This document shows, in pieces, positions 1 to 64,000 of a stretch of 64,000 nt of DNA. Location: contig DATGGL010000129.1 of the NCBI GenBank assembly GCA_035308605.1, forward strand, positions 3,332 to 67,331, read 5' to 3'. The notes beneath the pieces were generated by a model that ran no database searches, had not been told where the DNA came from, and saw only the letters and a list, made by a program, of their open reading frames with translations. This stretch comes from Bryobacteraceae bacterium. GTDB lineage: Bacteria; Acidobacteriota; Terriglobia; Bryobacterales; Bryobacteraceae. Within the stretch, counting starts at the first letter, position 1, and each line of letters starts with the position of its first letter. A program made the translations under genes and the position numbers.

Positions 1-2211
1 ATCGACGCGGCTCAGGAGTTAACGCTTTCGATCAACAATGTCCGCGAGGTATTCCAGTCCGAGAACGTGAACGCCGAAACCTCGCCCGTCGATGTCAGCC
101 AGACGCAGAGCCAGGAACAGCTTACCGGCACCGAGGTGAACGACATGCCGTACGCCAACAGCCACAATCTGCGAAACGCGCTGCAACTGATGCCGGGAGT
201 CCTGCAAGATGCTACCGGGAATTTGCATGTTAACGGCGCATCTGAAAGTCAGGTGCTGTATCTTCTGAATGGCTTCAACATCACCAACCCGATCTCCGGC
301 CAGTTTCAAACCGTTCTGGCGGTGGAAGCAGTCCGTTCGGTGGAACTGGCTTCGGGACGCTATTCGCCGGAGTTCGGGAAAGGGTCGGCCGGCGTCCTGG
401 CGGTGAACACTCAGAACGGCACGGACGCCTTTCACTACACGGCGACAGATTTCATTCCTGGACTTCGCGTCCAACAGGGCCTTCAGTTCGGCAACTGGTA
501 TCCGAGACTGGGAGTCTCAGGACCCATCGTTCGGGGACGAGCGTGGTTCTCCGACACCTTCGATTCCGAATACACCTCGGGGTTCGTCCCGGGACTTCCG
601 AAGGGGCAGGATACGCGAACCGGGTGGACCGGGAGCAATCTGCTGCATACGCAGGTGAATCTGACTGCGGCGAACATTTTGTTCGCCGATTTTCTGGCGA
701 ATATCAGCGATCAGAGCCGGGTAGGACTCGGACCGTTGAACCCGGTTTCAGCCACATCCACCGTCGATACGCGCGAGTATCTCTTCAGCGTCAAAGATCA
801 GGTCTACTTGGGCCGCGGTGTGCTGGTGGAATTCGGTTATGGGCACACTTATTTTTCGAACCTGCAAACGCCGCAGGGTCCGAATCTATATGTGATTTCT
901 CCGGAGGGCAACAGCGGAAACTATTTTTTGAATTCCAGTCAGACCGCCGCGCGGGATCAAGGGATGATTCACGTCTACCTGCCGCAATTCCAGTTGTTCG
1001 GCGCGCATCACCTGGAAGCCGGGGGCGAGGCCGACGTGGTGCGCTACACGGGCAACTTTCACCGCACGGGTTACCAGGTCCTGGGGCTCTTCGGCCAGCC
1101 GATCTCGCAAACGTTATTTCCAACGCCGGCGCAATTCGACGTCGGCGATAGTCAGGTGGCGGCTTATCTGATGGATACCTGGCGCGTCTCCAAAAGCTTG
1201 CAATTCAGCTTGGGTGTCCGGCAGGATTGGGACCAGAAAGTAAGCGACCTGGCCTGGTCGCCGCGATTGGGCTTCTCGTGGTCTCCCTTTGCGTCGGGCC
1301 ACACCCGCATTTCCGGAGGCTATCTGCTGACACACGATACGATCACGATGGATATTTTCGGACGGCCGCTCGATCAGACCGCGGTTACGACGACATATTC
1401 GCCGAACGGCGGCCCTGCCGGTCCGCCGGGGCTCACCACCTTTACGATCGGCAATGCGCCTTTGGTCCTGCCGCGGGCGAGCAATTGGACGCTCGATGTA
1501 ACGCATCAAGTGTCGGCGCACGTTCACGTGACCGCAAAATATCTGCGGCGGCGCGGAACCGATGAGTTCGCATTCATCAACGCCCTGGCTCCCAATGCTC
1601 CTCCTTCGCTACTTCCTTTGCCGAGCGTGGACACGGCGGCGATATATCAGTTAACGAATCTCCGGCGCGACGAGTATGACTCCATTCAGATGTCGATTCG
1701 CCAGAAGTTCACCGGCCAATATGAGTGGATGGCGTCCTACACGCGGTCGCGGGCCGTTTCGAATGCGGTCCTCGATCCCAACATCACGCAGCCGTTGCAG
1801 GTGCTCTCGAATCTCGTGCCGATGCCTTGGGATGCGCCGAACCGGCTCCTGGCGTGGGCGTATTTCCCGTTGCCCCGGAAGAACTGGGGGAAGAATTGGG
1901 CGATATCGGCACTGGTCGATATGCGGAGCGGGTTTCCATTCTCAGTGCGCTATCAAACCGGGATCATCGCCGGCCCGGTGGATTCATTTCGGTATCCGAT
2001 GAATTTCGACCTGAATCTGGCGATTGAACGAATGATTACGCTGCACGGGTATCGATTCGCGCTTCGCGGCGGAATCAACAACCTCACGAACCAGACCAAT
2101 CCCACCGCAGTTAATAATGTCATCGGCGCGCCGCAATTCTTGCAGGTACTGGGGGCGGAGGGCCGGCATTTTGTCGTACGGGTCCGGTTCTTCGGCCGCG
2201 CCCAGAAATAA
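1..2211 (+). CDS. TonB-dependent outer-membrane receptor (N-terminus cut by window start)
   Basis: Frame 1 is open from nt 1 into track ORF 67..2211. Plug-like NDMPYANSHNLRNALQLMPGV and LHVNGASESQVLYLLNGFNITNP, followed by long Gly/Tyr/Asn-rich barrel-like sequence. Confidence 0.8.
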   Translation: MDAAQELTLSINNVREVFQSENVNAETSPVDVSQTQSQEQLTGTEVNDMPYANSHNLRNALQLMPGVLQDATGNLHVNGASESQVLYLLNGFNITNPISGQFQTVLAVEAVRSVELASGRYSPEFGKGSAGVLAVNTQNGTDAFHYTATDFIPGLRVQQGLQFGNWYPRLGVSGPIVRGRAWFSDTFDSEYTSGFVPGLPKGQDTRTGWTGSNLLHTQVNLTAANILFADFLANISDQSRVGLGPLNPVSATSTVDTREYLFSVKDQVYLGRGVLVEFGYGHTYFSNLQTPQGPNLYVISPEGNSGNYFLNSSQTAARDQGMIHVYLPQFQLFGAHHLEAGGEADVVRYTGNFHRTGYQVLGLFGQPISQTLFPTPAQFDVGDSQVAAYLMDTWRVSKSLQFSLGVRQDWDQKVSDLAWSPRLGFSWSPFASGHTRISGGYLLTHDTITMDIFGRPLDQTAVTTTYSPNGGPAGPPGLTTFTIGNAPLVLPRASNWTLDVTHQVSAHVHVTAKYLRRRGTDEFAFINALAPNAPPSLLPLPSVDTAAIYQLTNLRRDEYDSIQMSIRQKFTGQYEWMASYTRSRAVSNAVLDPNITQPLQVLSNLVPMPWDAPNRLLAWAYFPLPRKNWGKNWAISALVDMRSGFPFSVRYQTGIIAGPVDSFRYPMNFDLNLAIERMITLHGYRFALRGGINNLTNQTNPTAVNNVIGAPQFLQVLGAEGRHFVVRVRFFGRAQK

Positions 2212-2316
2212 CGATGGCTTGACAACGGTGGTGGGATAAGGTCTTGTACTGAGGACTCGCCCAGACACCTAACTTAGTACTGTACTCCCTGGTCCCATCG
2301 GCCGATCCATAATGGA

Positions 2317-5262
2317 ATGGTGCCGGCCAGACTTATCATCTTCATTCTTTCGGCCACCGCCGCGTGGTCCCAACAATCGTTCCTTCCTGCCGTGATTGCC
2401 GCAGCGCCGAACGGGACGCTGTATGCCTCGCACAACGGCGCGCTGCTTCTCAGCACCAATGGAGGCTCGACGTGGATCCCGATGTTCGTCACCGCCCCGG
2501 GTTTGCCACAGCCGCCCGTGAAAGGACTCATTATCGATCCGGCCAGTGGGACGCTCTACCTGGCGACCACGACCGCTGCGGGCGCGATGTGGCGCAGCCA
2601 GGATGGAGGCACAACCTGGACGAACACGAACACCGGATTGCCGACCAACGCCGGAGATATCGATTTCTTCAAAGAGATCGCCGGGCCGCCGTCGACACTA
2701 TTCGCCAAGCTCGGCAACCAACTCTATGGGTCCCTGGACGGGGCGACCAGTTGGCGGCAGCAAGGCTTTCTTCCAGGATCGAGTTCGACGTTCCAGATCG
2801 GCGACTACACGGGAAATCCCATGTATTATCTGGACGCGGTGAATTTCCTGACGTACCAGAGTCTGGACGGAGGCCATGCGTGGAGTCCCGTAGGTTCCCT
2901 GGCCGGACTGGGGCCGCCGAATTATCACGCGATCGCGCTCGGGCTGTTGTACGCACCGCAGGGCTATTTGTTTGCCAGTGTTGACGGGTTCGGACCCGGA
3001 GTTGCGGCTTACCTGAGCACTGGAGGCGGAGGCTCCTTCGCCGATCAAACCAGCGCCGGGCTGGGGATCTTTACGGCGTTTTACGCCGGCATCACGGGAC
3101 CGATATACGCGGTCGCCAAAGGGCCCTCGGGATTTTACCGGTCGAAAGACGCGGGGCAAACCTGGCAGAGTATCGGGCTCACTTTCGGCACGCTCTACGC
3201 TTTGAACGCGGTCAATGCCACGCAACCGACGACGATTTATGCGACGCGAGTTGGAACCAGCCCGGCCTTCGTCCGGTCGGACGACGGCGGCGACACGTGG
3301 GTTGTGGTTCCGGCGACGGTGACGCCGAGCCTCGCCAAACCGGGGGCGCAAATCAATATCACGCTGGAGCAGGGAGCGCCCTATTCCCAGATTTTCACGG
3401 TGCGCGCGTTCGAGGATCCGAGCTGGGCGCTGGCGGCGACGGTAGCGACGTCGGGAGAGCCCTGGCTGACGCTGTCGACGAAAAGCGGCAATACTCCGTT
3501 TGCAGACTCGCTGACGATCAGCACGGCGGGCCTGGCGCCGGGCGTATACACGTCCACAATTACGATCAGCGCGCCGCAGTCGTTTAACAAATCGGTTTCT
3601 GTCCCGGTGCAATTGACGGTGAAACCGCTGGGGAGCCTGGGAACTCAGTTCGGAATCTCGACCATCGCCGGCAATGGCGCTGCAACGACTGTCGTAACCA
3701 GCGGGACTGCGACCAACATCGGAATCGGCGCACCGGTCGCCCTAACCGCCGATAACACGGGACGCCTGGTGATTTCCTCGGGGAACCGGATCTGGCAGTT
3801 CGCCAATAGCGCGCTGACGGTGCTGGCGGGCTCCGGCACGTTAGGGTCGAGCGGCGATGGAGTCGATGCCGCCTCGGCGAGTCTGGCGAATCCCGAAGCG
3901 ATCGGGTTCGATCAGCAGGGCGCGCTCTATTTCACCGAATATTCCGCTGCGAAGGTCCGAAAGATTTTGAACGGCGCGCTGACAACGGTGGTCGACTTTT
4001 CGAAATTCGGGATACAAACCGGATCTCATGGGATGTTGTTCGACAGCTCCGGCCGCATTTTGCTGGCGAATCCGCAGGGGCTGCTGCGATGGGACGGGAG
4101 CAAGCTTACGGTGGTGACGTCGTACGCGATGACCGATCCGTTTGGCATCGTCGCGGACAGCGCCGGAAACGTTTATGTGAGCGACCGGGGGACGCATCAG
4201 ATTGTGGAGTTTTCCGCGGCCGGTCCAGTGAGCATATTCGCGGGCCTCGGGACTCCTGGATACGGAGGCGACGGCGGTGCCGCGACGCAGGCTTCGCTGA
4301 ATACGCCCTCCGGCCTGGCGATCGATTCGCAAGGCACGATCTATATCGCGGATACCGGGAATCAACGCATCCGGACCATTACCTCGGACGGCGTCATGCA
4401 TACGGTTGCCGGATCGGGCGTGATGGCGTTCGCTGGCGATGGCACCACCGCGGATTTCGCGGAGTTCGCTAATCCGTCGGCGGTATGGGTGGACTCGCTG
4501 GCGAATCTTTATGTCGCCGACACTGGAAATAATCGGGTCCGGAAGCTGAGCCTGCAAACTGCCAGCTCCGGTCCTGCACTGGCGGGTCTGCTCAGCGCGG
4601 CGTCCGGAAGCCCGACTTTGGCCCCCGGCGAAATTTTCGCGCTGTACGGGAGCTCCCTCGCGCCGACGAGCGTTACCGAGACAACTCCTTTCTGGCCAAC
4701 CCAGTTGGGCGGCGTCACAGTGACCATCAACGGGGTCGCTGCGCCGCTGTATTACGTGCTTCCGGGACTGATTGCCGGACAGGTCCCGTATGAAACTCTG
4801 CCGGGCCCAGCCACGGCCGCGGTTTCGATCAATGGATCCACGCCGGTTCAGACGACCTTTCAAGTGGCCACGACGGCCCCGGCGATCTTCCTGGTGAATT
4901 CGAATACGCACATCGATGCCGTGAACTACAAGGACGCGACATCCAACGCTTCCGAACCGGCGCCGCCGGGTTCGTTGGTGCTCATCTATCTCACCGGGAT
5001 CGGGACGCCGTCGGTGCCGGTGGCGACGGGAGCGCCTTCCCCATCGGTCGAGCCTCTCGGGCGCGCGAATTACCCGTACTCGATCACCATTAACGGTCAG
5101 CCGGTCACGCAGGTGCCCTATCTGGGCCTGTCGCCGGCATACGTGGGCGTGGCGCAAGCGAACATCATTGTTCCGAACATGCCACCGGGGGATTATCCGC
5201 TGGTGATCACGGTGAACGGTGTGCAATCGAACGCGGCGACGATTTCGATCGGTCCCCAGTGA
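2317..5262 (+). CDS. Secreted BNR/Asp-box + NHL-repeat protein with Solibacter-type (TIGR03437-like) C-terminal domain
   Basis: Signal peptide MVPARLIIFILSATAAWSQQ. Six Asp-box-like motifs (STNGGSTW, SQDGGTTW, SLDGATSW, SLDGGHAW, SKDAGQTW, SDDGGDTW). NHL-like YVSDRGTHQIVEF, IYIADTGNQRIRTI, LYVADTGNNRVRKL. C-terminal GEIFALYGSSLAP...GVTVTINGVAAPLYYV...GQVPYE. Confidence 0.8.
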   Translation: MVPARLIIFILSATAAWSQQSFLPAVIAAAPNGTLYASHNGALLLSTNGGSTWIPMFVTAPGLPQPPVKGLIIDPASGTLYLATTTAAGAMWRSQDGGTTWTNTNTGLPTNAGDIDFFKEIAGPPSTLFAKLGNQLYGSLDGATSWRQQGFLPGSSSTFQIGDYTGNPMYYLDAVNFLTYQSLDGGHAWSPVGSLAGLGPPNYHAIALGLLYAPQGYLFASVDGFGPGVAAYLSTGGGGSFADQTSAGLGIFTAFYAGITGPIYAVAKGPSGFYRSKDAGQTWQSIGLTFGTLYALNAVNATQPTTIYATRVGTSPAFVRSDDGGDTWVVVPATVTPSLAKPGAQINITLEQGAPYSQIFTVRAFEDPSWALAATVATSGEPWLTLSTKSGNTPFADSLTISTAGLAPGVYTSTITISAPQSFNKSVSVPVQLTVKPLGSLGTQFGISTIAGNGAATTVVTSGTATNIGIGAPVALTADNTGRLVISSGNRIWQFANSALTVLAGSGTLGSSGDGVDAASASLANPEAIGFDQQGALYFTEYSAAKVRKILNGALTTVVDFSKFGIQTGSHGMLFDSSGRILLANPQGLLRWDGSKLTVVTSYAMTDPFGIVADSAGNVYVSDRGTHQIVEFSAAGPVSIFAGLGTPGYGGDGGAATQASLNTPSGLAIDSQGTIYIADTGNQRIRTITSDGVMHTVAGSGVMAFAGDGTTADFAEFANPSAVWVDSLANLYVADTGNNRVRKLSLQTASSGPALAGLLSAASGSPTLAPGEIFALYGSSLAPTSVTETTPFWPTQLGGVTVTINGVAAPLYYVLPGLIAGQVPYETLPGPATAAVSINGSTPVQTTFQVATTAPAIFLVNSNTHIDAVNYKDATSNASEPAPPGSLVLIYLTGIGTPSVPVATGAPSPSVEPLGRANYPYSITINGQPVTQVPYLGLSPAYVGVAQANIIVPNMPPGDYPLVITVNGVQSNAATISIGPQ

Positions 5263-5287
5263 GCTAGCGCTCGGATTTCGATTACGT

Positions 5288-5358
5288 CGCGGCACCCACT
5301 CGCTACCGCTCGTGGTTCTGTGCGACGCCAACCGACCCGCGTACGTAGTAAGCGGGCG
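5288..5358. repeat. Intergenic imperfect palindromic (REP-like) element, copy A
   Basis: Left arm GCGGCACCCACTCGCTACCGCTCGTGGTTCTGTG, right arm AACCGACCCGCGTACGTAGTAAGCGGGCG. Both arms align with the copy at 16663..16750, and the left arm with 10008..10043 (shared core GGTTCTGTG). Confidence 0.6.
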
Positions 5359-5384
5359 CCGACCTGTTGCTATCATGGCCGGGA

Positions 5385-6377
5385 ATGCCAACATTTAAAG
5401 CTCTTCTCGCGACCCAGGAAGACGGAAAGTTCGCGGCCTCGATTCAGGAAATCGATTCTTCGACGCTGCCGGCCGGCGAGGTGCTGGTCCGCGTGGCGTA
5501 TTCCAGCCTCAACTACAAAGACGGACTTGCGGTAACCGGCAAGCCCGGTGTGATTCGAAAGTTCCCGATGGTTCCAGGCGTCGATTTTTCGGGAACTGTG
5601 GCGGAGTCCCGCTCCTCCGCTTTCAAAACCGGCGATGAAGTGGTCGTCACCGGATGCGGGACCTCCGAGTTCTTGTGGGGCGGCTATTCGCAATACGCGC
5701 GCATCGACGCGGAGAACGTGGTGCCGCTGCCCGCGGGGATGTCGCTCGCTCAGGCGATGGGCGTCGGGACGGCCGGGTTCACGGCGATGCAATCGGTGAT
5801 GGCGCTCGAAGAACATGGGCTGAAACCCGGCGGGCGGGAAGTAGTGGTGACGGGAGCAGCCGGCGGCGTCGGCAGCGTCGCGGTCGCGATTCTTGCGAAG
5901 TTGGGGTACAAAGTCGTGGGATCCAGCGGACGGGCGGAGCTGCACCCCTATTTGCGCGATCTTGGCGCCAGCGAAATCATCGATCGCAGTGTGCTGGCGG
6001 GCGCGTCCAAGCGGCCGCTTGAAGCGGAGCGGTGGGCCGCGGCGATCGACAACGTCGGCGGCGATACGATAGCTGGTTTACTGCGGTCGATGGAGATTCA
6101 CGGAAGCGTCGCGTCCTGCGGGCTCGCCGGCGGCCCGGCGTTCAGCACAACCGTGCTGCCGTTCATTCTGCGCGGCGTGAATCTGCTGGGGATCGATTCC
6201 GTACGGGTTCCCAACGCCCGCCGGCGGGAGATTTGGAGCCGCTTAATGCGGGATTTGCCGCTGGATCTGCTCGACCGTATCATCACCGTGGAACCGCTGG
6301 GAAAAATCTTCGAACTCGGCGAACGGATTCTGGCCGGACAAATTCGCGGAAGAACCGTGATCGACGTGAACGCCTGA
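5385..6377 (+). CDS. yhdH: YhdH/AcuI-family NADPH-dependent quinone/acrylyl-CoA reductase (MDR superfamily)
   Basis: MPTFKALLATQEDGKF start. Family-typical VRVAYSSLNYKDGLAVTGKPGVIRKFPMVPGVDFSGTV. Nucleotide-binding VVVTGAAGGVGS. ATG 5385 preferred over the TTG at 5367. Confidence 0.8.
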   Translation: MPTFKALLATQEDGKFAASIQEIDSSTLPAGEVLVRVAYSSLNYKDGLAVTGKPGVIRKFPMVPGVDFSGTVAESRSSAFKTGDEVVVTGCGTSEFLWGGYSQYARIDAENVVPLPAGMSLAQAMGVGTAGFTAMQSVMALEEHGLKPGGREVVVTGAAGGVGSVAVAILAKLGYKVVGSSGRAELHPYLRDLGASEIIDRSVLAGASKRPLEAERWAAAIDNVGGDTIAGLLRSMEIHGSVASCGLAGGPAFSTTVLPFILRGVNLLGIDSVRVPNARRREIWSRLMRDLPLDLLDRIITVEPLGKIFELGERILAGQIRGRTVIDVNA

Positions 6378-6635
6378 TTACTCGGGCTTGCCGAAGTACT
6401 TCGTCAGGTAGGCGACGATGGTATCGAGCTCTTTATCGGAGCCGGTTGCGCCCTTCTCCACCATGTCCTGAATCACTTTTTCCCACTCGTCCTTGGTGTG
6501 TTTTTTCTTGGTATAGTTTTCGGGGCCGTGGCAATCGTTGCAGACCTTTTCGACTTCCTTCTTGCCGGGGCCTTCCGGAAGCTGATCCTGGGCGGCAAGC
6601 GCGAAGGTTACGAATAAAAAGACGAGAAGTTTCAT
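6378..6635 (-). CDS. Small secreted mono-haem c-type cytochrome
   Basis: Signal peptide MKLLVFLFVTFALAAQ and haem motif CNDCH. ATG 6635 overlaps the upstream SDR stop (ATGA). The track ORF start at 6698 lies inside the SDR gene. Confidence 0.75.
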   Translation of the reverse strand: MKLLVFLFVTFALAAQDQLPEGPGKKEVEKVCNDCHGPENYTKKKHTKDEWEKVIQDMVEKGATGSDKELDTIVAYLTKYFGKPE

Positions 6636-7462
6636 GAACGGGCTCCTCCACTGACAATCAGAACTTCGCCGCTCACGTAATCGGAAAGCGGCGAGCAAAA
6701 AAACAGAACGGGTCCGGCGGCTTCTTCCGTCGTCCCGGCACGGCCGAGCGGGCAGAGAGTCTTGATGGCTTCGCGCGCCGCTGGCTGGATGCCGACCCTA
6801 ATCTTCTGGCCCTTCATGTCGATGGTAGCGTTTTCGGAATCGAGCGGCTGGACCAGGCGAGTCTCTATGAATCCGAACCCGACGGAGTTGACGTTGACGT
6901 TATAGCGTCCCCATTCCTTGGCCATGACTTTCGTCAGGCCGTTAATGCCGGCCTTGCCGGTGCCGTATGCGGCCTGCCCGGCGATTCCATCGACGCCGGA
7001 GACCGAACTGATGTTCACCACCTTTCGCATCACGCGGCGGCCTTCGGCGGTCTCCCGCTTGGCCGCCTCCCGAATGAATCCCGAAGCCGCGCGCAGGATG
7101 CGAAATGGCGCGACCAGGTGAATATCGAGCATCGCCTGAAACTGCTCATCGGTCATTTTTTGGATTACGTTGTCCCAGGTATAGCCGGCGTTGTTCACGA
7201 TGATGTCGATTGAGCCGAAGCCTTTGACCGTAAAGTCGACCAGTTTTTGGGGGAACTCGGGCTGCGTAATGTCGCCGGGCATCGCCTTGACCTGGAATCC
7301 GGCGGCGCCAATCAGGGAGCCGGTTTCCATGAGAGGCTCGCGATCGATGTCGTTGAGCATGATCGACGCGCCGGCCTCGGCCAGCTTGATCGCGATGGCG
7401 CGTCCGATGCCGCGGCCGGAGCCGGTGACCAGCGCGGTTTTTCCTGTGAGTGTAAATGACAT
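6632..7462 (-). CDS. Short-chain dehydrogenase/reductase (FabG-like)
   Basis: TGKTALVTGSGRGIGRAIA cofactor motif, NNAG, and YGTGK catalytic-like motif. Confidence 0.8.
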   Translation of the reverse strand: MSFTLTGKTALVTGSGRGIGRAIAIKLAEAGASIMLNDIDREPLMETGSLIGAAGFQVKAMPGDITQPEFPQKLVDFTVKGFGSIDIIVNNAGYTWDNVIQKMTDEQFQAMLDIHLVAPFRILRAASGFIREAAKRETAEGRRVMRKVVNISSVSGVDGIAGQAAYGTGKAGINGLTKVMAKEWGRYNVNVNSVGFGFIETRLVQPLDSENATIDMKGQKIRVGIQPAAREAIKTLCPLGRAGTTEEAAGPVLFFCSPLSDYVSGEVLIVSGGARS

Positions 7463-7501
7463 AAAACGCGAATTCTAGCACGATGAAACTGGCCAGGCGA
7501 T

Positions 7502-8731
7502 CTAGGCGACGATTCTACCGCGGCATTCGCCCAAGCCGATCCGCTTCGCGCCCTCGCGTTCGGCGTAACCGCGGAGAATCACTTCGTCGCCGTCTTCCAG
7601 GAACGTTCGGGTTTCTCCGTTCGGAAGCGTGAGCGGTTCCGTCCCGCGCCAGGTTAGTTCGAGCAGACAGCCGCGAGCTTCCTTCTCAGGACCCGAGACC
7701 GTGCCGCTGCCGAGAAGATCGCCGGTGCGCAGGTTACAGCCGTTGCTGGCATGATGGGTGAGCATTTGCGCCAGCGTCCAGTACATGTGCTCGAATCCGG
7801 AGCGGCTTAACCGAACCGGCTCGATCTTCCCGGCGCGCATTTTTGCCGTGGAGAGCCAGGCTTCAAGTTGCAGGGCGATGCTCCCTTCGGTCCGGTCATG
7901 TTCGCTGTCGAGATGCGGAAGCGGCTGTGGATCTTCGCCGCGATGGAAGCGCGGAACGCGAAACGGCGCCAGGGCGTCGAGCGTAACGATCCAGGGCGAA
8001 ATGGTGGTGGCGAAATTCTTGGATAGAAACGGACCGAGGGGCTGAGATTCCCAGCGCTGAATATCTCGCGCCGACCAGTCGTTCAAAAGGCAAACGCCAA
8101 AAATGTGATTTTCGGCCTCCTCAATCGGAATAGCGCTGCCGCCGGCGCCGACGAAAAATCCCAGCTCACACTCATAATCGAGCTGGCTGGACGGTCCGAA
8201 TGCGGGAGCTGCATTGCCTTCCTGAATCTGGCCGGAGGGCCGGTGAATCGGAGCGCCGCTCAGCACGATCGACGACGCGCGGCCGTGATACGCGATGGGA
8301 ACGTACTTGTAGTTCGGAAACAGCGGATTATCGGGCCGGAACATGCTGCCGACGTTGGTTGCGTGATAAATGGACGCGTAGAAGTCCGTGAAATCGCCGA
8401 TCTCGCCGGGCGGCAGCAGCGTGCACTCGGCGATGGGACGCAGCAGGTGCCGCGGCGGGCTGGGATGATCGGAGCGGAGCGTCCGGCTCAGGCGCAGACG
8501 CAACTGCGAGACAACCTCCCGGCCCATCGCCATCAGTTCGGTGAGGGTACTGTACTTGGCGGCGTCGAAAATCTGGTTGCCGATGCCCACGCCGATGCGC
8601 GGCGCGGCGTCCCCATGGCGGTACAGGCAGAACGGGAGATTCTGAATCGGGAAGTCCGCGCCGGGAGCGTTGGCGGATTCAACCCAACTCTCTAGAGCGG
8701 GATCGTGTGTTTCGTCGAGATTCATGGACAA
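7502..8731 (-). CDS. fahA: Fumarylacetoacetase
   Basis: N-terminal SWVESANAPGADFPIQNLPF typical of FAH N-domain. C-terminal FAH fold motifs (ECELGFFVG, LLNDWSARDIQ, GDLLGSGT). Confidence 0.85.
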   Translation of the reverse strand: MSMNLDETHDPALESWVESANAPGADFPIQNLPFCLYRHGDAAPRIGVGIGNQIFDAAKYSTLTELMAMGREVVSQLRLRLSRTLRSDHPSPPRHLLRPIAECTLLPPGEIGDFTDFYASIYHATNVGSMFRPDNPLFPNYKYVPIAYHGRASSIVLSGAPIHRPSGQIQEGNAAPAFGPSSQLDYECELGFFVGAGGSAIPIEEAENHIFGVCLLNDWSARDIQRWESQPLGPFLSKNFATTISPWIVTLDALAPFRVPRFHRGEDPQPLPHLDSEHDRTEGSIALQLEAWLSTAKMRAGKIEPVRLSRSGFEHMYWTLAQMLTHHASNGCNLRTGDLLGSGTVSGPEKEARGCLLELTWRGTEPLTLPNGETRTFLEDGDEVILRGYAEREGAKRIGLGECRGRIVA

Positions 8732-8796
8732 TGTAGATGCGATCGGAGACGGTGAAGTTACGCTGTCCCGGAAGACCGAGCTCTTATGATAACGAT

Positions 8797-9990
8797 ATGA
8801 ACGAGCGCGTCGTCGTGGTCGGCGGTGGCATCGTAGGGCTGGCGGCGGCTTACCGCCTCAGCGAGCCGGGCCGCGGCGTACAGGTCACGGTGATCGAGAA
8901 AGAATCCGACGTCGGGCGGCATCAGAGCGGCCACAACAGCGGCGTTTTGCATGCGGGGCTCTACTATAAACCGGGTTCGCGGAAAGCCCGGCTCGCGGTG
9001 CGGGGAATCCGTCAGATGGTGGAATTCTGCGAGTCGCATTCCATTGCGCACGAGATCTGCGGGAAGATCGTCGTGGCGACCGCGGATGACGAAATTCCCC
9101 GATTGCGCGCGCTGTTCGAGCGCGGCCAGCAAAACGGTCTGCGAGACCTGCGGCTCCTCTCGCCCGACGAACTGCGCGAGATCGAACCGCACGCCGCGGG
9201 ACTGGCGGCGATTCGGGTGCCGGAAGAGGGAATCGCCGACTACCCGCAAGTCTGCCGCGAACTGGTGAAAGAGATCCGCGGCCGGGGCGGGGAAGTCGTC
9301 GTGAATGCGCGTGTACATGGGATTCGGCGGGACGGGGCGGGGTGGCGCGTGCTGAGCACGGCGGGCGATCATCCGTGCGATCGTCTGGTGACCTGTGCGG
9401 GGTTGTACTCGGATCGAGTCGCCGCGCTCACAGGACGGCCGCGGGACGTGCGGATCGTTCCATTTCGCGGGGAGTACTACCAGATCCGGGCCGAGCGGCA
9501 ACATTTAGTGCGGAATCTGATTTATCCCGTGCCGGACCCGAAGTTTCCGTTTCTGGGCGTCCACTTCACACGCCTGATTCACGGAGGCGTGGAGGCAGGC
9601 CCCAACGCAGTCCTGGCGCTCGCGCGAGAGGGTTATTCGAAGGCCAGAGTGAACCTGCCGGAGTTATTCGACTCGCTGACTTTCGGCGGGTTGTGGAAGT
9701 TCGTCGCGAAATACAAAAAGATGTGCTGGGAGGAGACGCGCCGGTCGTTCAGCAGGGATCTGTTTTGCGCGTCGCTGCAAAGGCTGGTGCCGGAGATCCA
9801 GCCGGAGGATCTGGCGCCCGGCGGCTCCGGCGTGCGCGCGCAAGCCATGGCGCCCGATGGATCTTTCGTGGAAGACTTTCACTTCGTGGAGGGCCCGCGC
9901 GAGTTACATGTCGTGAACGCCCCCAGCCCGGGAGCGACGGCATCGCTGGCGATTGCCGAGGAAATCGTCGAGCGGGTTATGGCTTCGTAA
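8797..9990 (+). CDS. lhgO: L-2-hydroxyglutarate oxidase (FAD-dependent)
   Basis: VVVVGGGIVGLAAAY dinucleotide fold and HQSGHNSGVLHAGLYYKPGS. ATG 8797 chosen, since the FAD motif starts 5 aa later. Confidence 0.8.
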   Translation: MNERVVVVGGGIVGLAAAYRLSEPGRGVQVTVIEKESDVGRHQSGHNSGVLHAGLYYKPGSRKARLAVRGIRQMVEFCESHSIAHEICGKIVVATADDEIPRLRALFERGQQNGLRDLRLLSPDELREIEPHAAGLAAIRVPEEGIADYPQVCRELVKEIRGRGGEVVVNARVHGIRRDGAGWRVLSTAGDHPCDRLVTCAGLYSDRVAALTGRPRDVRIVPFRGEYYQIRAERQHLVRNLIYPVPDPKFPFLGVHFTRLIHGGVEAGPNAVLALAREGYSKARVNLPELFDSLTFGGLWKFVAKYKKMCWEETRRSFSRDLFCASLQRLVPEIQPEDLAPGGSGVRAQAMAPDGSFVEDFHFVEGPRELHVVNAPSPGATASLAIAEEIVERVMAS

Positions 9991-10007
9991 CGAGTCTGCC
10001 GGAAAAC

Positions 10008-10043
10008 GGGCTCCGCTTCCTCTGGTCGCGGTTCTGTGTCTGG
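10008..10043. repeat. Half-copy (left arm) of the REP-like element
   Basis: GGGCTCCGCTTCCTCTGGTCGCGGTTCTGTGTCTGG aligns with the left arms at 5288 and 16663. The position where a right arm would lie is occupied by the 3' end of the yhaM-like gene. Confidence 0.45.
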
Positions 10044-10044
10044 G

Positions 10045-11148
10045 TTAGCGCTCGTGCCCGAGGGCTTCCTGCAGTTTCGATGCGAATGGCGACGCGGACG
10101 GCTGGGGTGAGGGCTGCGGCTCACGCGCGGGCTTCGACGCGGACGGCTGAGGCTTTGCAGCCGACGGCTCCTGCGACGATTCAGGAGCGGGATCGAGAAA
10201 ACGGCGCTTCTTCAGCACGCTGCGTTCCAGCGCAGGGCTGTATCCCGTCCAAACGCCGTTTACCAGACGGTCTTTATCAATCAGCCCGCGAAGATGCTCC
10301 ATCTTCGAATCGAGATTGTCGAGATGATGCAGCAGCAGAGCCTCGGCAAACACCGGAACCTTCGGCGATCCGAAAGCAAGTTCGCCGTGATGGCTGAGGA
10401 TCATGTGAAACAGCAGATCGCGAAGCGGAGCGGGGAAATCGGGAACAGCGCGGAGCTTTTCTTCCACTATCCGCATTCCGATCATGATGTGGCCGAGCAA
10501 CTGACCTTCTGTGGTGTAGTTGAATCCGCGAGCGTAGGTCAGTTCGTAGATCTTGCCAATATCGTGCAAAATGACCCCGGAGAGGAGCAGGTCGAAATCG
10601 ATGTCGGCATAGTGGGCGGCCGTGAACTTCGCGAGATGGCAAAGCGACAGCACATGCTCGATCAATCCGCCGATCCAGGCATGATGAATCGATTTAGCAG
10701 CCGGCGCGGTGCGATACGCCAGCGCGATGGCCTCATCGGCGAAAACCGCTTCCAGCAGTGACTTCAGATGCGGGTTGGTCATGGAAGCGATCCAGGATTG
10801 GAGCTCCCGGAACATTTCGTCACGATTGCGTGTGGAGGCTGGGAAATAGTCGCCGAATTCCACCTCCGCCTCGGGCACAGGCGCGATTTTATGAACCGTC
10901 AACTGCGGCCGGTTCTGAAAGATCTGATACAGCCCCTTTACGCGAACGAAATCGTCGCGCTCGAAGGCGTCCAGCACTTCGGCCGCGTTGTCCCACATCT
11001 TGGCGTCAAGATCGCCGGTGCGATCCGCCAAGGTTAGGGAAAGATACGGATCGCCGGACTTCTTCTGGCGAATATCCTTGTGGTGAACGAGAAAAATACC
11101 GCTGATGACCTGGTTCGGCTCCAGTTCGCTGATGTAGGGCGATTTCAT
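10045..11148 (-). CDS. YhaM-like 3'-5' exoribonuclease (OB-fold + HD domain) with Pro/Ser/Gln-rich tail
   Basis: OB-like N-terminus (FLVHHKDIRQKKSGDPYLSLTLADRTG). HD motifs (GGLIEHVLS, ILHDIGK, ILSHHG). ATG 11148 lies 6 nt after the upstream gene's stop. Confidence 0.75.
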   Translation of the reverse strand: MKSPYISELEPNQVISGIFLVHHKDIRQKKSGDPYLSLTLADRTGDLDAKMWDNAAEVLDAFERDDFVRVKGLYQIFQNRPQLTVHKIAPVPEAEVEFGDYFPASTRNRDEMFRELQSWIASMTNPHLKSLLEAVFADEAIALAYRTAPAAKSIHHAWIGGLIEHVLSLCHLAKFTAAHYADIDFDLLLSGVILHDIGKIYELTYARGFNYTTEGQLLGHIMIGMRIVEEKLRAVPDFPAPLRDLLFHMILSHHGELAFGSPKVPVFAEALLLHHLDNLDSKMEHLRGLIDKDRLVNGVWTGYSPALERSVLKKRRFLDPAPESSQEPSAAKPQPSASKPAREPQPSPQPSASPFASKLQEALGHER

Positions 11149-11153
11149 TAACC

Positions 11154-12302
11154 CTAGTGCGACGAGGAAGTGCCGGTGGACTTCGTGGCGGTTCCGGGAA
11201 TCGGAATCGCCCACAGCAGCTTCTTGTGGCGCGTCTTGGCGGCGACTTCTTCCTTGGTGATGGTCTCCGGCTTGAGCTGCGCCGGATCGCTCCAGGCTGT
11301 GTTCTTGCCGGGCGCTGCGCCCGAATCTTCATAGCCGGGCTTGATCTCAAGGAACGCATTCTGGCGAAGCTTGGTCAGATAGGCTCGAATTGCCGGATCC
11401 ATCCTGGGGCCGTAGAGCCGGTTCTCGACCTCGTTCTGCACTTCTTCGAACTGGGCGAGGCCGGCCTTCTGGTGATCCTCGACTTTGAAAATGTAAAACC
11501 CGTTGTTGTCGAGCTTCAGAGCATCGGTAACATAGCCGCGAGGCTGGTTCCAGACGGCGTCTTGAATCTCTTTGCGCAAATCTTCCTTCTTCATCGGCGG
11601 CATTTCTCCGCCGCCCTGCGCGGTGGTGTCGTCGGAATTGGTCTGGGCCATTTCCGAGAATTTTTCGCCTTTCCGGGCGCGTACGACCAGGTCCCGAGCC
11701 TTGCGCTCCGCCGCGACCATTCCGGCGGCGTCTTTGCCGACAGTCGAGACGTAGATATCGGCCAGGAACACGCGCTCCTCGCGTTGGAAATCCTTCTGGT
11801 GCTCGTTGTAGTATTTCTCGAGATCTGCGCGGGTGAACTTGATCTGGCTGGATACTTCCTGGCGGATCACGCGGTCGATGAGAAGCTTGTTTTTCATCTC
11901 ATTCTTATAATCTTCGAAAGGCTGACCGCTCTTTTCGCGCACGTAGGCCTGGAATTGTTCGGGGTCCGAAATGCCCGACTGCCGCTGGATGTTCGCCATC
12001 TGCTTCAGCAGGTCATTGTCGACTTTGATGTCGAGCTCCTTGCCTTGCTGGACCAGCAGGAGCCGATCGATACGCTCGCGCAACACGTCGCGCGACCGGG
12101 TGTTGACGGCGTCCTGAAGCGCGCGGGATGTGAGACCCTGCTGCCGGAATTCGTTCTCAAGATCGCGGCGATCCTTTTCAAGTTCGCCGCGGGTGATGAT
12201 GTCCCCGTTGACCTTACAGACGATCTCTTCGACCACCGTCACGTCGGCGGCAAACGCACCGGCGAACGGAATCATACCCAGAGTCAGCAAGAAATACCGC
12301 AT
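11154..12302 (-). CDS. SurA-like periplasmic chaperone / peptidyl-prolyl isomerase
   Basis: Signal peptide MRYFLLTLGMIPFAGAFA, SurA-N-like helical region, then a parvulin-like segment (FSEMAQTNSDD...GGEM...GFYIFKVEDH). Confidence 0.7.
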   Translation of the reverse strand: MRYFLLTLGMIPFAGAFAADVTVVEEIVCKVNGDIITRGELEKDRRDLENEFRQQGLTSRALQDAVNTRSRDVLRERIDRLLLVQQGKELDIKVDNDLLKQMANIQRQSGISDPEQFQAYVREKSGQPFEDYKNEMKNKLLIDRVIRQEVSSQIKFTRADLEKYYNEHQKDFQREERVFLADIYVSTVGKDAAGMVAAERKARDLVVRARKGEKFSEMAQTNSDDTTAQGGGEMPPMKKEDLRKEIQDAVWNQPRGYVTDALKLDNNGFYIFKVEDHQKAGLAQFEEVQNEVENRLYGPRMDPAIRAYLTKLRQNAFLEIKPGYEDSGAAPGKNTAWSDPAQLKPETITKEEVAAKTRHKKLLWAIPIPGTATKSTGTSSSH

Positions 12303-12305
12303 ACC

Positions 12306-15300
12306 CTAATTATACGTTGCAGTTGGCGACAGCGTTTCGAGCGATTCCCGCAAGAATTCGAGAACCGCCCCCGCCTGCTCCGAGCCGCCAGGCATGGGCA
12401 AACGCAAAACGCCGGCGGGAGTGAACTGCGCGCCGTCATTCGATGAAACCAAAGCCATTAAACGTCCCGGATCGATTTTCGAGCCGGGGTGGAATTTGAT
12501 TTGTAATGCGCCGGCGCGCCGGTCAATTGCCTCGATCCCCGCCTGTTCGGCCTGCGTCTTCAACAGCGCGAAGCGGACTAACGTTTCAGCGGCCTCCGGC
12601 AGCGGACCGTAGCGATCGGCGAGCTCTGACCGGATCTTCTCCGCCTGTTCCGCGTCACGCGCGTCCGCGATGCGCTTGTAGGCGCGCAGGCGCTGATTTT
12701 CGTCGGCGATGTATTCGGGCGGGATACGAATATCCAAACCAAGATTGAGCGCTGAATGAACCTGAAGCGGCGTTTCCACGCCCTTCAGCTCCTGGACGGT
12801 TTCTTCGAGCAGACGCAGGTACATGTCAAACCCGACGGCGGCGATATGGCCGTGCTGTTCGCCTCCCAGCAGGTTGCCCGCGCCGCGCAACTCCAGATCG
12901 AGCGCCGCAATCTTGAATCCCGCGCCCAGATCGGAAAATTCGCGCAGGGCCGCGAGCCGCTTTCTTGCGAGTTCGCTGAGTTCCGTGTCTTGCGGGACCA
13001 GCAGGTAGGCATACGCGCGCCGGTTCGACCGGCCGACGCGTCCGCGCAACTGGTACAGCTCGGAGAGCCCATGCCGTTCGGCATTTTCAATGATGATTGT
13101 GTTCGCGAGCGGGATATCCAGACCGTTTTCGACGATCGTGGTGGAAACGAACACATCGTATTCGTGGCGCATGAACCCGAGCAGAACGCGTTCCAGCTCC
13201 GTCTCGCCCATCTGGCCGTGGCCGACTCCGATACGAGCATTCGGCACTAACTGCTGAATGGAGGCCGCCCTGGAAAAAATAGAGTCGACGCGGTTGTGGA
13301 GAAAATAAACCTGGCCGCCGCGGCTCATTTCCTGATCGATGGCGGCGCGGATCAGCTCCGGATCGAAATGCGCGACTACCGTGTGGATGGCGAGACGATC
13401 TTTCGGCGGCGTTTCAATGACACTCATGTCGCGGATGCCGAGCATCGACATGTGCAGCGTTCGCGGGATCGGCGTCGCGCTCATGGTCAGGACGTCGACA
13501 TCCTTGCGAATTTGTTTCAGCCGCTCTTTGTGGCGGACGCCGAACCGCTGCTCTTCATCCACCACCAGCAGCCCCAAGTCGCGAAATTCGATATCTTTCG
13601 AGAGCAGACGGTGGGTGCCGATGGCCACATCGATCTTGCCGGCGGCCAGCTCTTCCAGCGCGGTCTTGATCTCCTTGGCGGACCGGAATCGCGAAAACAT
13701 TTCGATGCGAACGGGAAATGCCGCGAACCGGCTGCGAAAAGTTTCGTAATGCTGGAAGGCGAGCACCGTGGTGGGGGCGAGGACGGCCACTTGCTTGCCG
13801 TCTCCGAGAGCTTTGAAAGCGGCCCGCATGGCGACTTCGGTCTTGCCGTACCCGACGTCCCCGCACAGCAGCCGGTCCATCGGATGCGGTGATTCCATGT
13901 CTTTCTTGATCTCTTTGACGGCCGAAAGCTGGTCTTTCGTCTCGGTGAACTCGAAGGCGTCCTCGAATTCGCGCTGCCAGTTGGAATCGCGCGAAAAGGA
14001 GAAGCCGTCGGCCATCCGGCGCTCGGCGTAGAGCTTCAGAAGCTCGTCCGCCATGTCGCGCATTTTGGCTTTGACGCGAGTTTTGCGCGCGGTCCACGTC
14101 GCTCCGCCTAATCGATCGAGCGGCGGCGGGGATTCGCCCGCGCCGCGATACTTCTCGATCAGGTCCATGCGCGTCAGCGGGACATACAGCTTGGCATCGC
14201 CCGCGTATTCGAGCAGCATGAAATCGCCCTTTTGCTCGCCCTGCGCGATTTCGCGAACGCCGATGAATTTTCCGACGCCGTGCGTCACGTGGACCACGAA
14301 ATCGCCGGGCTTCAAATCCGCAAGATCGGCCGCGAAGGCGGTGAGCTGCGCTTTCGTGATGCCCGGACGCGCGATCAGATCGGAGGCATCGAAGAGATCC
14401 TCAGACCCGATGAAGGCAATATGGGATTCCGGGAAAATCGAGCCGCGGCGGACCAGTCCTTTAATCAGGTAGGTACTGGCGACCGGTCCGGCGAGATACG
14501 CGCGCTCGGCGAGATAAGGGGACGCGGCTTCGTTCGGCGCCAGGCCGAGCTGGAATGAGATGGAATACTCGCGCAGGATATCCGCCAGGCGTTCCAGTTC
14601 GCCGTTCGACGGGGCGAAGAACGCGACGCGGTAGCCTTGCTCCACCAAAGTTTTCGCTTCAGCCACGGCGACCTGCATGCTGCCGTGGAACGCCATCGAC
14701 GGCCGTGTATTGATGTGCGGCGAGCCGACGCCCAGGTCCAGCTCGCGCAGACTGATCTGCGGCTGATTCGCGAATCGGGCCTCGAAATCCTCCCAATGAA
14801 AGAAATTCGCCTCCGCAAGGTCGGCCGCTTCGGGCTGCTGCTCGATGCGTTTCCACAGGCGCTCGGCCGCGGATTGGATCTGTTCCGGCTCATCCAGCAC
14901 CAGAATGGGATCGCCGGCCAGCGCGACGATGGAGTGTTCGCGCGGCTGATCCAGCGCGGCGGTGAACTCCCAGCCCGGGAAAGGAGCGCCCTCGCGAGGC
15001 TGCTCGGCCAACGGGAGGATGCGGCCCTCGGAAACCTTGATGACCGAGCGCTGCGATTCCACGTCGAAACGCCGGATGGACTCCACTTCATCGCCGAAGA
15101 ATTCGACGCGCAGCGGGCGGGCATTTTCAGCGGGGAAAACGTCGAGAATGCCGCCGCGGATCGAATACTCGCCGACCATTTCCACCGGGTCGCGTTTCTC
15201 GTAACCGATCGAGTGAAGATGCGCTTCGATGGTGTCGAGCGGAAGCTCCTCGCCGACCCGCAGTTCCAGTGCCAGGCGCCGGTAATACTCCGCGCCATGG

Positions 15301-15722
15301 GTTCGCAGAAGCGCGGAGGCCGCGGGTGCGATGGTGATGGGCACACTGCCGTTCGCCAGTCTCCACAAGCCGATCGCGCGCCGGCCGGCGATTTCGCTGT
15401 GCGGCGAAAGCTTTTGTCCGGGCAGGACATCCAGCGCCGGCAGAAGCTGTGGACCGGATCCGGAGTGCGAGACCAGAAGATCGAAGAACGTCTCGATCAG
15501 TTCGGCCAGCAGCTCCGCGCGCTGATTGCCGTCGGCCAGCACCAGCATCGGACGTTCGGTAGCCTGCCACAGCAGGACCAGATACAGCGCTTTGGCCGTG
15601 GGTGTCAGCCCGGCGAGCGATGAACTTCCAGTTTCACGGCGCAGCAGGCTCGCGCTGAGCTCGTGAAACGCCGGATGGCGGTTCAGGGTTTGGAAAAGAT
15701 CGCGAACGGCCGGATGGGTCAC
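12306..15722 (-). CDS. mfd: Transcription-repair coupling factor
   Basis: 1138 aa. CarD/TRCF domain (GDFVVHVTHGVGKF), helicase motifs GDVGYGKTEVAMRA, DEEQRFG, SATPIPRT, and a TRG-like region. Confidence 0.95.
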   Translation of the reverse strand: MTHPAVRDLFQTLNRHPAFHELSASLLRRETGSSSLAGLTPTAKALYLVLLWQATERPMLVLADGNQRAELLAELIETFFDLLVSHSGSGPQLLPALDVLPGQKLSPHSEIAGRRAIGLWRLANGSVPITIAPAASALLRTHGAEYYRRLALELRVGEELPLDTIEAHLHSIGYEKRDPVEMVGEYSIRGGILDVFPAENARPLRVEFFGDEVESIRRFDVESQRSVIKVSEGRILPLAEQPREGAPFPGWEFTAALDQPREHSIVALAGDPILVLDEPEQIQSAAERLWKRIEQQPEAADLAEANFFHWEDFEARFANQPQISLRELDLGVGSPHINTRPSMAFHGSMQVAVAEAKTLVEQGYRVAFFAPSNGELERLADILREYSISFQLGLAPNEAASPYLAERAYLAGPVASTYLIKGLVRRGSIFPESHIAFIGSEDLFDASDLIARPGITKAQLTAFAADLADLKPGDFVVHVTHGVGKFIGVREIAQGEQKGDFMLLEYAGDAKLYVPLTRMDLIEKYRGAGESPPPLDRLGGATWTARKTRVKAKMRDMADELLKLYAERRMADGFSFSRDSNWQREFEDAFEFTETKDQLSAVKEIKKDMESPHPMDRLLCGDVGYGKTEVAMRAAFKALGDGKQVAVLAPTTVLAFQHYETFRSRFAAFPVRIEMFSRFRSAKEIKTALEELAAGKIDVAIGTHRLLSKDIEFRDLGLLVVDEEQRFGVRHKERLKQIRKDVDVLTMSATPIPRTLHMSMLGIRDMSVIETPPKDRLAIHTVVAHFDPELIRAAIDQEMSRGGQVYFLHNRVDSIFSRAASIQQLVPNARIGVGHGQMGETELERVLLGFMRHEYDVFVSTTIVENGLDIPLANTIIIENAERHGLSELYQLRGRVGRSNRRAYAYLLVPQDTELSELARKRLAALREFSDLGAGFKIAALDLELRGAGNLLGGEQHGHIAAVGFDMYLRLLEETVQELKGVETPLQVHSALNLGLDIRIPPEYIADENQRLRAYKRIADARDAEQAEKIRSELADRYGPLPEAAETLVRFALLKTQAEQAGIEAIDRRAGALQIKFHPGSKIDPGRLMALVSSNDGAQFTPAGVLRLPMPGGSEQAGAVLEFLRESLETLSPTATYN

Positions 15723-16198
15723 GACACGGGTTCGCGCGCGAGCAATTCTTCGACAATATTAGTGGTTGAATAGCCGGGTTCGAGCGCCAGCGCCATCACT
15801 TTTCCGCCGGCGGCTTCCACTTCCTCGCGTCCAGCGATGAAATGCGCCCAATCGGCGCCTTTGATCAGAATATCCGGCAGAAGCTCGGCGATCAGCTCAC
15901 GCGGCGTGTCTTCGTCGAAAAGTGTGACCGCGTCAACCGCTTCCAGCGCCATCGCCATCCGGGCTCGCTCGTCTTGCGAGATCAGCGGCCGCGACGGACC
16001 CTTGAGGCGCGCGACACTCGCGTCCGTATTCAGCGCCAGGATCAGGATATCGCCCAAGGAACGGGCCTTTTCCAGGAGCCGGATATGGCCCGGGTGCAGA
16101 ATGTCGTAGCAGCCGTTGGTGAAAACCACGGTCTTTTGTCCACGACGCCACTCGGCGCGCGCACGGACGAGGTCGGCGCGATTATAGAAGCTTCCCAT
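15719..16198 (-). CDS. rfaE2: D-glycero-beta-D-manno-heptose-1-phosphate adenylyltransferase (RfaE domain II type cytidylyltransferase)
   Basis: VVFTNGCYDILHPGHIRLLEKAR nucleotidyltransferase HxGH motif. 4-nt overlap with the mfd start. Confidence 0.8.
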   Translation of the reverse strand: MGSFYNRADLVRARAEWRRGQKTVVFTNGCYDILHPGHIRLLEKARSLGDILILALNTDASVARLKGPSRPLISQDERARMAMALEAVDAVTLFDEDTPRELIAELLPDILIKGADWAHFIAGREEVEAAGGKVMALALEPGYSTTNIVEELLAREPVS

Positions 16199-16277
16199 GT
16201 GTGGATAGTTCTATTGTATTCGGGGGACGCGCGCAGGCAAACTCGCGGGCCAAAATTCAGTTGTAAACTAAGGGTGG

Positions 16278-16649
16278 ATGTTCGAACACACCGGGATGTT
16301 CGTTCCGCATCAGAATCTGAGCGACCAGATCAATGGGAACATCATCCGCAGCGAAATTGAAGGCGGCGTGTACCTCCGGGACCTTCCGGACCAGAGCACC
16401 CTTGAAGTTGCGACACAAAATCGCCGCTATACGCTGGTGGTTCGGGACGACGGCCACGCCCTGATCTCCGGCCATCCCGAGTTTTGCCCGGAGCCGGTGC
16501 TGGTGCGAATCAGCGGATCGAACTGGGGCGGGTCCATGCTGAAGGCGGCATTTCTCGGCCGCGGAATGCATCTGGAATACCGGCATCCGAAGTTCCGTGG
16601 ACCGATTGTGACGTCGCCAATCGTGGATATCCGCCTGAAGGCCGCCTGA
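16278..16649 (+). CDS. Hypothetical protein (123 aa)
   Basis: ATG start and non-repetitive, balanced composition (…[25 protein letters not shown]…). No domain recognised. Confidence 0.55.
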
Positions 16650-16662
16650 CGCTAAGAACCTT

Positions 16663-16750
16663 GCGGGACCCGCTTGCTGCCGCGCGCGGTTCTGTGTCGG
16701 TTATTGATATCAGTCGCCCAGCACCGAACCGCGCACGAGAGTGAGCGGGC
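16663..16750. repeat. Intergenic imperfect palindromic (REP-like) element, copy B (full hairpin)
   Basis: Left arm GCGGGACCCGCTTGCTGCCGCGCGCGGTTCTGTG, right arm CACCGAACCGCGCACGAGAGTGAGCGGGC. The arms pair over about 30 nt (CCCGCT/AGCGGG, GCGCGGTTC/GAACCGCGC). The element lies between convergent genes. Confidence 0.65.
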
Positions 16751-16942
16751 TCAATTCAGTAGCTCCTCGCCCCTTTCAATCATGTCAGCCAATACTTGAA
16801 GGGCTATCGACTTGACCTTTCGCACCGCCATCTCCTCGGTCTCCCCGTAGGCCATGACGCCAGGAAGCTGAGGAATCGAAGCGAGAATTCTGCCGTCCTC
16901 TTCGCGATCGACCTCGAGCTGGAATGGCTGAATTTCAACCAT
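16751..16942 (-). CDS. HicB-like (UPF0150) antitoxin-family protein, no HicA partner visible
   Basis: MVEIQPFQLEVDREEDGRILASIPQLPGVMAYGETEEMAVRKVKSIALQVL is the typical HicB N-domain pattern. ATG 16942 lies 17 nt after the M20 peptidase stop. The longer track ORF overlaps the peptidase gene. Confidence 0.6.
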   Translation of the reverse strand: MVEIQPFQLEVDREEDGRILASIPQLPGVMAYGETEEMAVRKVKSIALQVLADMIERGEELLN

Positions 16943-16958
16943 AATCCGTGCAAGCCCT

Positions 16959-18350
16959 CTAATGCTTGGTAGCGGCCAGACCCGTCGCGACTTCCCAGTT
17001 GAACTGAACGAACTTGTACAGCGCTTCCTCAAGCAGCCGTTCCTGGTCGCTGTGCGCGCCGAAGCCTTTCGGGCCGTCCTCTTCATCGGTCATCGGCCCG
17101 ATGCCGTAGCACTGCACGCCTTCGGCTCGCAGAAACGCCATATCGGTTGCGCCGGTGCTCATCTGCGGGAGGGTGATGGTGTTGTATACCTTTCGATTCG
17201 CCGCTTCGATAATCTTGAAAGCATCGTTATCGATTCGCGACGGCGGCGCGACCGGGCGGCGGTTCTGATCGTTGGTGACCAGCTCGACCGCCGGGTCGTT
17301 GATCACATTGCGCATTAGCGCGTAGAACTTGTCCATGTCCTCATCCGGCAGCGCGCGAACGTCCAGAGTGGCGCGAGCTTCGGAAGGAATCACGTTCGAT
17401 TGGTATCCGCCGTTGAAGATGTTCGGTGAAATCGAGGTGTGGAGCATCGAGTAATGATTCGGCTCATGCTCCGCGAGATATTCGCGCGCCCCGGCGGATT
17501 TGGCGGGATCGAAGAGAGCATGGTAGCGCGCGGCTTCTTCCGGGCTGCTGACACCGGCCAGCTTTTCGAAATAGTAGCGGGTGGTGTCGTTGAACCGCAT
17601 AGGCGGGTCCCACATCGCGATCTTTTCGACTGCTCTTGAAAGATGCAGAATCGGATTGGAGCGCAGCGGGCGCGAGCCATGACCGGCGACGCCGTGCGCG
17701 ACCAACTGAACTCCGCGCGGGAGTTTCTCGACCGTTTGGATGAGCGCATAGCGAACCTGCCCGTCGCGACGGTTCACGTTGCCGCCTTCGGCCAGGCAGA
17801 TTTCGGCCTCGATATCGCTCCAGTTCTTTTCGACCAGATGCCCGATGCCCATGCCTGCCGCGGCTTCTTCTCCGGCTTCGGCGACGAAGATGACGTCGCG
17901 ATCCAGCGGGATTTTCAAACGCTTCAGCAGAAGCATCGTCATCAGACCTGCGGTCAGGTTGTCTTTATCGTCAACGGTGCCTCGCCCGTAGACATACCCT
18001 CCGTCGCGCGCCGCGCTGAACGGCCCGAACTTCCATTTCGCCGGGTCGACCTTCACCGTGTCCGTGTGACCCATGATCAGCAGCGGCTTCTTCGATCCAT
18101 TGCCTTTGATGCGCGCGATCAGATTGGAACGCGCCGGATCTTTCGCCGATGTGATGACGGGAATGCCTTCGGCTTCCAGAACCTTCTTGACGTACTCGAC
18201 CAGCTTGGTTTCGTTGCCCGGCGGATCGGTGGTGTCCATCTGAATGGCCGCTGTATAGTGTCGAAGAGCCTCGGCGTTGATCTTGGGCCAATCCGGAGTC
18301 TGAGCCCCGGCCACGAACGGGAACGCGAGCAGCGGGAGCAATCGGCGCAT
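16959..18350 (-). CDS. M20-family metallopeptidase (secreted)
   Basis: Signal peptide MRRLLPLLAFPFVAGAQ. Motifs LLIMGHTDTV, GRGTVDDKDN, FVAEAGEE. Confidence 0.85.
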   Translation of the reverse strand: MRRLLPLLAFPFVAGAQTPDWPKINAEALRHYTAAIQMDTTDPPGNETKLVEYVKKVLEAEGIPVITSAKDPARSNLIARIKGNGSKKPLLIMGHTDTVKVDPAKWKFGPFSAARDGGYVYGRGTVDDKDNLTAGLMTMLLLKRLKIPLDRDVIFVAEAGEEAAAGMGIGHLVEKNWSDIEAEICLAEGGNVNRRDGQVRYALIQTVEKLPRGVQLVAHGVAGHGSRPLRSNPILHLSRAVEKIAMWDPPMRFNDTTRYYFEKLAGVSSPEEAARYHALFDPAKSAGAREYLAEHEPNHYSMLHTSISPNIFNGGYQSNVIPSEARATLDVRALPDEDMDKFYALMRNVINDPAVELVTNDQNRRPVAPPSRIDNDAFKIIEAANRKVYNTITLPQMSTGATDMAFLRAEGVQCYGIGPMTDEEDGPKGFGAHSDQERLLEEALYKFVQFNWEVATGLAATKH

Positions 18351-18353
18351 GTT

Positions 18354-19385
18354 TCAGACCGCCTCGGCTTCGATCACGCTTACCGGCGATTTGGTCGGAA
18401 CGATGCGCGTCAGCCGGAATCCAGAGGATTCGAAGAGCTTCGCGTACTGCTCCTCGGTGCGCTCCAGGCCGCCGGGGATGAGCAGCATTTCAAGATCGAG
18501 AAGCTTGGGAAGCGCCCCGTCGCTGCCCGACGGCACCACCATCTCGATCAACAGCAGCTTTCCGCCCGGCTTCGACGCGGTCCGGCAATTGCGCAGAATC
18601 GTGCTGGCGCGTTCGTCGTCCCAGTCGTGAATGATGTGCTTCATCATGTACGCGTCGGCACCCTCCGGGACGGAGTTGAAAAAATCGCCGTGAACCACTT
18701 GGCAGCGCTCGGCGACGCCTTTGGCCTGGAGCACCGCGGGCGCACCCGCGACCACGTGCGGAAGATCGAACAGGATGCCACATGTCGCCGGATGCGCGGC
18801 AAGAACGGTCGAAAGCGCCACGCCGTGACCGCCGGCGATATCTGCGATGCAGCCGAACTGAGAAAAGTCGTAGGCCTCCACCGCGGCCGGGACCAACGAC
18901 GACGAGAAGCTGGACATGGCCTGATTGAAGATCGCGCCCGTCTCTTTGTCCTGCTCGAAATAGCCGAAGGGTCCGCCGCCAAAGACGTGATCGAATGCCG
19001 GCTTTCCGGTGCGGGCGCTGTGGAGAACGTCCGAAAGCGGATTCCAGTGGGCCTTGCAGCCGCACCAGATGGCCATGCCTCGCATGGAACCTGGGACGTC
19101 CGAGCGCAGCGTCGCGGCCACGGGGTTCAAGGCAAACCTACCCGGGGACACCTCGGCAAATATTCCTGAGGCGGCAAGCGCTCGCATAATTCGATACAGC
19201 GAGGGCGCGTGCGCTCCGCAGGACGCCGCAAGGTCGTCGGAGTCGCGCGGGCCGTCCTTGAGCAGATCGGCAATCCCCAGCGCGGCGGCAGCGTGCAGGG
19301 CCTGCACCAGCAGCGGGGCTAAGAACATCTCCATGATCCGCGCCTCGGGCGGCGGCGTTTCGTGAATCGGCTGGGGAACTGACAT
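18354..19385 (-). CDS. Class I SAM-dependent O-methyltransferase (COMT/ASMT-like, with dimerisation domain)
   Basis: Winged-helix dimerisation N-terminus (LGIADLL...SLYRIMRALA), SAM motif IADIAGGHG, and MKHIIHDWDDE. Confidence 0.8.
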   Translation of the reverse strand: MSVPQPIHETPPPEARIMEMFLAPLLVQALHAAAALGIADLLKDGPRDSDDLAASCGAHAPSLYRIMRALAASGIFAEVSPGRFALNPVAATLRSDVPGSMRGMAIWCGCKAHWNPLSDVLHSARTGKPAFDHVFGGGPFGYFEQDKETGAIFNQAMSSFSSSLVPAAVEAYDFSQFGCIADIAGGHGVALSTVLAAHPATCGILFDLPHVVAGAPAVLQAKGVAERCQVVHGDFFNSVPEGADAYMMKHIIHDWDDERASTILRNCRTASKPGGKLLLIEMVVPSGSDGALPKLLDLEMLLIPGGLERTEEQYAKLFESSGFRLTRIVPTKSPVSVIEAEAV

Positions 19386-19388
19386 GGT

Positions 19389-20147
19389 TTATCCTTTCAA
19401 CTCAGGCAGAATCGCCCGTAAGAGCTTCAGCAGTCTTTCCCGGACCCGTTCTCCGGTCTCCATCACTTCGGCGTGGTTTAATTTCTGCGGCAGAATTCCC
19501 GCGGCCATATTGGTGACGCAGGAAATCGCGAGCACTTTCATTCCCAGGTAGTTCGCGGCGACGGTTTCCGGCACCGTCGACATCCCGACCAGATCCGCGC
19601 CGATGGCTCGCAGGTAACGAATCTCGGCGGGCGTTTCAAAGCTGGGCCCCGGCATGGCGGCATAGACGCCTTCCTGCATCGTGAATCCGAACGGCGCGGC
19701 CGCTCGTTTGGCGATATCCCGATACGCCGCTGAATAAGGCTCGCTCATATCCGGGAAGCGCTCACCGAGCGTCTCATCGTTCGGTCCAGTAAGCGGATTC
19801 ACGCCGAGCAGATTAATGTGATCGGAAATCAGCACCAGATCGCCCGGTCTGTAAGTCAAATTGATGCCGCCGGCGGCGTTCGTAAGAACCACGCTGCGTA
19901 CGCCCCGGCGATACAATTCGCGAATCCCGAAGACCACCTGCGCGGCGGTGTAGCCCTCGTACAGATGCGCGCGTCCGGCAAGAACCATGACCTCCGTCCC
20001 CGCCGCGCGGCCCGTGACCAGTTTCCCGGCGTGTCCGACGGCCGTCGACGGAGGCCATCCCGCGATTTCGCGGTACGGCGTTTCTTTCCGGTCGTCCAGT
20101 GTATCGGCGAACGCGCCCAGACCGCTTCCCAGAACCACACCGATCAT
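19389..20147 (-). CDS. punA: Purine nucleoside phosphorylase (trimeric PNP family)
   Basis: MIGVVLGSGLG, GRAHLYEG, VLTNAAGG, GPSFETPAE, GMSTVPE. ATG 20147 overlaps the nupC stop (ATGA). The track N-terminal extension overlaps nupC. Confidence 0.85.
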   Translation of the reverse strand: MIGVVLGSGLGAFADTLDDRKETPYREIAGWPPSTAVGHAGKLVTGRAAGTEVMVLAGRAHLYEGYTAAQVVFGIRELYRRGVRSVVLTNAAGGINLTYRPGDLVLISDHINLLGVNPLTGPNDETLGERFPDMSEPYSAAYRDIAKRAAAPFGFTMQEGVYAAMPGPSFETPAEIRYLRAIGADLVGMSTVPETVAANYLGMKVLAISCVTNMAAGILPQKLNHAEVMETGERVRERLLKLLRAILPELKG

Positions 20148-21370
20148 AAAAGCATCCCTGCAATACAAGCCGACATAAAATTCGCCATGGTTCCAGCCGC
20201 CATGGCCTTGAGCCCCAGCCTCGCCAGATCCGATTTTCGTGTGGGCGCTAAAGCCCCGATGCCGCCGACCTGAATCGCAACCGAGCTCAAGTTCGCAAAC
20301 CCGCACAGGGCATAGGTCGAGATCACGAAAGAGCGCGGGTCCAGGGTCGAGCTGACCTTTCCCAAATCCACAAACGCGACAAATTCGTTCAATATGAGCC
20401 GGGTTCCGAGCAGATTCCCAACGGTGGCGCAGTCGTTATACTTCACGCCCAGCAGCCATGCCACGGGCGCGAACACGTGCCCCAGAATCGTTTGCATCGA
20501 CCCCGGCACCCAAAAGAAGACGCGGGTGGAATGCATCGCCCCCAAAATTCCGTTGACCAGAGCGATCAGCCCGATGAACGCAATCAGCATCGCGCCGATG
20601 TTCAGGGCGAGTTGCAATCCGTCCGAAGCTCCGCGGCTGGCGGCGTCGATGATATTGACCCCGGGCTTCTCCACTTCGACGTGCACGCCGCCCGCGGTGA
20701 CAGGTTTGCCCGTTTCCGGCATCAACATTTTCGCGAGCATCAGCGTCGCCGGAGCGGTCATGATAACGGCGGTCAGCAAATGGCGGATTTCGACGCCCGC
20801 GATGATCACGTATGCCGCCATTACGGCTCCGGAAACATGAGCCATCCCGCTGACCATCACGGTGAACAGTTCGCTTTCTGTGAGCCCGGCCAGGAACGGT
20901 CGAATCGTCAAAGGGGCTTCCGTCTGCCCCATGAAAATGCTGGCCGCGACGTTCAACGATTCTGCTCCGCTGGTTCCCATCACGCGCTGCATCACCACGG
21001 CCATCGCCCTGACGAGAACCTGCATGACGCCCAGATAATAGAGAACCGCGAACAGCGACGCGATGAAGATGACGATGGGCAGGACTTGAAAGGCAAAGAT
21101 GACCCCGAACTGATCGTTCTTGACACCCAGTTTATCGCCAAATACGAACGAACTTCCGGCGGCCGCGTAATCGAGCAGATGATTGACCCCATCGCTGGCA
21201 GTTTTGAAGCCGAGCGCGAGCGGAGTTTTCAGGACGAGGAACGCGAATCCGAATTGAAGTCCAAGTCCCCAGGCAATCACGCGAGGCTTGATCGCTGAGC
21301 GATTGCTCGAAAAGAGGAAAGCAACCACAACGATAGCCAGCAGGCCGAGGGCCCCGGTGAATCTTTCCAT
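20144..21370 (-). CDS. nupC: NupC/CNT-family nucleoside transporter
   Basis: 408-aa polytopic membrane protein with CNT-like segments (FAFQVLPIVIF, IFMGQTEAPL, GFANLSS). Confidence 0.8.
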   Translation of the reverse strand: MERFTGALGLLAIVVVAFLFSSNRSAIKPRVIAWGLGLQFGFAFLVLKTPLALGFKTASDGVNHLLDYAAAGSSFVFGDKLGVKNDQFGVIFAFQVLPIVIFIASLFAVLYYLGVMQVLVRAMAVVMQRVMGTSGAESLNVAASIFMGQTEAPLTIRPFLAGLTESELFTVMVSGMAHVSGAVMAAYVIIAGVEIRHLLTAVIMTAPATLMLAKMLMPETGKPVTAGGVHVEVEKPGVNIIDAASRGASDGLQLALNIGAMLIAFIGLIALVNGILGAMHSTRVFFWVPGSMQTILGHVFAPVAWLLGVKYNDCATVGNLLGTRLILNEFVAFVDLGKVSSTLDPRSFVISTYALCGFANLSSVAIQVGGIGALAPTRKSDLARLGLKAMAAGTMANFMSACIAGMLL

Positions 21371-21507
21371 GAAGGTGGCAATTTTACCATGGTGGCATTG
21401 GTAGACCGGTTAACGGCTGAAAAATTGGATCGGCGATCTCAGACGGGACTGACCAATTCAACAATCTTCTATCGCCGGAGCATGCGTGTCAGCCGACTCG
21501 TAGGTGG

Positions 21508-22656
21508 TTACGGTCGCCAATTTTCGCCGTGGCGATCCGATGTAAGGTCAAGTCGGAAATATTGTACGTTGCCACAAAAGTCGCAAACGAGCAACAGGAT
21601 CAGACTCCGGTCTTTCGAAATACCAATATGTGGAGAAGCCGCCTTGTTTAGGTCCTCGTAGAGCCCTGGTTGATTTCCTTGCAAGGGACCACGCCTCGAT
21701 GGGTCGTCAGGGTTTCGGCGTTGCGTTATGTCCGGCCAGCTCGGCTTCCCAAGATGTTGTCTGTTGGAAACGGCGTCGTAGCTTGGGCGGTAGTGACCTT
21801 CTGCACAATATAAGCAGCGTTGCGGAATATTCAGATCCAGGACGCGCCCTCCCGCCTCGATGCGATCTGCAATTCGTTGTACTCTATCGCCCAGGTCCGC
21901 GGCGTTCTGAATCCGATCCGTCGATTTCCTCCGTACTGTCGCGGAGACGAGTTCGTCGACTAGGGCAAACTGGGGATGCGAAGGGAATCGGCGCGCCAGA
22001 TGACGGCCGCTCTCGTTTCCGTAGTCCTCCTCATGCCCGTCGTAAACTTCCTTAGTGAAAAGCCAGTACAGAATCTTCCCGAGTGAATAGACATCGGCCG
22101 CCGCCTTCGACGGCGTCCCTTCGATGCGAGGCCCCCGCAACTCCGGAGCACAGTAGTACATGGAACCTCGAGGCCCCTCACTCGTCATGCCAACGATTCC
22201 ATCTTCGATAAAGCAGATCCCGAAGTCTCCGACCACGGGTCTTCCATCGCTGAGAAATATGTTCTCGGGCTTAAGGTCAAGATGGTAGATAGGCGGTTGG
22301 CTAGCATGCGCGGCAGCGACTCCCGCAACGATCTGCCGAAAGAATCGGAGTCCAGCGGCGGGATCGTCAAGTTCAACTCCGTCGAGAGATCCGCCTTCAC
22401 AGAAGTCCGTAATCAGGAAGGGCTTTCCCTTCGGCGTCACGCCCTGTTCGATCACCTTGAGAACATTTGGATGGTCTAACGTCAGGCATGCTGTGACCTC
22501 ACGGGAAAAGTAGTCCGCTCGGTTGGGATTCTTGAGGCGCTTCAAGACGTACCGCTTATCGTCGGACTCATCTGCGCGCCGGATGACGAACGTGTGGCCT
22601 TGGCCGCCTTCAGACAACTCGCGGACGCAAATCCACTGACTAGGGAAATCGCCCAT
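21508..22656 (-). CDS. Stand-alone Hanks-type Ser/Thr protein kinase with C-terminal split zinc-ribbon region
   Basis: Gly-loop LSEGGQGHTF, YVLKRL lysine, HLDLKPENIF, DFGICF, YCAPE. C-terminal CLYCAEGHY...(about 70 aa)...CDFCGNVQY. Lower GC by eye than the flanking genes. Confidence 0.8.
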   Translation of the reverse strand: MGDFPSQWICVRELSEGGQGHTFVIRRADESDDKRYVLKRLKNPNRADYFSREVTACLTLDHPNVLKVIEQGVTPKGKPFLITDFCEGGSLDGVELDDPAAGLRFFRQIVAGVAAAHASQPPIYHLDLKPENIFLSDGRPVVGDFGICFIEDGIVGMTSEGPRGSMYYCAPELRGPRIEGTPSKAAADVYSLGKILYWLFTKEVYDGHEEDYGNESGRHLARRFPSHPQFALVDELVSATVRRKSTDRIQNAADLGDRVQRIADRIEAGGRVLDLNIPQRCLYCAEGHYRPSYDAVSNRQHLGKPSWPDITQRRNPDDPSRRGPLQGNQPGLYEDLNKAASPHIGISKDRSLILLLVCDFCGNVQYFRLDLTSDRHGENWRP

Positions 22657-22720
22657 TCACACACAGAGTGGCAGGTCCGTTCACATTACCTCGCGGCGTT
22701 GGCCTGCTCTACAAGATCGA

Positions 22721-24025
22721 TTACCCAACGACTTCTAAAATCAACTCCCGCTCTTCCGGCACCGTCCCCGAAATCCGGAATGCGTCCTCGACGAGCTGCG
22801 CGGCTTCTTCGACGTGTTCTTCCGACGTGTAGTACAGCCGGCACAGGACGCCGCCTGCGTCGACCTTCTGGCCGATTTTTACTTCGAGAATCACGCCGAC
22901 CGCCGGATCGATTCTGTCGTCCTTCGTATCGCGCCCCGCGCCGATCATGGCCGAGGCCTGGCCGATGTATTCCGCGTCGATCGCGCTCACATAACCCGCG
23001 CGCGGCGAGCTGATTTCGCGGGCGCCGGTCGCGTTCGGCAATAATTCGAACCGGTCGAGCACTTGCGGGTTTCCGCCCTGCGCCGTGATCACTTCCTTCA
23101 GCTTGCGATAGCCCGAGCCATCCAGCAGCTTCTTCTGCGCGAGTTCGCGGGCGTCTTCCAGGGTCGGCGTGATCTTGCCCAGGAAGATCATGCGCGACGC
23201 AAGCTCCAGCGAAAGGCGGGTCAGATCGGTCGGCCCGACGTTCTGTAACGTCTGCGAAACTTCCATCACTTCGAGCGCGTTGCCGATTGCGAATCCGAGC
23301 GGCTGATTCATGTCGGTGATCAGCGCCTGCACGCGCTTGTCGACGCGCCGCCCGATCCCGACCATCATCTGGGCCAGCCGGCGCGCATCCACCTGCCGCT
23401 TCATGAAAGCGCCCGCGCCAACCTTCACGTCGAGCACCAGCGCGTCCACGCCTTCGCCAATCTTCTTCGACATGATCGACGACGCGATGAGTGGAATCGA
23501 CTCCACCGTCGCGGTGGCATCGCGGAGAGCGTAAAGCTTGCCATCGGCCGGCGCGATCTGTGCCGTTTGGCCCATGAAGGCGAGCTTGTGCTTCATCAAC
23601 TGCTCGCGAAATTCATCCACGGAAAGATCCGTGCGAAATCCCGGAATCGATTCGAGCTTGTCCAGCGTCCCGCCGGTATGCCCCAGGGCGCGGCCGGATA
23701 TCATCGGGACTACGACTCCCGCGGCGGCGGCTATTGGCGCGGCAATCAGGCTGGTTTTGTCGCCCACCCCGCCAGTCGAATGTTTGTCGACTTTCAGGCC
23801 CGGAATGGAAGACAGATCGGCAGTCTCGCCGGAGTGGACCATCCGGTCCGTCAGAGAGCTCACTTCACGGTCCGTCATGCCGGAGAAAAAAACGGCCATC
23901 AGGAACGCAGATAGTTGATAATCGGGGATGTTTCCGCTCGTATAACCGTCAACGAGGAAAGCAATTTCGTCAGCGGACAGCTCTTCGCCATCCCTCTTGC
24001 GATGGATCAGGTCGACAGTTCGCAT
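22721..24025 (-). CDS. deoA: Thymidine / pyrimidine-nucleoside phosphorylase
   Basis: IHRKRDGEELSADEI, VDKHSTGGVGDK, ISGRALGHTGGTLDKLE. Confidence 0.9.
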   Translation of the reverse strand: MRTVDLIHRKRDGEELSADEIAFLVDGYTSGNIPDYQLSAFLMAVFFSGMTDREVSSLTDRMVHSGETADLSSIPGLKVDKHSTGGVGDKTSLIAAPIAAAAGVVVPMISGRALGHTGGTLDKLESIPGFRTDLSVDEFREQLMKHKLAFMGQTAQIAPADGKLYALRDATATVESIPLIASSIMSKKIGEGVDALVLDVKVGAGAFMKRQVDARRLAQMMVGIGRRVDKRVQALITDMNQPLGFAIGNALEVMEVSQTLQNVGPTDLTRLSLELASRMIFLGKITPTLEDARELAQKKLLDGSGYRKLKEVITAQGGNPQVLDRFELLPNATGAREISSPRAGYVSAIDAEYIGQASAMIGAGRDTKDDRIDPAVGVILEVKIGQKVDAGGVLCRLYYTSEEHVEEAAQLVEDAFRISGTVPEERELILEVVG

Positions 24026-24097
24026 TAAGAACTGAGAGTACCATCTTATTTCCTTGTAAGTAAAGGAACTGCTCGCCGTTTTCGCGGGCCGGGGGGC

Positions 24098-24865
24098 TCA
24101 GCTCGCCCGCAGACGGATACTGCCGCGGTAGGAGGTTATGCGTAGCTCCGGCCCGCCGCCGTTCACGGTACTCCGCATTTCCTGATGCCGGTCCTGGCGC
24201 CGGTCGCGCCCGCCGTCCGAACGGAGCGTCCGCGGGAAGTCACAATCGAGTGACGCATGGCGTTCCAGTTCCGCATGCATCTCGAATGCGGACGCCCGAG
24301 GCACAGTCAGGTCGATCGCCCCTTTGTAGGTGTCGACGTGGCTACGTGCCGAAAAGCTGGCAAACGACGCCCGGATATCGCCTTTATACGTTTTTAGATC
24401 CAGCCCTCCGCGGAGCCCCGCCAGCCGGGCTGTTCCTTTGTAGGTGTCAAACTCGACCGCTCCCTGAACTTCGGAGATGTCAGTCTCGGACTTATAGTCC
24501 TTGATCGAGAGGCTTGCGTGGCGCGGGACCCGAATCGTGTAATTCACGCTGGGCGAATTACCTTCGACCAGGGACCAGTGTTCCCGGCGATACTCCGTCT
24601 TCACCTGGACACTCCCTCCGCTGGAATCCACTCGAATTTCGACGTCCTCCACCGGTTCCGGGAACCATCCGGAGGGGTCGGCGACAATTCGCGCCTGAAT
24701 ATCGACCTGCGGCTGATCCCAGGCCGAAATCCGGATCGAGCCCTTGTATGTGTCGAGCGAAAACCGGCCGTTCCCCTCCATGGGCACGGTTCTCTTGAAC
24801 TCCTTGAAATCGGCCGCCGAGACGACGGAACCCAACAAAACAAGAACCAAAGTTGCTCGTGTCAT
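24098..24865 (-). CDS. DUF4097-like beta-strand repeat protein (secreted)
   Basis: Signal peptide MTRATLVLVLLGSVVSA. Reiterated TYKG(S/T/D/A)I(R) strand motifs. ATG 24865 chosen. Confidence 0.6.
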   Translation of the reverse strand: MTRATLVLVLLGSVVSAADFKEFKRTVPMEGNGRFSLDTYKGSIRISAWDQPQVDIQARIVADPSGWFPEPVEDVEIRVDSSGGSVQVKTEYRREHWSLVEGNSPSVNYTIRVPRHASLSIKDYKSETDISEVQGAVEFDTYKGTARLAGLRGGLDLKTYKGDIRASFASFSARSHVDTYKGAIDLTVPRASAFEMHAELERHASLDCDFPRTLRSDGGRDRRQDRHQEMRSTVNGGGPELRITSYRGSIRLRAS

Positions 24866-24926
24866 TGAACTGGAGTACGCGAAAAACTCAGGCAAAGTTC
24901 GCCCCCTTTTGTATTAACCTCCCATT

Positions 24927-26006
24927 ATGGACATCGTCACGTCGAGCGAGCAGTACGAAGATTGGCTCGGGAAGCGAATCTCTCTGATTCGTACAGATTT
25001 GGAGAAAAAGCATGAGCTGATGGCCGAAGCCCCGTTTCCGTTTCTAAGAGCCACATTTTATCGATGGGCGCAGACCTGGCCGGAGATTTCGCCCGCCTCC
25101 GCGGCCGCTCCGGTGGTTTTGGCGGTAGGCGATCTTCACGTCGAGAACTTCGGAACCTGGCGCGACACCGAGGGCCGCCTGATTTGGGGCATCAACGATT
25201 TCGACGAAGTCGACTGGATGCCTTACACCTGCGACCTGGTCCGGCTGGCGACCAGCGCCCACCTGGCGATCGCGGCCGAGCATCTGGTTATTTCCCGAAT
25301 CCGCGCCTCGGAAGCGATTCTAGACGGGTATCGCGAAGGATTGAAATCAGGCGGGCGGGAGTTCGTTCTCGCCGAACATCACCCCGCCTTGCGCCACATG
25401 GCGGTGGAGCGGTTGAAACAACCCGAATTGTACTGGGAAAAGCTGAACGCCCTGCCCACCTGGAAAGGTAAAGTGCCGGCGAGTGCGGTAAAGGCCCTGC
25501 GCCGGTTTCTGCCGAACCGCGATCTGGAATATCGGGTGGTGCATCGCGTCGCCGGATTGGGAAGTCTGGGACGCCGCCGGTTCGTCGCCCTTGCTCAATG
25601 GCACGGCGGCACGATCGCGCGCGAGGTGAAGGAGCTCACGGACTCCGCTTGGGCCTGGGCGCATCCCCGCCGTCGAAAATCGGCGATTTACTATCAGGAG
25701 GCGCTCGATCGTTCCCACCGCTGCCCCGACCCGTTCGTCAAACTGCGCGACCGCTGGATCGTCCGCAGGCTGGCGCCCGATTGTTCGCGGATCGAGCTCT
25801 CGTCCTTACCCACGAAACACGATGCCATGCGGTTGTTGCGCGCCATGGGATGGGAAACGGCGAACGTCCACATGGGAACGCGCCCGGCGCGCGAGCTGGC
25901 AGCCGATCTGGGAAAGCGCAAGCCCGGCTGGCTGCAGGCCGCGGCCATCGAAATGGTCGAGTGCGTGATGAAAGATTGGACCCGCTGGCGAAAACGGCGG
26001 CGCTGA
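24927..26006 (+). CDS. DUF2252-family protein
   Basis: PFPFLRATFYRW, AVGDLHVENFGTW, INDFDE pattern as I recall for DUF2252. Confidence 0.6.
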   Translation: MDIVTSSEQYEDWLGKRISLIRTDLEKKHELMAEAPFPFLRATFYRWAQTWPEISPASAAAPVVLAVGDLHVENFGTWRDTEGRLIWGINDFDEVDWMPYTCDLVRLATSAHLAIAAEHLVISRIRASEAILDGYREGLKSGGREFVLAEHHPALRHMAVERLKQPELYWEKLNALPTWKGKVPASAVKALRRFLPNRDLEYRVVHRVAGLGSLGRRRFVALAQWHGGTIAREVKELTDSAWAWAHPRRRKSAIYYQEALDRSHRCPDPFVKLRDRWIVRRLAPDCSRIELSSLPTKHDAMRLLRAMGWETANVHMGTRPARELAADLGKRKPGWLQAAAIEMVECVMKDWTRWRKRRR

Positions 26007-26285
26007 GTGATGGAACGGGTCCGCTCGCGGAGCCTCCGCCATGATGTTCACGCCTCTAGAGAACACCATCTTGGCCGGCGCCGCGAGCAGCACCCACGTG
26101 ATGACAACGATTGCATCCGATGAGTCCCAACTCACGGGATCGGACGGAGATTCAAGGGCAACTCGAGCGCCAATCGTTAAGCTGTTGACAGCCCTGGCAG
26201 TCGCAAATACTGACGCGCAATATGTCGCATATTCTCCCGGAAAATCTCGCGGAATACGGGCGAAATGACTCGATCACTCGCGGCA

Positions 26286-27101
26286 TTACTGCGCGACATA
26301 TTTAACCAGTAATACTTCGTTTCCAGCCTGGTCGTATATCAGCTCGTCGACGAGACTCCGCGCCAGCAGAATGCCGAAGCCTCCAGGACGCATCCCCAGG
26401 CGCTGGCGCACCTCGGCGTGCTCAAACGGCGTTTCGACGGGATTCGATACTGCCGCGTGCGGCAGTTGATCGAAACGGAACCCGCTGCCCGGATCGCGGA
26501 TATAACAAAGGATGGCGTGCCGTGTGCGAACCCAGGCGATGGAAACGGTTTTCAAAGGGTCCAATCCGCCTCCGTGTTCGATCGCATTCGCAAGAATTTC
26601 GCGCAGCGCCGTGGCGAAATTTTCCTGATGCGGAGATCCTAAATCCGCGACCAGCTCGCGGACGAATTGCAGGACTCGATCGGCGGTGTCCCGCTTGCAT
26701 CGCAAGTCCGCGCCAAACCAGTTCGGCCGCGCGGAGTGGACCTGGATATCGCTTTCGTCCCAAGCCGACTCGAGCGCGAGTTCGACCGTAGCGGAGAGCG
26801 CGCTCACCACATAAGGAATCCGGAAAAACGCATATGCCTGCGCCTGAACGGCGCTGAGAACATCTTCGGGCCCGGCCGATGCCGCGATCACGATTGCGGG
26901 TGTTCTGGGCCAAATCCGGCGCACGCAGGCGAGAGCGGAAAGCGTCCCGGCGAGAATCAGGTCGTAGGGCGCGATGGCGACGGAGCCCGCCTCGGGCGGA
27001 GCTGTGTGAAATTCGCGGTCGGGTGTGCCGAGGGACTCGCGCAGTCCGTGCTGCGTCTGCGGGTCGCCGTCCAGAATCAGAATTCGCTTCGGCGAACCCA
27101 T
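26286..27101 (-). CDS. Receiver-like domain fused to RsbW-type HATPase (anti-sigma-factor-like Ser kinase) domain
   Basis: N-terminal KRILILDGD...YDLILAG...IVIAAS (receiver-like; conserved Lys position reads FFRIP). C-terminal ILANAIEHGG, IRDPGSGF, GGFGILLARSLVDE. ATG 27101 lies 15 nt after the tsaC stop. Confidence 0.65.
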   Translation of the reverse strand: MGSPKRILILDGDPQTQHGLRESLGTPDREFHTAPPEAGSVAIAPYDLILAGTLSALACVRRIWPRTPAIVIAASAGPEDVLSAVQAQAYAFFRIPYVVSALSATVELALESAWDESDIQVHSARPNWFGADLRCKRDTADRVLQFVRELVADLGSPHQENFATALREILANAIEHGGGLDPLKTVSIAWVRTRHAILCYIRDPGSGFRFDQLPHAAVSNPVETPFEHAEVRQRLGMRPGGFGILLARSLVDELIYDQAGNEVLLVKYVAQ

Positions 27102-27115
27102 GCTAGCGTTTCCGT

Positions 27116-27754
27116 TTAAGTCCCCTTCAGCACTTCGGCGATGTCCTTCTCGGGGATTGCGCCTTCTTTGATCACGCGCCAGTATGGTTCGGTTATGTCG
27201 ACCGTGGTGGCTCCCAGACCGGTGATGGCGCCGCAATCCAGCACCAGGTCGATCCGCCCGTCCATGGATCCGAACACGTCAATTCCGCTCGCGCAGGTCG
27301 GCATCCCCGAACGGTTGGCGCTGGTCGAGATCAGCGGCTGAGTCAGCCGTTCTAAGAGTGCGTTGGCGACTTTGGAGCGCGACTGGCGCATGGCCAGCCG
27401 TCCTGTGTTTCCCGTTACCTTAAGCGGTACGCGCGACGACGCCGGCGCGATGATCGCCAGCGGACCGGGCCAGAAATGCCGGGCCAGAAGATAGAACCGC
27501 CGGGGGATCTCCTTGACCATTTCCTCCGCCATCACCAGATCGCTGACCAGGAGGGGCAGGGAACGATCGATTTCCCGGCCTTTCGCCTCGCGCACGCGGC
27601 GCACGGCGTGCAAATTCAACGGGTCGGCTACGAGCGTATAGAGGGCGTCGGTGGGAATGGCGACGAGTCCACCGCGGCGCACCACAGCGGCGGCTCGTTC
27701 GATCGCGGTTTCGTCTGGACGCTCCGCATCGATTTCGATCAAATCGGTGGCCAC
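27116..27754 (-). CDS. tsaC: L-threonylcarbamoyladenylate synthase (YrdC/Sua5 family)
   Basis: GGLVAIPTDALYTLVADP, HFWPGPLAII, STSANRSG. GTG start. Confidence 0.85.
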   Translation of the reverse strand: MATDLIEIDAERPDETAIERAAAVVRRGGLVAIPTDALYTLVADPLNLHAVRRVREAKGREIDRSLPLLVSDLVMAEEMVKEIPRRFYLLARHFWPGPLAIIAPASSRVPLKVTGNTGRLAMRQSRSKVANALLERLTQPLISTSANRSGMPTCASGIDVFGSMDGRIDLVLDCGAITGLGATTVDITEPYWRVIKEGAIPEKDIAEVLKGT

Positions 27755-27894
27755 GTGAGAACTAGTTTAGCAGTGGGGGAGTGGAGGGCAGGGCGTGCAT
27801 TTCACTGCTCGGTAGGGCAGGTCCCCGACCTGGCGTTTGGGAGGCAGAAAGGCGTCTGTTTTGCGGGCCCGGCTCCATCCGAGCAGCAGCGGCA

Positions 27895-27951
27895 GCGGGA
27901 CAGATAGAATCGACGCGTTCGTCGCGAGTGCGTCGATTCTGTCTGCCCCGC
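27895..27951. repeat. 57-bp compact palindromic element (22-nt arms, 13-nt spacer)
   Basis: GCGGGACAGATAGAATCGACGC-GTTCGTCGCGAGT-GCGTCGATTCTGTCTGCCCCGC. The arms are 20/22 complementary. Same termini and spacer halves as the element at 28711..29067. A degenerate extra half-site lies at 27976..27998. Confidence 0.85.
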
Positions 27952-27985
27952 TTCTTTTCGGATAAAAAAATTGATGCGAGTCGCG

Positions 27986-28471
27986 TCAGTCTGTCCCCAT
28001 CGACTCCATCGACTCCGGCCCGCTTTTCTTCGTCCACGAGCCGAAGAGGGCACCGAGCGAATAGAAGACGGTTCGGAAAAGGGGAAGGGTTGTCTCGAAC
28101 CAATTCATGCAGGTCAATCCTGCCGGGTCCGTGACGCACGCAATCCCAGAGAATTGTGACCAGATCGCGCGTACGCCGACGTGGGGGAGGATAAGAGCTC
28201 GTGCTCCGAACCAACAAACGCCGATAAGCCATACCCATTTCGCGGATGTGAATTTCCATTTCCAGCACACGATGAATCCCGATAGGAACGCGATTGTGGT
28301 GGTAAAAAGATCCTCCTTCAGAAGAAGCATCTCACGCGTTTTGGGATGGATCGGCAAGACACGGTAGAGCGCCGACTCGATAATGACGGTTCCAAATACT
28401 GCTTGAAGCAAATTGAGTAAGTATGCTCCAGACACACGAACTAACTTGTACGGTTGACTGATTTGGATCAT
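27986..28471 (-). CDS. Hypothetical integral membrane protein (about 161 aa) in a low-GC patch
   Basis: About four hydrophobic segments (AYLLNLLQAVFGTVII, TTTIAFLSGFIVCW, WVWLIGVCWFGARALIL, LPLFRTVFYSLGALFG). ATG 28471 (a GTG at 28489 is possible). The last residues (ESMESM) are encoded by the tandem ATCGACTCC repeat next to a repeat half-site. Confidence 0.55.
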   Translation of the reverse strand: MIQISQPYKLVRVSGAYLLNLLQAVFGTVIIESALYRVLPIHPKTREMLLLKEDLFTTTIAFLSGFIVCWKWKFTSAKWVWLIGVCWFGARALILPHVGVRAIWSQFSGIACVTDPAGLTCMNWFETTLPLFRTVFYSLGALFGSWTKKSGPESMESMGTD

Positions 28472-28650
28472 CCGGCAACTCTTTAACACACCCTGCTGAC
28501 TGCCCCCCGGTTCCGTCCAACATCGTAGCCGAATTTGATGCCACTTCAGTCTGCCGCTTCGCCTTCATCTGAGACCCTCTTCACTCGGCCGGCTCTGGGT
28601 CAAGGGACATTGGGACGGACTGACTCGACTCGCGTAGATTGCTTCCAGTA

Positions 28651-28718
28651 GGGGTAGCGGGGTAGCGGGACAGGGTAGCGGCGAGCGGGACAGCGGGGTA
28701 GCGGGGGGTAGCGGGACA
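28651..28718 (+). repeat. G-tract array of reiterated GGGGTAGC / GCGGGACAG units
   Basis: GGGGTAGCGGGGTAGCGGGACAGGGTAGCGGCGAGCGGGACAGCGGGGTAGCGGGGGGTAGCGGGACAG. At least 8 runs of 3 or more G. The GCGGGACAG tip of the neighbouring inverted repeat occurs three times. Confidence 0.85.
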
Positions 28719-29067
28719 GACAGAATCGACGCGTTCGTCAATTTTGCGAAACCGGCAGACGGCTCCGTCCCCTTCGGCGATTTGGCTCGACGGAGTCGCG
28801 TCGAACGTTTTTTAGAGCCCCGCCATCTTACTACCCTGGCAACGCAAACCAGCAATGGGCGCACCGAAATCACGAGAGTATCTCGTCTCGTCCACAAGTA
28901 GCGCTCCGAAAGCGGGTAAGAATAACCCGGTTCTGACCTGAGGTGCCATCTGCGCCGAGCTGCCCGTTGACGGCGAGAAGCATAACAGGCCCAATATTCT
29001 CAAAAGGGGACGGAGCGATCCGTCCCCTTTGACGAATTCGCGAGTGCGTCGATTCTGTCTGTCCCGC
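28711..29067. repeat. 357-bp element bounded by perfect 22-bp inverted repeats (MITE-like, or a palindromic element carrying a 300-bp insert)
   Basis: GCGGGACAGACAGAATCGACGC at 28711..28732. Its exact reverse complement lies at 29046..29067. The inner flanks GTTCGTC and GCGAGT equal the two halves of the spacer of the 57-bp element. Confidence 0.85.
29003..29030. other. Perfect 12-bp hairpin capped by a GCGA (GNRA) tetraloop
   Basis: AAAGGGGACGGA-GCGA-TCCGTCCCCTTT. On the minus strand it is followed by TTTTG (terminator-like). TCCGTCCCCTT also occurs at 28764..28774. Confidence 0.6.
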
Positions 29068-29083
29068 TCTTGCCTTTGTCGTT

Positions 29084-29125
29084 CGTTTTGCCGTTTTGTG
29101 TTTTGCTCGTTTTGTGCGTTTTGCC
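29084..29125 (+). repeat. Degenerate tandem CGTTTTG(Y) repeats (CAAAACG on the minus strand), about 5 units
   Basis: CGTTTTGCCGTTTTGTGTTTTGCTCGTTTTGTGCGTTTTGCC, starting 17 nt after the right inverted repeat. Confidence 0.75.
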
Positions 29126-29177
29126 CCCACAATAAAGAAAAGGTGCAGGTTCGGGCTGACCCGCTCTTGATACAGCA

Positions 29178-29489
29178 TTGGCAATACATTTACAACCAGA
29201 TATTATCGCGACTTTGACGTTCCTGCCTTCTTCCGCCGGCGGCCGCTTGCATGCTGCAAGCGGCCCTTACTTAGGGGCCTTGATTGAGTTCGGAGGAGAA
29301 TACTTCGATTGCAGGGTCCTTCTCATAGAGTCGGGGCCGGTTGCCCCTGGGGAGCGCGTCACCGCCCCCATAAAGTTTCTTCGGCCGGAACTGATTAAAT
29401 CCCGCCTTAAGGTCGGCGATAGATTTCGTCTGCGCGAGGCACGAGTCATAGCGGAGGGCACAGTGGATGTCGTGTTAGGAGCTTATTAG
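29178..29489 (+). CDS. Hypothetical small protein, possibly a translation-factor-like beta-barrel (EF-Tu domain 3-like pattern)
   Basis: No ATG available; TTG 29178 is the first start. Pattern TLTFLPSSAGGR...PGERVTAPIKFLRPE...LKVGDRFRLREARVIAEGTV resembles the G.RF.(I/L)REG...G.G.V barrel motif. No obvious SD. Confidence 0.45.
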   Translation: MAIHLQPDIIATLTFLPSSAGGRLHAASGPYLGALIEFGGEYFDCRVLLIESGPVAPGERVTAPIKFLRPELIKSRLKVGDRFRLREARVIAEGTVDVVLGAY

Positions 29490-29547
29490 GAAAGAAAGGA
29501 CGAGACAGAACTGCCTTTCGGTCCCCGATCGTGCACAAAAAAGTAGT

Positions 29548-31422
29548 CTAGCTTCGTGACCCGATGGCTTCCGCGACCTCAATAGCCATCTGATAACGTC
29601 CAAAAGGAGCGCTTAACTGGACGCCTGCCACTAGGGAGTGCACCCGCTCTACCATTTCCCGGGCGATCGCCACGCCTTCGGCCCTAGCCGCCTCCGCGCT
29701 CTCGGCGCGGCGCATTCGGTCCATATATTCATCCGGAACGGGGACGCGCAGTTCGTTCACCATAAATTCGGCGTTGCGATAGCTGGTCAGCGGCCAGATT
29801 CCTGCGATCACGGGACGCCCGTATTGCTCGGTCCGCTTGAGAAAACCTTCGAGCAGATCCAGATCGAACACCGGCTGCGTGACGACGTATTCCGCGCCCG
29901 CTTTCATCTTCCATTCGAAGCGGCGCAATTCTTCGTCCATGTTCAGGGCGCCGGGATTCGCTCCCACGCCGATCAGGAGCGCGGTCTGCGATCCGATCGG
30001 ATTGCCGCCGAGATCCATTCCGTGATTCAGATTATTGACGATATTCGTGAGCCCTATGGCGTCCACGTCGAACACCGCGGTCGCGTCGGGATACGTCCCC
30101 ATACGCGGTGGATCGCCGGTAATGCAGATCAAATTCTTTACGCCGACCGTGTAAGCGCCCAGCAGCTCACTTTGAATGCTCAGGATATTGCGATCGCGGC
30201 AGCAGAAGTGGAGCACTGCTTCAATCTCCGCCTGCTGTTGAATTAGCTGGCAGGTGACCTGAGCGCTCATCCGCGCACTGGCTCGGGGGCCGTCGGGGAC
30301 ATTAATGCAGTCGATTCCTGCCGCTTTACATAACTTGGCGCCTTCGATCTCTTTGGACGCGTCAACTCCGCGCGGCGGCAGAATCTCGACAAAAGCCACG
30401 AATTGCCTGGCCGCGAGTTTCGCCCCGAGCGTGCTCTTGCGATCGACCGGGACTTTTTCGAGCGCTTTCGGCCTCGATGCCGGTTCATCCACCGTGACGG
30501 CGTGCGCCTGCTGGATGTGTTGCAGGCTGCGCGCTTCGGATCGGATTTCCTTGATGTGCTCCGCCGTGGTCCCGCAGCACCCGCCGACGATCGTGACGCC
30601 GGCCATCAGGAAACGGCGGGCGTACTGAGCCATATATTCCGGCGAGCACAGATAGATGTTGCGGCCCTCGAACGTGGTCGGCAAGCCCGCGTTGGGCATC
30701 GCGCTGAGCGGCTTGGTGGTGTGCCCGACGATCTTCTCTATGGTTTCGAGCATCACTTTCGGACCAGAGGAACAGTTGAGTCCGATGATGTCGACCGGCC
30801 ATTCGTTCAGGCGCTGGGTGAAATCGAGCGTCGAGGTGCCATCGCGCAGCCGGCCGTCGTCTTCGATACTGAGCTGCGCCATGATGACGATATCATTGCC
30901 GGCGGCTTCGCGCGCCGCCAGAATCGCTTCGCGTATTTCGTTGGCATCGCGAAATGTTTCGAGAACCAGAAGGTCAATTCCGGCTTCGACCAGCGCTTCT
31001 ATCTGCTCGCGGAAAACAGCCCGGGCTTCCTCGAAACTCGTCGGCCCCAGGGGCTCCAGGCGGATTCCAAGCGGACCAACGGCTCCTGCGACGAACGCCT
31101 GATCGCGGGCAGCCTCGCGGGCGATCCTCACGCCGGCCTGATTGATCAGGCGGACTTTGTCGGCGAATCCGAACGCCGCCAGGCGTTTTCGGTTCGCGCC
31201 GAAGGTATTGGTTTCGAGGATCTCCGCGCCAGCCTTGACGTATTCCTGGTGAACGTCGCGCACCAGGGCGGGCAGCGAGAGATTCAGCTCGTCATAGCAG
31301 CGGTTGATGAATACGCCCTTGGCGTACAGCGCGGTTCCCATGGCTCCATCGGCCACAAGAACGCGCTTGCCGAGCCCTTCGCGAAATTCCGCGGCTCTTG
31401 TCTGCATTACTGTTGTTGGCAT
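29548..31422 (-). CDS. yitJ: Bifunctional homocysteine S-methyltransferase / 5,10-methylenetetrahydrofolate reductase (YitJ-type fusion)
   Basis: N-terminal Hcy-binding domain (VLVADGAMGTALY, ETNTFGAN, GLNCSSGP, VGGCCGTT), followed by an MTHFR domain (FVEILPPRG, INVPDGPRA, HFCCRDRN). ATG 31422 lies 4 nt after the Uma2 stop. Confidence 0.85.
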   Translation of the reverse strand: MPTTVMQTRAAEFREGLGKRVLVADGAMGTALYAKGVFINRCYDELNLSLPALVRDVHQEYVKAGAEILETNTFGANRKRLAAFGFADKVRLINQAGVRIAREAARDQAFVAGAVGPLGIRLEPLGPTSFEEARAVFREQIEALVEAGIDLLVLETFRDANEIREAILAAREAAGNDIVIMAQLSIEDDGRLRDGTSTLDFTQRLNEWPVDIIGLNCSSGPKVMLETIEKIVGHTTKPLSAMPNAGLPTTFEGRNIYLCSPEYMAQYARRFLMAGVTIVGGCCGTTAEHIKEIRSEARSLQHIQQAHAVTVDEPASRPKALEKVPVDRKSTLGAKLAARQFVAFVEILPPRGVDASKEIEGAKLCKAAGIDCINVPDGPRASARMSAQVTCQLIQQQAEIEAVLHFCCRDRNILSIQSELLGAYTVGVKNLICITGDPPRMGTYPDATAVFDVDAIGLTNIVNNLNHGMDLGGNPIGSQTALLIGVGANPGALNMDEELRRFEWKMKAGAEYVVTQPVFDLDLLEGFLKRTEQYGRPVIAGIWPLTSYRNAEFMVNELRVPVPDEYMDRMRRAESAEAARAEGVAIAREMVERVHSLVAGVQLSAPFGRYQMAIEVAEAIGSRS

Positions 31423-31426
31423 CGTG

Positions 31427-31933
31427 TCAATCAAAAATCTCGCCGAGCGGGATCTCAATCGCCGGCGCGGAGGTGCGGAGGATTCCGTCTTGAATCAGAC
31501 GCATTCCCTCGGAGGTGTAGCTGAAAGCCTGCTTCGTTTTGGGGTCCAAGATCCAAACGTAGCGCACTCCAAAGGCGAGATAATCGACGATCTTTTTCTG
31601 CATCCGGCTCATCCGGTCTTCAGGCGAAAGCACCTCGATGCACACCAGGGGAGGGCGCGAAATAATCTGCTCATTCGGCTTGCTTCCCAACAGAATCATG
31701 AGATCCGGCACGCGATACTGCCTCGAGTTGACCTGGAGCCGCTGTTCCTGGATGATCGTCACACCCAACTGCTTCTCTCGTGCGGCGACGTAAAGTAAAA
31801 TCGCCCTTTGAATCCACGCGTGATCGAGTTCCCCCACGTTCCGATCCAGCACCTCCCCGTCCACGTATTCGCAGTCCGGGTCGTAGCTGGTCCGGAGGTA
31901 CTCGTCGACCGATACCTGGGTCGTAACCGCCAT
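31427..31933 (-). CDS. Uma2-family (DUF820) putative restriction-fold endonuclease
   Basis: VSVDEYL...YDPDCEYVDGEV...IIQEQRLQV...RVPDLMI...PPLVCIEVLSPEDR pattern (PD-(D/E)xK-like). Confidence 0.75.
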   Translation of the reverse strand: MAVTTQVSVDEYLRTSYDPDCEYVDGEVLDRNVGELDHAWIQRAILLYVAAREKQLGVTIIQEQRLQVNSRQYRVPDLMILLGSKPNEQIISRPPLVCIEVLSPEDRMSRMQKKIVDYLAFGVRYVWILDPKTKQAFSYTSEGMRLIQDGILRTSAPAIEIPLGEIFD

Positions 31934-31969
31934 ACTTAATACAATAGCGCGGGATACAATCGCGCGGGT

Positions 31970-32803
31970 TCAAAGCCACCCAGGGAACGGGTTCCGCGAT
32001 CCTCCGCGACTGCTTTCGATTAGCGCCGGCACCCGTTTCGAGCGTGCGAGCAGCTTTTCCAGCAAATCGGACAAAGCCGCCTCTTCGCCTTCGAGCCAGG
32101 CCGGAGGAATCTGTTTCACCGCCTGGTCGACTACTTCTTCAGGAAAATGCACAATTCGATCCAGCCACGGCTGGAAATCGTCGAGGCTGCGAATCGACCG
32201 GTACACCAAGGGCCGGAAATACAGGCCGTACAAAGGCGAATCGTTGAGTTTCCAATGGGGACCTTCGAAGATGAATCCGTGGTCGACCATGTGCGCGACA
32301 AACCCAATCCGCTGACCGTGCGAACCCGAATTCGGCAGCCATTCTTTCAACCTTGCGCGAAAGAAGACAGCCTGGCGGGAATCGGCATTTCCTGTCCATT
32401 TATCGAACGCCAGCGCACCGCAAAAATCTCCGATGTTTTCGACTTGTCCCAGCAGCGTATCGGGCAGAAAATCGTACACTACATTCACCGACGGGTTGCC
32501 CGGAAAGCGTGATCCGAAATGCCAGCCCGGCGTAACGGCATTGCGCCGCCAGCCTAGCTGGATATGCACCTCCGGGTTGGCCCGCAGGAATTCTTCCGAG
32601 ATGCGAACAATAGCCACCTCCGGTGTCGAGATTCCCAAATAACTCAGGAACGCCGACCCGATCCATTCGTTCACCAGAATCCGTCGATGCTGGGGATTAT
32701 TGAGAAATTTGACGACGTAAAAGTTGCCGTCGCTGGCTTCAATCAAGTGGGCCTGCGCTCCGCCGCGCATTTTGCGAACCAGACGTCGGGCGTCCACTGG
32801 CAT
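31970..32803 (-). CDS. HipA-like protein kinase-fold protein
   Basis: RGGAQAHLIEASDGNFYVVKFLNNPQHRRILVNEWIGSAFLSYLGI and FDKWTGNADSRQ (catalytic-loop-like D..N.D), as in HipA-like kinases that lack the HipA N-domain. Confidence 0.6.
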   Translation of the reverse strand: MPVDARRLVRKMRGGAQAHLIEASDGNFYVVKFLNNPQHRRILVNEWIGSAFLSYLGISTPEVAIVRISEEFLRANPEVHIQLGWRRNAVTPGWHFGSRFPGNPSVNVVYDFLPDTLLGQVENIGDFCGALAFDKWTGNADSRQAVFFRARLKEWLPNSGSHGQRIGFVAHMVDHGFIFEGPHWKLNDSPLYGLYFRPLVYRSIRSLDDFQPWLDRIVHFPEEVVDQAVKQIPPAWLEGEEAALSDLLEKLLARSKRVPALIESSRGGSRNPFPGWL

Positions 32804-32841
32804 GGGCGAAAGCGGAGCGAATCGAGTACCTTAGAGATTAT

Positions 32842-33075
32842 ATGACGGAAGAAAAAGACACCACTCCCGGCGCCTCGCCAAAAGCGTCCTTGAATCAGGA
32901 CGAAGTCGCGCTGGAGCTGATGCGATTCATCGCGCAAACCACTGGAATCGGCAAGACCTCGTCTGGGGCTGGATTCGGCGGCAAGAGTCCTAAGACGCCC
33001 GAGGAACAAGTGGACACACTTATCCAACTCTATGAGCGCTGTCGCGCGGTGGTGGGACCCAAAGCAGGAAGCTGA
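32842..33075 (+). CDS. Hypothetical small protein (77 aa)
   Basis: ATG start, divergent from the HipA-like gene. No domain recognised. Followed by a GC hairpin. Confidence 0.35.
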   Translation: MTEEKDTTPGASPKASLNQDEVALELMRFIAQTTGIGKTSSGAGFGGKSPKTPEEQVDTLIQLYERCRAVVGPKAGS

Positions 33076-33096
33076 GAAGGGTAACTGACGGAGGAC

Positions 33097-33118
33097 GGGG
33101 TCGGACCAGCCCGACCCC
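33097..33118. terminator. GC-rich hairpin between convergent genes
   Basis: GGGGTCGG-ACCAGC-CCGACCCC (8-bp stem). No U-tract on either strand. Confidence 0.35.
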
Positions 33119-33135
33119 AGACAACAGGAAAACGC

Positions 33136-33633
33136 CTATTTCTTCTTCTTGCCGCCTTTTTTTGCGGCCTTTTTAACCGCTTTTTTGGCTGGAGCCTTCT
33201 TCGCCGCTTTTTTGGCTGGAGCTTTCTTAGCAGCCTTTTTCGCCGGGGCCTTCTTGGCGGCTTTCTTGGGAGCTGCCTTCTTCGCGGCAACTTTCTTAGC
33301 GGCAGGTTTCTTTGCCGCTACTTTCTTGGGGGCAGCTTTCTTGGGCTCAGCCGCCTTCGGAGCGGCCTTCGCCGCGGGAGCTTTCGGAGCCGCCGCTTTC
33401 TTCGGCGCGGAAGCCTTCTTGGCAGGCTTCTTCACGGGAGCCGGTTCGGCCTCCCCAGCCACAGGAGCAGGGACCACGACGGCAACGACCGGAGTGACCG
33501 TGGTCACGATCAGCTCGTCTTCTTCTTCCTCTTCCATTCCGTAGTCGCCCATATCGTCGTCCACGTTGATGGTTGCTCCTTCCTCGAAATCGTCGAGCTC
33601 GTCGTCTTCGACCGAAAGTCGATACTCAAGCAT
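33136..33633 (-). CDS. Bipartite protein: highly acidic N-terminal part + histone-H1/AlgP-like Lys/Ala/Pro repeat tail
   Basis: GAGGAGG SD 12 nt upstream of the ATG. N-terminal DDELDDFEEG...DDDMGDYGMEEEEEDE. C-terminal about 95 aa of KKAA/KKAP units including three AKKAPAKKA repeats, ending KKGGKKKK. Confidence 0.75.
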   Translation of the reverse strand: MLEYRLSVEDDELDDFEEGATINVDDDMGDYGMEEEEEDELIVTTVTPVVAVVVPAPVAGEAEPAPVKKPAKKASAPKKAAAPKAPAAKAAPKAAEPKKAAPKKVAAKKPAAKKVAAKKAAPKKAAKKAPAKKAAKKAPAKKAAKKAPAKKAVKKAAKKGGKKKK

Positions 33634-33741
33634 GAAGTTTTTGCCTCCTCGCAGGCGTAATCAGAGATTAGAATATATCGCGCTTCAGCATGAAGGCAAG
33701 GAAAAAGTGCCCGATGGCCGAGGGTTGGGGTTACCCGAGCA

Positions 33742-35571
33742 TCAGCTCGCGCGCGGCGCCGGTGTTGTTTTGGTCTGCGTGGCGGCTTTTCCGGTAGATT
33801 TGTGCGCGGGCGCGGGCGATTTTTTCCGCGGAACTCCCGCGGCAACTTTCTGTGGCGCGCTTTTCTGAGACACACCCTTCTGAGACACACCCTTCTGCGT
33901 CGCCTTCGACGTGGCTGTGGAGGATGTTGTGGATGATGCCGGCTTCGCAGGAGCCCTTCGTGATGGCGTGCTCGCTGTGGTCTTGGCCCTGGGCGACACC
34001 CCGCCGCTGGTCGCGGACCGGCGCCGGGCTGCCGTCACCGGCTTAGCCACACGGTCACCCGGGTAACCGACCGGAATCGCTGCAAATTCGCCCGCGCCTG
34101 GCAACATCTCATGATTGGCCGAACTGAGCGAGGATAACTGCGCGCTATAGCGCTTCGACAGCGCCGCGAACGTCTCGCCATCCTGAACCCGGTGCACACG
34201 CCAGGAGTCGCGCCGGTTCGGCGGAATCACCGCAAAGGCCGATTCGAGCGCAGGCAGCGTTCCCTTCGGGACGTGCACCTTATATCCCGCGGGCGCAACC
34301 GACTTGAATAACGCAGGATTCAGCTCTTTCAATTCGCTCATCGGACGATCCACTGCATCGGCCACCAGCGCGAGATGAGTAGGCGTCTGCAATTCCAGCG
34401 TGTCGAATTCGAGCGGCCGTTCGAGTTCCAGGTTATCCAGGCCATAATCCTTGGCGTTTTTCGCCATGATGGTCATCGCCAGGATCACCGGCACGTAATT
34501 GCTCGTCTCCAGCGGCAGGACATTCAGGCGCCGCAGGGCCCAATAGTCGGCATACCCCGTCCGCATCACCGCGTGATCCACGCAGCCCGGGCCGCAATCG
34601 TAAGCCGCCAATGCAAGGTACCAATCGCCAAAATGTTCGTATAAATCGTGCAGATGACGGGCCGCCGCGCGCGTGGCTTTCTCCGGATCCATGCGATCGT
34701 CGGTGGCCGGAGTCTGATCGAGACCGTATTCCTTACCGCGGAACCTGGCGAACTGCCACAAGCCCACGCAAGCCTTGTTCGACATCGCACGCGGAAAGAA
34801 CCCGGATTCCTGCTGGGCGACGAAGATGAGTTCGAGCGGAAGGCCCTCCTCTTTCAAGATCCGTTCGATGAGATCTTTGTACCGGCCCTGGCGGCGCAGG
34901 CCCGCGGCCAGAATTTTCTTGCCCCGTTCGCTGGAGAAAAAATGAATCGCGCCAATGACAGCATCGCTCTCTTCCAGGGGCAGCTGCGAAACCGTCGCGC
35001 GGATCTGTTCGCTCACTTTGTTGCGTAGCGTCGGATCCACCGGGAAGGTCATGTCGAGAATGCCTTCCATGGGCGGCCGGTCGTAGGAAACCTTGTCGTC
35101 CGGTTCGCCGGAGCCGAGTTGATCGACATCGTAGCGATAGATGGTCTGGATCAACTCCTCAAGCCGCTTTTCCACTCGCGAGCGATCGGCAACGTTGTCG
35201 GGAGCGTTCAGAAGCGTTTCGATGGCGCGGTTAAATTCCCGGCGCGCGTCACCGGCCCGGCCTTCCGTGAACGCCTGCTTTCCGGCGGCCAGACGATCGT
35301 CGGCCTGTTTTACCAGGAAATCGGCATCGCTGGGGCGGGGAACAGCGGGCAGCATTGGGGTGAGAAACGGCACCTCGTTCGCGTACAGATCGGATTCAAT
35401 ACGAGGCGGTTCGCTCAGCGGATCATCCGCCGGTGCAGCCGTATGCGATTGAGGAGGAAGGAAAAAAGTGCGGAACTGCTGGGGCCGTGCAGTGGTGGCG
35501 CAACTCGAAGCAACAACCGATGCCACAACAGCTACACCAACCCGGATGCGGGAGTATCCGGCGGTTCGCAT
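33742..35571 (-). CDS. MltD-like lytic murein transglycosylase with LysM domain and basic low-complexity tail
   Basis: Lipoprotein-like N-terminus (VASSCAT). SLT motif AQQESGFFPRAMSNKACVGLWQF. LysM-like HRVQDGETFAALSKRY. Tail KGVSQKGVSQKSAPQK arises from a 15-nt tandem duplication at 33865..33894. Confidence 0.8.
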   Translation of the reverse strand: MRTAGYSRIRVGVAVVASVVASSCATTARPQQFRTFFLPPQSHTAAPADDPLSEPPRIESDLYANEVPFLTPMLPAVPRPSDADFLVKQADDRLAAGKQAFTEGRAGDARREFNRAIETLLNAPDNVADRSRVEKRLEELIQTIYRYDVDQLGSGEPDDKVSYDRPPMEGILDMTFPVDPTLRNKVSEQIRATVSQLPLEESDAVIGAIHFFSSERGKKILAAGLRRQGRYKDLIERILKEEGLPLELIFVAQQESGFFPRAMSNKACVGLWQFARFRGKEYGLDQTPATDDRMDPEKATRAAARHLHDLYEHFGDWYLALAAYDCGPGCVDHAVMRTGYADYWALRRLNVLPLETSNYVPVILAMTIMAKNAKDYGLDNLELERPLEFDTLELQTPTHLALVADAVDRPMSELKELNPALFKSVAPAGYKVHVPKGTLPALESAFAVIPPNRRDSWRVHRVQDGETFAALSKRYSAQLSSLSSANHEMLPGAGEFAAIPVGYPGDRVAKPVTAARRRSATSGGVSPRAKTTASTPSRRAPAKPASSTTSSTATSKATQKGVSQKGVSQKSAPQKVAAGVPRKKSPAPAHKSTGKAATQTKTTPAPRAS

Positions 35572-35666
35572 TTCCTAAAGGCTAGAGTTTAACAGATTTA
35601 TGACTGGATAAGTCAAATAGAAATTCTCTGGTTGCAGTTTGCACCAGAATGCATTATTCATTGAAT

Positions 35667-35912
35667 ATGCCCACACTCCAGGTACGCGACGTTCCAGAGC
35701 ACATATATCGGGCTCTCGCCGAGCAAGCCGAACGCGAGCGAAGGAGCCTGGCGCAGCAGACAGTGGCGGTCCTGGCCCGGGGGCTGAACCTCGAAACCGA
35801 CGCGAAAGCCCGGCGAAAGAAAGTGCTCGATGCGGTGCAGTCCGCCGATCACGCTGCTTACGGAGCCTTGCCAGATCCAGTAAAGATGATTCGCGAGGAT
35901 CGCAAGCGGTGA
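35667..35912 (+). CDS. vapB: Ribbon-helix-helix antitoxin (VapB/FitA-like)
   Basis: MPTLQVRDVPEHIYRALAEQAERERRSLAQQ. The stop overlaps the GTG of the PIN gene (GTGA). Confidence 0.75.
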   Translation: MPTLQVRDVPEHIYRALAEQAERERRSLAQQTVAVLARGLNLETDAKARRKKVLDAVQSADHAAYGALPDPVKMIREDRKR

Positions 35913-36307
35913 GGTGCGTTCTGGACGCAAGCGCCGCGATCGAAGTCGCCATGGCTCGCGGTAAAGCTGCAACTCTGGTTCAACCGCTGCGCGATGCCGA
36001 TTTCGTCCTGGCGCCCGATCTGCTTGTGCCCGAGGTATTGAACGCCGTTTGGAAATATCACCAGTTCAACAATCTCAGCCTGCCCGATTGTGACCGCGTG
36101 GTTGAATTGACGCTGGAGCTGGTCGATGAGTTCGTGCCTTCCTCGAAACTCTATCGCGACGCCTTTCTTCTGGCGCGAACCGCCCACAGACCGGTTTACG
36201 ACATGTTCTATCTCGCGCTCGCCCGCCATGAGGACGCGGCATTGGTGACCATGGACGGTACCTTAAAGAAAGAGGCCGAGAAGCAAGGAGTCCAGGTGAT
36301 CGGATGA
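35909..36307 (+). CDS. vapC: PIN-domain toxin (VapC family)
   Basis: [12 protein letters not shown] (first acidic residue), ...[14 protein letters not shown]..., ...[10 protein letters not shown]..., ...[11 protein letters not shown] 35909 is in frame within track ORF 35639..36307. Confidence 0.75.
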
Positions 36308-36723
36308 AGAGCTACCGCAAGGAACTATGGTTTGAGATCCCCTCCCGAAGAGCGTTCGTGAACATTACCGGCGAGGTCGAGGCGTGCCTCCGCGAAAGCG
36401 GCATTTCGGAAGGCCTGGTCCTGGTCAACGCCATGCACATTACCGCCTCGGTCTTCATTAACGACGACGAAAGCGGTCTGCATCAGGACTACGAGAAGTG
36501 GCTGGAGAAGCTGGCGCCTCACGAGCCGGTTTCTCAGTACCTGCACAATCGCACCGGCGAAGACAACGCGGACGCGCACATGAAGCGTCAGGTGATGGGC
36601 AGGGAAGTGGTGGTGGCGGTGACCAAGGGAAAGCTCGATTTCGGTCCCTGGGAGCAGATCTTCTACGGCGAATTCGACGGGCGGCGGCGGAAGCGCGCGC
36701 TGGTTAAGATAATCGGCGAGTAA
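36304..36723 (+). CDS. yjbQ: YjbQ/UPF0047-family protein (secondary thiamine-phosphate synthase)
   Basis: VNITGEV...[20 protein letters not shown]...[14 protein letters not shown]...[13 protein letters not shown]. The ATG overlaps the vapC stop (ATGA). Confidence 0.85.
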
Positions 36724-36763
36724 ATCGTCGTCCGCCCAGCCGCGCGCTTTTTCAACAGCCTCC

Positions 36764-39298
36764 CTAGCGCTGCCATAGGATCTCAGTCGCTTCCAAGGGG
36801 ACCGACGCGTTGGGATGGTACGGTACAACGCGCGCTGTGAAGTCGCTTGCGCTGCGATGAGCTTCGACGCTTGCTGAGTACAAAACGCCGTTCGCGGACA
36901 TCAACTTCCTGAACGGCTCTTTGCTACTGATATCGCTATCGTCATCGTCATCGTCATCGCCATGGTCGGCATACAGTTCGACGTGAACAGCGTCGGGATC
37001 CAAACCGCCTAAGTGAACGGCAACTTCGAAGTGATGCTGGCCGTCCCTGGATTCCACTTTGAGCGGCCCGAAGGAGACGCCGTTCCAATCCACGCGCAGC
37101 TTTTGCTGCCAGGCGGCTAACTCCACGCCGAGCTTTCCGCGTTGATCGGCCCTGGCCGCATAAGCGGAAGCGGCAGGAACGTAGTGCTGTTCTGTATACT
37201 GACGGACCGCGCGATTCGCCGAATACTCAGGCGTCAGCCGCGCCATGCTCTCGCGGATGCGTGCAAGCCACGCCTCGGGAAGGCCTGCCTCGTTCCGCTG
37301 GTAAAACTCAGGGATCACCTCGGCCTCGAGGAGGCCGTAGAGCGCTTCGGCTTCCGCGGCATCCCATGCCGGATCGTCGCCATGTTCCCGGCCGTCGCCG
37401 ATCGCCCAGCCGATGTCCGGAGCATACGCCTCTGCCCACCATCCATCGAGCTCTGAAAGGTTCAGGCCGCCATTTACAAGCACTTTCATTCCGCTGGTGC
37501 CGCTGGCCTCCCACGGCCGGCGCGGCGTGTTGATCCAGACATCGACGCCGCTCACCAGTTCCTGGGTCATGAGCATGTCGTAGTCGCTCAGGAAAATCAC
37601 CGACGGGCGGCCGTGCGCCTGGCGGGTGAACTCGGTCCATTGCCGGATCATGGCTTGGCCAGCCCCGTCATTGGGATGCGCTTTGCCGGCGATTACCAAC
37701 TGCACCGGACGCTGCGGGTCATGCAGAATCCGGCGCAGCCGCTCGGGATCGTGGAGCAGCAGATTCGGTCGTTTGTAGGTGGCGAACCGGCGCGCAAATC
37801 CAAGCGTCAAGGCGGCGGGATCGAAGAGCTCCGCGGCCTCCGCGATCTCCCGACGGGAAGCGCCCTGTACGGCGATCTGGCGGGAATAACGGGCCCGGAT
37901 GTAATCGACGAGAGACTTTCTCGCCTTCGTCCGCAGACTCCAAAGACGCTCAGCGGGAGTTTCGCGGATCGTGTTCTCCATCTGTCCGAGATCGCTGCGC
38001 CAGCATCGCTGGCCGCAGAATTCGGTCCATAGCTGGCTGGCATCGTCGGAATCCCACGTGGGAACGTGCACGCCGTTGGTGACGTGCCGCACCGGCACCT
38101 CAACGGTGGGCCAGCGCGGAAACATCGGCTGGAAAAGGGAGCGGCTGACGGCCCCGTGCAGGCGGCTGACTCCGTTGACGGCGCCACTTCCGTGCAGAGC
38201 CAGATAAGCCATATTGAACGGCTCTCCACGATCGCCGGGATCGCGCCGTCCCATGGCCATCAGTTCGTCGAAAGAAATCTTGAGCCGGTCCACGCAATAC
38301 TGCCCTAGGTAGGCGTACATCAAGTCCGGTGAGAATCGGTCGAATCCCGCTTCTACCGGAGTGTGCGTGGTGAACAGGTTCCCGGCGCGAGTCACGGCGA
38401 GGGCGGATTCAAACGAATGGCCGTTGTCGTCCATGTAACTCCCGGCGCGCTCCAGCACGCCGAACGCGGCGTGTCCCTCATTGAGATGGCATACTTCCGG
38501 AGCAATCCCCAGCGATCGAAGGAGACGCCAGCCGCCGATCCCGAGGACAATCTCCTGCCGGATGCGCAGGTCTGGACCGCCTCCGTACAGTTCGCTGGTG
38601 ACGCCGCGAAATTCGGGCACATTCGCCGCATCGTTGGTGTCGAGAAGATATAGCTTCGTCCCGCCGACTTGGACCTCCCACGCGCGGATCCAGAGGTCGC
38701 AGCCGGGAAAGGGAATGCTCAGCCGCAGCCAGTCGCCATTGGCATCCCGAAGCGGCCGGATGGGGAGCTGGCCGGGGTCATTGTAAGGATAAAGAGCCCG
38801 CTGCCCGCCGTTCCGATCCAATTCCTGGCGAAAATAGCCTTGACTGTACAGCAGTCCGATTCCGACAACCGGTACACCCAAATCGTTCGCCGCCTTGAGC
38901 TGATCCCCGGCGACGTTGCCAAGACCTCCGGAGTAGATGGGCAACGCTTCACTCAACATGTATTCCATGCTGAAATAAGCGACGCACTTGAGGGGCGAAT
39001 TTGGGTGGGCCGTCTGAAACCACCGCGGAGCCTCTTTGTCCGCGGCCTGGGCTTGGCGGAGTTCGCTCAAGTTGTCGCGAAAAGCGGGCTCCGAAGTGAC
39101 CTTTCTGAGCCGTTCGCTCGAGACGGTCTGGAGCACGATCCAGGGATTTCGGGTCCGTTCCCACAACTCCGGGTTTAGCTGGCTCCAGAGCGCGTCCGTA
39201 ACGCGGTTCCAGGATGAGGTCACATCCAGCGCCAAGTCCGCGAGTTCGTCCTCGTTGGGTGTCTCGGAAGGAAGGTTGGTGTACCTTAGGTTACTCAT
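36764..39298 (-). CDS. glgP: Alpha-glucan phosphorylase (GlgP, TIGR02094-like with DUF3417 N-terminus)
   Basis: VAYFSMEYMLSEALPIYSGGLGNVAGDQLKAANDLGVPVVGIGLLYSQGYFRQ, GTSGMK. C-terminal region contains HGDDDDDDDSD. Confidence 0.9.
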   Translation of the reverse strand: MSNLRYTNLPSETPNEDELADLALDVTSSWNRVTDALWSQLNPELWERTRNPWIVLQTVSSERLRKVTSEPAFRDNLSELRQAQAADKEAPRWFQTAHPNSPLKCVAYFSMEYMLSEALPIYSGGLGNVAGDQLKAANDLGVPVVGIGLLYSQGYFRQELDRNGGQRALYPYNDPGQLPIRPLRDANGDWLRLSIPFPGCDLWIRAWEVQVGGTKLYLLDTNDAANVPEFRGVTSELYGGGPDLRIRQEIVLGIGGWRLLRSLGIAPEVCHLNEGHAAFGVLERAGSYMDDNGHSFESALAVTRAGNLFTTHTPVEAGFDRFSPDLMYAYLGQYCVDRLKISFDELMAMGRRDPGDRGEPFNMAYLALHGSGAVNGVSRLHGAVSRSLFQPMFPRWPTVEVPVRHVTNGVHVPTWDSDDASQLWTEFCGQRCWRSDLGQMENTIRETPAERLWSLRTKARKSLVDYIRARYSRQIAVQGASRREIAEAAELFDPAALTLGFARRFATYKRPNLLLHDPERLRRILHDPQRPVQLVIAGKAHPNDGAGQAMIRQWTEFTRQAHGRPSVIFLSDYDMLMTQELVSGVDVWINTPRRPWEASGTSGMKVLVNGGLNLSELDGWWAEAYAPDIGWAIGDGREHGDDPAWDAAEAEALYGLLEAEVIPEFYQRNEAGLPEAWLARIRESMARLTPEYSANRAVRQYTEQHYVPAASAYAARADQRGKLGVELAAWQQKLRVDWNGVSFGPLKVESRDGQHHFEVAVHLGGLDPDAVHVELYADHGDDDDDDDSDISSKEPFRKLMSANGVLYSASVEAHRSASDFTARVVPYHPNASVPLEATEILWQR

Positions 39299-39490
39299 CC
39301 GTTGCTCTCAAGGTCTGGAGTCCGCACCCACGCTTGGATGCTGATTGCCGTTCCTGAGACGCAGAGCAAACAATCTCGAGCCCGAAAGCATTGCGCCGGG
39401 CCGTTGGCCAAATGATTAGATCAAACGATTACCACGAATGAGGGATAACGGTCTTGGCTGAAGGGCATATCCGTTATAAGATCTCGCCAT

Positions 39491-39766
39491 ATGACCAAAA
39501 AGCCCCTTGTAGCTGCTGCAATCGGAGTCGCGCTTGTTGTCGGCGGCGCTCTCTTCGGACAACCCAAACAGAACGTATCCGCCGGACGCCATCCCAATTT
39601 AGCCGCTGCGCAGCGGCTCAGTCATCAGGCGTACGAAAAAGTCACCGCCGCTCAGGAAGCCAACGAGTGGGATATGCAGGGCCACGCGAAGAAAGCCAAG
39701 GAACTGCTCGAACAGGTGAACAACGAATTAAAGATCGCCGCTGAAACTGCGAACCGCAATAAGTAA
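39491..39766 (+). CDS. Small secreted hypothetical protein
   Basis: ATG start, signal-like MTKKPLVAAAIGVALVVGGALFG, then a helical Lys/Glu/Ala-rich remainder. Confidence 0.5.
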   Translation: MTKKPLVAAAIGVALVVGGALFGQPKQNVSAGRHPNLAAAQRLSHQAYEKVTAAQEANEWDMQGHAKKAKELLEQVNNELKIAAETANRNK

Positions 39767-39859
39767 ATCCCTCCCCGGCCGGCACAGTTTGATGCTTTGT
39801 CCGGATCTTTGTCCAAATCAACGTCCGGCCGGGGAGAGTCTCGCCTTCGATGCCGGCGG

Positions 39860-40744
39860 CTAGTGGCGGCGGTCTTCGTGGTGATTTTCGCGAGGCATTG
39901 GCTTGCCTTGCCGGGGAGCGTTGCGCTCCGGCACCGACCTTGGCTCGAGGCGATGGGGTTCCGCGGGACGCACGAATCCAGGAGCCGGCCGGCGGATCCC
40001 TGCGTACGGATGAACGTAGACGCCACGGTTCACCCAAGTCCGCCCCCAGCGCGCATTGTTCAGAAATACGGCATGGCCGCCCCAGTCGAAACGGATGCCT
40101 CCAGCGGCCCAACCCCACGGCGCGAAGAACCCGCCGATGCTCACTCCAAAGCCGAAGCGAATCGCACCGCCGACCGCGAATCCGGCTCGCGGCGGGAAGA
40201 ACACGATGGCCGGGTCATAGTAAGGGACTACCACAAATCCCGGATTCACCGGCGCGATGGTGATATACGGCCCGCCGCCAACGACCACCTGGCCGTTGGT
40301 TCTCAGATAGCCATAGCGCTGGGCCGCCGCGCGCTGCCGCTGGACGGCATCCATTACGTCCTGTTGCTGAGCCAGGAATGCGTTGCCAAGCTCGGTGGTC
40401 CAGTTCATGTCCGCGTTCATCATGTCCAGCACGGACGGGAAGGGAAGCAGCGCTTGTACGCTGGGATCCCAGGGCAGTTGATCGCCGGTGATGGCGTCGG
40501 CGAGAGCCTGGCCGGTTAAGTAATGATGCTGATCGGCCCACTGCGCCGCCGCTGGAATATCGTTCGAATAAGTTGCCGCCGCCAGGATTTGCGCGAGCAG
40601 CGGGTCGGGATAGAGCGCGATCCGCGCCACCAGTTGATCCAACTGTTGCGGAGCGAATGACGGGGGAGCCTGGCCAAAAACGGGCGCCGTCACCACCCCC
40701 GCCAGGATCACTAATATCGTCAGAACAGCTCTGATTCTCTGCAT
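39860..40744 (-). CDS. DUF3300-family secreted protein
   Basis: GGAGGA SD upstream of ATG 40744. Signal MQRIRAVLTILVILAGVVTAPVFG. LDQLVARIALYPDPLLAQILAAATY. Confidence 0.7.
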   Translation of the reverse strand: MQRIRAVLTILVILAGVVTAPVFGQAPPSFAPQQLDQLVARIALYPDPLLAQILAAATYSNDIPAAAQWADQHHYLTGQALADAITGDQLPWDPSVQALLPFPSVLDMMNADMNWTTELGNAFLAQQQDVMDAVQRQRAAAQRYGYLRTNGQVVVGGGPYITIAPVNPGFVVVPYYDPAIVFFPPRAGFAVGGAIRFGFGVSIGGFFAPWGWAAGGIRFDWGGHAVFLNNARWGRTWVNRGVYVHPYAGIRRPAPGFVRPAEPHRLEPRSVPERNAPRQGKPMPRENHHEDRRH

Positions 40745-40955
40745 CTTGAATATGTCCTCCACTTGAAGAGACGTCGGGCTCGGGAATCGCGTTATCGTTC
40801 GGACGCCGCGGAACGCAATCCTCAATAAATTTTAAGCTTGTCAGAGACCATCCGGTGACTTGAGATGGCGCTTTTGACTTTTTTCTCTCATGGAGATACT
40901 CTTCCCGTTAGCGTATTGGATTCGAACTGGTTTGGACGATTGAAGGAAATCGAGT

Positions 40956-41585
40956 ATGAACGATCCGGAAACTTTCGAGACGCCGCAGCCGGTTTCGCGG
41001 CGGCGGTTCATTCAGGGCGTTATCGCAGCCGGAGTCACAGCCTCGGCGGCGAGCTATCTTTATCGCGGTTCGGGGACAGTGCAGAGCAAGACTTCGCTGC
41101 CCGGATCGGTGGACAGGTTGATCACGTTGAATGTCAACGGCCAGAACCGCCGTGTCGACGTGATGAAGCAAGAGACGCTGGCCATGACCCTGCGCTACAA
41201 ACTCGGGCTCACGGGAACGAAACTTGGCTGCGACCGTTCGGAGTGCGGCGCTTGTACGGTGCTGATTGACGATGTACCCCATTATTCCTGCTCCGTGCTG
41301 ACGCACACGGTCCGTAATTCCCAGATCACCACGATCGAGGGCCTGGCCGCGCCCGACGGCACGCTGCATCCGGTACAACAGGCCGTGGTCGACGAACAAG
41401 CCTTCCAGTGTGCATTTTGTATGTCGGGATTCATCATGGCGACGGCGGGATATTTGAAGACGAATCCGAATCCCACGCGCGCGCAACTGGCCCATGGAAT
41501 CTCCGGCAACCTGTGCCGGTGCGCGGACTACAACAAGATCCTGAACGCAATGATGCGCGCCAGCGAATCGATGCAGAGGGCCTAA
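40956..41585 (+). CDS. [2Fe-2S] small subunit of a molybdenum hydroxylase, with twin-arginine signal
   Basis: Tat motif SRRRFIQGVIAAGV. GCDRSECGACTV and CAFCMSG...CRCADY cluster motifs. Confidence 0.85.
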   Translation: MNDPETFETPQPVSRRRFIQGVIAAGVTASAASYLYRGSGTVQSKTSLPGSVDRLITLNVNGQNRRVDVMKQETLAMTLRYKLGLTGTKLGCDRSECGACTVLIDDVPHYSCSVLTHTVRNSQITTIEGLAAPDGTLHPVQQAVVDEQAFQCAFCMSGFIMATAGYLKTNPNPTRAQLAHGISGNLCRCADYNKILNAMMRASESMQRA

Positions 41586-41588
41586 GTC

Positions 41589-44069
41589 ATGGACAAGCTG
41601 ATCGGAAAGAACTACCAGTCGCCCGACCTGATCGCGAAAGTGACCGGGAAGTCCCGGTATGCCGAAGACTATCGCGTCGACGGCATGCTGTTCACCAAGC
41701 TGCTGACCAGCCCGATGCCGCACTGCCGGGTCCGCCACATCGACGCGAGCGAGGCGCTCAAGATACCCGGAGTGCATGCGATTCTTACCGCCGACGAGCT
41801 TCCCGTGGTCGCGCCGCCGAACCGTGGGGTGGCCGCCGCGGAAGAAGAAGGCCCGCAGTCGAAGGGCGGACGGGGCACGCCGATTAAAGCGGAACTGGGG
41901 CTGAGCAATGAGCCTGTGTTTCAAGGCGAACCGATCCTCGCCGTCGCCGCTGTCGATGAACTAACGGCAGCCGAGGCGATTGAACGGATCAAGCTGGATC
42001 TGGAACCGCTGCCGTTTTGCATCGACCCGCTCGAAAGCCTCCGGCCGGGTGGACCCAACGCGCGCCTGGAAGGCAACGTTTATTACGGAGCCGTGGCCAA
42101 GACGCTCAAATGGACGGCCGAAGACTGGAAAGAAGTCGAAGCCGGGCGGCTGCCGATGCGCGACGCTCCTGACATGTGGAAAATCGGCGACGTCGATGCT
42201 GCGTTCAAAGAAGCGGCGCTGGTGATCGACGAAACGGTGATGTGCCAGTCGACCTCGCATCAGTGTCTCGAGCCGCGTACTTCCATGGCGTACTGGGAAA
42301 ACGGCAAGCTGTACCTGCACGCGTCGGCGCAATCGTTGGCGCACGTCAGCCAGTCGGTTGGAAACTGGTCGAAGGCGGATCGAACGAAGCTGGTTTTAGT
42401 TGGCTCGTATGTGGGCGGCGGTTTCGGCGGCAAGAATCCGGAAGCGCACATGCACACGGCGATTCCCGCGCTGCTGGCCAAAAAGACCGGACGTCCGGTG
42501 TTGATGCGGATCACGCGCGAAGAGGATCACTTCATCGGACGCGCGCGCGCCGGGCTGATCATGCGAGCGCGCATGGGCTTTCGGAAAGACGGCCGCCTGA
42601 TCGCGCTGGACATGTTCGTCGTACAGGCCAACGGCCCATATGCCCGCGGCGGCGACTACGGAACCTGCGCCGTGGTGGCGTCGGCTAACTATACGCCCTT
42701 GACCATGCGTTTCCGGGGGACTGCGGTGCTTACCAACACTCCTCCGCATGGCCCGCAGCGCGGCCCCGGCGGCGCCCAATCGACCGTCATGTTCGAGCCG
42801 CTGATGTGCCAGGCAGCGCGCAAGCTGGGAATCGACGAAGTCGAAATTCGTAAGATTAACGCGCCCACCACGGGCATGAGCTACGGAGCTCCGGAGAAAA
42901 ATGGCGCGCGTTCCCAATTCACCAGCGCATTCGCGCGGGAAGCTCTGGAACGCGGCGCGGAAAAGTTCAACTGGGCGGAGCGGAAGAAGCGTAACGGCCA
43001 GTTGCGCGGAACCAAGGTTTCCGGGGTGGGAGTTTCGCTGGCCAACTTCAGCGCCGGGACGATCGGATTCGATGGGATGATCGCGATCACGCCCGAAGGC
43101 ACGTTGAACATTTATTCGGGCGTCGGGAATATGGGGACGCTGTCGGTTTACGACACGGCCCGCGTCGCCGCCGAAATGCTCGAAATGCCATGGGAGAAGT
43201 GCGAGGTGATCTGGGGCGACACGTCGAAACATCTGCCCTGGAGCTCGCGGCAGGGAGGCAGCCAGACGATTCACGCGACCTCCCGTGCTAATCACGCCGC
43301 GGCGATGGACGCGAAGCTAAAATTGCAGGAGATCGCCGCCAAGGATCTCGGCGGGCGTCCTGAAGATTACACGATCGGCAACCAGCGGGTCTTCCGCAAA
43401 GGGAATCCGGCAAGCGGCATGACCTACGCGCAAGCCGCAAAGCGCGCCGTCGCATTGGGCGGCAAGTATGATGGCCATGAAGTCGCCGAGGATCTCAACA
43501 TCATGACCAAGGAGTCGGCCAAGGCTCTGGCGGGTGTTGGTCTGATGGGCGTCGCGAAGGATAACTACGGGCGCAAGGGGATGACCCAGGCTTTCGTCGC
43601 CAGCTTCGCCGAAGTCGAGGTCGACGTGGAAACGGGCGAGTATAAGATTCTCGATTATCTGTGCGTCGCCGATTGCGGGACGGTGGTGAATCCCCGTGGC
43701 CTGGAGGGCCAGCTTCACGGCGGCGCGATTCAGGGAATCGGCTACACGCGCAGCCAGAAATGGGTGTACGACGCGGAGTTTGGCGTCGCGCTGGCGAAGC
43801 GTTTTCATTACAACCGTCCGCCCTCGATTCTCGACATTCCCGAAAAGATGGAATGGGATGCCGTGAACCTTCCCGATCCGCAAACACCGGTAGGGGCCAA
43901 AGGCATCGCCGAGGCAGCGGTGGGAGCAGGCGCGGCTGCAATTCGATGCGCGTTAGCCGCAGCAATCGGCGACGATCTGGTGCGCCGCACGCCGATTGGC
44001 GTCGACATGATCCTGGCTTCACTCGATTCAAAGAAGCGGGTGGACCGGGGATTGACTTCAAACGTTTAA
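41589..44069 (+). CDS. Molybdopterin-binding large subunit (xanthine dehydrogenase / aldehyde oxidoreductase family)
   Basis: 826 aa. KVTGKSRYAEDY, GGGFGGK, and GAKGIAEAAV near the C-terminus. Starts 4 nt after the small subunit. Confidence 0.85.
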   Translation: MDKLIGKNYQSPDLIAKVTGKSRYAEDYRVDGMLFTKLLTSPMPHCRVRHIDASEALKIPGVHAILTADELPVVAPPNRGVAAAEEEGPQSKGGRGTPIKAELGLSNEPVFQGEPILAVAAVDELTAAEAIERIKLDLEPLPFCIDPLESLRPGGPNARLEGNVYYGAVAKTLKWTAEDWKEVEAGRLPMRDAPDMWKIGDVDAAFKEAALVIDETVMCQSTSHQCLEPRTSMAYWENGKLYLHASAQSLAHVSQSVGNWSKADRTKLVLVGSYVGGGFGGKNPEAHMHTAIPALLAKKTGRPVLMRITREEDHFIGRARAGLIMRARMGFRKDGRLIALDMFVVQANGPYARGGDYGTCAVVASANYTPLTMRFRGTAVLTNTPPHGPQRGPGGAQSTVMFEPLMCQAARKLGIDEVEIRKINAPTTGMSYGAPEKNGARSQFTSAFAREALERGAEKFNWAERKKRNGQLRGTKVSGVGVSLANFSAGTIGFDGMIAITPEGTLNIYSGVGNMGTLSVYDTARVAAEMLEMPWEKCEVIWGDTSKHLPWSSRQGGSQTIHATSRANHAAAMDAKLKLQEIAAKDLGGRPEDYTIGNQRVFRKGNPASGMTYAQAAKRAVALGGKYDGHEVAEDLNIMTKESAKALAGVGLMGVAKDNYGRKGMTQAFVASFAEVEVDVETGEYKILDYLCVADCGTVVNPRGLEGQLHGGAIQGIGYTRSQKWVYDAEFGVALAKRFHYNRPPSILDIPEKMEWDAVNLPDPQTPVGAKGIAEAAVGAGAAAIRCALAAAIGDDLVRRTPIGVDMILASLDSKKRVDRGLTSNV

Positions 44070-44079
44070 TGGAGGCCGT

Positions 44080-44517
44080 ATGTTCAAGAATTTCGCAACT
44101 CGAATCACTTTAGGTTTCGCCGTTTTCGCATGGCTCGGCGCAGCCGCCGAACTGAATCCGGCGGCGATCTCGATCCAACTTCCCAAGGACATCAAGTGGG
44201 TGGAAGGCGACGGCTCGGCCCACGCGAACCTGGTAGGAGATCCAAGTAAAGAAGGCTGGTATGTGTACCTGACGAAGTGGTATCCGCACCACAACAGCCG
44301 TCCCCATTCGCATCCGCATGACCGCTTTATTACGGTGCTATCGGGCACATGGTGGGTCGGCACGGGCTCGAATTATGATCCCGAACACATGGTGCCGCTG
44401 CCCGCCGGGACGTTCGTGACGCATTTCGGCAAGCAGATACACTACGACGGCGCGAAGGATGAACCCTGCATCCTCGAGATGGTGGGCATGGGCCCAACGA
44501 CAGAAACCAAGCACTGA
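44080..44517 (+). CDS. Secreted cupin-domain protein
   Basis: Signal MFKNFATRITLGFAVFAWLGAAA. Cupin His cluster HSHPHDRFITVLSGTWW...PAGTFVTH. Confidence 0.65.
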   Translation: MFKNFATRITLGFAVFAWLGAAAELNPAAISIQLPKDIKWVEGDGSAHANLVGDPSKEGWYVYLTKWYPHHNSRPHSHPHDRFITVLSGTWWVGTGSNYDPEHMVPLPAGTFVTHFGKQIHYDGAKDEPCILEMVGMGPTTETKH

Positions 44518-44520
44518 GGG

Positions 44521-45060
44521 CTACAGCGGCGACGGTCCGCCGATTCCGGCTTTACGGAGCAGTGTTTTCCAGACTTTGACGCTGAATCCCAGCGGACGCC
44601 ACAGACTCTCTCGCACGACAGCAACTTTTCTCACGTGTTGCGGGACCCGCCACACGGCGGAACTGCCGGCCGGGAAGAAGGCCACGTCGCCGGGGCCGAG
44701 CCAGCGCTCTTCGCCTTTATTGTCAGTGATATAGACCTCGCCGGAGGTGATCACGACGACTTCTTCCTTAGCGTAGTGCCATTCAAATTGTCCGGCGGTG
44801 CATTCCCAGACCAGGAGGTTCGAGGTCCAGTCGTGACTCCTAGTCACGCTCTTACTGCGGGTTACAGGAGAACCGCCCAGCACCCAACTGGGCATGATGG
44901 GGACGGTCTGACGTCCCAATTCGAGAGTAGCCGGCGAAACCGTTACGATTGTTGAAGTTGATCCGTTCGAAGGCTGGCCAACCTCCAAAGTCGAGGGTAT
45001 GGCGTTGCCGTTCAGAAGTTCTGGCATGTTCTGTCTGATCGGCTGATTTCTTTGGAACAT
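44521..45060 (-). CDS. Cupin (DUF861/EutQ-like) protein
   Basis: WECTAGQFEWHYAKEEVVVITSGEVYITDNKGEERWLGPGDVAFFPAGSSAVWRV. Confidence 0.65.
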   Translation of the reverse strand: MFQRNQPIRQNMPELLNGNAIPSTLEVGQPSNGSTSTIVTVSPATLELGRQTVPIMPSWVLGGSPVTRSKSVTRSHDWTSNLLVWECTAGQFEWHYAKEEVVVITSGEVYITDNKGEERWLGPGDVAFFPAGSSAVWRVPQHVRKVAVVRESLWRPLGFSVKVWKTLLRKAGIGGPSPL

Positions 45061-45113
45061 TAGCCAAATCGCAACAAAGCTACCGGCAAGTGTTCATTGC
45101 CCGGACCCTGATT

Positions 45114-47135
45114 TCAACCCGGCGCGGAATTCGCCGTCTTAACCCAACACCGCAAACATTCCGCCACGCTCCAAGCCTGTGAATTGCACCCGCGCGCCGT
45201 GTAGGGAGGATTTCCATCGAAGATCTCACCAATGGTGCCGCCGCACGCCTCATTGACGTTGCTCGCAAGTTCGTTCAGGAATTTGCGGCCGGCCGGAGCG
45301 GCCTCTGGATGAAGCTTCACCCAGGCGTCAATGAATGGGCCGATGAGCCACGCCCAGACCGTACCCTGATGGTAAGCGGCGTCGCGAGCCCGCAAGTCCC
45401 CAAAATATTGAGCTTTATAATTCTTGTCATCCGGGCTTAAAGACCGTAGGCCAAAAGGCGTCAGCAGGCGCTCGGTTACGACGTCCAGCACCGGCTCCCA
45501 CATCGAACGGTCGAGCACCGGATGAGTAAGCGAGAAGGCGAGTAACTGGTTCGGCCGGCAAGCTGCGTCGTTGCCTGCTGGTCCGTCGATCACGTCAAAA
45601 AGGTAGCCTTTTTCCTGGCACCAGAACCGCTTGTTGAAAGACGAGCGAACCTGTTCGGCCTGAGACCGGAACGTCTTGGCGCGACCCGGCTCTTTTTCTT
45701 CCAGCCATTCCGACAGAAGACACAGCGCATTGAACCAAAGACCGTTAATCTCCACGGCCTTTCCTCGCCTCGGCGTCACCACCCAATCGTCTACCTTTGC
45801 ATCCATCCAGGTGAGTTGATATCCCTCTTGCCCCTGGGTTAACAGACCGTCCGCCGGATCGATTCCGATCCCGAACAGCGTGCCGCGAATGTGAGAATCC
45901 GCAATTTCCAGGAGCTTGGGCATGATCACCCATAGGGTTTCGGTGTCCTCAGTCGTGGCAACGTAGCGATGCACGGCATGAAAGAACCACAGGGATGCGT
46001 CGGCAGTATGATACAGACCCTCGCGCTGGCCTTCCGGAAAGAGATTCGGAATCAAGCCGTCCCTGACGTAATTCGCGAACGTTCTCAGGATCCATCGGGC
46101 TTCTTTTTGACGGCCGGTAACCAGCGTGAGCCCCTCCAGGCTGATCATCGTGTCACGGCCCCAATCCGTAAACCACGGATATCCCGCAATGACGCTCCAG
46201 GCCTCTTCTCCTTCGGCGCGTGCCCGAGCCGTATCTTCCACGCGGCCAGCAGGGGTCATCAGGAACTGATCGGCAGCCAACACCAGGTCCGCGCCATATC
46301 CCTGTTGCGCTTCGGGCTTCGCGATTGCAAGCAGATTTTCCCGGCGGCGTTGTTCGGCTTCCAGCACCTGGGTTGTTGTCATCGACAGCATCGCGTCCCA
46401 GGAATCCGTGGAGGCCACCAATGCCGCTTGCTGGCCGGCGATCAAGTCGCTTCGGTAATAACCGGGACTCCACATTTCGCCGACCGATTCATAGCCTCGT
46501 TCCTCTTCGGACGAATAGAGAATGTTTTGAATCAGTCTGGGATCGTAAGTCAACGCCGGCCGCGGCGCTGTGAATTGCAAATGGAGCGCGGGGAGTCCGG
46601 CGCCCGCCGACACTTCGCAGCGGCCGTCCATCAAGGTAAGAACGTATTTTGAAGTCAACGGCGTGCTGACAGGGTCATCATGATTTCGGATATGAATCGC
46701 GGGACGAACCGCCAGCCGAACGGCCCCTTCGCCGGACAACAGGCGGTACGAGACATGTACGGTATTTTGACGATAGGGCAGGATTACGCGTTTTTCCAGG
46801 ATGAAGTTTTGAATTCTGTACACCCATATTGGCAGTCCCATTTCGAGGCGAAATTCAGAAACTCCGACGATGTCATGGGTTCCTGAACCAGAAAGAACTT
46901 GCGTGCCCAGGTACACAACGGCGCCGTGGGGCAGACGAACGCGCTCGGCGACCCCATTCAACATCATGATTCGTCCCGATGGTTGAGCCGAGATTAGCAG
47001 CCCGTGATAACGGCGCGTGAGAAATCCGTCGATGGTTCCCATCGCATATCCGCCCAGGCCGTTCGTCAGGATCCATTCTCTTTGCGGCTCGAACCCGCCG
47101 TCACGCGGCTCATGCATATCGGGACTATTCGGCAT
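45114..47135 (-). CDS. Glycogen debranching enzyme (amylo-alpha-1,6-glucosidase, GDE_N/GDE_C type)
   Basis: EWILTNGLGGYAMGT, RRYHGLL, AGYPWFTDWGRDTMISL, QLTWMDAK, and a six-hairpin glycosidase-like C-terminus. Confidence 0.8.
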   Translation of the reverse strand: MPNSPDMHEPRDGGFEPQREWILTNGLGGYAMGTIDGFLTRRYHGLLISAQPSGRIMMLNGVAERVRLPHGAVVYLGTQVLSGSGTHDIVGVSEFRLEMGLPIWVYRIQNFILEKRVILPYRQNTVHVSYRLLSGEGAVRLAVRPAIHIRNHDDPVSTPLTSKYVLTLMDGRCEVSAGAGLPALHLQFTAPRPALTYDPRLIQNILYSSEEERGYESVGEMWSPGYYRSDLIAGQQAALVASTDSWDAMLSMTTTQVLEAEQRRRENLLAIAKPEAQQGYGADLVLAADQFLMTPAGRVEDTARARAEGEEAWSVIAGYPWFTDWGRDTMISLEGLTLVTGRQKEARWILRTFANYVRDGLIPNLFPEGQREGLYHTADASLWFFHAVHRYVATTEDTETLWVIMPKLLEIADSHIRGTLFGIGIDPADGLLTQGQEGYQLTWMDAKVDDWVVTPRRGKAVEINGLWFNALCLLSEWLEEKEPGRAKTFRSQAEQVRSSFNKRFWCQEKGYLFDVIDGPAGNDAACRPNQLLAFSLTHPVLDRSMWEPVLDVVTERLLTPFGLRSLSPDDKNYKAQYFGDLRARDAAYHQGTVWAWLIGPFIDAWVKLHPEAAPAGRKFLNELASNVNEACGGTIGEIFDGNPPYTARGCNSQAWSVAECLRCWVKTANSAPG

Positions 47136-49053
47136 GCTCCCCCTTCGACAGCGGCACGGATGTCAGCAAGATTGCCGCTTCTCCAGGGACCATCCAGCCC
47201 TCGTCGGTCTCCGGTGAATAGCTGCCGTTCCCGCCATATTGGGGGTCTTCGGTGGAAAATAGCAGCGTCCAACGCCTATCAATCGGTGGCGCGAGCAGCG
47301 GTTCGGGCGCCGGGGTCAAACGCAGGTCCGCTCCGAAGTTCACAATCAGCAGCCAGTCGCTTTCGTCCGTGTTGAAATATCGCAGCAGAAAAGCGTGCTC
47401 GGCCAGAACGGCCCCGTCCAATCCGCCCGGTTTGGGGTTTTTCAGGATTCGCGCGCCGTGACGTAACCGGAGCAGGTCTTTATGGAGCAAGTACCAGGGA
47501 TGATGCCGCTCGCGGTCGGCGAAATCCAGTTTGCAGCTTTCGAAAGTTCCCGGGTTTCCCGGGTCGCTCAAGAGGCTCTGCGCCTCAGGCCCTTGCAGGC
47601 TTCGGAACTGCGAAAGAAACTCTCCGCGGCCCCGATAAACCAACTTGGCGATCTCTGGCCGATGATCCGAGAAATACTGGAATCGCGCGGAGGAGGCAAA
47701 TTCCTGGCCCTGAAACAACATGGGAGTCGATGGACCGAGCAGGAGAAGAGCGGTCATCGCTCTTAGTTTGCCGGGGCTCGTGATCTGATGCATTCGCCTG
47801 CCGCGGGCCGAATTTGCGACTTGGTCGTGATTCTCGATGAAGGTCACGAATGAGGCGGGCGGAACTCCTAAGGTCGAACTTCCGCGCCGTTGTTTTTGCC
47901 AGGAGTACCATTGACCCTGGTAAAGGAATCCATATTTCGCAGCCGAGACAAACTCCTGTGCCACGCCAAGGTGGTCTGAATAATATGCTTCATTGTGGCC
48001 GGTAAGGGCCACCACCGCGCTGTGATGGAAATCATCGTTCCACATGGCGTCGATCCCGTAACCGCCGCGATCCAGCGGTTGCACCAGTCGAATATCTTGC
48101 GGTTCGTTCTCGGCAACGATGAACACTGTCCGTCCGAGGGCGCGTTTGTGCGCGTCACGAACAATCTCGTCGAGAATATGCGGCGAGCCATCGTCGTAGA
48201 TATTCTGGGTGGCGTCTAAACGCAAACCGTCCAGGTGAAATTCCTCGATCCAGTAGGCCGCGTTGCTTCTGAACATCTCGCGCACGGGACCGGAACCTGC
48301 GCCGTCGAAATTGATGGCCTCGCCCCAATCCGTCGTATGACGCTTGCTGAAATAATCCTCACTAAACCATTTCAGATAGTTGCCGTCGGGGCCGAGATGA
48401 TTGTAGACGACATCGAGCAAAACGCCCACGCCCTCCGCATGAGCCGCATCCACGAACGCGCGGAAATCCTCCGGGCGGCCGTACAGCCAAGTGGGCGCGA
48501 AGAGATCGACGCCATCGTAGCCCCAGCCAAACCGGCCCGGAAAATCGGCGACGGGCATTACCTCAATCACCGTGATCCCAATCGAAGCCAATTCCTTCAA
48601 CTGGGCCGCAGCAGCTCTCCAGGTGCCTTCTTTGGTGAACGTTCCAATATGCATCTCATAAATCACTTGCCCGTTCGCCGGCACGCCCTTCCAGCCACGG
48701 TCTGTCCAGCGAAAGGAAGGATCAATTACCTCGGAGGGTCCATGCGGGCCGTCCGGTTGAAAGCGGGATGCGGGATCGGGGTAGACGAGTGTGGGGTCTT
48801 CATCCAGCCGCAGACGGTACCGCGCTCCAGCCTTGGCTTTCGCGACGAGGCCGGAGTAGTATCCTTCCGGTTCGCGCTTCAGCAAAAAAGATGAAACATC
48901 GGGCACCGCCGACTCGATCATCACTTCAACGCTGCGGCGTTCTGGAGCCCAGACGCGAAAGTGAACTCCCCGAGGTCGAACTTCCGCGCCGATGGGAAAT
49001 CGACGTTTGGGTATGCCTCTCCGTGCATTTGAAGCGGGTTTTCGGCTTTTCAT
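47125..49053 (-). CDS. treZ: Malto-oligosyltrehalose trehalohydrolase (GH13)
   Basis: GVHFRVWAP, FGWGYDGV, GVLLDVVYNHLG, GLRLDA, IVAENE, FIENHDQ. 11-nt overlap with the downstream debranching gene. Confidence 0.8.
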   Translation of the reverse strand: MKSRKPASNARRGIPKRRFPIGAEVRPRGVHFRVWAPERRSVEVMIESAVPDVSSFLLKREPEGYYSGLVAKAKAGARYRLRLDEDPTLVYPDPASRFQPDGPHGPSEVIDPSFRWTDRGWKGVPANGQVIYEMHIGTFTKEGTWRAAAAQLKELASIGITVIEVMPVADFPGRFGWGYDGVDLFAPTWLYGRPEDFRAFVDAAHAEGVGVLLDVVYNHLGPDGNYLKWFSEDYFSKRHTTDWGEAINFDGAGSGPVREMFRSNAAYWIEEFHLDGLRLDATQNIYDDGSPHILDEIVRDAHKRALGRTVFIVAENEPQDIRLVQPLDRGGYGIDAMWNDDFHHSAVVALTGHNEAYYSDHLGVAQEFVSAAKYGFLYQGQWYSWQKQRRGSSTLGVPPASFVTFIENHDQVANSARGRRMHQITSPGKLRAMTALLLLGPSTPMLFQGQEFASSARFQYFSDHRPEIAKLVYRGRGEFLSQFRSLQGPEAQSLLSDPGNPGTFESCKLDFADRERHHPWYLLHKDLLRLRHGARILKNPKPGGLDGAVLAEHAFLLRYFNTDESDWLLIVNFGADLRLTPAPEPLLAPPIDRRWTLLFSTEDPQYGGNGSYSPETDEGWMVPGEAAILLTSVPLSKGEHAE

Positions 49054-49154
49054 CTTGAAGATTGGACTTGGCCCGATCGGCGGTACAGAAGTTAGAGAGC
49101 CACATGGGCTTCGGCGTTTCGGACCTCCTGCGGCGCAACCACCCGGCCGGAGCT

Positions 49155-49415
49155 ATGGTATCTCTTGATTTCATGGCAACAGACGAAGAACTCCGATCAG
49201 AGATCGAACGGCTCCGCGCCGAGAACGAGGCGCTGAAAAAACCACGCGGCAACGTGTACTTGAAGGTGAGCGAAAAAGGCGGGCTCTCAGTGTACGGCAT
49301 GGGCCGTTTCCCGATCACCCTCTACCGCGAACAATGGGAAAAGCTCTTGGGCATGGCCGACGAGATTCGCAACTTCATCCGCGAAAACGATCAGAGCCTG
49401 AAGAAGAAAGAATAG
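49155..49415 (+). CDS. Small coiled-coil hypothetical protein
   Basis: DEELRSEIERLRAENEALKK then GNVYLKVSEKGGLSVYGMGRFPITLYREQWEKLL. Start ambiguous: ATG 49155 or ATG 49173. The track start 49062 is a TTG. Confidence 0.5.
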   Translation: MVSLDFMATDEELRSEIERLRAENEALKKPRGNVYLKVSEKGGLSVYGMGRFPITLYREQWEKLLGMADEIRNFIRENDQSLKKKE

Positions 49416-49606
49416 TTGCTGTCCGGCTCAGAACGCGGTCGAACAACCGCCCCAGGGACGGAGGCGGCCTTGGAGTCAGAGAAGGTGAGATTGGGGATCC
49501 TGCAGCAGAGTGGACACTGAGTCCCATTTGCGGACAGCCTCTTCGCCAGAGATCCTAATAGAATCAACGTAATTTCATTGCGATCGAATTGCGATGTACT
49601 TACGCC

Positions 49607-52027
49607 ATGGCATCGCCACTCACGCACACGCTTCGCCAGTTTCGAAGGGATCCTGCTTTCAACTTGACGATAGTCGGAACGCTGGGGCTGACTGTTGGCT
49701 TGAGCACTGCAGTCTTCAGCATTATGGACGCGGTATTCCTTCGCCCGCTCCCGTACAAGGAGCCCAGCCGCATCTTTTCGTTGCTCACCACCTCGCCCCA
49801 GGGCTTTACGCAGCCGGCCTCCTACCTTGAGTTCGTCGACTGGCGTCGCGAGGCCGCCCCTTTTTCGAACGTCGCCGCGTATAACTCCTTCGCGAGCGTG
49901 AATGCCGAGACGGGCGGCAGTGCCGTTTCGCTGCATGCTGTCACAGCGAGCGACAATTTCTTCGACGTGCTCGGCGTGAGACCGGTGCTCGGCAGAACGT
50001 TCGAGAAAGGTGAGGAGGATCCGGGACGAAACTTTGTGGTTGTGCTGAGCCACGAAGTCTGGCAGGATCTGTTCGCGGCGCGGCCTGAGGCAATCGGCGC
50101 GAAAATCAAACTGGACGGTCAGCCCTACACCGTGATCGGCGTGATGCCGGAAGGCTTCCGTTTCCCCATAAGCCGGACCCAGGCTATCTATTTTCCGCTG
50201 AAGATGCTGAAGAACCAGCGCGAGGGCCGTGGGAATCACTGGCTGCCGACGGTTGCCCGGCTCGCTGAAAGGGTTTCGCGCGAAGACGCTCAAAGTCGAC
50301 TCAACCAGGTATTCGCGCACCTAAGCGATGCATATCCGGAGACCAAAGGTCGTAAAGTTCAACTGATTGACTTGGCGACGTTCACCGTCGGCGACTCGCG
50401 GGCACGCGGCGCCTTGCAACTGCTCGGTGTCGGAATTGCTGCCTTGATTGCGCTCGGATGCGTGAACCTGGCCGGTTTGCTGCTGGCGCGCGGGGTGCGC
50501 ATGCAGCATGAGGTTGCGATCCGAAGCGCGCTCGGGGCAAGCCGGAGCCGGCTGATGGCCCGGCTGCTGTCGGAGAACATCTCCTACGCCATCGCCGGCG
50601 GCGCAGTGGGCTTGCTGCTTGCCGACGCCCTGTTGGGCGCAACGCGTGTCCTACTCGTCTCGGCCCTCAATCGCGGATCAGAGGTGCGTCTGAACGGGAC
50701 GGTGCTGACGGCGGCTCTCGTGGTTTCGATGCTCACGACGCTGCTTGCTGGTTTGTGGCCGGCGTTCCGGTTTTCCGCCACATCTGCCGCCACTTCCCTC
50801 CGCTCTGGAAACCGTGTTGGAATGGACCGCGGGCAAAGCCGCCTGCGCGCGGGGTTCGTGTGCGTGCAAGTATCCCTGGCGATGGTCCTGCTGGTTACCT
50901 CCGGCCTCGTTTTTCGCGAGCTGTCCCGTTTGCAGCACGGCGACTTCGGATTCGATCCATCGTCGATACTGGCCGCCGAGATCGATCTTTCGCCGGGATC
51001 TTATGAGAATCGTGACGTCGTGACGGATTTCTACACGCCCATGCTGGAACGCGTGACCGCAATCCCCGGGGTTCGAGCCGCGGGTCTCATTCAAATTGTG
51101 CCGATCCAGAACTGGGGCTGGAACAGCAGCGTCGAAATCGTCGGTCAGCCACCGAGCCCGCCGGGCCATGAGCGCAACGCCGAGTTTCGAATCGTCACGT
51201 CCGGTTACTTCTCCGCTTTCGGAATCCGTCTGCTGCGCGGCCGCCTTGTCAACGAGAAAATCGATACGCCCACGTCGCAACGCGTTGTAGTCGTGAATCA
51301 GCGCTTTGTCGAGCGTTTCATCCCCGCTGGTTTGGATCCTTTATCGCAGTCGATCCAGGACGGCCAGGCCAAGGTGGCGATCGTGGGTGTTGTGTCCAAT
51401 GTCCGGCAGAGCATTTTTGGTCCGCCGCTGGCTGAGACTGACATGCCGATTTCGCAGATCCCGCACGATCTGCGCAATCAGTTTCTGGCCGGAATGCAAT
51501 TAGTGGTTCAGACCACCAACGCTCCGAACGCGATCATCCCGGACCTCAGGCGCATGTTCGGGGAACTCGACCGGACTCTGCCCTTCCGGACGCCGCAAAC
51601 CATGGACGACGTCGTCGCGGGCGCGCTGACTTTACAACGGCTGGAGAACTGGGCGTTCGTAAGCTTCGCTGTCCTGTCGCTAGTCCTGGCACTCCTCGGG
51701 CTCTATGGGCTGATCAGTCATGAAGTGGAATCGTCGCGCCGCGATATTGGAATTCGCATCGCGATCGGAGCATCGCGCGGCCGTATTTTCAGAGTGATCT
51801 ACCGGCGCGTCGCGGCGATGCTGGTGATCGGAGTCGCCGGTGGAATCGTGGCTACCTGGTCTGCTAGAAAACTTATCGAGTCGGTGGCTCCTCTGCAGGG
51901 AGCGGGCAGTATTGCAATGATCCTGGCGCTGACCTTGGTTTTTGCCTTAGTGGCCTGCTTCGCGGCCTTCATCCCCGCCCGACGGGCCGCGACTGTTGAT
52001 CCGATCGAAGCGCTGCGTTGCGATTGA
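49607..52027 (+). CDS. ADOP-family duplicated FtsX/MacB-like ABC permease
   Basis: About 806 aa with two MacB_PCD + FtsX halves. N-terminal LRQFRRDPAFNLTIVGTLGLTVGLSTAVFS. C-terminal RRDIGIRIAIGASRG...IPARRAATVDPIEALR. Confidence 0.85.
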   Translation: MASPLTHTLRQFRRDPAFNLTIVGTLGLTVGLSTAVFSIMDAVFLRPLPYKEPSRIFSLLTTSPQGFTQPASYLEFVDWRREAAPFSNVAAYNSFASVNAETGGSAVSLHAVTASDNFFDVLGVRPVLGRTFEKGEEDPGRNFVVVLSHEVWQDLFAARPEAIGAKIKLDGQPYTVIGVMPEGFRFPISRTQAIYFPLKMLKNQREGRGNHWLPTVARLAERVSREDAQSRLNQVFAHLSDAYPETKGRKVQLIDLATFTVGDSRARGALQLLGVGIAALIALGCVNLAGLLLARGVRMQHEVAIRSALGASRSRLMARLLSENISYAIAGGAVGLLLADALLGATRVLLVSALNRGSEVRLNGTVLTAALVVSMLTTLLAGLWPAFRFSATSAATSLRSGNRVGMDRGQSRLRAGFVCVQVSLAMVLLVTSGLVFRELSRLQHGDFGFDPSSILAAEIDLSPGSYENRDVVTDFYTPMLERVTAIPGVRAAGLIQIVPIQNWGWNSSVEIVGQPPSPPGHERNAEFRIVTSGYFSAFGIRLLRGRLVNEKIDTPTSQRVVVVNQRFVERFIPAGLDPLSQSIQDGQAKVAIVGVVSNVRQSIFGPPLAETDMPISQIPHDLRNQFLAGMQLVVQTTNAPNAIIPDLRRMFGELDRTLPFRTPQTMDDVVAGALTLQRLENWAFVSFAVLSLVLALLGLYGLISHEVESSRRDIGIRIAIGASRGRIFRVIYRRVAAMLVIGVAGGIVATWSARKLIESVAPLQGAGSIAMILALTLVFALVACFAAFIPARRAATVDPIEALRCD

Positions 52028-52068
52028 AGCTTCTTATTTTGGCGATGTCTTTATTTGGGCGATGTCGT

Positions 52069-52326
52069 TCAGACGCGATCGCCAGAGGCCGACACAATAT
52101 CCGCCCGGTGCTCTTCCTCCGCGATGACATAGTCGCGGACATCATCCAGAGTGTATCCGGCGCACTCCGCGTCAGACACAATGGCGTCCAGCTCTTGGCA
52201 CACTTCGGACCGGATATCCGGGAACTCGCCAAGCGGGTCGCGCAGATCACACTCAACCAATCGCTCATACGCCAGCTTAAATCTGCGAGCAAGCGGATGA
52301 AACTTCTCAATTCTGTTACGCGCCAT
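52069..52326 (-). CDS. Acidic hypothetical protein (85 aa)
   Basis: ATG start with a GGTGAG SD-like motif 3 nt upstream. 41 nt downstream of the DUF98-like gene. No domain recognised. Confidence 0.5.
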   Translation of the reverse strand: MARNRIEKFHPLARRFKLAYERLVECDLRDPLGEFPDIRSEVCQELDAIVSDAECAGYTLDDVRDYVIAEEEHRADIVSASGDRV

Positions 52327-52367
52327 TTCTCACCCGCTTGTTGGATGATGTCGAGGACCTCATCGTT

Positions 52368-52934
52368 TCAACTGCAAGCAAATATCCGCTCAGATACATC
52401 ACCTTGGAGCGCAAGATCCGCGGGAAAGTATTCCGAGATAACCATTAGTGGCGCACCGTGCTGAAGCACTCGATAGGAACGAGCCAGGAGGATCGCATCA
52501 AGACCACAACCGAAGTGAATCGAGAGCTTACCGGCGGGCTCTCGCCAAAACCGGAGCACCTGTTTTGCGGTCTCCAACCGATATTCGCTCCAGAGCCGCC
52601 CGATGGGCTTCCCGGATTCGACCAGGTCGCTGCGCATTGGCGCCGGTAGCCGGTTGAGGGCGATCCAGGATTGCGCGAAGACAAAGTTTCGCAGCGAACT
52701 CGCGCCTTGCAGAAGAATCTCGCGGCGCATAACCGGAAGACCGGAATCCTGCGCAAGACCGACAGGCCCGTCATCGGCCGATGAGACATCCACCGAAAGC
52801 CTGACCAACTTGATTGGTTCTAAGAACGCTGCCTCCAGCGCATCCGTCAAAGTGCCATCGTTCACCAGGAGAAGCCGCTGAAGAAGGTTCAACGACCGGC
52901 CCCCGATAGCATCTAATTGCTCTAAAAACGACAT
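52368..52934 (-). CDS. DUF98 / chorismate-pyruvate-lyase-like (UTRA-fold) protein
   Basis: LLLVNDGTLTDALEA, RREILLQG, FAQSWIALNRLP, KPIGRLW, SYRVLQHGAPLMVISEYFP. ATG 52934 (TTG 52952 possible). Confidence 0.65.
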   Translation of the reverse strand: MSFLEQLDAIGGRSLNLLQRLLLVNDGTLTDALEAAFLEPIKLVRLSVDVSSADDGPVGLAQDSGLPVMRREILLQGASSLRNFVFAQSWIALNRLPAPMRSDLVESGKPIGRLWSEYRLETAKQVLRFWREPAGKLSIHFGCGLDAILLARSYRVLQHGAPLMVISEYFPADLALQGDVSERIFACS

Positions 52935-52998
52935 CCGATGCAAGTGTGGCAAGCGACGAATTCACTACGCTTGCATGGTGACGCCGGCGACCTGTCCT

Positions 52999-53211
52999 CT
53001 ACGGTTTCGATTTCCATCGTTGCTTGCGACCCAACCTGATTTCGACTTGCCGGGCGCAACCGGGACACGCCATGCGTTGATCACCTTGAAGCCGGTCGAG
53101 CGTTTGAAGGAATTCATGCCCACAAAGAGGGCAGTGCAGGCCGATCTCCGTTTCGCCCGCGAGGCCGGCTGGCGGTGACGGTAGCCATTCGTCGTCCGGC
53201 GGGGTATGCAT
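52999..53211 (-). CDS. Small zinc-ribbon protein (about 70 aa)
   Basis: CPLCGHEF...(19 aa)...CPGCARQV. Start uncertain: ATG 53211 has no SD, and the track TTG 53289 lies inside the upstream terminator's T-tract. Confidence 0.45.
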   Translation of the reverse strand: MHTPPDDEWLPSPPAGLAGETEIGLHCPLCGHEFLQTLDRLQGDQRMACPGCARQVEIRLGRKQRWKSKP

Positions 53212-53284
53212 TGGATCAAATGTTGCATTCACGCCTGCCGCACCGCAATTTGCCAATCGGCAAGGGTGGTGAGAAGCGGATGTA

Positions 53285-53328
53285 TCCAATGAAAAAACGG
53301 GGCCTGGTGCCGAAGTGCCGGCACCAGG
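53285..53328 (-). terminator. Hairpin + T6 downstream of the 56-aa zinc-ribbon gene
   Basis: Minus strand: CCTGGTGCCG-GCACTT-CGGCACCAGG (10-bp perfect stem), CCCCG, TTTTTT. The 5-nt spacer before the T-tract lowers confidence. Confidence 0.5.
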
Positions 53329-53351
53329 AGTGGGTTTGTGCCTGCGGCGTT

Positions 53352-53522
53352 TTAGTGATGTGCGCCTATCGATGCCTCGCCTGCCGGCGCGCGGAGCTTT
53401 ACTTTATCCTCCGCTGTTCGCTTTCTGGCTGCCTCGATCCTGTCCGAACACTTAACACAAATCGGTTTGCCGTTTTCGTGCAGCTCCGTCTCGGCTCCGC
53501 ACTTTGAACACTTGTAGTTCAT
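53352..53522 (-). CDS. 56-aa zinc-ribbon protein (below the 60-aa track cutoff)
   Basis: Hand translation: MNYKCSKCGAETELHENGKPICVKCSDRIEAARKRTAEDKVKLRAPAGEASIGAHH. AAGGAG SD 6 nt upstream of the ATG. CxxC-x13-CxxC. Terminator-like hairpin downstream. Confidence 0.65.
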   Translation of the reverse strand: MNYKCSKCGAETELHENGKPICVKCSDRIEAARKRTAEDKVKLRAPAGEASIGAHH

Positions 53523-53847
53523 GTTCTACTCCTTGGTGCGTAACGTTAGGTTGGACGGCTCGGCTGGACAGAGGTTACTACCCTCCAGGGTGGGCAAAGA
53601 AAGAGGACTGATCCGAAGACGGGCGGCACCAGGATGACTCAAAGTCGCCTCTGAAGTTCTTTGCCTATTTGGCTAATAAATTGATTTCCGCGGAATTGCA
53701 TCATTGCAAATTAGACGAGGCGACCAGCGGATCTCGTGGCGCACCTGTCAGTTACAAAGGGAGGTTTAGCGAATCATTAACTCAGCCTGAAAACATAGAC
53801 TACGTGCACACCTTCCTGTATCCTCCTATTCATTCTGTCCTACTCGA

Positions 53848-54477
53848 ATGGCCTCGTTGAGTCCTGTTCGCATCCTGGTTACCGAGGATCATCTCATCGC
53901 TCGCAAAGGGCTGACCGCAATCATTAACGCTCGAACGGATCTGGTCGTCGTTGCGGAAGCGGTTGACGGTGAAGACGCCATCCAGAAATTTCGGACCTAT
54001 CAGCCGGACGTCACAATCATGGATATGCGAATGCCTCGCATGAGTGGCTTCGATGCAATAGGAGCAATCCGAGCTGAATTTCCTTCGGCGAATATCATTG
54101 CAATCTCTGCATTTGGAGGGGACCAAGACATCCGCCGGGCCCTAAAGCTTGGAGCTCGATCCTATCTCTTGAAAGGGGTCTTAGAGGACCAGTTGATCGA
54201 GGCGATTCGATCGGCTCACGCAGGAAAGAACTACCTTCCTCCAGAAGTGGCGGATTCGCTCAAGTCTCCGCTTCCGGCTCCGAATCTTACCGCTCGCGAA
54301 CTGAATGTTCTAACCTTGCTGGCCCGGGGACTCCTTAACAAGCAGATTGCGGCAGAGCTTGGAATCGCGGAGTACACGGTCAAGAATCATGTGAAGAAAA
54401 TTCTGGAAAAGCTCGGTGTCGATGATCGGACACAAGCTGCAACCTCTGCCATTATGCGAGGTGTCATTCACATTTGA
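53848..54477 (+). CDS. NarL/FixJ-family response regulator (REC + LuxR HTH), no cognate kinase in window
   Basis: VRILVTEDH, VTIMDMRMPRMSG, IIAISAFG, YLLKG. HTH LTARELNVLTLLARGLLNKQIAAELGIAEYTVKNHVKKILEKLGV. Confidence 0.85.
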   Translation: MASLSPVRILVTEDHLIARKGLTAIINARTDLVVVAEAVDGEDAIQKFRTYQPDVTIMDMRMPRMSGFDAIGAIRAEFPSANIIAISAFGGDQDIRRALKLGARSYLLKGVLEDQLIEAIRSAHAGKNYLPPEVADSLKSPLPAPNLTARELNVLTLLARGLLNKQIAAELGIAEYTVKNHVKKILEKLGVDDRTQAATSAIMRGVIHI

Positions 54478-54515
54478 TTTGATCTGTAACCGTTTACAGT
54501 TGTGGCTGGCTAGAG

Positions 54516-54565
54516 CTATATTCCATTCGGCTTATTGCCGATAGTTATATTCCATTTGGCGTATT
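54516..54565 (+). promoter_or_regulatory. Two 21-nt direct repeats 29 bp apart, flanked by TAGAGCTAT copies
   Basis: CTATATTCCATTCGGCTTATT (54516) and TTATATTCCATTTGGCGTATT (54545), 18/21 identical. TAGAGCTAT at 54511 and 54582. Function unknown. Confidence 0.4.
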
Positions 54566-54647
54566 ACTCATTGAGGCCCTATAGAGCTATTGTTGACTCC
54601 CGGCCATTCACAGTAGACTCCCGTATACGTTGTTTCTATTTTAGCGA

Positions 54648-54691
54648 AGCGGCGGTGTGATCCCCCCCAAACGATCTTCCGCCGCCTTTTT
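54648..54691 (+). terminator. Rho-independent terminator-like hairpin 170 nt after the regulator gene
   Basis: GCGGCGG...(inner GATC/GATC pairing, C-rich loop)...CCGCCGC followed by C-TTTTT. Confidence 0.6.
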
Positions 54692-55042
54692 GTGTTGCTA
54701 GCTATGCTCGCCGAAATGAATCGGGAGCTACAGGGAGTCTTTTTTGGTAAATCACAATTCAAGACTTAGATTGTTTTTAAGGTTACGCACATGCAACATG
54801 TGAATGACAACGTAGATTGCCTAAAATTTGTCTTGACGGATCGCCGGTCAGCATACATTATTTTCTACAGGGCTTTTACAAGGCCTTTGTAGTCTGGCCG
54901 ATCGCGGATTTAGCTATCGGGGTGCCGTGGGAGCGGCAGCCCAGTGACACCGGTTCGGCGTGGAGAGTAGAACTCTGGTTATCTCGCTATCTGCCAGTTG
55001 AACTTTTTTGGAAGCTTCGAAAACGAAAATTCAGGGGAGAGT

Positions 55043-58000
55043 ATGAAACAACGTTTGTCTCGGACGCTCAGCAGCATTCTTCTGTTCGTTTGTTTCCTCG
55101 TCGGCACACAGGCCTTCGGCCAGCTTATTACCGCCGACATCTTAGGCACAGTTACTGACGCGGCAGGTGCGGTGGTTCCAAACGCTCGAGTTACGGTAGT
55201 CAATACCGGCACTTCTGAAACCCGCACAGTTCAGACCAGCGGGTCGGGCGATTTCGTTATCAACCTGCTACCGCCGGGAACATACACTGTCACGGTGGAG
55301 GCTCCGGCTTTCAAGAAATCGGTTACCAACATCACCCTGGTCGCCGGCGACCGCGCGCGCACCGACACCCAGTTGCAGGTCGGCGAGTCGACCCAGATCG
55401 TCGAGGTTACGGCCACTACGCCGGCGCTTCAGACCGATAGCTCGACTCTGCGAGATACGGTAGCTGCGGCTTCGGTGCAGGATCTTCCCCTCAACGGCCG
55501 CAACTACGTACAGTTGGTTTCGACGGCCCCCGGCGCCGCGGCCGGTCCTTCGAACTCGATTCTCAGCGGAACCCGTCCCGACGAGCGTCGCCAGACCGCG
55601 GCGGTGGTGGCCAACGGCATGAACGAGACGTTCAACAATCACCTGGTCGACGGCATGGACAACAATGAGCGTGAGCAGCTCACGATTCTCTTCCGCCCTT
55701 CGATCGATTCGATTGAAGAAGTCAAGATCGATACCAACAACTACCCGGCTGAAGTCGGCCGCGCCGGTGGAGCGGTCGTCAACCTCATCACCAAGTCAGG
55801 CAACAACGCCTTCCACGGCGGCCTCTACGAGTACTTCCGCAACGACCAGCTGAACGCCAACGACTTTTTCGCAAACGGCGCCGGCATCGCACGCCCCGAG
55901 TTCCGCCAGAACCAGTTCGGCGGTAGCGTAGGCGGCCGCATTATCAAAGACAAGACCTTTTTCTTCGTCGATTTTGAGAACCTGCGAGTGATTCAGGGAA
56001 AGAACACTGGCCTGCTCGCCGCCCCCACGGCCTACGAACTGTCGCATCCCGGCGACTTCTCCGACCAGGGCGGACCCATCATTCCTGTCTCCCAGATCGA
56101 TCCCGTTGCGCTCAAATACCTGTCGCTATTCCCGGCTGCCAACATTCCGGGTGCTCCGCCGACCGCGAACTACACCGGCAATGTGAACAATCAGTATTTC
56201 GCGAAGACCGTTGACGCGCGCGTCGATCACCATTTCTCGGACAAGGACTCGATGTTCTTCCGGTTCTCCTACAATCCGACGACCACGGTCTACCCGACGC
56301 TCTATCCGCCGGTCAAGGAGTTTGGCGTTACGATCAACCCAGGCAACGGCATCTATCCCGGCAACTCAACCGAAGACTCGCAGGCGTACATGGTTGACTT
56401 CGTACATATCTTCAGGCCTACGCTGGTCGGCGAATTCAAAAGTAGTTTCACCCGCCTGAATATCGCCACGCTTTCGGCGAACCAAGGCAGCAACCTGTCG
56501 GACAAGTTCGGAATTCCGGGCGCGGACGTGAACCAGTATGTCTCGGGCCTGCTGAACGTTTCGATCAACGGATACACCGGGCCGGGAAGCTGCAATACTC
56601 TGGGCGATTGCACATCGGTGCCGATCTACGACATCAACAATGTTTTCCAGCAAGAAGGCTCACTGGCCTGGACCAGAGGCAGCCACAACATCAAGTTCGG
56701 TGCTGGCCTTATTCGCCGTCAGATGAACTACTACCAGATCCAGAACGGCACAGGTCAGTTCACATGGAGCGCCGCCACAGCGGGCGCGCCACCGAACAGC
56801 CTTGCGAACTTCCTGCTGGGAGTTCCAACCACCATCACCCGCCAGTTCCCGTTCCAGTATCAGTACTACCGGACTTGGGAACCCCACCTCTATGTGCAGG
56901 ACGACTGGCATGCGACTCGCAAGCTGACTCTGAACCTCGGCCTGCGCTGGGATCACATTGGCGAGCTCGCCAGCGCCACCGGCCAGCGCTCCAATTATCA
57001 GATCGACACGAATACGTTCTGCATCAGCTCCTACGCCTGCGTGCAACCGCACTGGAAAGATTTCCAGCCCCGTATCGGCTTCGCCTATAGCGCGGGTAAG
57101 GGCCTCGTGGTACGCGGCGGTTTCGGCCTCAGTTATTTCGCTCAGGACTTTGCGGCCGGCGCTGTGAATCTGCCTAACCCGCCATTCGTGGGCGTCAACT
57201 TCACCTGCTCCCCCGCGGCTCTGACGGGCTCCACCGTTTGCCCTGCGGGCGTCCATTTCCTATCGCAAGGTCCGCCACCCATCACACCGCCTAACATCCC
57301 CCAGTTGCTGGGGTCAGTCGCGGGCGGACTGCAGAGCTCGCTCAGCGCCAAAGCGGACACCTATCCGAACGCTAACGTCATGCAGTATAACCTGACGATA
57401 CAGAAGCAGCTCGGCCAGAACGTGTTTACCGTCGCCTATGTGGGGTTGCTGGCCCGTCACCTGTATTACGTCCCGAACGTCAACCTGCCGAATCCTTCCG
57501 GGTCGGCCGTAACGCCGAACTATCTTCGAATTGCCACGCTGCCCAACATCACCGGTATCAGCCTGTACGGCACCGGCGGAGCCGCCGAATACAACGCGGC
57601 TCAGTTCGTCTTCGAGCGGCGCTATTCGAAGGGTCTGACCATCAACGCCAATTACGTCTTCGCTCGCAACCTCACCAGTATTACCGACAGCTCGATCAGC
57701 AGCGCGCCAGTCGCGACGGTAACGAACAACCGGAGTTACGACTGGGGCAACTCGGACATCGGCTTCAAGAACAAATTCACGATACGCGCCAATTACGAGC
57801 TACCTTTTGGCAAGTCCGCAAAGGGACTTACAAAGTTCGCGATTGGCGGATGGCAGGTCAACACCATCGCTTTCTGGCAATCCGGCCAGCCGTTCTCGGT
57901 CCTGGATGGCCAGAATCTGATCAATCTGCCCAACGTCAGTTCGGATCGCCCGAACATGGTCTCCGGCCAGTCGTGCACGGTTTCGAACCCGACGATCCAC

Positions 58001-58339
58001 AACTTCATCAACCTGAATGCGTTCCAGCAGCAGGCGATCGGCAACCCGGGCAACGAGGGACGCGACCAATGTTACGGTCCGAGCTGGAGAGAGGTCGACC
58101 TCTCGATATTTAAGGACTTCCTGTTCGCCGAGAAGTACAGACTATCGTTCCGGGCCGAGGCGTATAACATCTCGAACACGACGAACTTCTCGCTGCCCAA
58201 CTTCAACATCAGCGGCTGGACGGTCAGCCGCAACCCGGCCGGCATTCCGACCACTGCCGGAGCCTTCGGCCAGATCACCTCGACGAACATCGGCTTCACA
58301 CCACGCGTCATTCAATTGGCGCTGAAGCTCAACTTCTGA
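55043..58339 (+). CDS. Oar-like TonB-dependent receptor with carboxypeptidase-regulatory N-domain
   Basis: SD GGGGAGAG before ATG 55043. Signal MKQRLSRTLSSILLFVCFLVGTQAFG. GTVTDAAGAVVPNARVTVVNTGT...PGTYTVTVEAPAFKK. LPLNGRNYVQLV. C-terminal beta-signal LALKLNF. Confidence 0.85.
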   Translation: MKQRLSRTLSSILLFVCFLVGTQAFGQLITADILGTVTDAAGAVVPNARVTVVNTGTSETRTVQTSGSGDFVINLLPPGTYTVTVEAPAFKKSVTNITLVAGDRARTDTQLQVGESTQIVEVTATTPALQTDSSTLRDTVAAASVQDLPLNGRNYVQLVSTAPGAAAGPSNSILSGTRPDERRQTAAVVANGMNETFNNHLVDGMDNNEREQLTILFRPSIDSIEEVKIDTNNYPAEVGRAGGAVVNLITKSGNNAFHGGLYEYFRNDQLNANDFFANGAGIARPEFRQNQFGGSVGGRIIKDKTFFFVDFENLRVIQGKNTGLLAAPTAYELSHPGDFSDQGGPIIPVSQIDPVALKYLSLFPAANIPGAPPTANYTGNVNNQYFAKTVDARVDHHFSDKDSMFFRFSYNPTTTVYPTLYPPVKEFGVTINPGNGIYPGNSTEDSQAYMVDFVHIFRPTLVGEFKSSFTRLNIATLSANQGSNLSDKFGIPGADVNQYVSGLLNVSINGYTGPGSCNTLGDCTSVPIYDINNVFQQEGSLAWTRGSHNIKFGAGLIRRQMNYYQIQNGTGQFTWSAATAGAPPNSLANFLLGVPTTITRQFPFQYQYYRTWEPHLYVQDDWHATRKLTLNLGLRWDHIGELASATGQRSNYQIDTNTFCISSYACVQPHWKDFQPRIGFAYSAGKGLVVRGGFGLSYFAQDFAAGAVNLPNPPFVGVNFTCSPAALTGSTVCPAGVHFLSQGPPPITPPNIPQLLGSVAGGLQSSLSAKADTYPNANVMQYNLTIQKQLGQNVFTVAYVGLLARHLYYVPNVNLPNPSGSAVTPNYLRIATLPNITGISLYGTGGAAEYNAAQFVFERRYSKGLTINANYVFARNLTSITDSSISSAPVATVTNNRSYDWGNSDIGFKNKFTIRANYELPFGKSAKGLTKFAIGGWQVNTIAFWQSGQPFSVLDGQNLINLPNVSSDRPNMVSGQSCTVSNPTIHNFINLNAFQQQAIGNPGNEGRDQCYGPSWREVDLSIFKDFLFAEKYRLSFRAEAYNISNTTNFSLPNFNISGWTVSRNPAGIPTTAGAFGQITSTNIGFTPRVIQLALKLNF

Positions 58340-58364
58340 TCGGGCGCGACGCGCTCGCCAATAA

Positions 58365-58405
58365 AGGCCGCTGGTGCACTGGAAGGGTAGATGCACTAGC
58401 GGCCT
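58365..58405 (+). terminator. 14-bp stem hairpin after the receptor gene
   Basis: AGGCCGCTGGTGCA-(13 nt)-TGCACTAGCGGCCT (one mismatch). No U-tract. Confidence 0.35.
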
Positions 58406-58798
58406 GAGGCACGCACTCGTCTTCTTTGAGCGGCGCGTAGCTGAGCCGGGCGATCAGCTCGGTCAGCACTGTAGCGCGCGCTGAGTTCGAGCCGGCGTTG
58501 TCGCGATTTTCAGTCGGCTGCACCTGTTAGAAATAGAACCCCGCCGCACGATCTCATTAGCAAGCTGTTGCTTTGGAATGCAGACAAGAAGCGGTGTGTT
58601 CGCGCATTCCGCCTGTTTTCGTCCCCGGTGTGTTATCGATGGCTACCTTCCGGCCAGTCGCGCAAACGGGTACCGGAGCCCCGGCAATGGTCCACTGCGG
58701 TTAACTGGCACATCGTTCCTAACGAGCTCGATCTAATCAGATCGATCTCGTCGGGCGCTAATTGCGCCACACCGGATGTTGAGACGCGCGATTGAAAG

Positions 58799-58875
58799 TG
58801 GTGGGCTTGACAGAACTCGAATCTGTGACCTCCTGCGTGTCAAGCAGGCGCTCTAACCAACTGAGCTACAAGCCC
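58799..58875 (-). tRNA. tRNA-Val (anticodon GAC), CCA encoded
   Basis: Reverse complement is GGGCTTGTAGCTCAGTTGGTTAGAGCGCCTGCTTGACACGCAGGAGGTCACAGATTCGAGTTCTGTCAAGCCCACCA. It folds by hand into a cloverleaf: acceptor 7 bp, D 4 bp, anticodon stem CCTGC/GCAGG with loop TTGACAC, T stem ACAGA/TCTGT. Confidence 0.95.
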
Positions 58876-58965
58876 TTAAGAACGGTGGCGGAACTGCTAG
58901 CCGAGACTGCCCTCCGCGGAGGGCTGTTCGACAAGACCTACACATTTTAACACGCGTGCGCGTTT

Positions 58966-60036
58966 TTACTCAGTCCCGTAGTTGATTTCCAGCTTTCGCG
59001 CCCGAAAGCTGGCTGCGATCAGTACCGCGATCGTCAAGACGACCAACCCGGTAATCGCAAGAAACGGTGGCGTGGGTTCCGCCGAGGAAACCAGCAGCAG
59101 CAGCGGAGCCGCCATCTCTTTATCCGGCGGCGCGACCACCGGGCACAGGGATTGCAAATAGAAGATCACGCTGATTTTCTTCAGCGCCGCGGGCAGGAAC
59201 AGATTCGCGCTCTCCCAGAGCAGCACGGTAGCCGCGGGGATGATGGGATTTCGAAACAGGAGTCCCGCGGCTAGAAATACGCTTCCATAGCCCAGACACG
59301 CGAGCGCTGTCACTCCCAGATACGCCGCCACCTGATGCCAGCCGGGTCCGCGCAGGAATTCGTCGATCGCGGCGCGGTCGAAGTGCAGCCACATGGTCCA
59401 GAGCTGAAGCGCGGTGCTGGTGGTGAAGATGACCACGGTCGTGATCAGCCCGGCCAGATATTTTCCGACCAAGAGCACCTCGCGACGCATGGGAGCCAGC
59501 AGGTAATAGTGCAGGCTCTTGTCGATCAGCTCGCCACGGAACAGGTTCATGAATACGCCGACGCAGCCAAAGAAAATCGCCAGACGGAGATAGAAGAACT
59601 GAAAAACGGTCGCGAAGATCAACGAGTCTTGAGGGATGCTGCACTTGTAAATCTGGCGCTTGGAGATTCCCCTGAGCTCGCCGTCCTCGAACATGAAAGT
59701 GTAGTTGGATTCACCGTCGGTATAGTTCAGCCACGCGCGGTCCTGGCGCCGGGTGCGCACCATGCGCCGCGAATACGGCGGACCCAGTTTCTCCTCCACA
59801 TCCGCGCGCGACATGCCGTGTTGAATCGATTCGAGCGTCTCGGTCGCAAGCGGATGTTCCGTCGCGACGTCGCGCTGATGGTCGCGGATCATCATCATGT
59901 TGATCGAATGCCCGGCCCAGATCAGCACCGGAGCCGCCGCCAGAAGATATACCCACAGGCCCCGCTTGGCGAAGAAGGTCTTCTTCATCTCCAGGCGGAT
60001 CACGGCGACGATCTGCGCCCACCACAGCGTCATCAT
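58966..60036 (-). CDS. ABC-2-type permease with an inserted extracytoplasmic domain after TM1
   Basis: TM1 [16 protein letters not shown], then about 100 soluble residues ([18 protein letters not shown]...FEDGELRGI), then 5 or more hydrophobic segments. 4-nt overlap with the upstream ATPase gene. Confidence 0.7.
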
Positions 60037-60992
60037 TTGGTCGACTCCTCCGCGCCGATCAGGTATTCATACACCGAATTGACGTTGTCATCCGCCGGGG
60101 CAACGCTTTCAATTTCGATGCCGTTCATGGCGATGTGGTTCAGCAGCCGGTAAAACCGGTCGGGATCGCGCGTCTTCACCAGCAAGCCGCCGCCGTCGGC
60201 GTGGATGCGGGCTTCGACGACGCTGTCCTGCTCGAAAACCTTCGATGCCAGGGCGCCGGGCCGGTTGCAGCGGATCAGCACCTGCATCGGGTGGTCGCTG
60301 ATTTCGCTTCGGACGCCTTGAATCTTGCCTTCGGCGACCACGTACCCGTTACTCAGCAGGATCACCTGGTCCGAAATCATGTCGACTTCGTGCAGGATGT
60401 GGCTGGACACGATGACATGCCGCCCTTCCGCGGCAAGCTCGCGAAACAGTGAGATGGTTTCCGCCCGCACCAGCGGATCCAGGCCGTTCAGCGGCTCATC
60501 GAGCACCAGCACCCGCGGATCGTGCGCTATCGACTGGGCGAGTTTGATGCGCTGCCGCATCCCTTTGCTGTAGCCAGCGACTTTGCGATTCGCCGCTTCC
60601 ACCAGGTTGACCCGCTCAATCGACTTCCAGGCAAGGGCCTCGCACTCCGAGTGAGTGGTCCCGAAAAGCCGGAGAAAGGAATACACGAATTGAAATCCCG
60701 TCAGCCCTTTCGGGAAGGAATCGAACTGTGTCGAGTATCCGAGCAGCCGGAACAGGCGTTCGGGGTCGTCGGGCGGGATTCCGAGGATTTTGATGGCGCC
60801 TCGCGTCGGCCGGACGAGGCCGGTCATCAGGTTCATCAGCGTGGTCTTGCCGGATCCATTGGGACCGACCAGGCTGGTGATCCCGGGAGGGATCGACAGA
60901 GTTACGCGATTGACGCCCAGCACTTCGCCGTAGAATCGCGAAACGTTTTCGAAAACGATGAGGCTCTCTTCAATGGGCGGAGGCAGACTCAT
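60033..60992 (-). CDS. ABC transporter ATP-binding protein with C-terminal extension
   Basis: Walker [10 protein letters not shown], signature-like YSKGMRQ, Walker [16 protein letters not shown] 60992 overlaps the upstream permease stop (ATGA). The 444-aa track ORF is an Arg-rich over-extension. Confidence 0.85.
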
Positions 60993-61849
60993 CGAATAAC
61001 CTCGAACGCCCGAACCTTCTTTGAGAGCAGCCACAAGCAAATGGCACACGCGCCCGCGAGCGCCATCCAGGCGTCGCTTAGGGCGACTCCGCTTGCGGCG
61101 TCGTGATGGAACAGCGGGCTCCAGACAATGAAGTTCACCTGCGCCAGATCGATCAGCGTTCCATATTTGGTGCGCATGACCGCGTTGATGGCTGCGCCGA
61201 ACCCGGCACCGGCGAAGAACACGCCCAAAATCAGCGCACCGGCCGCGACCTTCCAGCGCACCCAGGCCGAAATCGCCATCGCGATCAGCGAAAGAATGGT
61301 GCACCAGACCAGCATGGCGAGCAGAATCGCTTCCGCGATCCACAGATTCGCCATGGTCCATTCCCACCCGGCGAGGCTTGATTGGATCGCGAAAAGGATC
61401 AGCCCCGGCACCCAGGTGATCATCGATAGCAGAAACATCAGGACGCTCATCTTTCCCGCGACGTACTCGGTTCGGGAAAACGGGCGGCAGAAGTATAGGG
61501 GAAGAGCGTTGTTCACCAGGTCGGGCGAAACCAGGCTCGGCCCAACGAAAGCCGTCATCAGATAAGCCATCGCGGCCTGGAAATTACAGAAGTACAGAAA
61601 AAAATTGCCGTTGACATCCAGAAAGTTCCCGGCCTGGACGTTGAACGATTTCAAAAACGACAGATTGTGCGAGAGATAGATGAACCCTGCGCACCCGATC
61701 GGGAAAATCATGCAGGCCACTTGGAACAATATCAGGAACTTCGATTGGAACAGCCGCGAGTAGCTGTATCGCGGCAAAATCAAAAACCGCGACCATGTTG
61801 GGGTCAATGGTCCGGAGTATCCCTTGTATGTTCGCTTATAGACGGCCAT
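60989..61849 (-). CDS. ABC-2-type permease
   Basis: Six hydrophobic segments. ATG 61849 has AGGA 6 nt upstream (the track start 61852 is a TTG). Confidence 0.7.
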
Positions 61850-61910
61850 CAATAATCCTGATGTTTTGGCCGCAGATAGACGCCGATGGACGGCGATAAA
61901 ACATTGTTCT

Positions 61911-61950
61911 TAATCTGCGTTGATCTGCGTTCATCTTTGTTCATCTGGGG
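61911..61950. repeat. Four phased 10-bp tandem repeats in an intra-operon spacer
   Basis: TAATCTGCGT TGATCTGCGT TCATCTTTGT TCATCTGGGG, with exact 10-nt register. Confidence 0.85.
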
Positions 61951-61956
61951 CCAGTT

Positions 61957-62001
61957 CCTACGCATCCCTTTCCTATGCATCCCTTTCCTATGCATCCATT
62001 G
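61957..62001. repeat. Three 15-bp tandem repeats overlapping the stop codon of the ATPase gene
   Basis: CCTACGCATCCCTTT CCTATGCATCCCTTT CCTATGCATCCATTG. Copy 3 encodes the last residues (…AMDA) and the TAG stop at 61988..61990. Confidence 0.85.
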
Positions 62002-62902
62002 CCTTCAAGAAAATGTCTTCGAGCGTGTCTCGCCGGTAGTTGAGTTTTCTCAACTGGAGATCCTGCTCTGCTGCCAGACGATAGATCTCGCGCATCTCGA
62101 ATCCTACGGGGAGCACCATTTTCAGCCGGCCGAATCCGGCTGTGGCGCATTCGCAACCGAGTCCGGTCAACGCCGCTGCAAAATCCGAATCGTTTCCGAT
62201 AGTTTCCACTTCAACGAAGCGTTTGTTGGAACTGCGTTCTTCTTCGAGATTCGAGTAGTGCACGATCCGGCCCTGCTTCAGGATCAGGACCTCTTCGCAA
62301 GTCTCTTCGACATCGCGCAGGAGATGGGAGCACAGGACCAGGTGCATCTCGCCCGAATCCTTCATTTCCCGGATCAGCCGGATCATCCGCTGCCTCGCGG
62401 GCGGATCAAGCCCATTTGTTGGTTCATCCAGGATCAGCAGCCGCGGCCCATGCACGATCGCTTGCGCGAGTTTGGCCAGTTGCTTCATCCCGAGCGAATA
62501 GGTGCCGAGCATCCGGTAGCGGGCTTCGCCCAGGCCGACGTAAAACAAGACTTCGTGGGCGCGTTCGAGGGCGGCGTCGGCCGGAAGGCCGGACAATTCG
62601 CCCATCATCCGGATAAACGCCACGGCGCTCATGTTGGCGATGAACGAATCGTTTTCCGGCATGTAGCCGACCAGCGTTCGAATCTGGCTCTGCTCCCGCC
62701 GGATATCGTGCCCCAAAATGCTGGCGGTTCCTGAAGAGACCGGGCAAAATCCCAGCAGAGTTTGAATCAGCGTCGATTTCCCGGCCCCGTTGGGACCGAG
62801 CAGGCCGATGGTCCGGCCGGAAAGAGAGACGCGCAGGTCTTTGAGAATCTCGCGATTCCCGAATCGAACACCTAGTCCGGCTAGATCAATTACGGGTTGC
62901 AC
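61988..62902 (-). CDS. ABC transporter ATP-binding protein
   Basis: Walker [17 protein letters not shown], Walker [16 protein letters not shown] 62902 is proposed as the start (17-nt overlap with the upstream gene). The track start 62962 would overlap by 77 nt. Confidence 0.8.
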
Positions 62903-64000
62903 TGGTCCTAAACGCAAGCACGGGCGGAAGTAATTTCGGGAGCGCCTCCGCGCCCTTCGCATTCAATCCTAGCAAGGTGCTCAGATCCAGGCCGAAAAAT
63001 CCGCTCCGGCTGGCGACCACGATCCGGTCCGGCTCGCCGTACGCATAAATCAATCCCGGCTCGCGATTCGCAGTCAGCATATCGGCCGATTTCTGCTGTG
63101 CGGGCGTCATTAATTTTCCTGACTTGAGTTGATCCACCAGTGGACCGATGGTCGAACCCATGTTGTAATACAGCAGCCCGGAAAAATTCTCGTGACCATC
63201 CTGCGGCAACTGCGCCCGGAATGCCGCCGACCGCGCAACGGTCAGCCCCGACGCCCGCGTCTCGATGGCTGCCATCAGTAGTGCCGGAGACGGCGCCAGC
63301 AGCCAATACCCGTTCGAGAAACAGTAGTTGACTTCGTAAGCCACTTTCGCCGAGGTCAACGTGTAGTACGTGAGCCCGTTGGTTTCGCCAGTGGCGAGCT
63401 TTAGCTCCGGATGGGCCGTTTGCGCCGCGGTTACCGCCTGCTCGATCGACGATTGGAGCCGCCGGGCGTCATTCACCTCGATCGCGATCTTCCAACTGGG
63501 CACCGGCAGCAGCGGCCCGTCCAGGGCGACGGTCATCTCCCCGCCCAGGCTCGCAGCGATGTCATTGACTGGAAATTCGCTCAACACCGCGCCCGGCCCA
63601 GTCTTGGAGCCACCCACGGCGATCAGTTCCTGCAACAACGTTCCGGGATTCTTGATCACGAACGATCCCGCGAACGTGGCATCGGGAGAAACAAAATCGA
63701 GCGTCCCCATGGGACCGGGCGCAGCCAGCCAGCTCGCCAGGCCATGCCGTTCGCCCGCGAAATCGAGCGACGCGCTGTTCTCGGTGCGTCCGAGATTCTG
63801 TTTGCGCTCGACCACCAGGTACCTAACGTTATCCAATCCGGAAATGAGTGTACGCGGCGTCACGTTCTGTGATTGTTTTACGTGCTGCGCGATCATTTGT
63901 TCCATGTCAGCCGCAAAAAGCCACGCGACTCCGCCTTGATAGCTCTGCGCGACGCGTTTCCCGAACGGCGTTTCGAGAAATCCTCCCTGGCCAAGACCCC
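62886..64000 (-). CDS. Large hypothetical protein, N-terminus beyond the window end
   Basis: The reading frame stays open from the M at 63905 to nt 64000. Balanced composition (…[31 protein letters not shown]…). First gene of the ABC cluster. No domain recognised with confidence. Confidence 0.6.

Follow-up and report, generated by a model that had tools for sequence, protein, structure and literature searches.

A probable graveyard of TIRtron/TIRYT-type elements in a lineage-specific block of a Bryobacteraceae genome

The repeat-bearing block and its surroundings

The DNA analysed here (the window) is a stretch of 64 kb. In it, a block of 1.76 kb that contains two palindromes and an open reading frame of low GC content lies between a TsaC/Sua5-family gene (27116-27754, minus strand) and a homocysteine-methyltransferase/MTHFR gene (29548-31458, minus strand). 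In the list of its features below, Box A denotes the 20-mer core GGGACAGNCAGAATCGACGC of the repeats, Box B a motif with the core GCTCCGTCCC, and TIRtron an element of the kind named by Di Nocera et al. (2013; PMC3733652), in the text of which TIRtrons/TIRYTs refer to TIR-associated tyrosine transposases.

27793-29547: lineage-specific block of 1.76 kb holding all of the elements below
27894-27952: short form; two Box A copies, facing each other with their inner (3') ends across the spacer GTTCGTC+GCGAGT, without Box B
27897-27916, plus: Box A GGGACAGATAGAATCGACGC, 1 mismatch; GCAGC/GGCAGC repeats before it at 27880-27896
27930-27949, minus: Box A GGGGCAGACAGAATCGACGC, 1 mismatch
27978-27997, minus: degenerate Box A variant GGGACAGACTGACGCGACTC; on its outer side, at 27998-28016, two tandem units GGAGTCGAT of its own
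27986-28489, minus: low-GC orphan ORF, 167 aa (161-165 aa in calls elsewhere)
28612-28631, plus: second degenerate Box A variant GGGACGGACTGACTCGACTC, inverted partner of 27978-27997
28649-28712, plus: outer junction array of the long form; GGGGTAGC repeated about 7 times, mixed with partial Box A starts (GGGACAG)
28710-29068: long form, read as a decayed TIRtron; both complete ends (Box A and Box B) and a 229-bp interior
28713-28732, plus: Box A, exact; end at the 3' side of the dead gene
28758-28774, plus: Box B GACGGCTCCGTCCCCTT; core GCTCCGTCCC starts 49 nt after the Box A start
28823-28999, minus: RAYT-type Y1 transposase gene remnant, corresponding to about residues 83-141 of the 225
29004-29020, minus: Box B, enclosed in a perfect local hairpin, GGGGACGGA-TCGC-TCCGTCCCC
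29046-29065, minus: Box A, exact; end at the 5' side of the dead gene
29069-29131, minus: junction array of degenerate GCAAAAC-type units, bordering the right end on its outer side
29150-29169, minus: degenerate outer junction duplicate, CAAGAGC+GGGTCAGCCCGAA versus CAAGAGC+GGGACAGACAGAA, 85%

The 22-mer GCGGGACAGACAGAATCGACGC occurs four times within the window, where the expected number is zero, and 100 dinucleotide shuffles gave no match to it with up to three mismatches. Two of the occurrences are without mismatches (28711-28732, plus; 29046-29067, minus) and two have one mismatch each (27895-27916, plus; 27930-27951, minus). The latter are separated by 13 nt, viz. GTTCGTC+GCGAGT, and in the long form exactly 300 bp (28740-29039) lie between GTTCGTC and GCGAGT. 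These coordinates bear out a preliminary description of the locus as containing palindromes of 57 and 357 bp with common spacers, the longer one having exact inverted termini of 22 bp. The half-site that it placed at 27976-27998 is likewise real and corresponds to the minus-strand variant at 27978-27997, with four mismatches to the 20-mer core. It had overlooked the plus-strand variant at 28612-28631, the copy at 29150-29169, the Box B in each arm of the long form and the transposase fragment. The arms of the short form are 28 nt long (27894-27921 and 27925-27952), 86% complementary and 3 nt apart, and those of the long form are 65 nt long (28710-28774 and 29004-29068) and 77% complementary. 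No further copies of the 300-bp insert or of the arms were found elsewhere in the 64-kb window.

In the sister lineages L067 and L068 (TsaC 93% identical) and L069 (91%), the flanking genes are separated by 50-73 nt, and the homology of these loci to the window ends at ~27792 and ~29555. The whole 1.76-kb block is thus lineage-specific, and these sister lineages provide its empty sites. Relatives in which TsaC is 85-86% identical were also considered as empty sites, and they were rejected as their neighbouring genes differ.

The preliminary description also referred to a low-GC gene bracketed by the repeat copies. The low GC content of this ORF holds (about 0.47-0.50 versus 0.59 for the whole window), but its status as a gene is unsupported: a search of 5.8 billion proteins returned no homologue other than the ORF itself, and no match to Pfam or NCBIfam was found. 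The ORF differs from that of strain L010 by 8 substitutions, 5 of them at third codon positions. It lies outside the elements, both variant Box A copies pointing their outer ends towards it, and for annotation purposes the "low-GC gene" should be regarded as an unsupported orphan ORF. The homologue search with a 103-aa ORF in the block also gave only itself.

Gene-bearing relatives and the remnant in the long form

The repeat is not confined to this locus, as Box A was found in five Acidobacteriota MAGs and in 49 stretches of metagenome, of which about 45 are family copies (genome loci L001, L003 and L007 and metagenome loci L012, L018, L024 and L056 were left out as apparent chance or coding-sequence matches). 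The hosts of the family are Bryobacteraceae/Terriglobia MAGs, and the metagenomes are from soil or peat. A purely local duplication, or a structural palindrome of non-mobile origin, would agree with the position of every window copy within 1.3 kb and with a 57-bp form that is unique to the locus; however, with the 20-mer present in unrelated genomic contexts in these MAGs and metagenomes, such an origin is extremely improbable.

Intact relatives are about 0.9 kb long, with inverted ends consisting of Box A and Box B around a gene for a 225-aa Y1 (HUH) transposase; an autonomous copy with a transposase between matching termini, which the preliminary description had envisaged, is therefore present in related genomes. 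Inverted 20-mer cores flank ORFs of 224-228 aa in L002, L005, L008, L015, L022, L034, L035, L045, L051 and L058. Box A and Box B are inverted on both sides of the gene in eight distinct intact elements, and their order and spacing in the long form are the same as in the intact elements L002, L005, L008, L015, L035, L045, L051 and L058. In 31 of 31 transposase-proximal ends, both window arms included, the start of the Box B core lies 48-50 nt into the repeat, and in 28 of the 31 it lies at 49 nt. The intact ORFs match the Pfam model Y1_Tnp (E 1e-13), score 84.6 and 75.6 bits (cutoff 80) with the NCBIfam model "REP-associated tyrosine transposase" (REP_Tyr_transpos) and 18-23 bits (cutoff 55) with the NCBIfam IS200 model, and contain the motifs NHVH, WQ and YVEANP/YVETNP. 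The Y---NP motif is accompanied in the intact proteins by a C-terminal extension of ~90 aa, in which a Pfam scan at E up to 10 detected no HTH or Bac_DnaA_C domain; searched against the PDB sequences, the intact transposase had no match at E up to 0.1.

Independent internal deletions are seen in L036 (329 bp, first 21 codons kept), L032 (263 bp) and L054 (truncated gene). Solo units of Box A and Box B occur in many metagenome loci, with several per contig (L043 and L047 on one 299-kb contig, L037 and L042 on another, and L054 with two sites 5.7 kb apart). Two transposase genes lie side by side in L002, L015 and L051, and those in L002 are divergent paralogues, not identical copies. This arrangement is nearer to an insertion sequence than to the single-copy RAYT picture.

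If the family were a true insertion sequence, viz. an autonomous IS200/IS605-like one with unusual inverted ends, the window would hold ordinary dead IS copies. The adjacent or multiple transposase genes per contig (L002, L015, L033, L051), the many decayed copies (L036, L032, L044, L054) and the lineage-specific insertion pattern are consistent with this, whereas the proteins score far below the cutoff with the IS200 model as against 76-85 bits with the RAYT model, IS200/IS605 elements lack terminal inverted repeats according to the text of PMC6006769, and the adjacent L002 genes are divergent. On balance an insertion sequence appears unlikely. It differs from the TIRtron/TIRYT explanation favoured below mainly in lifestyle, not in structure.

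No intact transposase gene was found within the 64-kb window, which leaves the partner enzyme of this organism unproven. The earlier statement that the window contains no transposase is correct in this respect, but a gene fragment (about residues 83-141) lies within the 300 bp that had been regarded as an insert. This remnant, HLRSEPGYSYPLSERYLWT, aligned to HLWQNRFYSCPLSERRLWT of the transposase, is missing the HUH motif and its catalytic Tyr motif is destroyed. It is the best tblastn match of the whole window to the transposase (E 0.019; E 3e-7 for the 300-bp insert alone), and with a profile of the 8 intact proteins it has an E value of 0.0031 and 13.9 bits, the next fragment having an E value of 0.79. 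The remnant lies on the strand expected from the two arms, one of 5'-side and the other of 3'-side flavour. The sequence that follows Box B at 29004-29020, TTTTGAGAATATTGG, resembles the gene-5' side of intact elements. Taken alone, the gene remnant is short and weak (13.9 bits, E 0.003). As the long form combines a TIRtron skeleton with a 229-bp interior containing the best transposase match of the window, it is read as a decayed TIRtron.

Derivation of the two forms and the outer junction arrays

Based upon these results, it is probable that the locus is a graveyard of one family, of the TIRtron/TIRYT type, in which a RAYT-type Y1 (HUH) transposase gene is enclosed in TIRs of ~75 bp. The family is already described, and the finding is real and largely ordinary. 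In each inverted repeat of the family Box A is outermost, and Box B starts 49 nt further inward. The 357-bp form would be an internally deleted, dead element, as it has both complete ends and a gene fragment in the orientation predicted by these ends. The 57-bp form would be a further deletion derivative, in which the spacer retained only its first 7 and its last 6 bases and the two Box A tips were left as a near-perfect hairpin. We infer this derivation of the short form from a longer element by deletion because the 300 bp carry Box B on both sides and a gene remnant, which makes the short form the derived state. The same evidence supports the earlier suggestion that the two forms are related as longer element and deletion derivative, and it renders the alternative, a hairpin with an insertion in its loop, less likely, the 300 bp being the normal inner parts of an element. 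Non-autonomous members of a mobile-element family, which had likewise been suggested, are supported in the sense of relics, with gene-bearing copies in related genomes.

The relationship had further been called MITE-like, but there is no evidence for the short form as a propagating MITE, and no second copy of the 57-bp doublet was found in any of the 57 loci. Because the short form was found at this locus only (in the window, L009 and L010, with L011 ending within it), its mobility is unsupported. A classical MITE derived from a DDE-transposase IS, with TIRs and a target-site duplication and mobilised in trans, could have perfect 22-bp inverted termini and two size classes. However, neither form is bordered by direct repeats (flanks ...GGCAGC / GCTTCT... 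and ...GGTAGC / GCTCTT...), the ends flank a Y1 and not a DDE gene in every intact relative, and none of the 57 loci has such termini around a DDE transposase with target-site duplications; a DDE origin is hardly credible.

The short form is predicted to fold as single-stranded DNA with -25.7 kcal/mol (z = -6.0) and the long form as RNA with -171 kcal/mol (z = -6.2). Such strong predicted folds, obtained for both strands (z ~ -6), and a T-rich run after the short hairpin on the plus strand could point to a structured ncRNA with a long closing stem, the 57-bp hairpin serving as a terminator or processing site, or to a hairpin with an unrelated loop insertion. However, Rfam searches of the whole window (gathering threshold) and of 27600-29400 (E up to 10) revealed no family for the repeats, giving a distant tRNA and two chance-level matches, and the counts from a terminator/promoter scan were no higher than chance. 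Coding-gene debris is present in the interior, which is unconserved between the window, L036 and L032, the ends alone being conserved. A consensus fold of 26 element ends showed zero covarying pairs and only the pairing of the invariant GGGAC/GTCCC, and hence no structural claim is made. An ncRNA or loop insertion is thus very unlikely.

In terms of the TIRtron/TIRYT explanation, the analogy with IS200/IS605 and the E. coli TnpA-REP suggests that a family transposase encoded intact elsewhere in the genome would bind the ends as single-stranded DNA and cut them at the outer edge of Box A, after which it could mobilise or rearrange them in trans. The window copies are most likely inert relics, for which hairpin or cruciform formation is the sole plausible present activity. 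The extra degenerate Box A copies and the outer tandem arrays would stem from repeated junction-spanning duplications.

These arrays consist of short, subfamily-specific tandem repeats, which are strongly enriched at the outer edge of nearly every Box A. Their units are of 7-10 nt with the consensus GGG-Y-C-G-A-R-R, are present in 1 to 7 copies, at times take in the first 5-17 nt of Box A and often fit a G-quadruplex motif, as does the array at 28649-28712. C-G-A occupies positions -5 to -3 in 45-59 of 65 copies; the window copies begin GGGACAG (three Gs) after ...AGC and are without the CGA-type outer unit of most other copies. The arrays vary between strains ~1.5% apart, and strain L010 has a 15-nt junction-spanning tandem duplication at Box A 27897-27916 and a 23-nt insertion at the outer edge of Box A 27930-27949. 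The repeats also explain contig breaks in this lineage, as L010 and L011 end inside them. An element may have different units at its two ends (GGGACGAGG versus GGTTCAAG in L008), and this, together with the copy number of 1 to 7, is evidence against a fixed protein-binding array. A complementarity, noted by eye, between the outer unit and the sequence after Box B was dropped, as only the CGA-type consensus is common and there is no covariation.

The junction arrays may be a new feature, with no mention of such outer arrays in the text of PMC3733652 or PMC6006769. It is conceivable, if rather doubtful, that they are a footprint of the Y1 transposase at the boundary (repeated cutting and mis-rejoining, or synthesis restart) or iteron-like recognition sites; replication slippage beside a hairpin-forming, G-rich end is equally allowed as their source. 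If the footprint reading is true, the arrays would mark the cleavage site and show ongoing TIRYT activity, and as a hypervariable and cheap marker they could serve to map this site and to detect recent activity in genomes and metagenomes. For this poorly studied branch of Y1 transposases, the locus and its relatives would provide a natural series from intact to internally deleted element to bare repeat doublet, plus an empty site, and thus a route through deletion from gene-bearing elements to REP-like hairpin doublets.

Comparison with known systems

With the REPIN-RAYT/REPtron systems (PMC2817692; PMC3116915; PMC3333891) the family shares the enzyme class, the flanking of the gene by its own inverted repeats, and non-coding doublets that fold into a long hairpin, like the 57-bp form. 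The REPIN unit is short, imperfectly palindromic and tagged with GTAG on its 5' side, and its doublets replicate and are highly abundant (Bertels and Rainey, PMC3116915), whereas a single Box A is neither self-complementary nor tagged with GTAG, and there is no sign of hundreds of copies, the window containing one cluster in 64 kb and the 57 loci yielding no second 57-bp doublet. The transposase gene of REPIN-RAYT systems is single-copy and vertically inherited (PMC3116915). The adjacent paralogues in L002, L015 and L051 hint at a different situation in the present family.

The IS200/IS605 elements also have a Y1 HUH transposase, leave no target duplication and show a conserved family-specific sequence beside the left end (TTAC in IS608; here C-G-A at -5 to -3). 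However, their ends are not inverted repeats, unlike those of this family, and the protein of the family falls below the cutoff of the IS200 model. Iterons are short direct repeats beside the nick site of HUH enzymes such as the Rep of geminiviruses and circoviruses and those of rolling-circle plasmids. The outer arrays are similarly short, lineage-specific direct repeats immediately beside the expected cut sequence, but here the unit can differ between the ends of one element and the copy number ranges from 1 to 7.

The closest likeness is to the TIRtrons/TIRYTs. In the text of PMC3733652 these are TIR-flanked RAYT-like genes, with the TIR motif GGGG[AT][CG]A[CG] and an Acidobacteria group, and TIR repeats occur as singles, dimers and groups. 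TIRYTs are said to match largely TnpA-REP subclass 2.1 (Quentin et al., 2018; PMC6006769) and RAYT group 1 (Bertels et al., 2017; PMC5581495), which have the class-2 Y motif Y---NP (PMC6006769); the passages of this literature cited here state no biochemical activity for any TIRYT. The present family differs in that its Box A/Box B repeats and Bryobacteraceae hosts are absent from the examples in the text of PMC3733652, and in that the C-terminal HTH/Bac_DnaA_C-like similarity reported for subclass 2.1 (Quentin et al., 2018; PMC6006769) was not detected in the intact proteins. In common with the TIRtrons/TIRYTs, the family has a RAYT-like Y1 gene bounded by long inverted repeats where other systems have short REP hairpins, hosts in the phylum Acidobacteria and a Y motif of the form Y---NP, and the repeat starts with GGGG[AT][CG]A[CG] (GGGGACAG or GGGACAG), GGGGACAG being present in many Box A copies and the four main window copies, with (C)GGGACAG or GGGGCAG, having 7 of the 8 motif positions. 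Gene-less repeats again occur as singles, dimers and clusters, the window presenting a dimer and clustered copies. Where the preliminary description had recognised no described family, the elements match the TIRtrons/TIRYTs, which have TIRs starting GGGGWSAS and include an Acidobacteria group (PMC3733652; PMC6006769).

The Box A/Box B repeat family and its transposase

The 22-mer GCGGGACAGACAGAATCGACGC is present exactly at 28711 (+) and 29046 (-), as the preliminary description stated, and with one mismatch each at 27895 (+) and 27930 (-); no match to it was found in 100 shuffles. These copies form the termini of a short (57-bp) and a long (357-bp) palindrome. It was likewise correctly described that the 13 nt separating the short-form termini are GTTCGTC+GCGAGT, and that in the long form a segment of exactly 300 bp is enclosed by these strings. 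The predicted folding of either form is far stronger than that of shuffled sequence, and the palindromes are real and non-random. No further likeness to the arms or to the 300 bp was detected elsewhere in the 64-kb window, and the palindromes had no match in Rfam. The sole above-threshold Rfam match in the window was a tRNA gene at 58802-58875 (-). The features of the locus are listed below, where Box A is a conserved 20-mer at the outermost end of the inverted repeat and Box B is a second conserved box further in.

Palindromes and boxes in the window
27894-27952, short form, palindrome with 28-nt arms
27978-27997 (-), Box A variant, 4-nt deletion relative to Box A
28612-28631 (+), Box A variant, same 4-nt deletion
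28710-29068, long form, 65-nt arms with 77% complementarity
28713-28732 (+), Box A of the long-form skeleton
28758-28774 (+), Box B of the long-form skeleton
229 bp between both Box B copies, interior of the long form
29004-29020 (-), Box B of the long-form skeleton
29046-29065 (-), Box A of the long-form skeleton
29150-29169, degenerate duplicate of the right junction

When GGGRCAGAYAGAATCGACGC was searched as an exact pattern in 185,579 species genomes, eight stretches were found. Five belong to MAGs of Bryobacteraceae, Bryobacterales or Terriglobia; the remaining three, inside coding sequence, look like chance matches. In JGI metagenome contigs, GGGACAGNCAGAATCGACGC matched 49 stretches, predominantly of soil or peat origin, and about 45 of these are family copies. 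Box B (GCTCCGTCCC) is regularly found downstream of Box A in these loci, and the starts of both boxes are 48-50 nt apart in each of the 31 transposase-proximal copies, with 28 of them at 49 nt. In a second class, comprising solo ends (loci L013, L014, L019, L021, L023, L025-L029, L031, L033, L039, L048 and L057), Box B lies about 91 nt from the Box A start, the interior is conserved (ACTCGAAAATCGGAAAAACGAGCGCGATAAAC...) and the tail is similar to the transposase gene at its 3' end; of the family's non-coding forms, this class seems to be the most widely dispersed.

In eight loci from other genomes or metagenome contigs (L002, L005, L008, L015, L035, L045, L051 and L058), inverted pairs of Box A and Box B frame an ORF of 224-228 aa. 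Two other loci (L022 and L034) are duplicates of two among these, leaving eight distinct proteins, all of which contain the HUH motif NHVH, WQ and the Y motif YVEANP or YVETNP. The ORFs are matched by Pfam Y1_Tnp (E about 1e-13) and by the NCBIfam model for REP-associated tyrosine transposases, with bit scores of 84.6 and 75.6 (cutoff 80, exceeded by the former), and reach only 18-23 bits with the IS200 model (cutoff 55). No Pfam match was obtained for the C-terminal extension, which spans about 90 residues, and the PDB contained no sequence-level match to the proteins. At L002 1-1600, L015 306-431 and L051 4448-4660, Y1 transposase genes or fragments are paired, with Box A copies between them; the side-by-side genes are divergent paralogues, not identical copies.

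Decay and gain at the locus

The order of boxes in the long form is the same skeleton as in the transposase-bearing relatives. With the intact transposases as tblastn queries, the top match of the whole window, at 28945-28823 on the minus strand, lies inside the 229 bp (E 0.019 for the whole window, 3e-7 for the insert alone), where YSYPLSERYLWT of the window aligns with YSCPLSERRLWT. Similarly, a profile of the eight proteins searched against all six-frame fragments identified 28999-28568 (-) with an E value of 0.0031, the runner-up having 0.79. Immediately inward of the right-hand Box B, the sequence (TTTTGAGAATATTGG) is similar to that on the gene-5' side in intact elements (TTGAGAAGAATCGG), and inward of the left-hand Box B it (TTCGGCGATTTGG) is similar to that on the gene-3' side (TTCGCGGTTCTAG), which is consistent with the strand of the remnant. 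The earlier statement that no transposase was found in the window thus holds for an intact gene, which was not found in the 64 kb, but not for this remnant. Of the two readings then offered, a hairpin with an insertion in its loop is judged unlikely on the shared skeleton and the transposase remnant, whereas deletion is favoured. Due to this skeleton and a remnant on the expected strand, we conclude that the long form is an element minus about 500 bp of its gene. Independent internal deletions are seen in L036 (329 bp, with 21 codons left at the start and a few at the end), L032 (263 bp) and L054 (gene 5'-truncated).

Of a long-type element, the short form has kept a pair of Box A tips plus the initial 7 and final 6 bases of the spacer, and it is most readily interpreted as a product of further deletion, with a junction microhomology of one base (C). 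Each of its arms carries one substitution, so the short form was not freshly copied from the adjacent long form, and since no other Box A doublet with its spacing was found in any compared locus, mobility of its own is unsupported. The outer ends of both Box A variants point toward the low-GC ORF.

Both forms and the Box A variants, together with the low-GC, 167-aa ORF (27986-28489, -) and a 103-aa ORF (29178-29489, +), make up a 1.76-kb block (27793-29547) between the homocysteine-methyltransferase/MTHFR gene and the TsaC gene. The window comes from a Bryobacteraceae bacterium, and the nearest named TsaC homologues are 84-86% identical to its own; relatives at 85-86% have different upstream neighbours and no Box A. 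In the contigs L067/L068 (TsaC identity 93%) and L069 (91%), TsaC directly follows the MTHFR gene with a gap of 50-73 nt, and homology to the window ends at about 29555 and about 27792. Empty sites, which the preliminary description had proposed to look for, are present in all three, the block being missing at L067 430-504 and L069 936-988. As the flanking genes are adjacent in these closer relatives, the entire block is a lineage-specific gain.

The two ORFs are orphans, a search of 5.8 billion proteins having returned only self-matches; the 103-aa ORF has no gene call on the near-identical contig L009. About 100 bp (27793-27893) and about 380 bp (29170-29547) at the block edges lack a recognisable origin. 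Among near-identical strains, L009 (99.97% identical) contains the block, and the metagenome contigs L010 and L011 end inside repeats (junction array or Box A), at window 28681 and 27914; the repeats break short-read assemblies of these strains. In L065/L066 (1-6000; TsaC 85% identical), the stretch running from YjbQ through the MTHFR-fusion gene (window about 29548-36723) is reversed relative to TsaC. The closer relatives L067 and L069 are oriented as the window is but lack the repeat block, indicating that the inversion is older than the block. Several genes of toxin-antitoxin type (PIN + RHH, HipA_2, Uma2) are located less than 8 kb from the block (window about 31427-35900, from gene calls on L009 1448-6328).

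Tandem arrays at the outer edge of Box A

Nearly all Box A copies are bordered on the outside by 2-7 tandem units of 7-10 nt that adjoin the GGG. Examples are GGTCGAAA, GGCCGAGA, GGCTGAAG, GGATCGAGA, GGCGACA and GGTTGAAA, and in the window GGGTAGC, GCAAAAC-like units, GGCAGC and GGAGTCGAT.

Arrays (others in L047, L058 and further loci)
Window 27880-27896
Window 27998-28016
Window 28649-28712
Window 29069-29131
L005 3690-3754
L008 5264-5330

At a period of 7-12 nt, at least two units are present in 35 of 65 distinct flanks (4.6% of random windows) and at least three in 15 of 65 (0.37%), and a canonical G-quadruplex motif is found in 14 of the 65 (22%) versus 0.26% of controls. The consensus at -10 to -1 of Box A is GGGGYCGAAR and that of the unit GGG-YCGARR; some duplications include the Box A start (GGGAC, GGGACAG or, in L013, up to GGGACAGACAGAATCGA). 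On one 299-kb contig, three copies of the same subfamily all have GGTTGAAA, in 1, 3 and 5 units, and homology among them stops at the array start. The array unit is part of the element and subfamily-specific.

The window and L010 differ by about 1.5% in substitutions (10/639 in TsaC, all at third codon positions). At the short form (window 27870-27960, L010 700-870) there are 3 substitutions inside the 57 nt and a further difference at each outer edge: on the left a tandem duplication of 15 nt, perfect and spanning the junction, and on the right an insertion of 23 nt, whereas the only indels in the other 2.4 kb are two of a single base. The arrays are unstable, and replication slippage beside a hairpin-forming, G-rich end is their simplest explanation. 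Repeated cutting and mis-joining by the transposase is a possible source that we consider rather improbable. That the arrays are fixed, iteron-like binding sites is unlikely, as the two ends of a single element can have different units. The available text of two studies of related systems (PMC3733652; PMC6006769) makes no mention of arrays at such edges, and they look like an unreported feature.

Comparison with known systems

The compared loci document how the family is built, which class of enzyme relatives encode, that copies are dispersed within contigs and decay through internal deletions, and that sister lineages lack them at this site. From the biochemistry of IS200/IS605 and E. coli TnpA-REP (PMC3333891), a complete enzyme of the family would be expected to recognise the ends on single-stranded DNA and to cut at the outer edge of Box A. 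The window copies are probably inert except for their capacity to form hairpins, and the interest of the locus lies in its clean decay series, empty site and junction arrays.

The family does not match a MITE of DDE type, as a target duplication is absent. Classical REPINs are defined by a short unit that is itself palindromic, a GTAG tag and a copy number that is very high, and the family does not fit this definition. Di Nocera et al. (2013; PMC3733652) use the names TIRtron and TIRYT for RAYT-like genes that have long inverted repeats, not REPs, on either side; many of these repeats share GGGGWSAS, one sharply defined group of TIRYTs comes from Acidobacteria, and TIR repeats are found as singles, dimers and groups. 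TnpA-REP subclass 2.1 takes in 20 of their 26 TIRYT examples and also Bertels' RAYT group 1, and the Y motif of class 2 is Y---NP (Quentin et al., 2018; PMC6006769). The repeat of the window family similarly begins with GGGGACAG or GGGACAG, and its protein scores as RAYT, not IS200, and has Y---NP. The "MITE-like" label was thus right in outline, but the family, which the preliminary description did not recognise, fits by its repeats and proteins an already described kind, the TIRtrons/TIRYTs.

Follow-up and report, generated by a model that had tools for sequence, protein, structure and literature searches.

Results

Four small genes on one strand of a low-GC stretch

The window analyzed here, a 64,000-nt stretch of a contig from a Bryobacteraceae bacterium, carries four small minus-strand ORFs, which our ORF listing places where a first-pass annotation made from the sequence alone had put them. 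Among these, zr56 (53352-53522) encodes a basic protein of 56 aa (pI 8.8), whose N-terminal cysteines (C5/C8 and C22/C25) display the CxxC-x13-CxxC pattern that had been described. It is followed by zr70 (52999-53211 from its ATG), which encodes 70 aa, or 96 aa if translation begins at the TTG at 53289, to which the frame extends without a stop; here the four-cysteine pattern stood, while the spacing of 19 residues did not, the measured pattern being CxxC-x18-CxxC (C27/C30 and C49/C52). The PF01947 (Rv2949c-like/DUF98) gene (52368-52934) encodes 188 aa from its ATG or 194 aa from a TTG start at 52952. Beginning 41 nt past its stop codon, ac85 (52069-52326) encodes an 85-aa protein that is acidic, as stated previously (pI 4.63, 20 D+E vs 12 K+R). 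The gap between the convergent stops of a permease gene and ac85 is occupied by two tandem 17-nt units (52034-52067, no strand) of 88% identity, detected by a repeat search, and the terminator scan found no terminator-like hairpin in it. An Rfam search of positions 51500-55300 returned no match at E ≤ 1.

On the plus strand, divergent from the four ORFs, lies a NarL-type response regulator (53848-54477, Response_reg and GerE domains), which we count as a neighbor rather than as a shown member of any unit. Its description as an orphan holds, as it has a receiver and a GerE domain and no adjoining kinase; it scores 144.8 bits against the NarL model (cut-off 250), and the next gene beyond it is a TonB-dependent receptor.

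The impression that this stretch is AT-richer than its surroundings was confirmed by counting: the 52-54 and 54-56 kb bins have the two lowest GC contents (0.554 and 0.538) of the 32 bins of 2 kb, the remaining 30 ranging from 0.565 to 0.633. AT-richness is strongest at 53.5-55.0 kb (GC 0.476-0.512), which corresponds to the regulator and its flanks, and the four small genes themselves have a GC of 0.54-0.59. Relative to 2,655 long ORFs of the genome, the GC3 of the four ORFs (0.61-0.65) falls at the 7th to 14th percentile and that of the regulator (0.54) at the 1.5th percentile, no other gene of the stretch being as AT-rich. Among the nearby ORFs that were scanned, we saw neither an integrase nor any gene of phage or plasmid type. 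A tRNA-linked island was considered, given a tRNA-Val at 58799-58875 on the minus strand, and rejected, as no direct repeat of it longer than 15 nt occurs elsewhere in the window.

zr56 is probably transcribed apart from the other three genes

An intrinsic terminator (53293-53328, minus strand), in which a G+C-rich hairpin of 10-11 bp precedes a T-run, is located ~25 nt past the zr56 stop codon, with a predicted RNA fold of -24.4 kcal/mol and a z-score of -2.1. In addition, zr56 has an AAGGAG Shine-Dalgarno sequence 6 nt ahead of its ATG. Both features argue that zr56 is a separate transcription unit, probably cut off by the terminator from the other three genes. The gaps between zr70 and the DUF98 gene (64 nt) and between the latter and ac85 are short and no terminator was found between these three genes; judging from this spacing, they probably form one transcript, which would allow a functional operon. 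The search for a minus-strand promoter found none, and that scan is uninformative either way.

Two putative zinc ribbons of unequal standing

zr56 and zr70 each carry two CxxC knuckles 10-25 residues apart, and we class both as zinc ribbons on this cysteine pattern, with metal binding being predicted; neither protein reaches the cut-off of any ribbon family in Pfam or NCBIfam. The nearest likeness of zr70 is to the YnfU and ECs_2282 zinc-binding proteins (NF038384 and NF047912), also short four-cysteine ribbons, but the ribbon scores 25.1 and 20.8 bits where 36 and 37 are required, so that zr70 belongs to neither family. To evaluate the adjacency of the two genes, we counted CxxC-x10-25-CxxC patterns in stop-to-stop frames of 50-130 aa genome-wide. 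The pattern occurs in 86 of 45,785 frames (0.016 per kb), from which, by our own arithmetic, ~0.7 adjacent ribbon pairs are expected somewhere in this genome, showing that the adjacency of zr56 and zr70 alone is not beyond chance. Moreover, relatives of either ribbon sit in varied gene neighborhoods.

A protein identical to that of zr56 is recorded in other assemblies, and a search of 250 other genomes from the order found relatives with the same N-terminal ribbon motif in 18 (E ≤ 0.01), the motif being present at all nine loci inspected. These small proteins with an N-terminal ribbon, zr56 among them, form a family dispersed across related acidobacterial genomes. Of the four genes, we are least sure of zr70: it has no clear Shine-Dalgarno site, it is absent under three alternative starts from a collection of 15 billion proteins, and a word search gave no homologue, although four credible six-frame relatives with a CPxCG...CPxC arrangement were detected (E-values of 5.5e-7 to 8.7e-5 per genome). 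The codon scores of zr56 (0.005) and zr70 (-0.008) are neutral and that of the 26 codons ahead of the zr70 ATG is -0.40, in a codon-usage model that lacks the power to settle either gene at lengths of 56-85 codons; the DUF98 gene scores 0.17.

The PF01947 protein has the chorismate-lyase/UTRA fold

The assignment of the 188-aa protein to DUF98 is well founded: it matches PF01947 with 51.5 bits (cut-off 22), residues 29-180 aligning on profile positions 1-145 of 149, and this is its sole match, none to the UbiC-type family PF04345 being found at E ≤ 1. We found 41 homologues, whose start supports the ATG at 52934. The AlphaFold2 model (pLDDT 84.2, pTM 0.81) displays the chorismate-lyase/UTRA fold and no extra domain. 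The top structure in Foldseek, 2NWI (E 8.2e-12, TM 0.89 on the target), is AF1396 of Archaeoglobus fulgidus, which is the closest solved structure by sequence (5.3e-22) as well as by fold and superposes with an rmsd of 1.9 Å over 158 columns at 26% identity; being archaeal and of no assigned function, AF1396 adds no mechanism. Next come the UTRA domains of DasR and PhnF, two regulators of the GntR/HutC type (E 6e-8 to 3e-7). They share the fold but are joined to a winged-helix DNA-binding domain, which the single-domain window protein lacks over its 188 aa. E. coli chorismate lyase (1G81, 1G1B and 1FW9) follows with E-values of 2.5e-5 to 4.4e-5 and TM of 0.55-0.65.

Two residues, Arg77 and Glu174, are invariant among 21 sequences of the clade. 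In E. coli chorismate lyase (UbiC), Arg76 and Glu155 are reported to bind 4-hydroxybenzoate (PMC7879144). In an hhalign alignment of only 7.5% probability, RREILL of the window protein falls on LREILL of UbiC, thus pairing Arg77 with Arg76, and PIGRLW falls on PLGRYL; in this same alignment of 7.5% probability, Glu174 is one column off Glu155 (ISEYFP on LTELFLP). The two proteins share the fold and the RExLL arginine and may share a C-terminal xE(Y/L)F glutamate, whose column is offset by one, while the window gene differs from the UbiC system in having no PF04345 match and no adjoining ubiA. Sll1797 (PlqC, plastoquinone synthesis), a member of the PF01947 family with demonstrated activity, has been reported as the chorismate lyase of Synechocystis (PMC12998194). 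The corresponding model NF037993 (cyano_chori_ly) aligns over residues 22-179 with 31.9 bits, far below its cut-off of 175, so that the DUF98 protein is not an equivalog of the cyanobacterial lyase; its host is, moreover, a non-photosynthetic acidobacterium.

Another PF01947 member with demonstrated activity is Rv2949c of Mycobacterium tuberculosis, reported to make p-hydroxybenzoate as the substrate that the AMP-ligase FadD22 activates (PMC7205293). The likeness of the window protein to Rv2949c is one of family membership. Taking family, fold and conserved residues together, the window protein is most likely a stand-alone chorismate pyruvate-lyase, in which chorismate would be bound in a pocket of Arg77 and Glu174 and 4-hydroxybenzoate and pyruvate would be released.

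Some relatives of the DUF98 gene adjoin pathway partners not found near the window gene

We examined 51 loci of DUF98 relatives, 30 from genomes and 21 from metagenomes. An AMP-binding gene adjoins the relative in 15 of the 51, and both AMP-binding and PP-binding (carrier protein) genes are present in 14 of the 30 genome loci, an arrangement resembling that of Rv2949c and FadD22. Unlike at the Rv2949c locus, neither an AMP-ligase nor a carrier protein or polyketide synthase lies in the vicinity of the window gene, and no close counterpart of the AMP-ligase and carrier neighbors was found elsewhere in the genome; the top AMP-ligase match (34% identity, contig C212) sits among beta-oxidation-type genes. 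In a further 4 of the 51 loci, RACo and a PF13769 protein adjoin the relative, and the neighbors of the Bryobacterales relatives are such corrinoid-reactivation genes, not genes of aromatic biosynthesis.

The first-pass annotation had remarked that no ubiquinone or aromatic-pathway gene is near, and this holds for the 13 larger ORFs scanned over 36.7-64 kb, among which there is no quinone gene either. Likewise, no prenyltransferase or aryl-AMP ligase that could consume 4-hydroxybenzoate lies beside the DUF98 gene over 36.7-64 kb, and no consumer was identified in the genome. Its UbiA-like gene (contig C349) is of the MqnP type and adjoins MqnE (509 bits, cut-off 434.55). This gene content indicates that menaquinone is made in this genome via the futalosine route.

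ac85 is conserved without the DUF98 gene

The same genome contains a second ac85 copy (G000:C59:27361-27606), 74% identical; no DUF98 or ribbon gene flanks it, and it adjoins an IS3-like fragment. DNA likeness between the two copies is confined to positions 52103-52351 of the window. Between the copies, dN/dS is 0.13 in the ac85 frame. Four of the remaining frames give 1.4-2.7, and the antisense frame whose third positions coincide with those of ac85 gives 0.25; this substitution pattern indicates that ac85 is a real protein under purifying selection. It has nine close homologues, and a profile search retrieved 21 proteins among 1.84 billion. The homologue clusters consist only of metagenome records annotated as hypothetical protein, and the family is absent from Pfam, NCBIfam, PHROGs and PADLOC; a search of 72,556 plasmids gave no match. 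Some homologues lie on contigs of 42,290, 16,309 and 5,435 bp, and the DUF98 homologue clusters list no contig of those sizes, an indirect sign that ac85 occurs there without a DUF98 gene.

The AlphaFold2 model of ac85 consists of three helices (pLDDT 80.8), and Foldseek against the PDB gave 0 matches at E ≤ 0.001, CnrXs being the nearest (0.67). A likeness to the influenza NS1 RNA-binding domain was discarded, since its top Z of 8.7 (VIA-align) is within the range common for helical models, as was an ESM Atlas match whose top score of 0.77 is below lead level. Separately, complex prediction of the DUF98 protein (residues 7-183) with ac85 gave a score of 0.00 in two runs in which the controls were unfolded, a result that favors neither side.

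The gene set recurs only within the species

To assess if the four genes travel together, we searched the DUF98-relative loci by tblastn (E ≤ 1) for relatives of zr56, zr70/96 and ac85. None was found in the 30 genome or the 21 metagenome loci, the absence in the latter being weak evidence because many of them span only 1-3 kb. In L032, which holds an 82%-identical copy of the DUF98 gene, DNA likeness stops at the ORF borders, the flanks are unrelated and both flanking genes are missing; among the closest relatives (79-84% identity, P0002-P0008), L032 is the one whose contig was compared.

In four further metagenome runs, drawn from four studies, contigs of 95-99% DNA identity bridge the same order of permease, ac85, DUF98, zr70, zr56 and regulator, and one other contig, of 5,989 bp, bears zr56, DUF98 and ac85. 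Such conservation in nearly identical DNA shows that the set is stable within the species and makes selection for the set possible; the arrangement recurs only in DNA of this identity, that is, in the same species. Beyond it, the DUF98 gene was found in 0 of 60 related genomes and ac85 in none of 200 genomes from the family or 400 from the phylum, and positions 51840-53866 have no match among the DNA matches listed for 93 genomes of the genus. Together with the low GC3, these comparisons indicate that the stretch is accessory and species-specific.

These results bear on the proposal that the four genes form one module for small-molecule sensing or of toxin-antitoxin type, which they do not bear out: none of the 51 DUF98 loci has the other genes, zr56 is set apart from the rest by a terminator, ac85 has a second copy without partners, and the PADLOC and PHROGs searches gave no meaningful match. 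Two outcomes had been named as counting against it. The first, a lack of co-occurrence, is what we find outside the species; the second, a lack of conservation of the small ORFs, is not, as conservation is strong for ac85, motif-level for zr56 and weak for zr70. In our literature searches on DUF98 and chorismate lyases, we found no published description of a DUF98 and zinc-ribbon set.

Discussion

We consider it likely that this ~1.8-kb, species-specific accessory stretch brings together an orphan putative lyase and three small proteins that are neighbors rather than parts of a conserved system. On this reading, the PF01947 gene would be a mobile "supply enzyme," whose relatives have been recruited to at least two pathways and which may have landed here without partners. 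What it makes would not serve ubiquinone synthesis and probably enters a specialized product whose genes lie elsewhere, or works as a phenolic acid in free form, while ac85, as a small helical acidic protein, appears able to persist without the lyase.

An alternative is that zr70, the DUF98 gene and ac85 constitute a lineage-specific functional operon, in which the small proteins act on the lyase, by product release or gating, or on its product. The three genes lie on one strand with 64- and 41-nt gaps and no terminator between them, their order recurs in the four additional metagenome runs and on a further contig, and ac85 is under purifying selection (dN/dS 0.13). Against these points, the order is shared only by DNA of the same species, relatives of ac85 or zr70 are found at 0 of 51 DUF98 loci, L032 does without both flanking genes, the second ac85 copy is under selection without a DUF98 gene, and zr70, which lacks a Shine-Dalgarno site and has a neutral codon score, is called by no source. 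We regard such an operon as unlikely.

It is less probable again that the PF01947 protein is a UTRA-like ligand binder instead of an enzyme, serving as a sensor with the ribbons or with the NarL-type regulator. The UTRA domains of DasR and PhnF do outscore E. coli chorismate lyase in Foldseek, the nearest solved relative, 2NWI, has no assigned function, and the Bryobacterales relatives adjoin corrinoid-reactivation genes and not aromatic biosynthesis. However, the tested members of PF01947 are lyases, the Arg that pairs with a product-holding residue of UbiC is invariant in the clade, as is the Glu that may match the second such residue, no DNA-binding domain is fused to the protein, and the 15 loci with an AMP-ligase, 14 of them with a carrier protein as well, display the arrangement of a starter-unit supplier.

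Improbable too, and slightly more so in our judgment, is that zr70, the PF01947 gene and ac85 form a self-contained cassette whose product, free 4-hydroxybenzoate, serves as a diffusible signal, with the small proteins controlling output and the NarL-type regulator belonging to the same circuit. This idea draws on the lack of a pathway partner, on the species-specific low-GC stretch shared with the regulator and on the organism having no need of the compound for ubiquinone. Signaling by UbiC-made 4-hydroxybenzoate has been reported in Shigella sonnei (PMC10269604); the window enzyme belongs to the other chorismate-lyase family.

Finally, a toxin-antitoxin-like or defense module made of the whole set or of the DUF98/ac85 pair is hardly credible: the genes are small, adjacent and on the same strand of a low-GC accessory stretch, ac85 is small and acidic like many antitoxins and its second copy adjoins an IS3-like fragment, but none of the proteins shows a toxin-like domain, the pairing is unconserved (0 of 51 loci), the nearby ORFs scanned showed neither an integrase nor a phage or plasmid gene, ac85 is unmatched in plasmids, and no PADLOC or PHROGs score is meaningful, the top E-values (0.015 and 0.0026, respectively) both falling on zinc-ribbon residues.

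If the genes are neighbors around an orphan lyase, as we favor, the four-gene module dissolves and carries little weight as a system, and attention shifts to its parts. An orphan PF01947 gene in an acidobacterium predicted to rely on menaquinone only raises the question of the purpose of free 4-hydroxybenzoate in such soil bacteria. The family as a whole occurs in at least two unrelated contexts, the aryl-starter cluster with AMP-ligase and carrier protein and the unexplained link to corrinoid reactivation, the latter hinting that not every PF01947 member need be a lyase. As for ac85, it would define a rare family of ~80-aa helical acidic proteins maintained by purifying selection.

An orphan PF01947 gene and three small genes in a low-GC stretch

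The stretch contains an orphan member of the PF01947 family (DUF98, the Rv2949c-like chorismate pyruvate-lyase family) and three further small proteins, and is species-specific and low in GC. The four small genes of the first-pass annotation are all found as described on the minus strand: zr56 (53352-53522; 56 aa), zr70 (52999-53211 from its ATG, the frame being open to a TTG at 53289, which gives 96 aa), the PF01947 gene (52368-52934; 188 aa from the ATG that relatives use) and the acidic ac85 (52069-52326; 85 aa). The second zinc ribbon, that of zr70, has the proposed CxxC pair, with a spacing of CxxC-x18-CxxC rather than x19. The set is convergent to a MacB-like permease gene (49589-52027, plus strand) and divergent from a NarL-type response regulator gene (53848-54477, plus strand), on contig C129 of a 5.4-Mb assembly of 377 contigs. 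Going by record titles, the window's public relatives belong to Acidobacteriota.

The impression that this DNA is AT-richer than its surroundings holds, as the 52-54 and 54-56 kb bins are the lowest two of the 32 2-kb bins in GC. GC is lowest (0.48-0.51) across the regulator and the DNA on either side of it; among 2,655 long ORFs of the genome, the GC3 of the four ORFs ranks at the 7th to 14th percentile and that of the regulator at the 1.5th. The PF01947 protein was found in 0/60 relatives, and in a comparison with 93 genomes of the genus (92 without the unpublished G269) no DNA match fell between 51840 and 53866 among the matches listed, with 112 weaker matches outside those listed. The stretch is accessory DNA.

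The PF01947 protein is a putative chorismate lyase

The PF01947 ORF is clearly a genuine gene (codon score 0.17, 41 homologues, family score 51.5 bits). AF2 modeling (pLDDT 84.2) gives a chorismate-lyase/UTRA fold. The closest structure is 2NWI, itself a DUF98 protein without assigned function; UTRA domains from DasR and PhnF rank next, ahead of E. coli chorismate lyase. All 21 aligned sequences keep Arg77 and Glu174. When profiles are compared, UbiC of E. coli aligns at a low probability (7.5%), with RREILL on LREILL, PIGRLW on PLGRYL, and the C-terminal SEYFP one column off TELFLP; Arg76 and Glu155 of UbiC are described as holding 4-hydroxybenzoate (PMC7879144). Tested family members, Rv2949c (PMC7205293) and Sll1797 (PMC12998194), are reported to be lyases. 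From the fold, the invariant residues, the UbiC alignment and the activity of these members, we infer that the protein probably converts chorismate to 4-hydroxybenzoate and pyruvate.

This product is not meant for ubiquinone; the sole UbiA-like gene of the genome, which encodes an MqnP-like prenyltransferase, adjoins MqnE of the futalosine route to menaquinone (G000:C349:256-2261). A near-threshold PobA-like 4-hydroxybenzoate hydroxylase (G000:C292:640-1800; 527 bits vs. a cut-off of 538.7) suggests that the cell can also degrade the compound, and no dedicated consumer was found in the genome. That the genes form a 4-hydroxybenzoate signal cassette tied to the neighboring orphan regulator is very improbable.

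Gene contexts of PF01947 relatives

We gathered 30 genome and 21 metagenome loci with PF01947 relatives (28-82% identity). An AMP-binding enzyme gene lies beside the PF01947 gene in 15/51 loci, and 14 of the 30 genome loci encode a PP-binding carrier protein as well as this enzyme. The AMP-linked loci belong to Acidobacteriaceae, Korobacteraceae and Nostoc, have the same lyase plus AMP-ligase arrangement as the mycobacterial Rv2949c-FadD22 and, in the acidobacteria, also hold O-methyltransferase, glycosyltransferase and DAHP synthase/chorismate mutase genes. Loci L007-L012, L016, L019, L044 and L046 (Acidobacteriaceae and Korobacteraceae) have the set GDSL lipase, carrier protein, amidohydrolase, AMP-ligase, DUF98, O-methyltransferase, PMT_2, GT2 and DAHP synthase/chorismate mutase, which looks like a p-hydroxybenzoate-primed glycolipid-type cluster and is similar to the Rv2949c-FadD22 arrangement.

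At four of the 51 loci, from Bryobacterales (55-58% identity), the DUF98 gene is linked to corrinoid reactivation: genes for RACo (reductive activator of corrinoid proteins) and an 84-aa PF13769 protein lie directly 5′ of it (L002 3198-6528; L004 3183-6522; in L003 and L005, 5′ of the matching stretch), with a B12-binding protein at two of them (L002 and L004). In a tree of 44 rows, drawn without L016, L025, L031 and some protein relatives, the window's protein groups with four metagenome proteins (support 100/100), within a 15-row clade (98/99) that takes in the RACo-linked rows and stands apart from the AMP-ligase-linked clades. Given such varied contexts, the PF01947 gene looks like a supply enzyme moved between contexts and without one here.

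The three small genes

ac85 is a real gene, with nine homologues at 67-99% identity. The genome has another copy (G000:C59:27361-27606; L054 1477-1746, minus strand; 89 aa, 74% identical), which adjoins an IS3-like orfA fragment and is surrounded by short elements, each present roughly three times and having peptide motifs in common when translated; neither a DUF98 gene nor a ribbon lies beside it, and DNA likeness between the copies is confined to 52103-52351 of the window. Read in the annotated frame, the two copies have a dN/dS of 0.13; the value rises to 0.25 for the antisense frame with shared third positions and to 1.4-2.7 for the four others. A family profile matched 21 proteins among 1.84 billion representatives, 14 of them small (72-112 aa) with a common DxCDPDxDFP and EEARADFEAE-like pattern, the remaining seven being long multi-stretch matches; ac85 was found in 0/200 genomes of the bacterial family and 0/400 of the phylum.

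zr56 is probably a real gene: an AAGGAG site precedes its ATG, other assemblies have it annotated as a called protein, and among 250 other genomes of the order 18 have frames of 57-130 aa that begin with its N-terminal ribbon motif (E ≤ 0.01; 17/249 without the unpublished G431), with up to four copies in some genomes and the motif present at all nine loci inspected. zr70 is the least certain of the four, and we lean only modestly toward its being real. No Shine-Dalgarno site precedes it, its codon score is neutral, the protein collection lacks it from any of three starts tried, and a word search gave no homologues; four six-frame matches (E 5.5e-7 to 8.7e-5 per genome) have a common CPxCG...CPxC motif, seen at four of five loci inspected.

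Evidence against a single module

The first-pass annotation suggested that the four genes could be one small-molecule sensing or toxin-antitoxin-like module, and the evidence is against this. About 25 nt past the zr56 stop lies a 10-11 bp G+C-rich hairpin with a T-run, and zr56 is therefore probably its own unit. None of the 51 loci with PF01947 relatives encodes anything related to zr56, zr70/96 or ac85 (tblastn, E ≤ 1), this absence being weaker evidence for the 21 metagenome loci, many of just 1-3 kb. At L032 (82% protein and 81% DNA identity), likeness does not extend past the ORF: the 334 nt upstream of it and the 157 nt downstream are unrelated. The second ac85 copy stands alone, and PADLOC and PHROGs gave no meaningful match. 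Contigs from four further metagenome runs, of moss, two soils and a mine (four studies), bridge the same gene order at 95-99% identity, and zr56, DUF98 and ac85 are together on one 5,989-bp contig; such recurrence is stability in one species, not module conservation.

Relatives of zr56 and zr70 have varied neighbors (Fpg, CtaG, a sigma-54 activator, RecA, a MEDS fusion, a MacB-like permease and others), with no DUF98 gene near any. The fusion (L073 877-1689, minus strand), adjoining recA, is a 270-aa protein joining a zr56-type N-terminal ribbon to a MEDS sensory domain. The L079 match (1501-1644, minus strand) is a ribbon ORF resembling zr70 that, like the window's set, points toward a convergent MacB-like permease gene, which may be coincidence because such permeases are abundant in these genomes.

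Other features of the window

A tRNA-Val (GAC) gene lies at 58799-58875 (minus strand), ~0.5 kb past the TonB-dependent receptor gene, and its 3′ end has no repeat within the window. Between the amylase-like and permease genes, at 49062-49415 (plus strand), a 117-aa ORF scores strongly as coding (0.25) but belongs to no Pfam family. A 17-nt unit present twice in tandem (52034-52067) spans the entire gap between the convergent permease and ac85 stops. In the AT-rich gap between the regulator and receptor genes, a 29-nt unit is repeated twice in tandem (54507-54564; 79% identity) and could be a regulator binding site.
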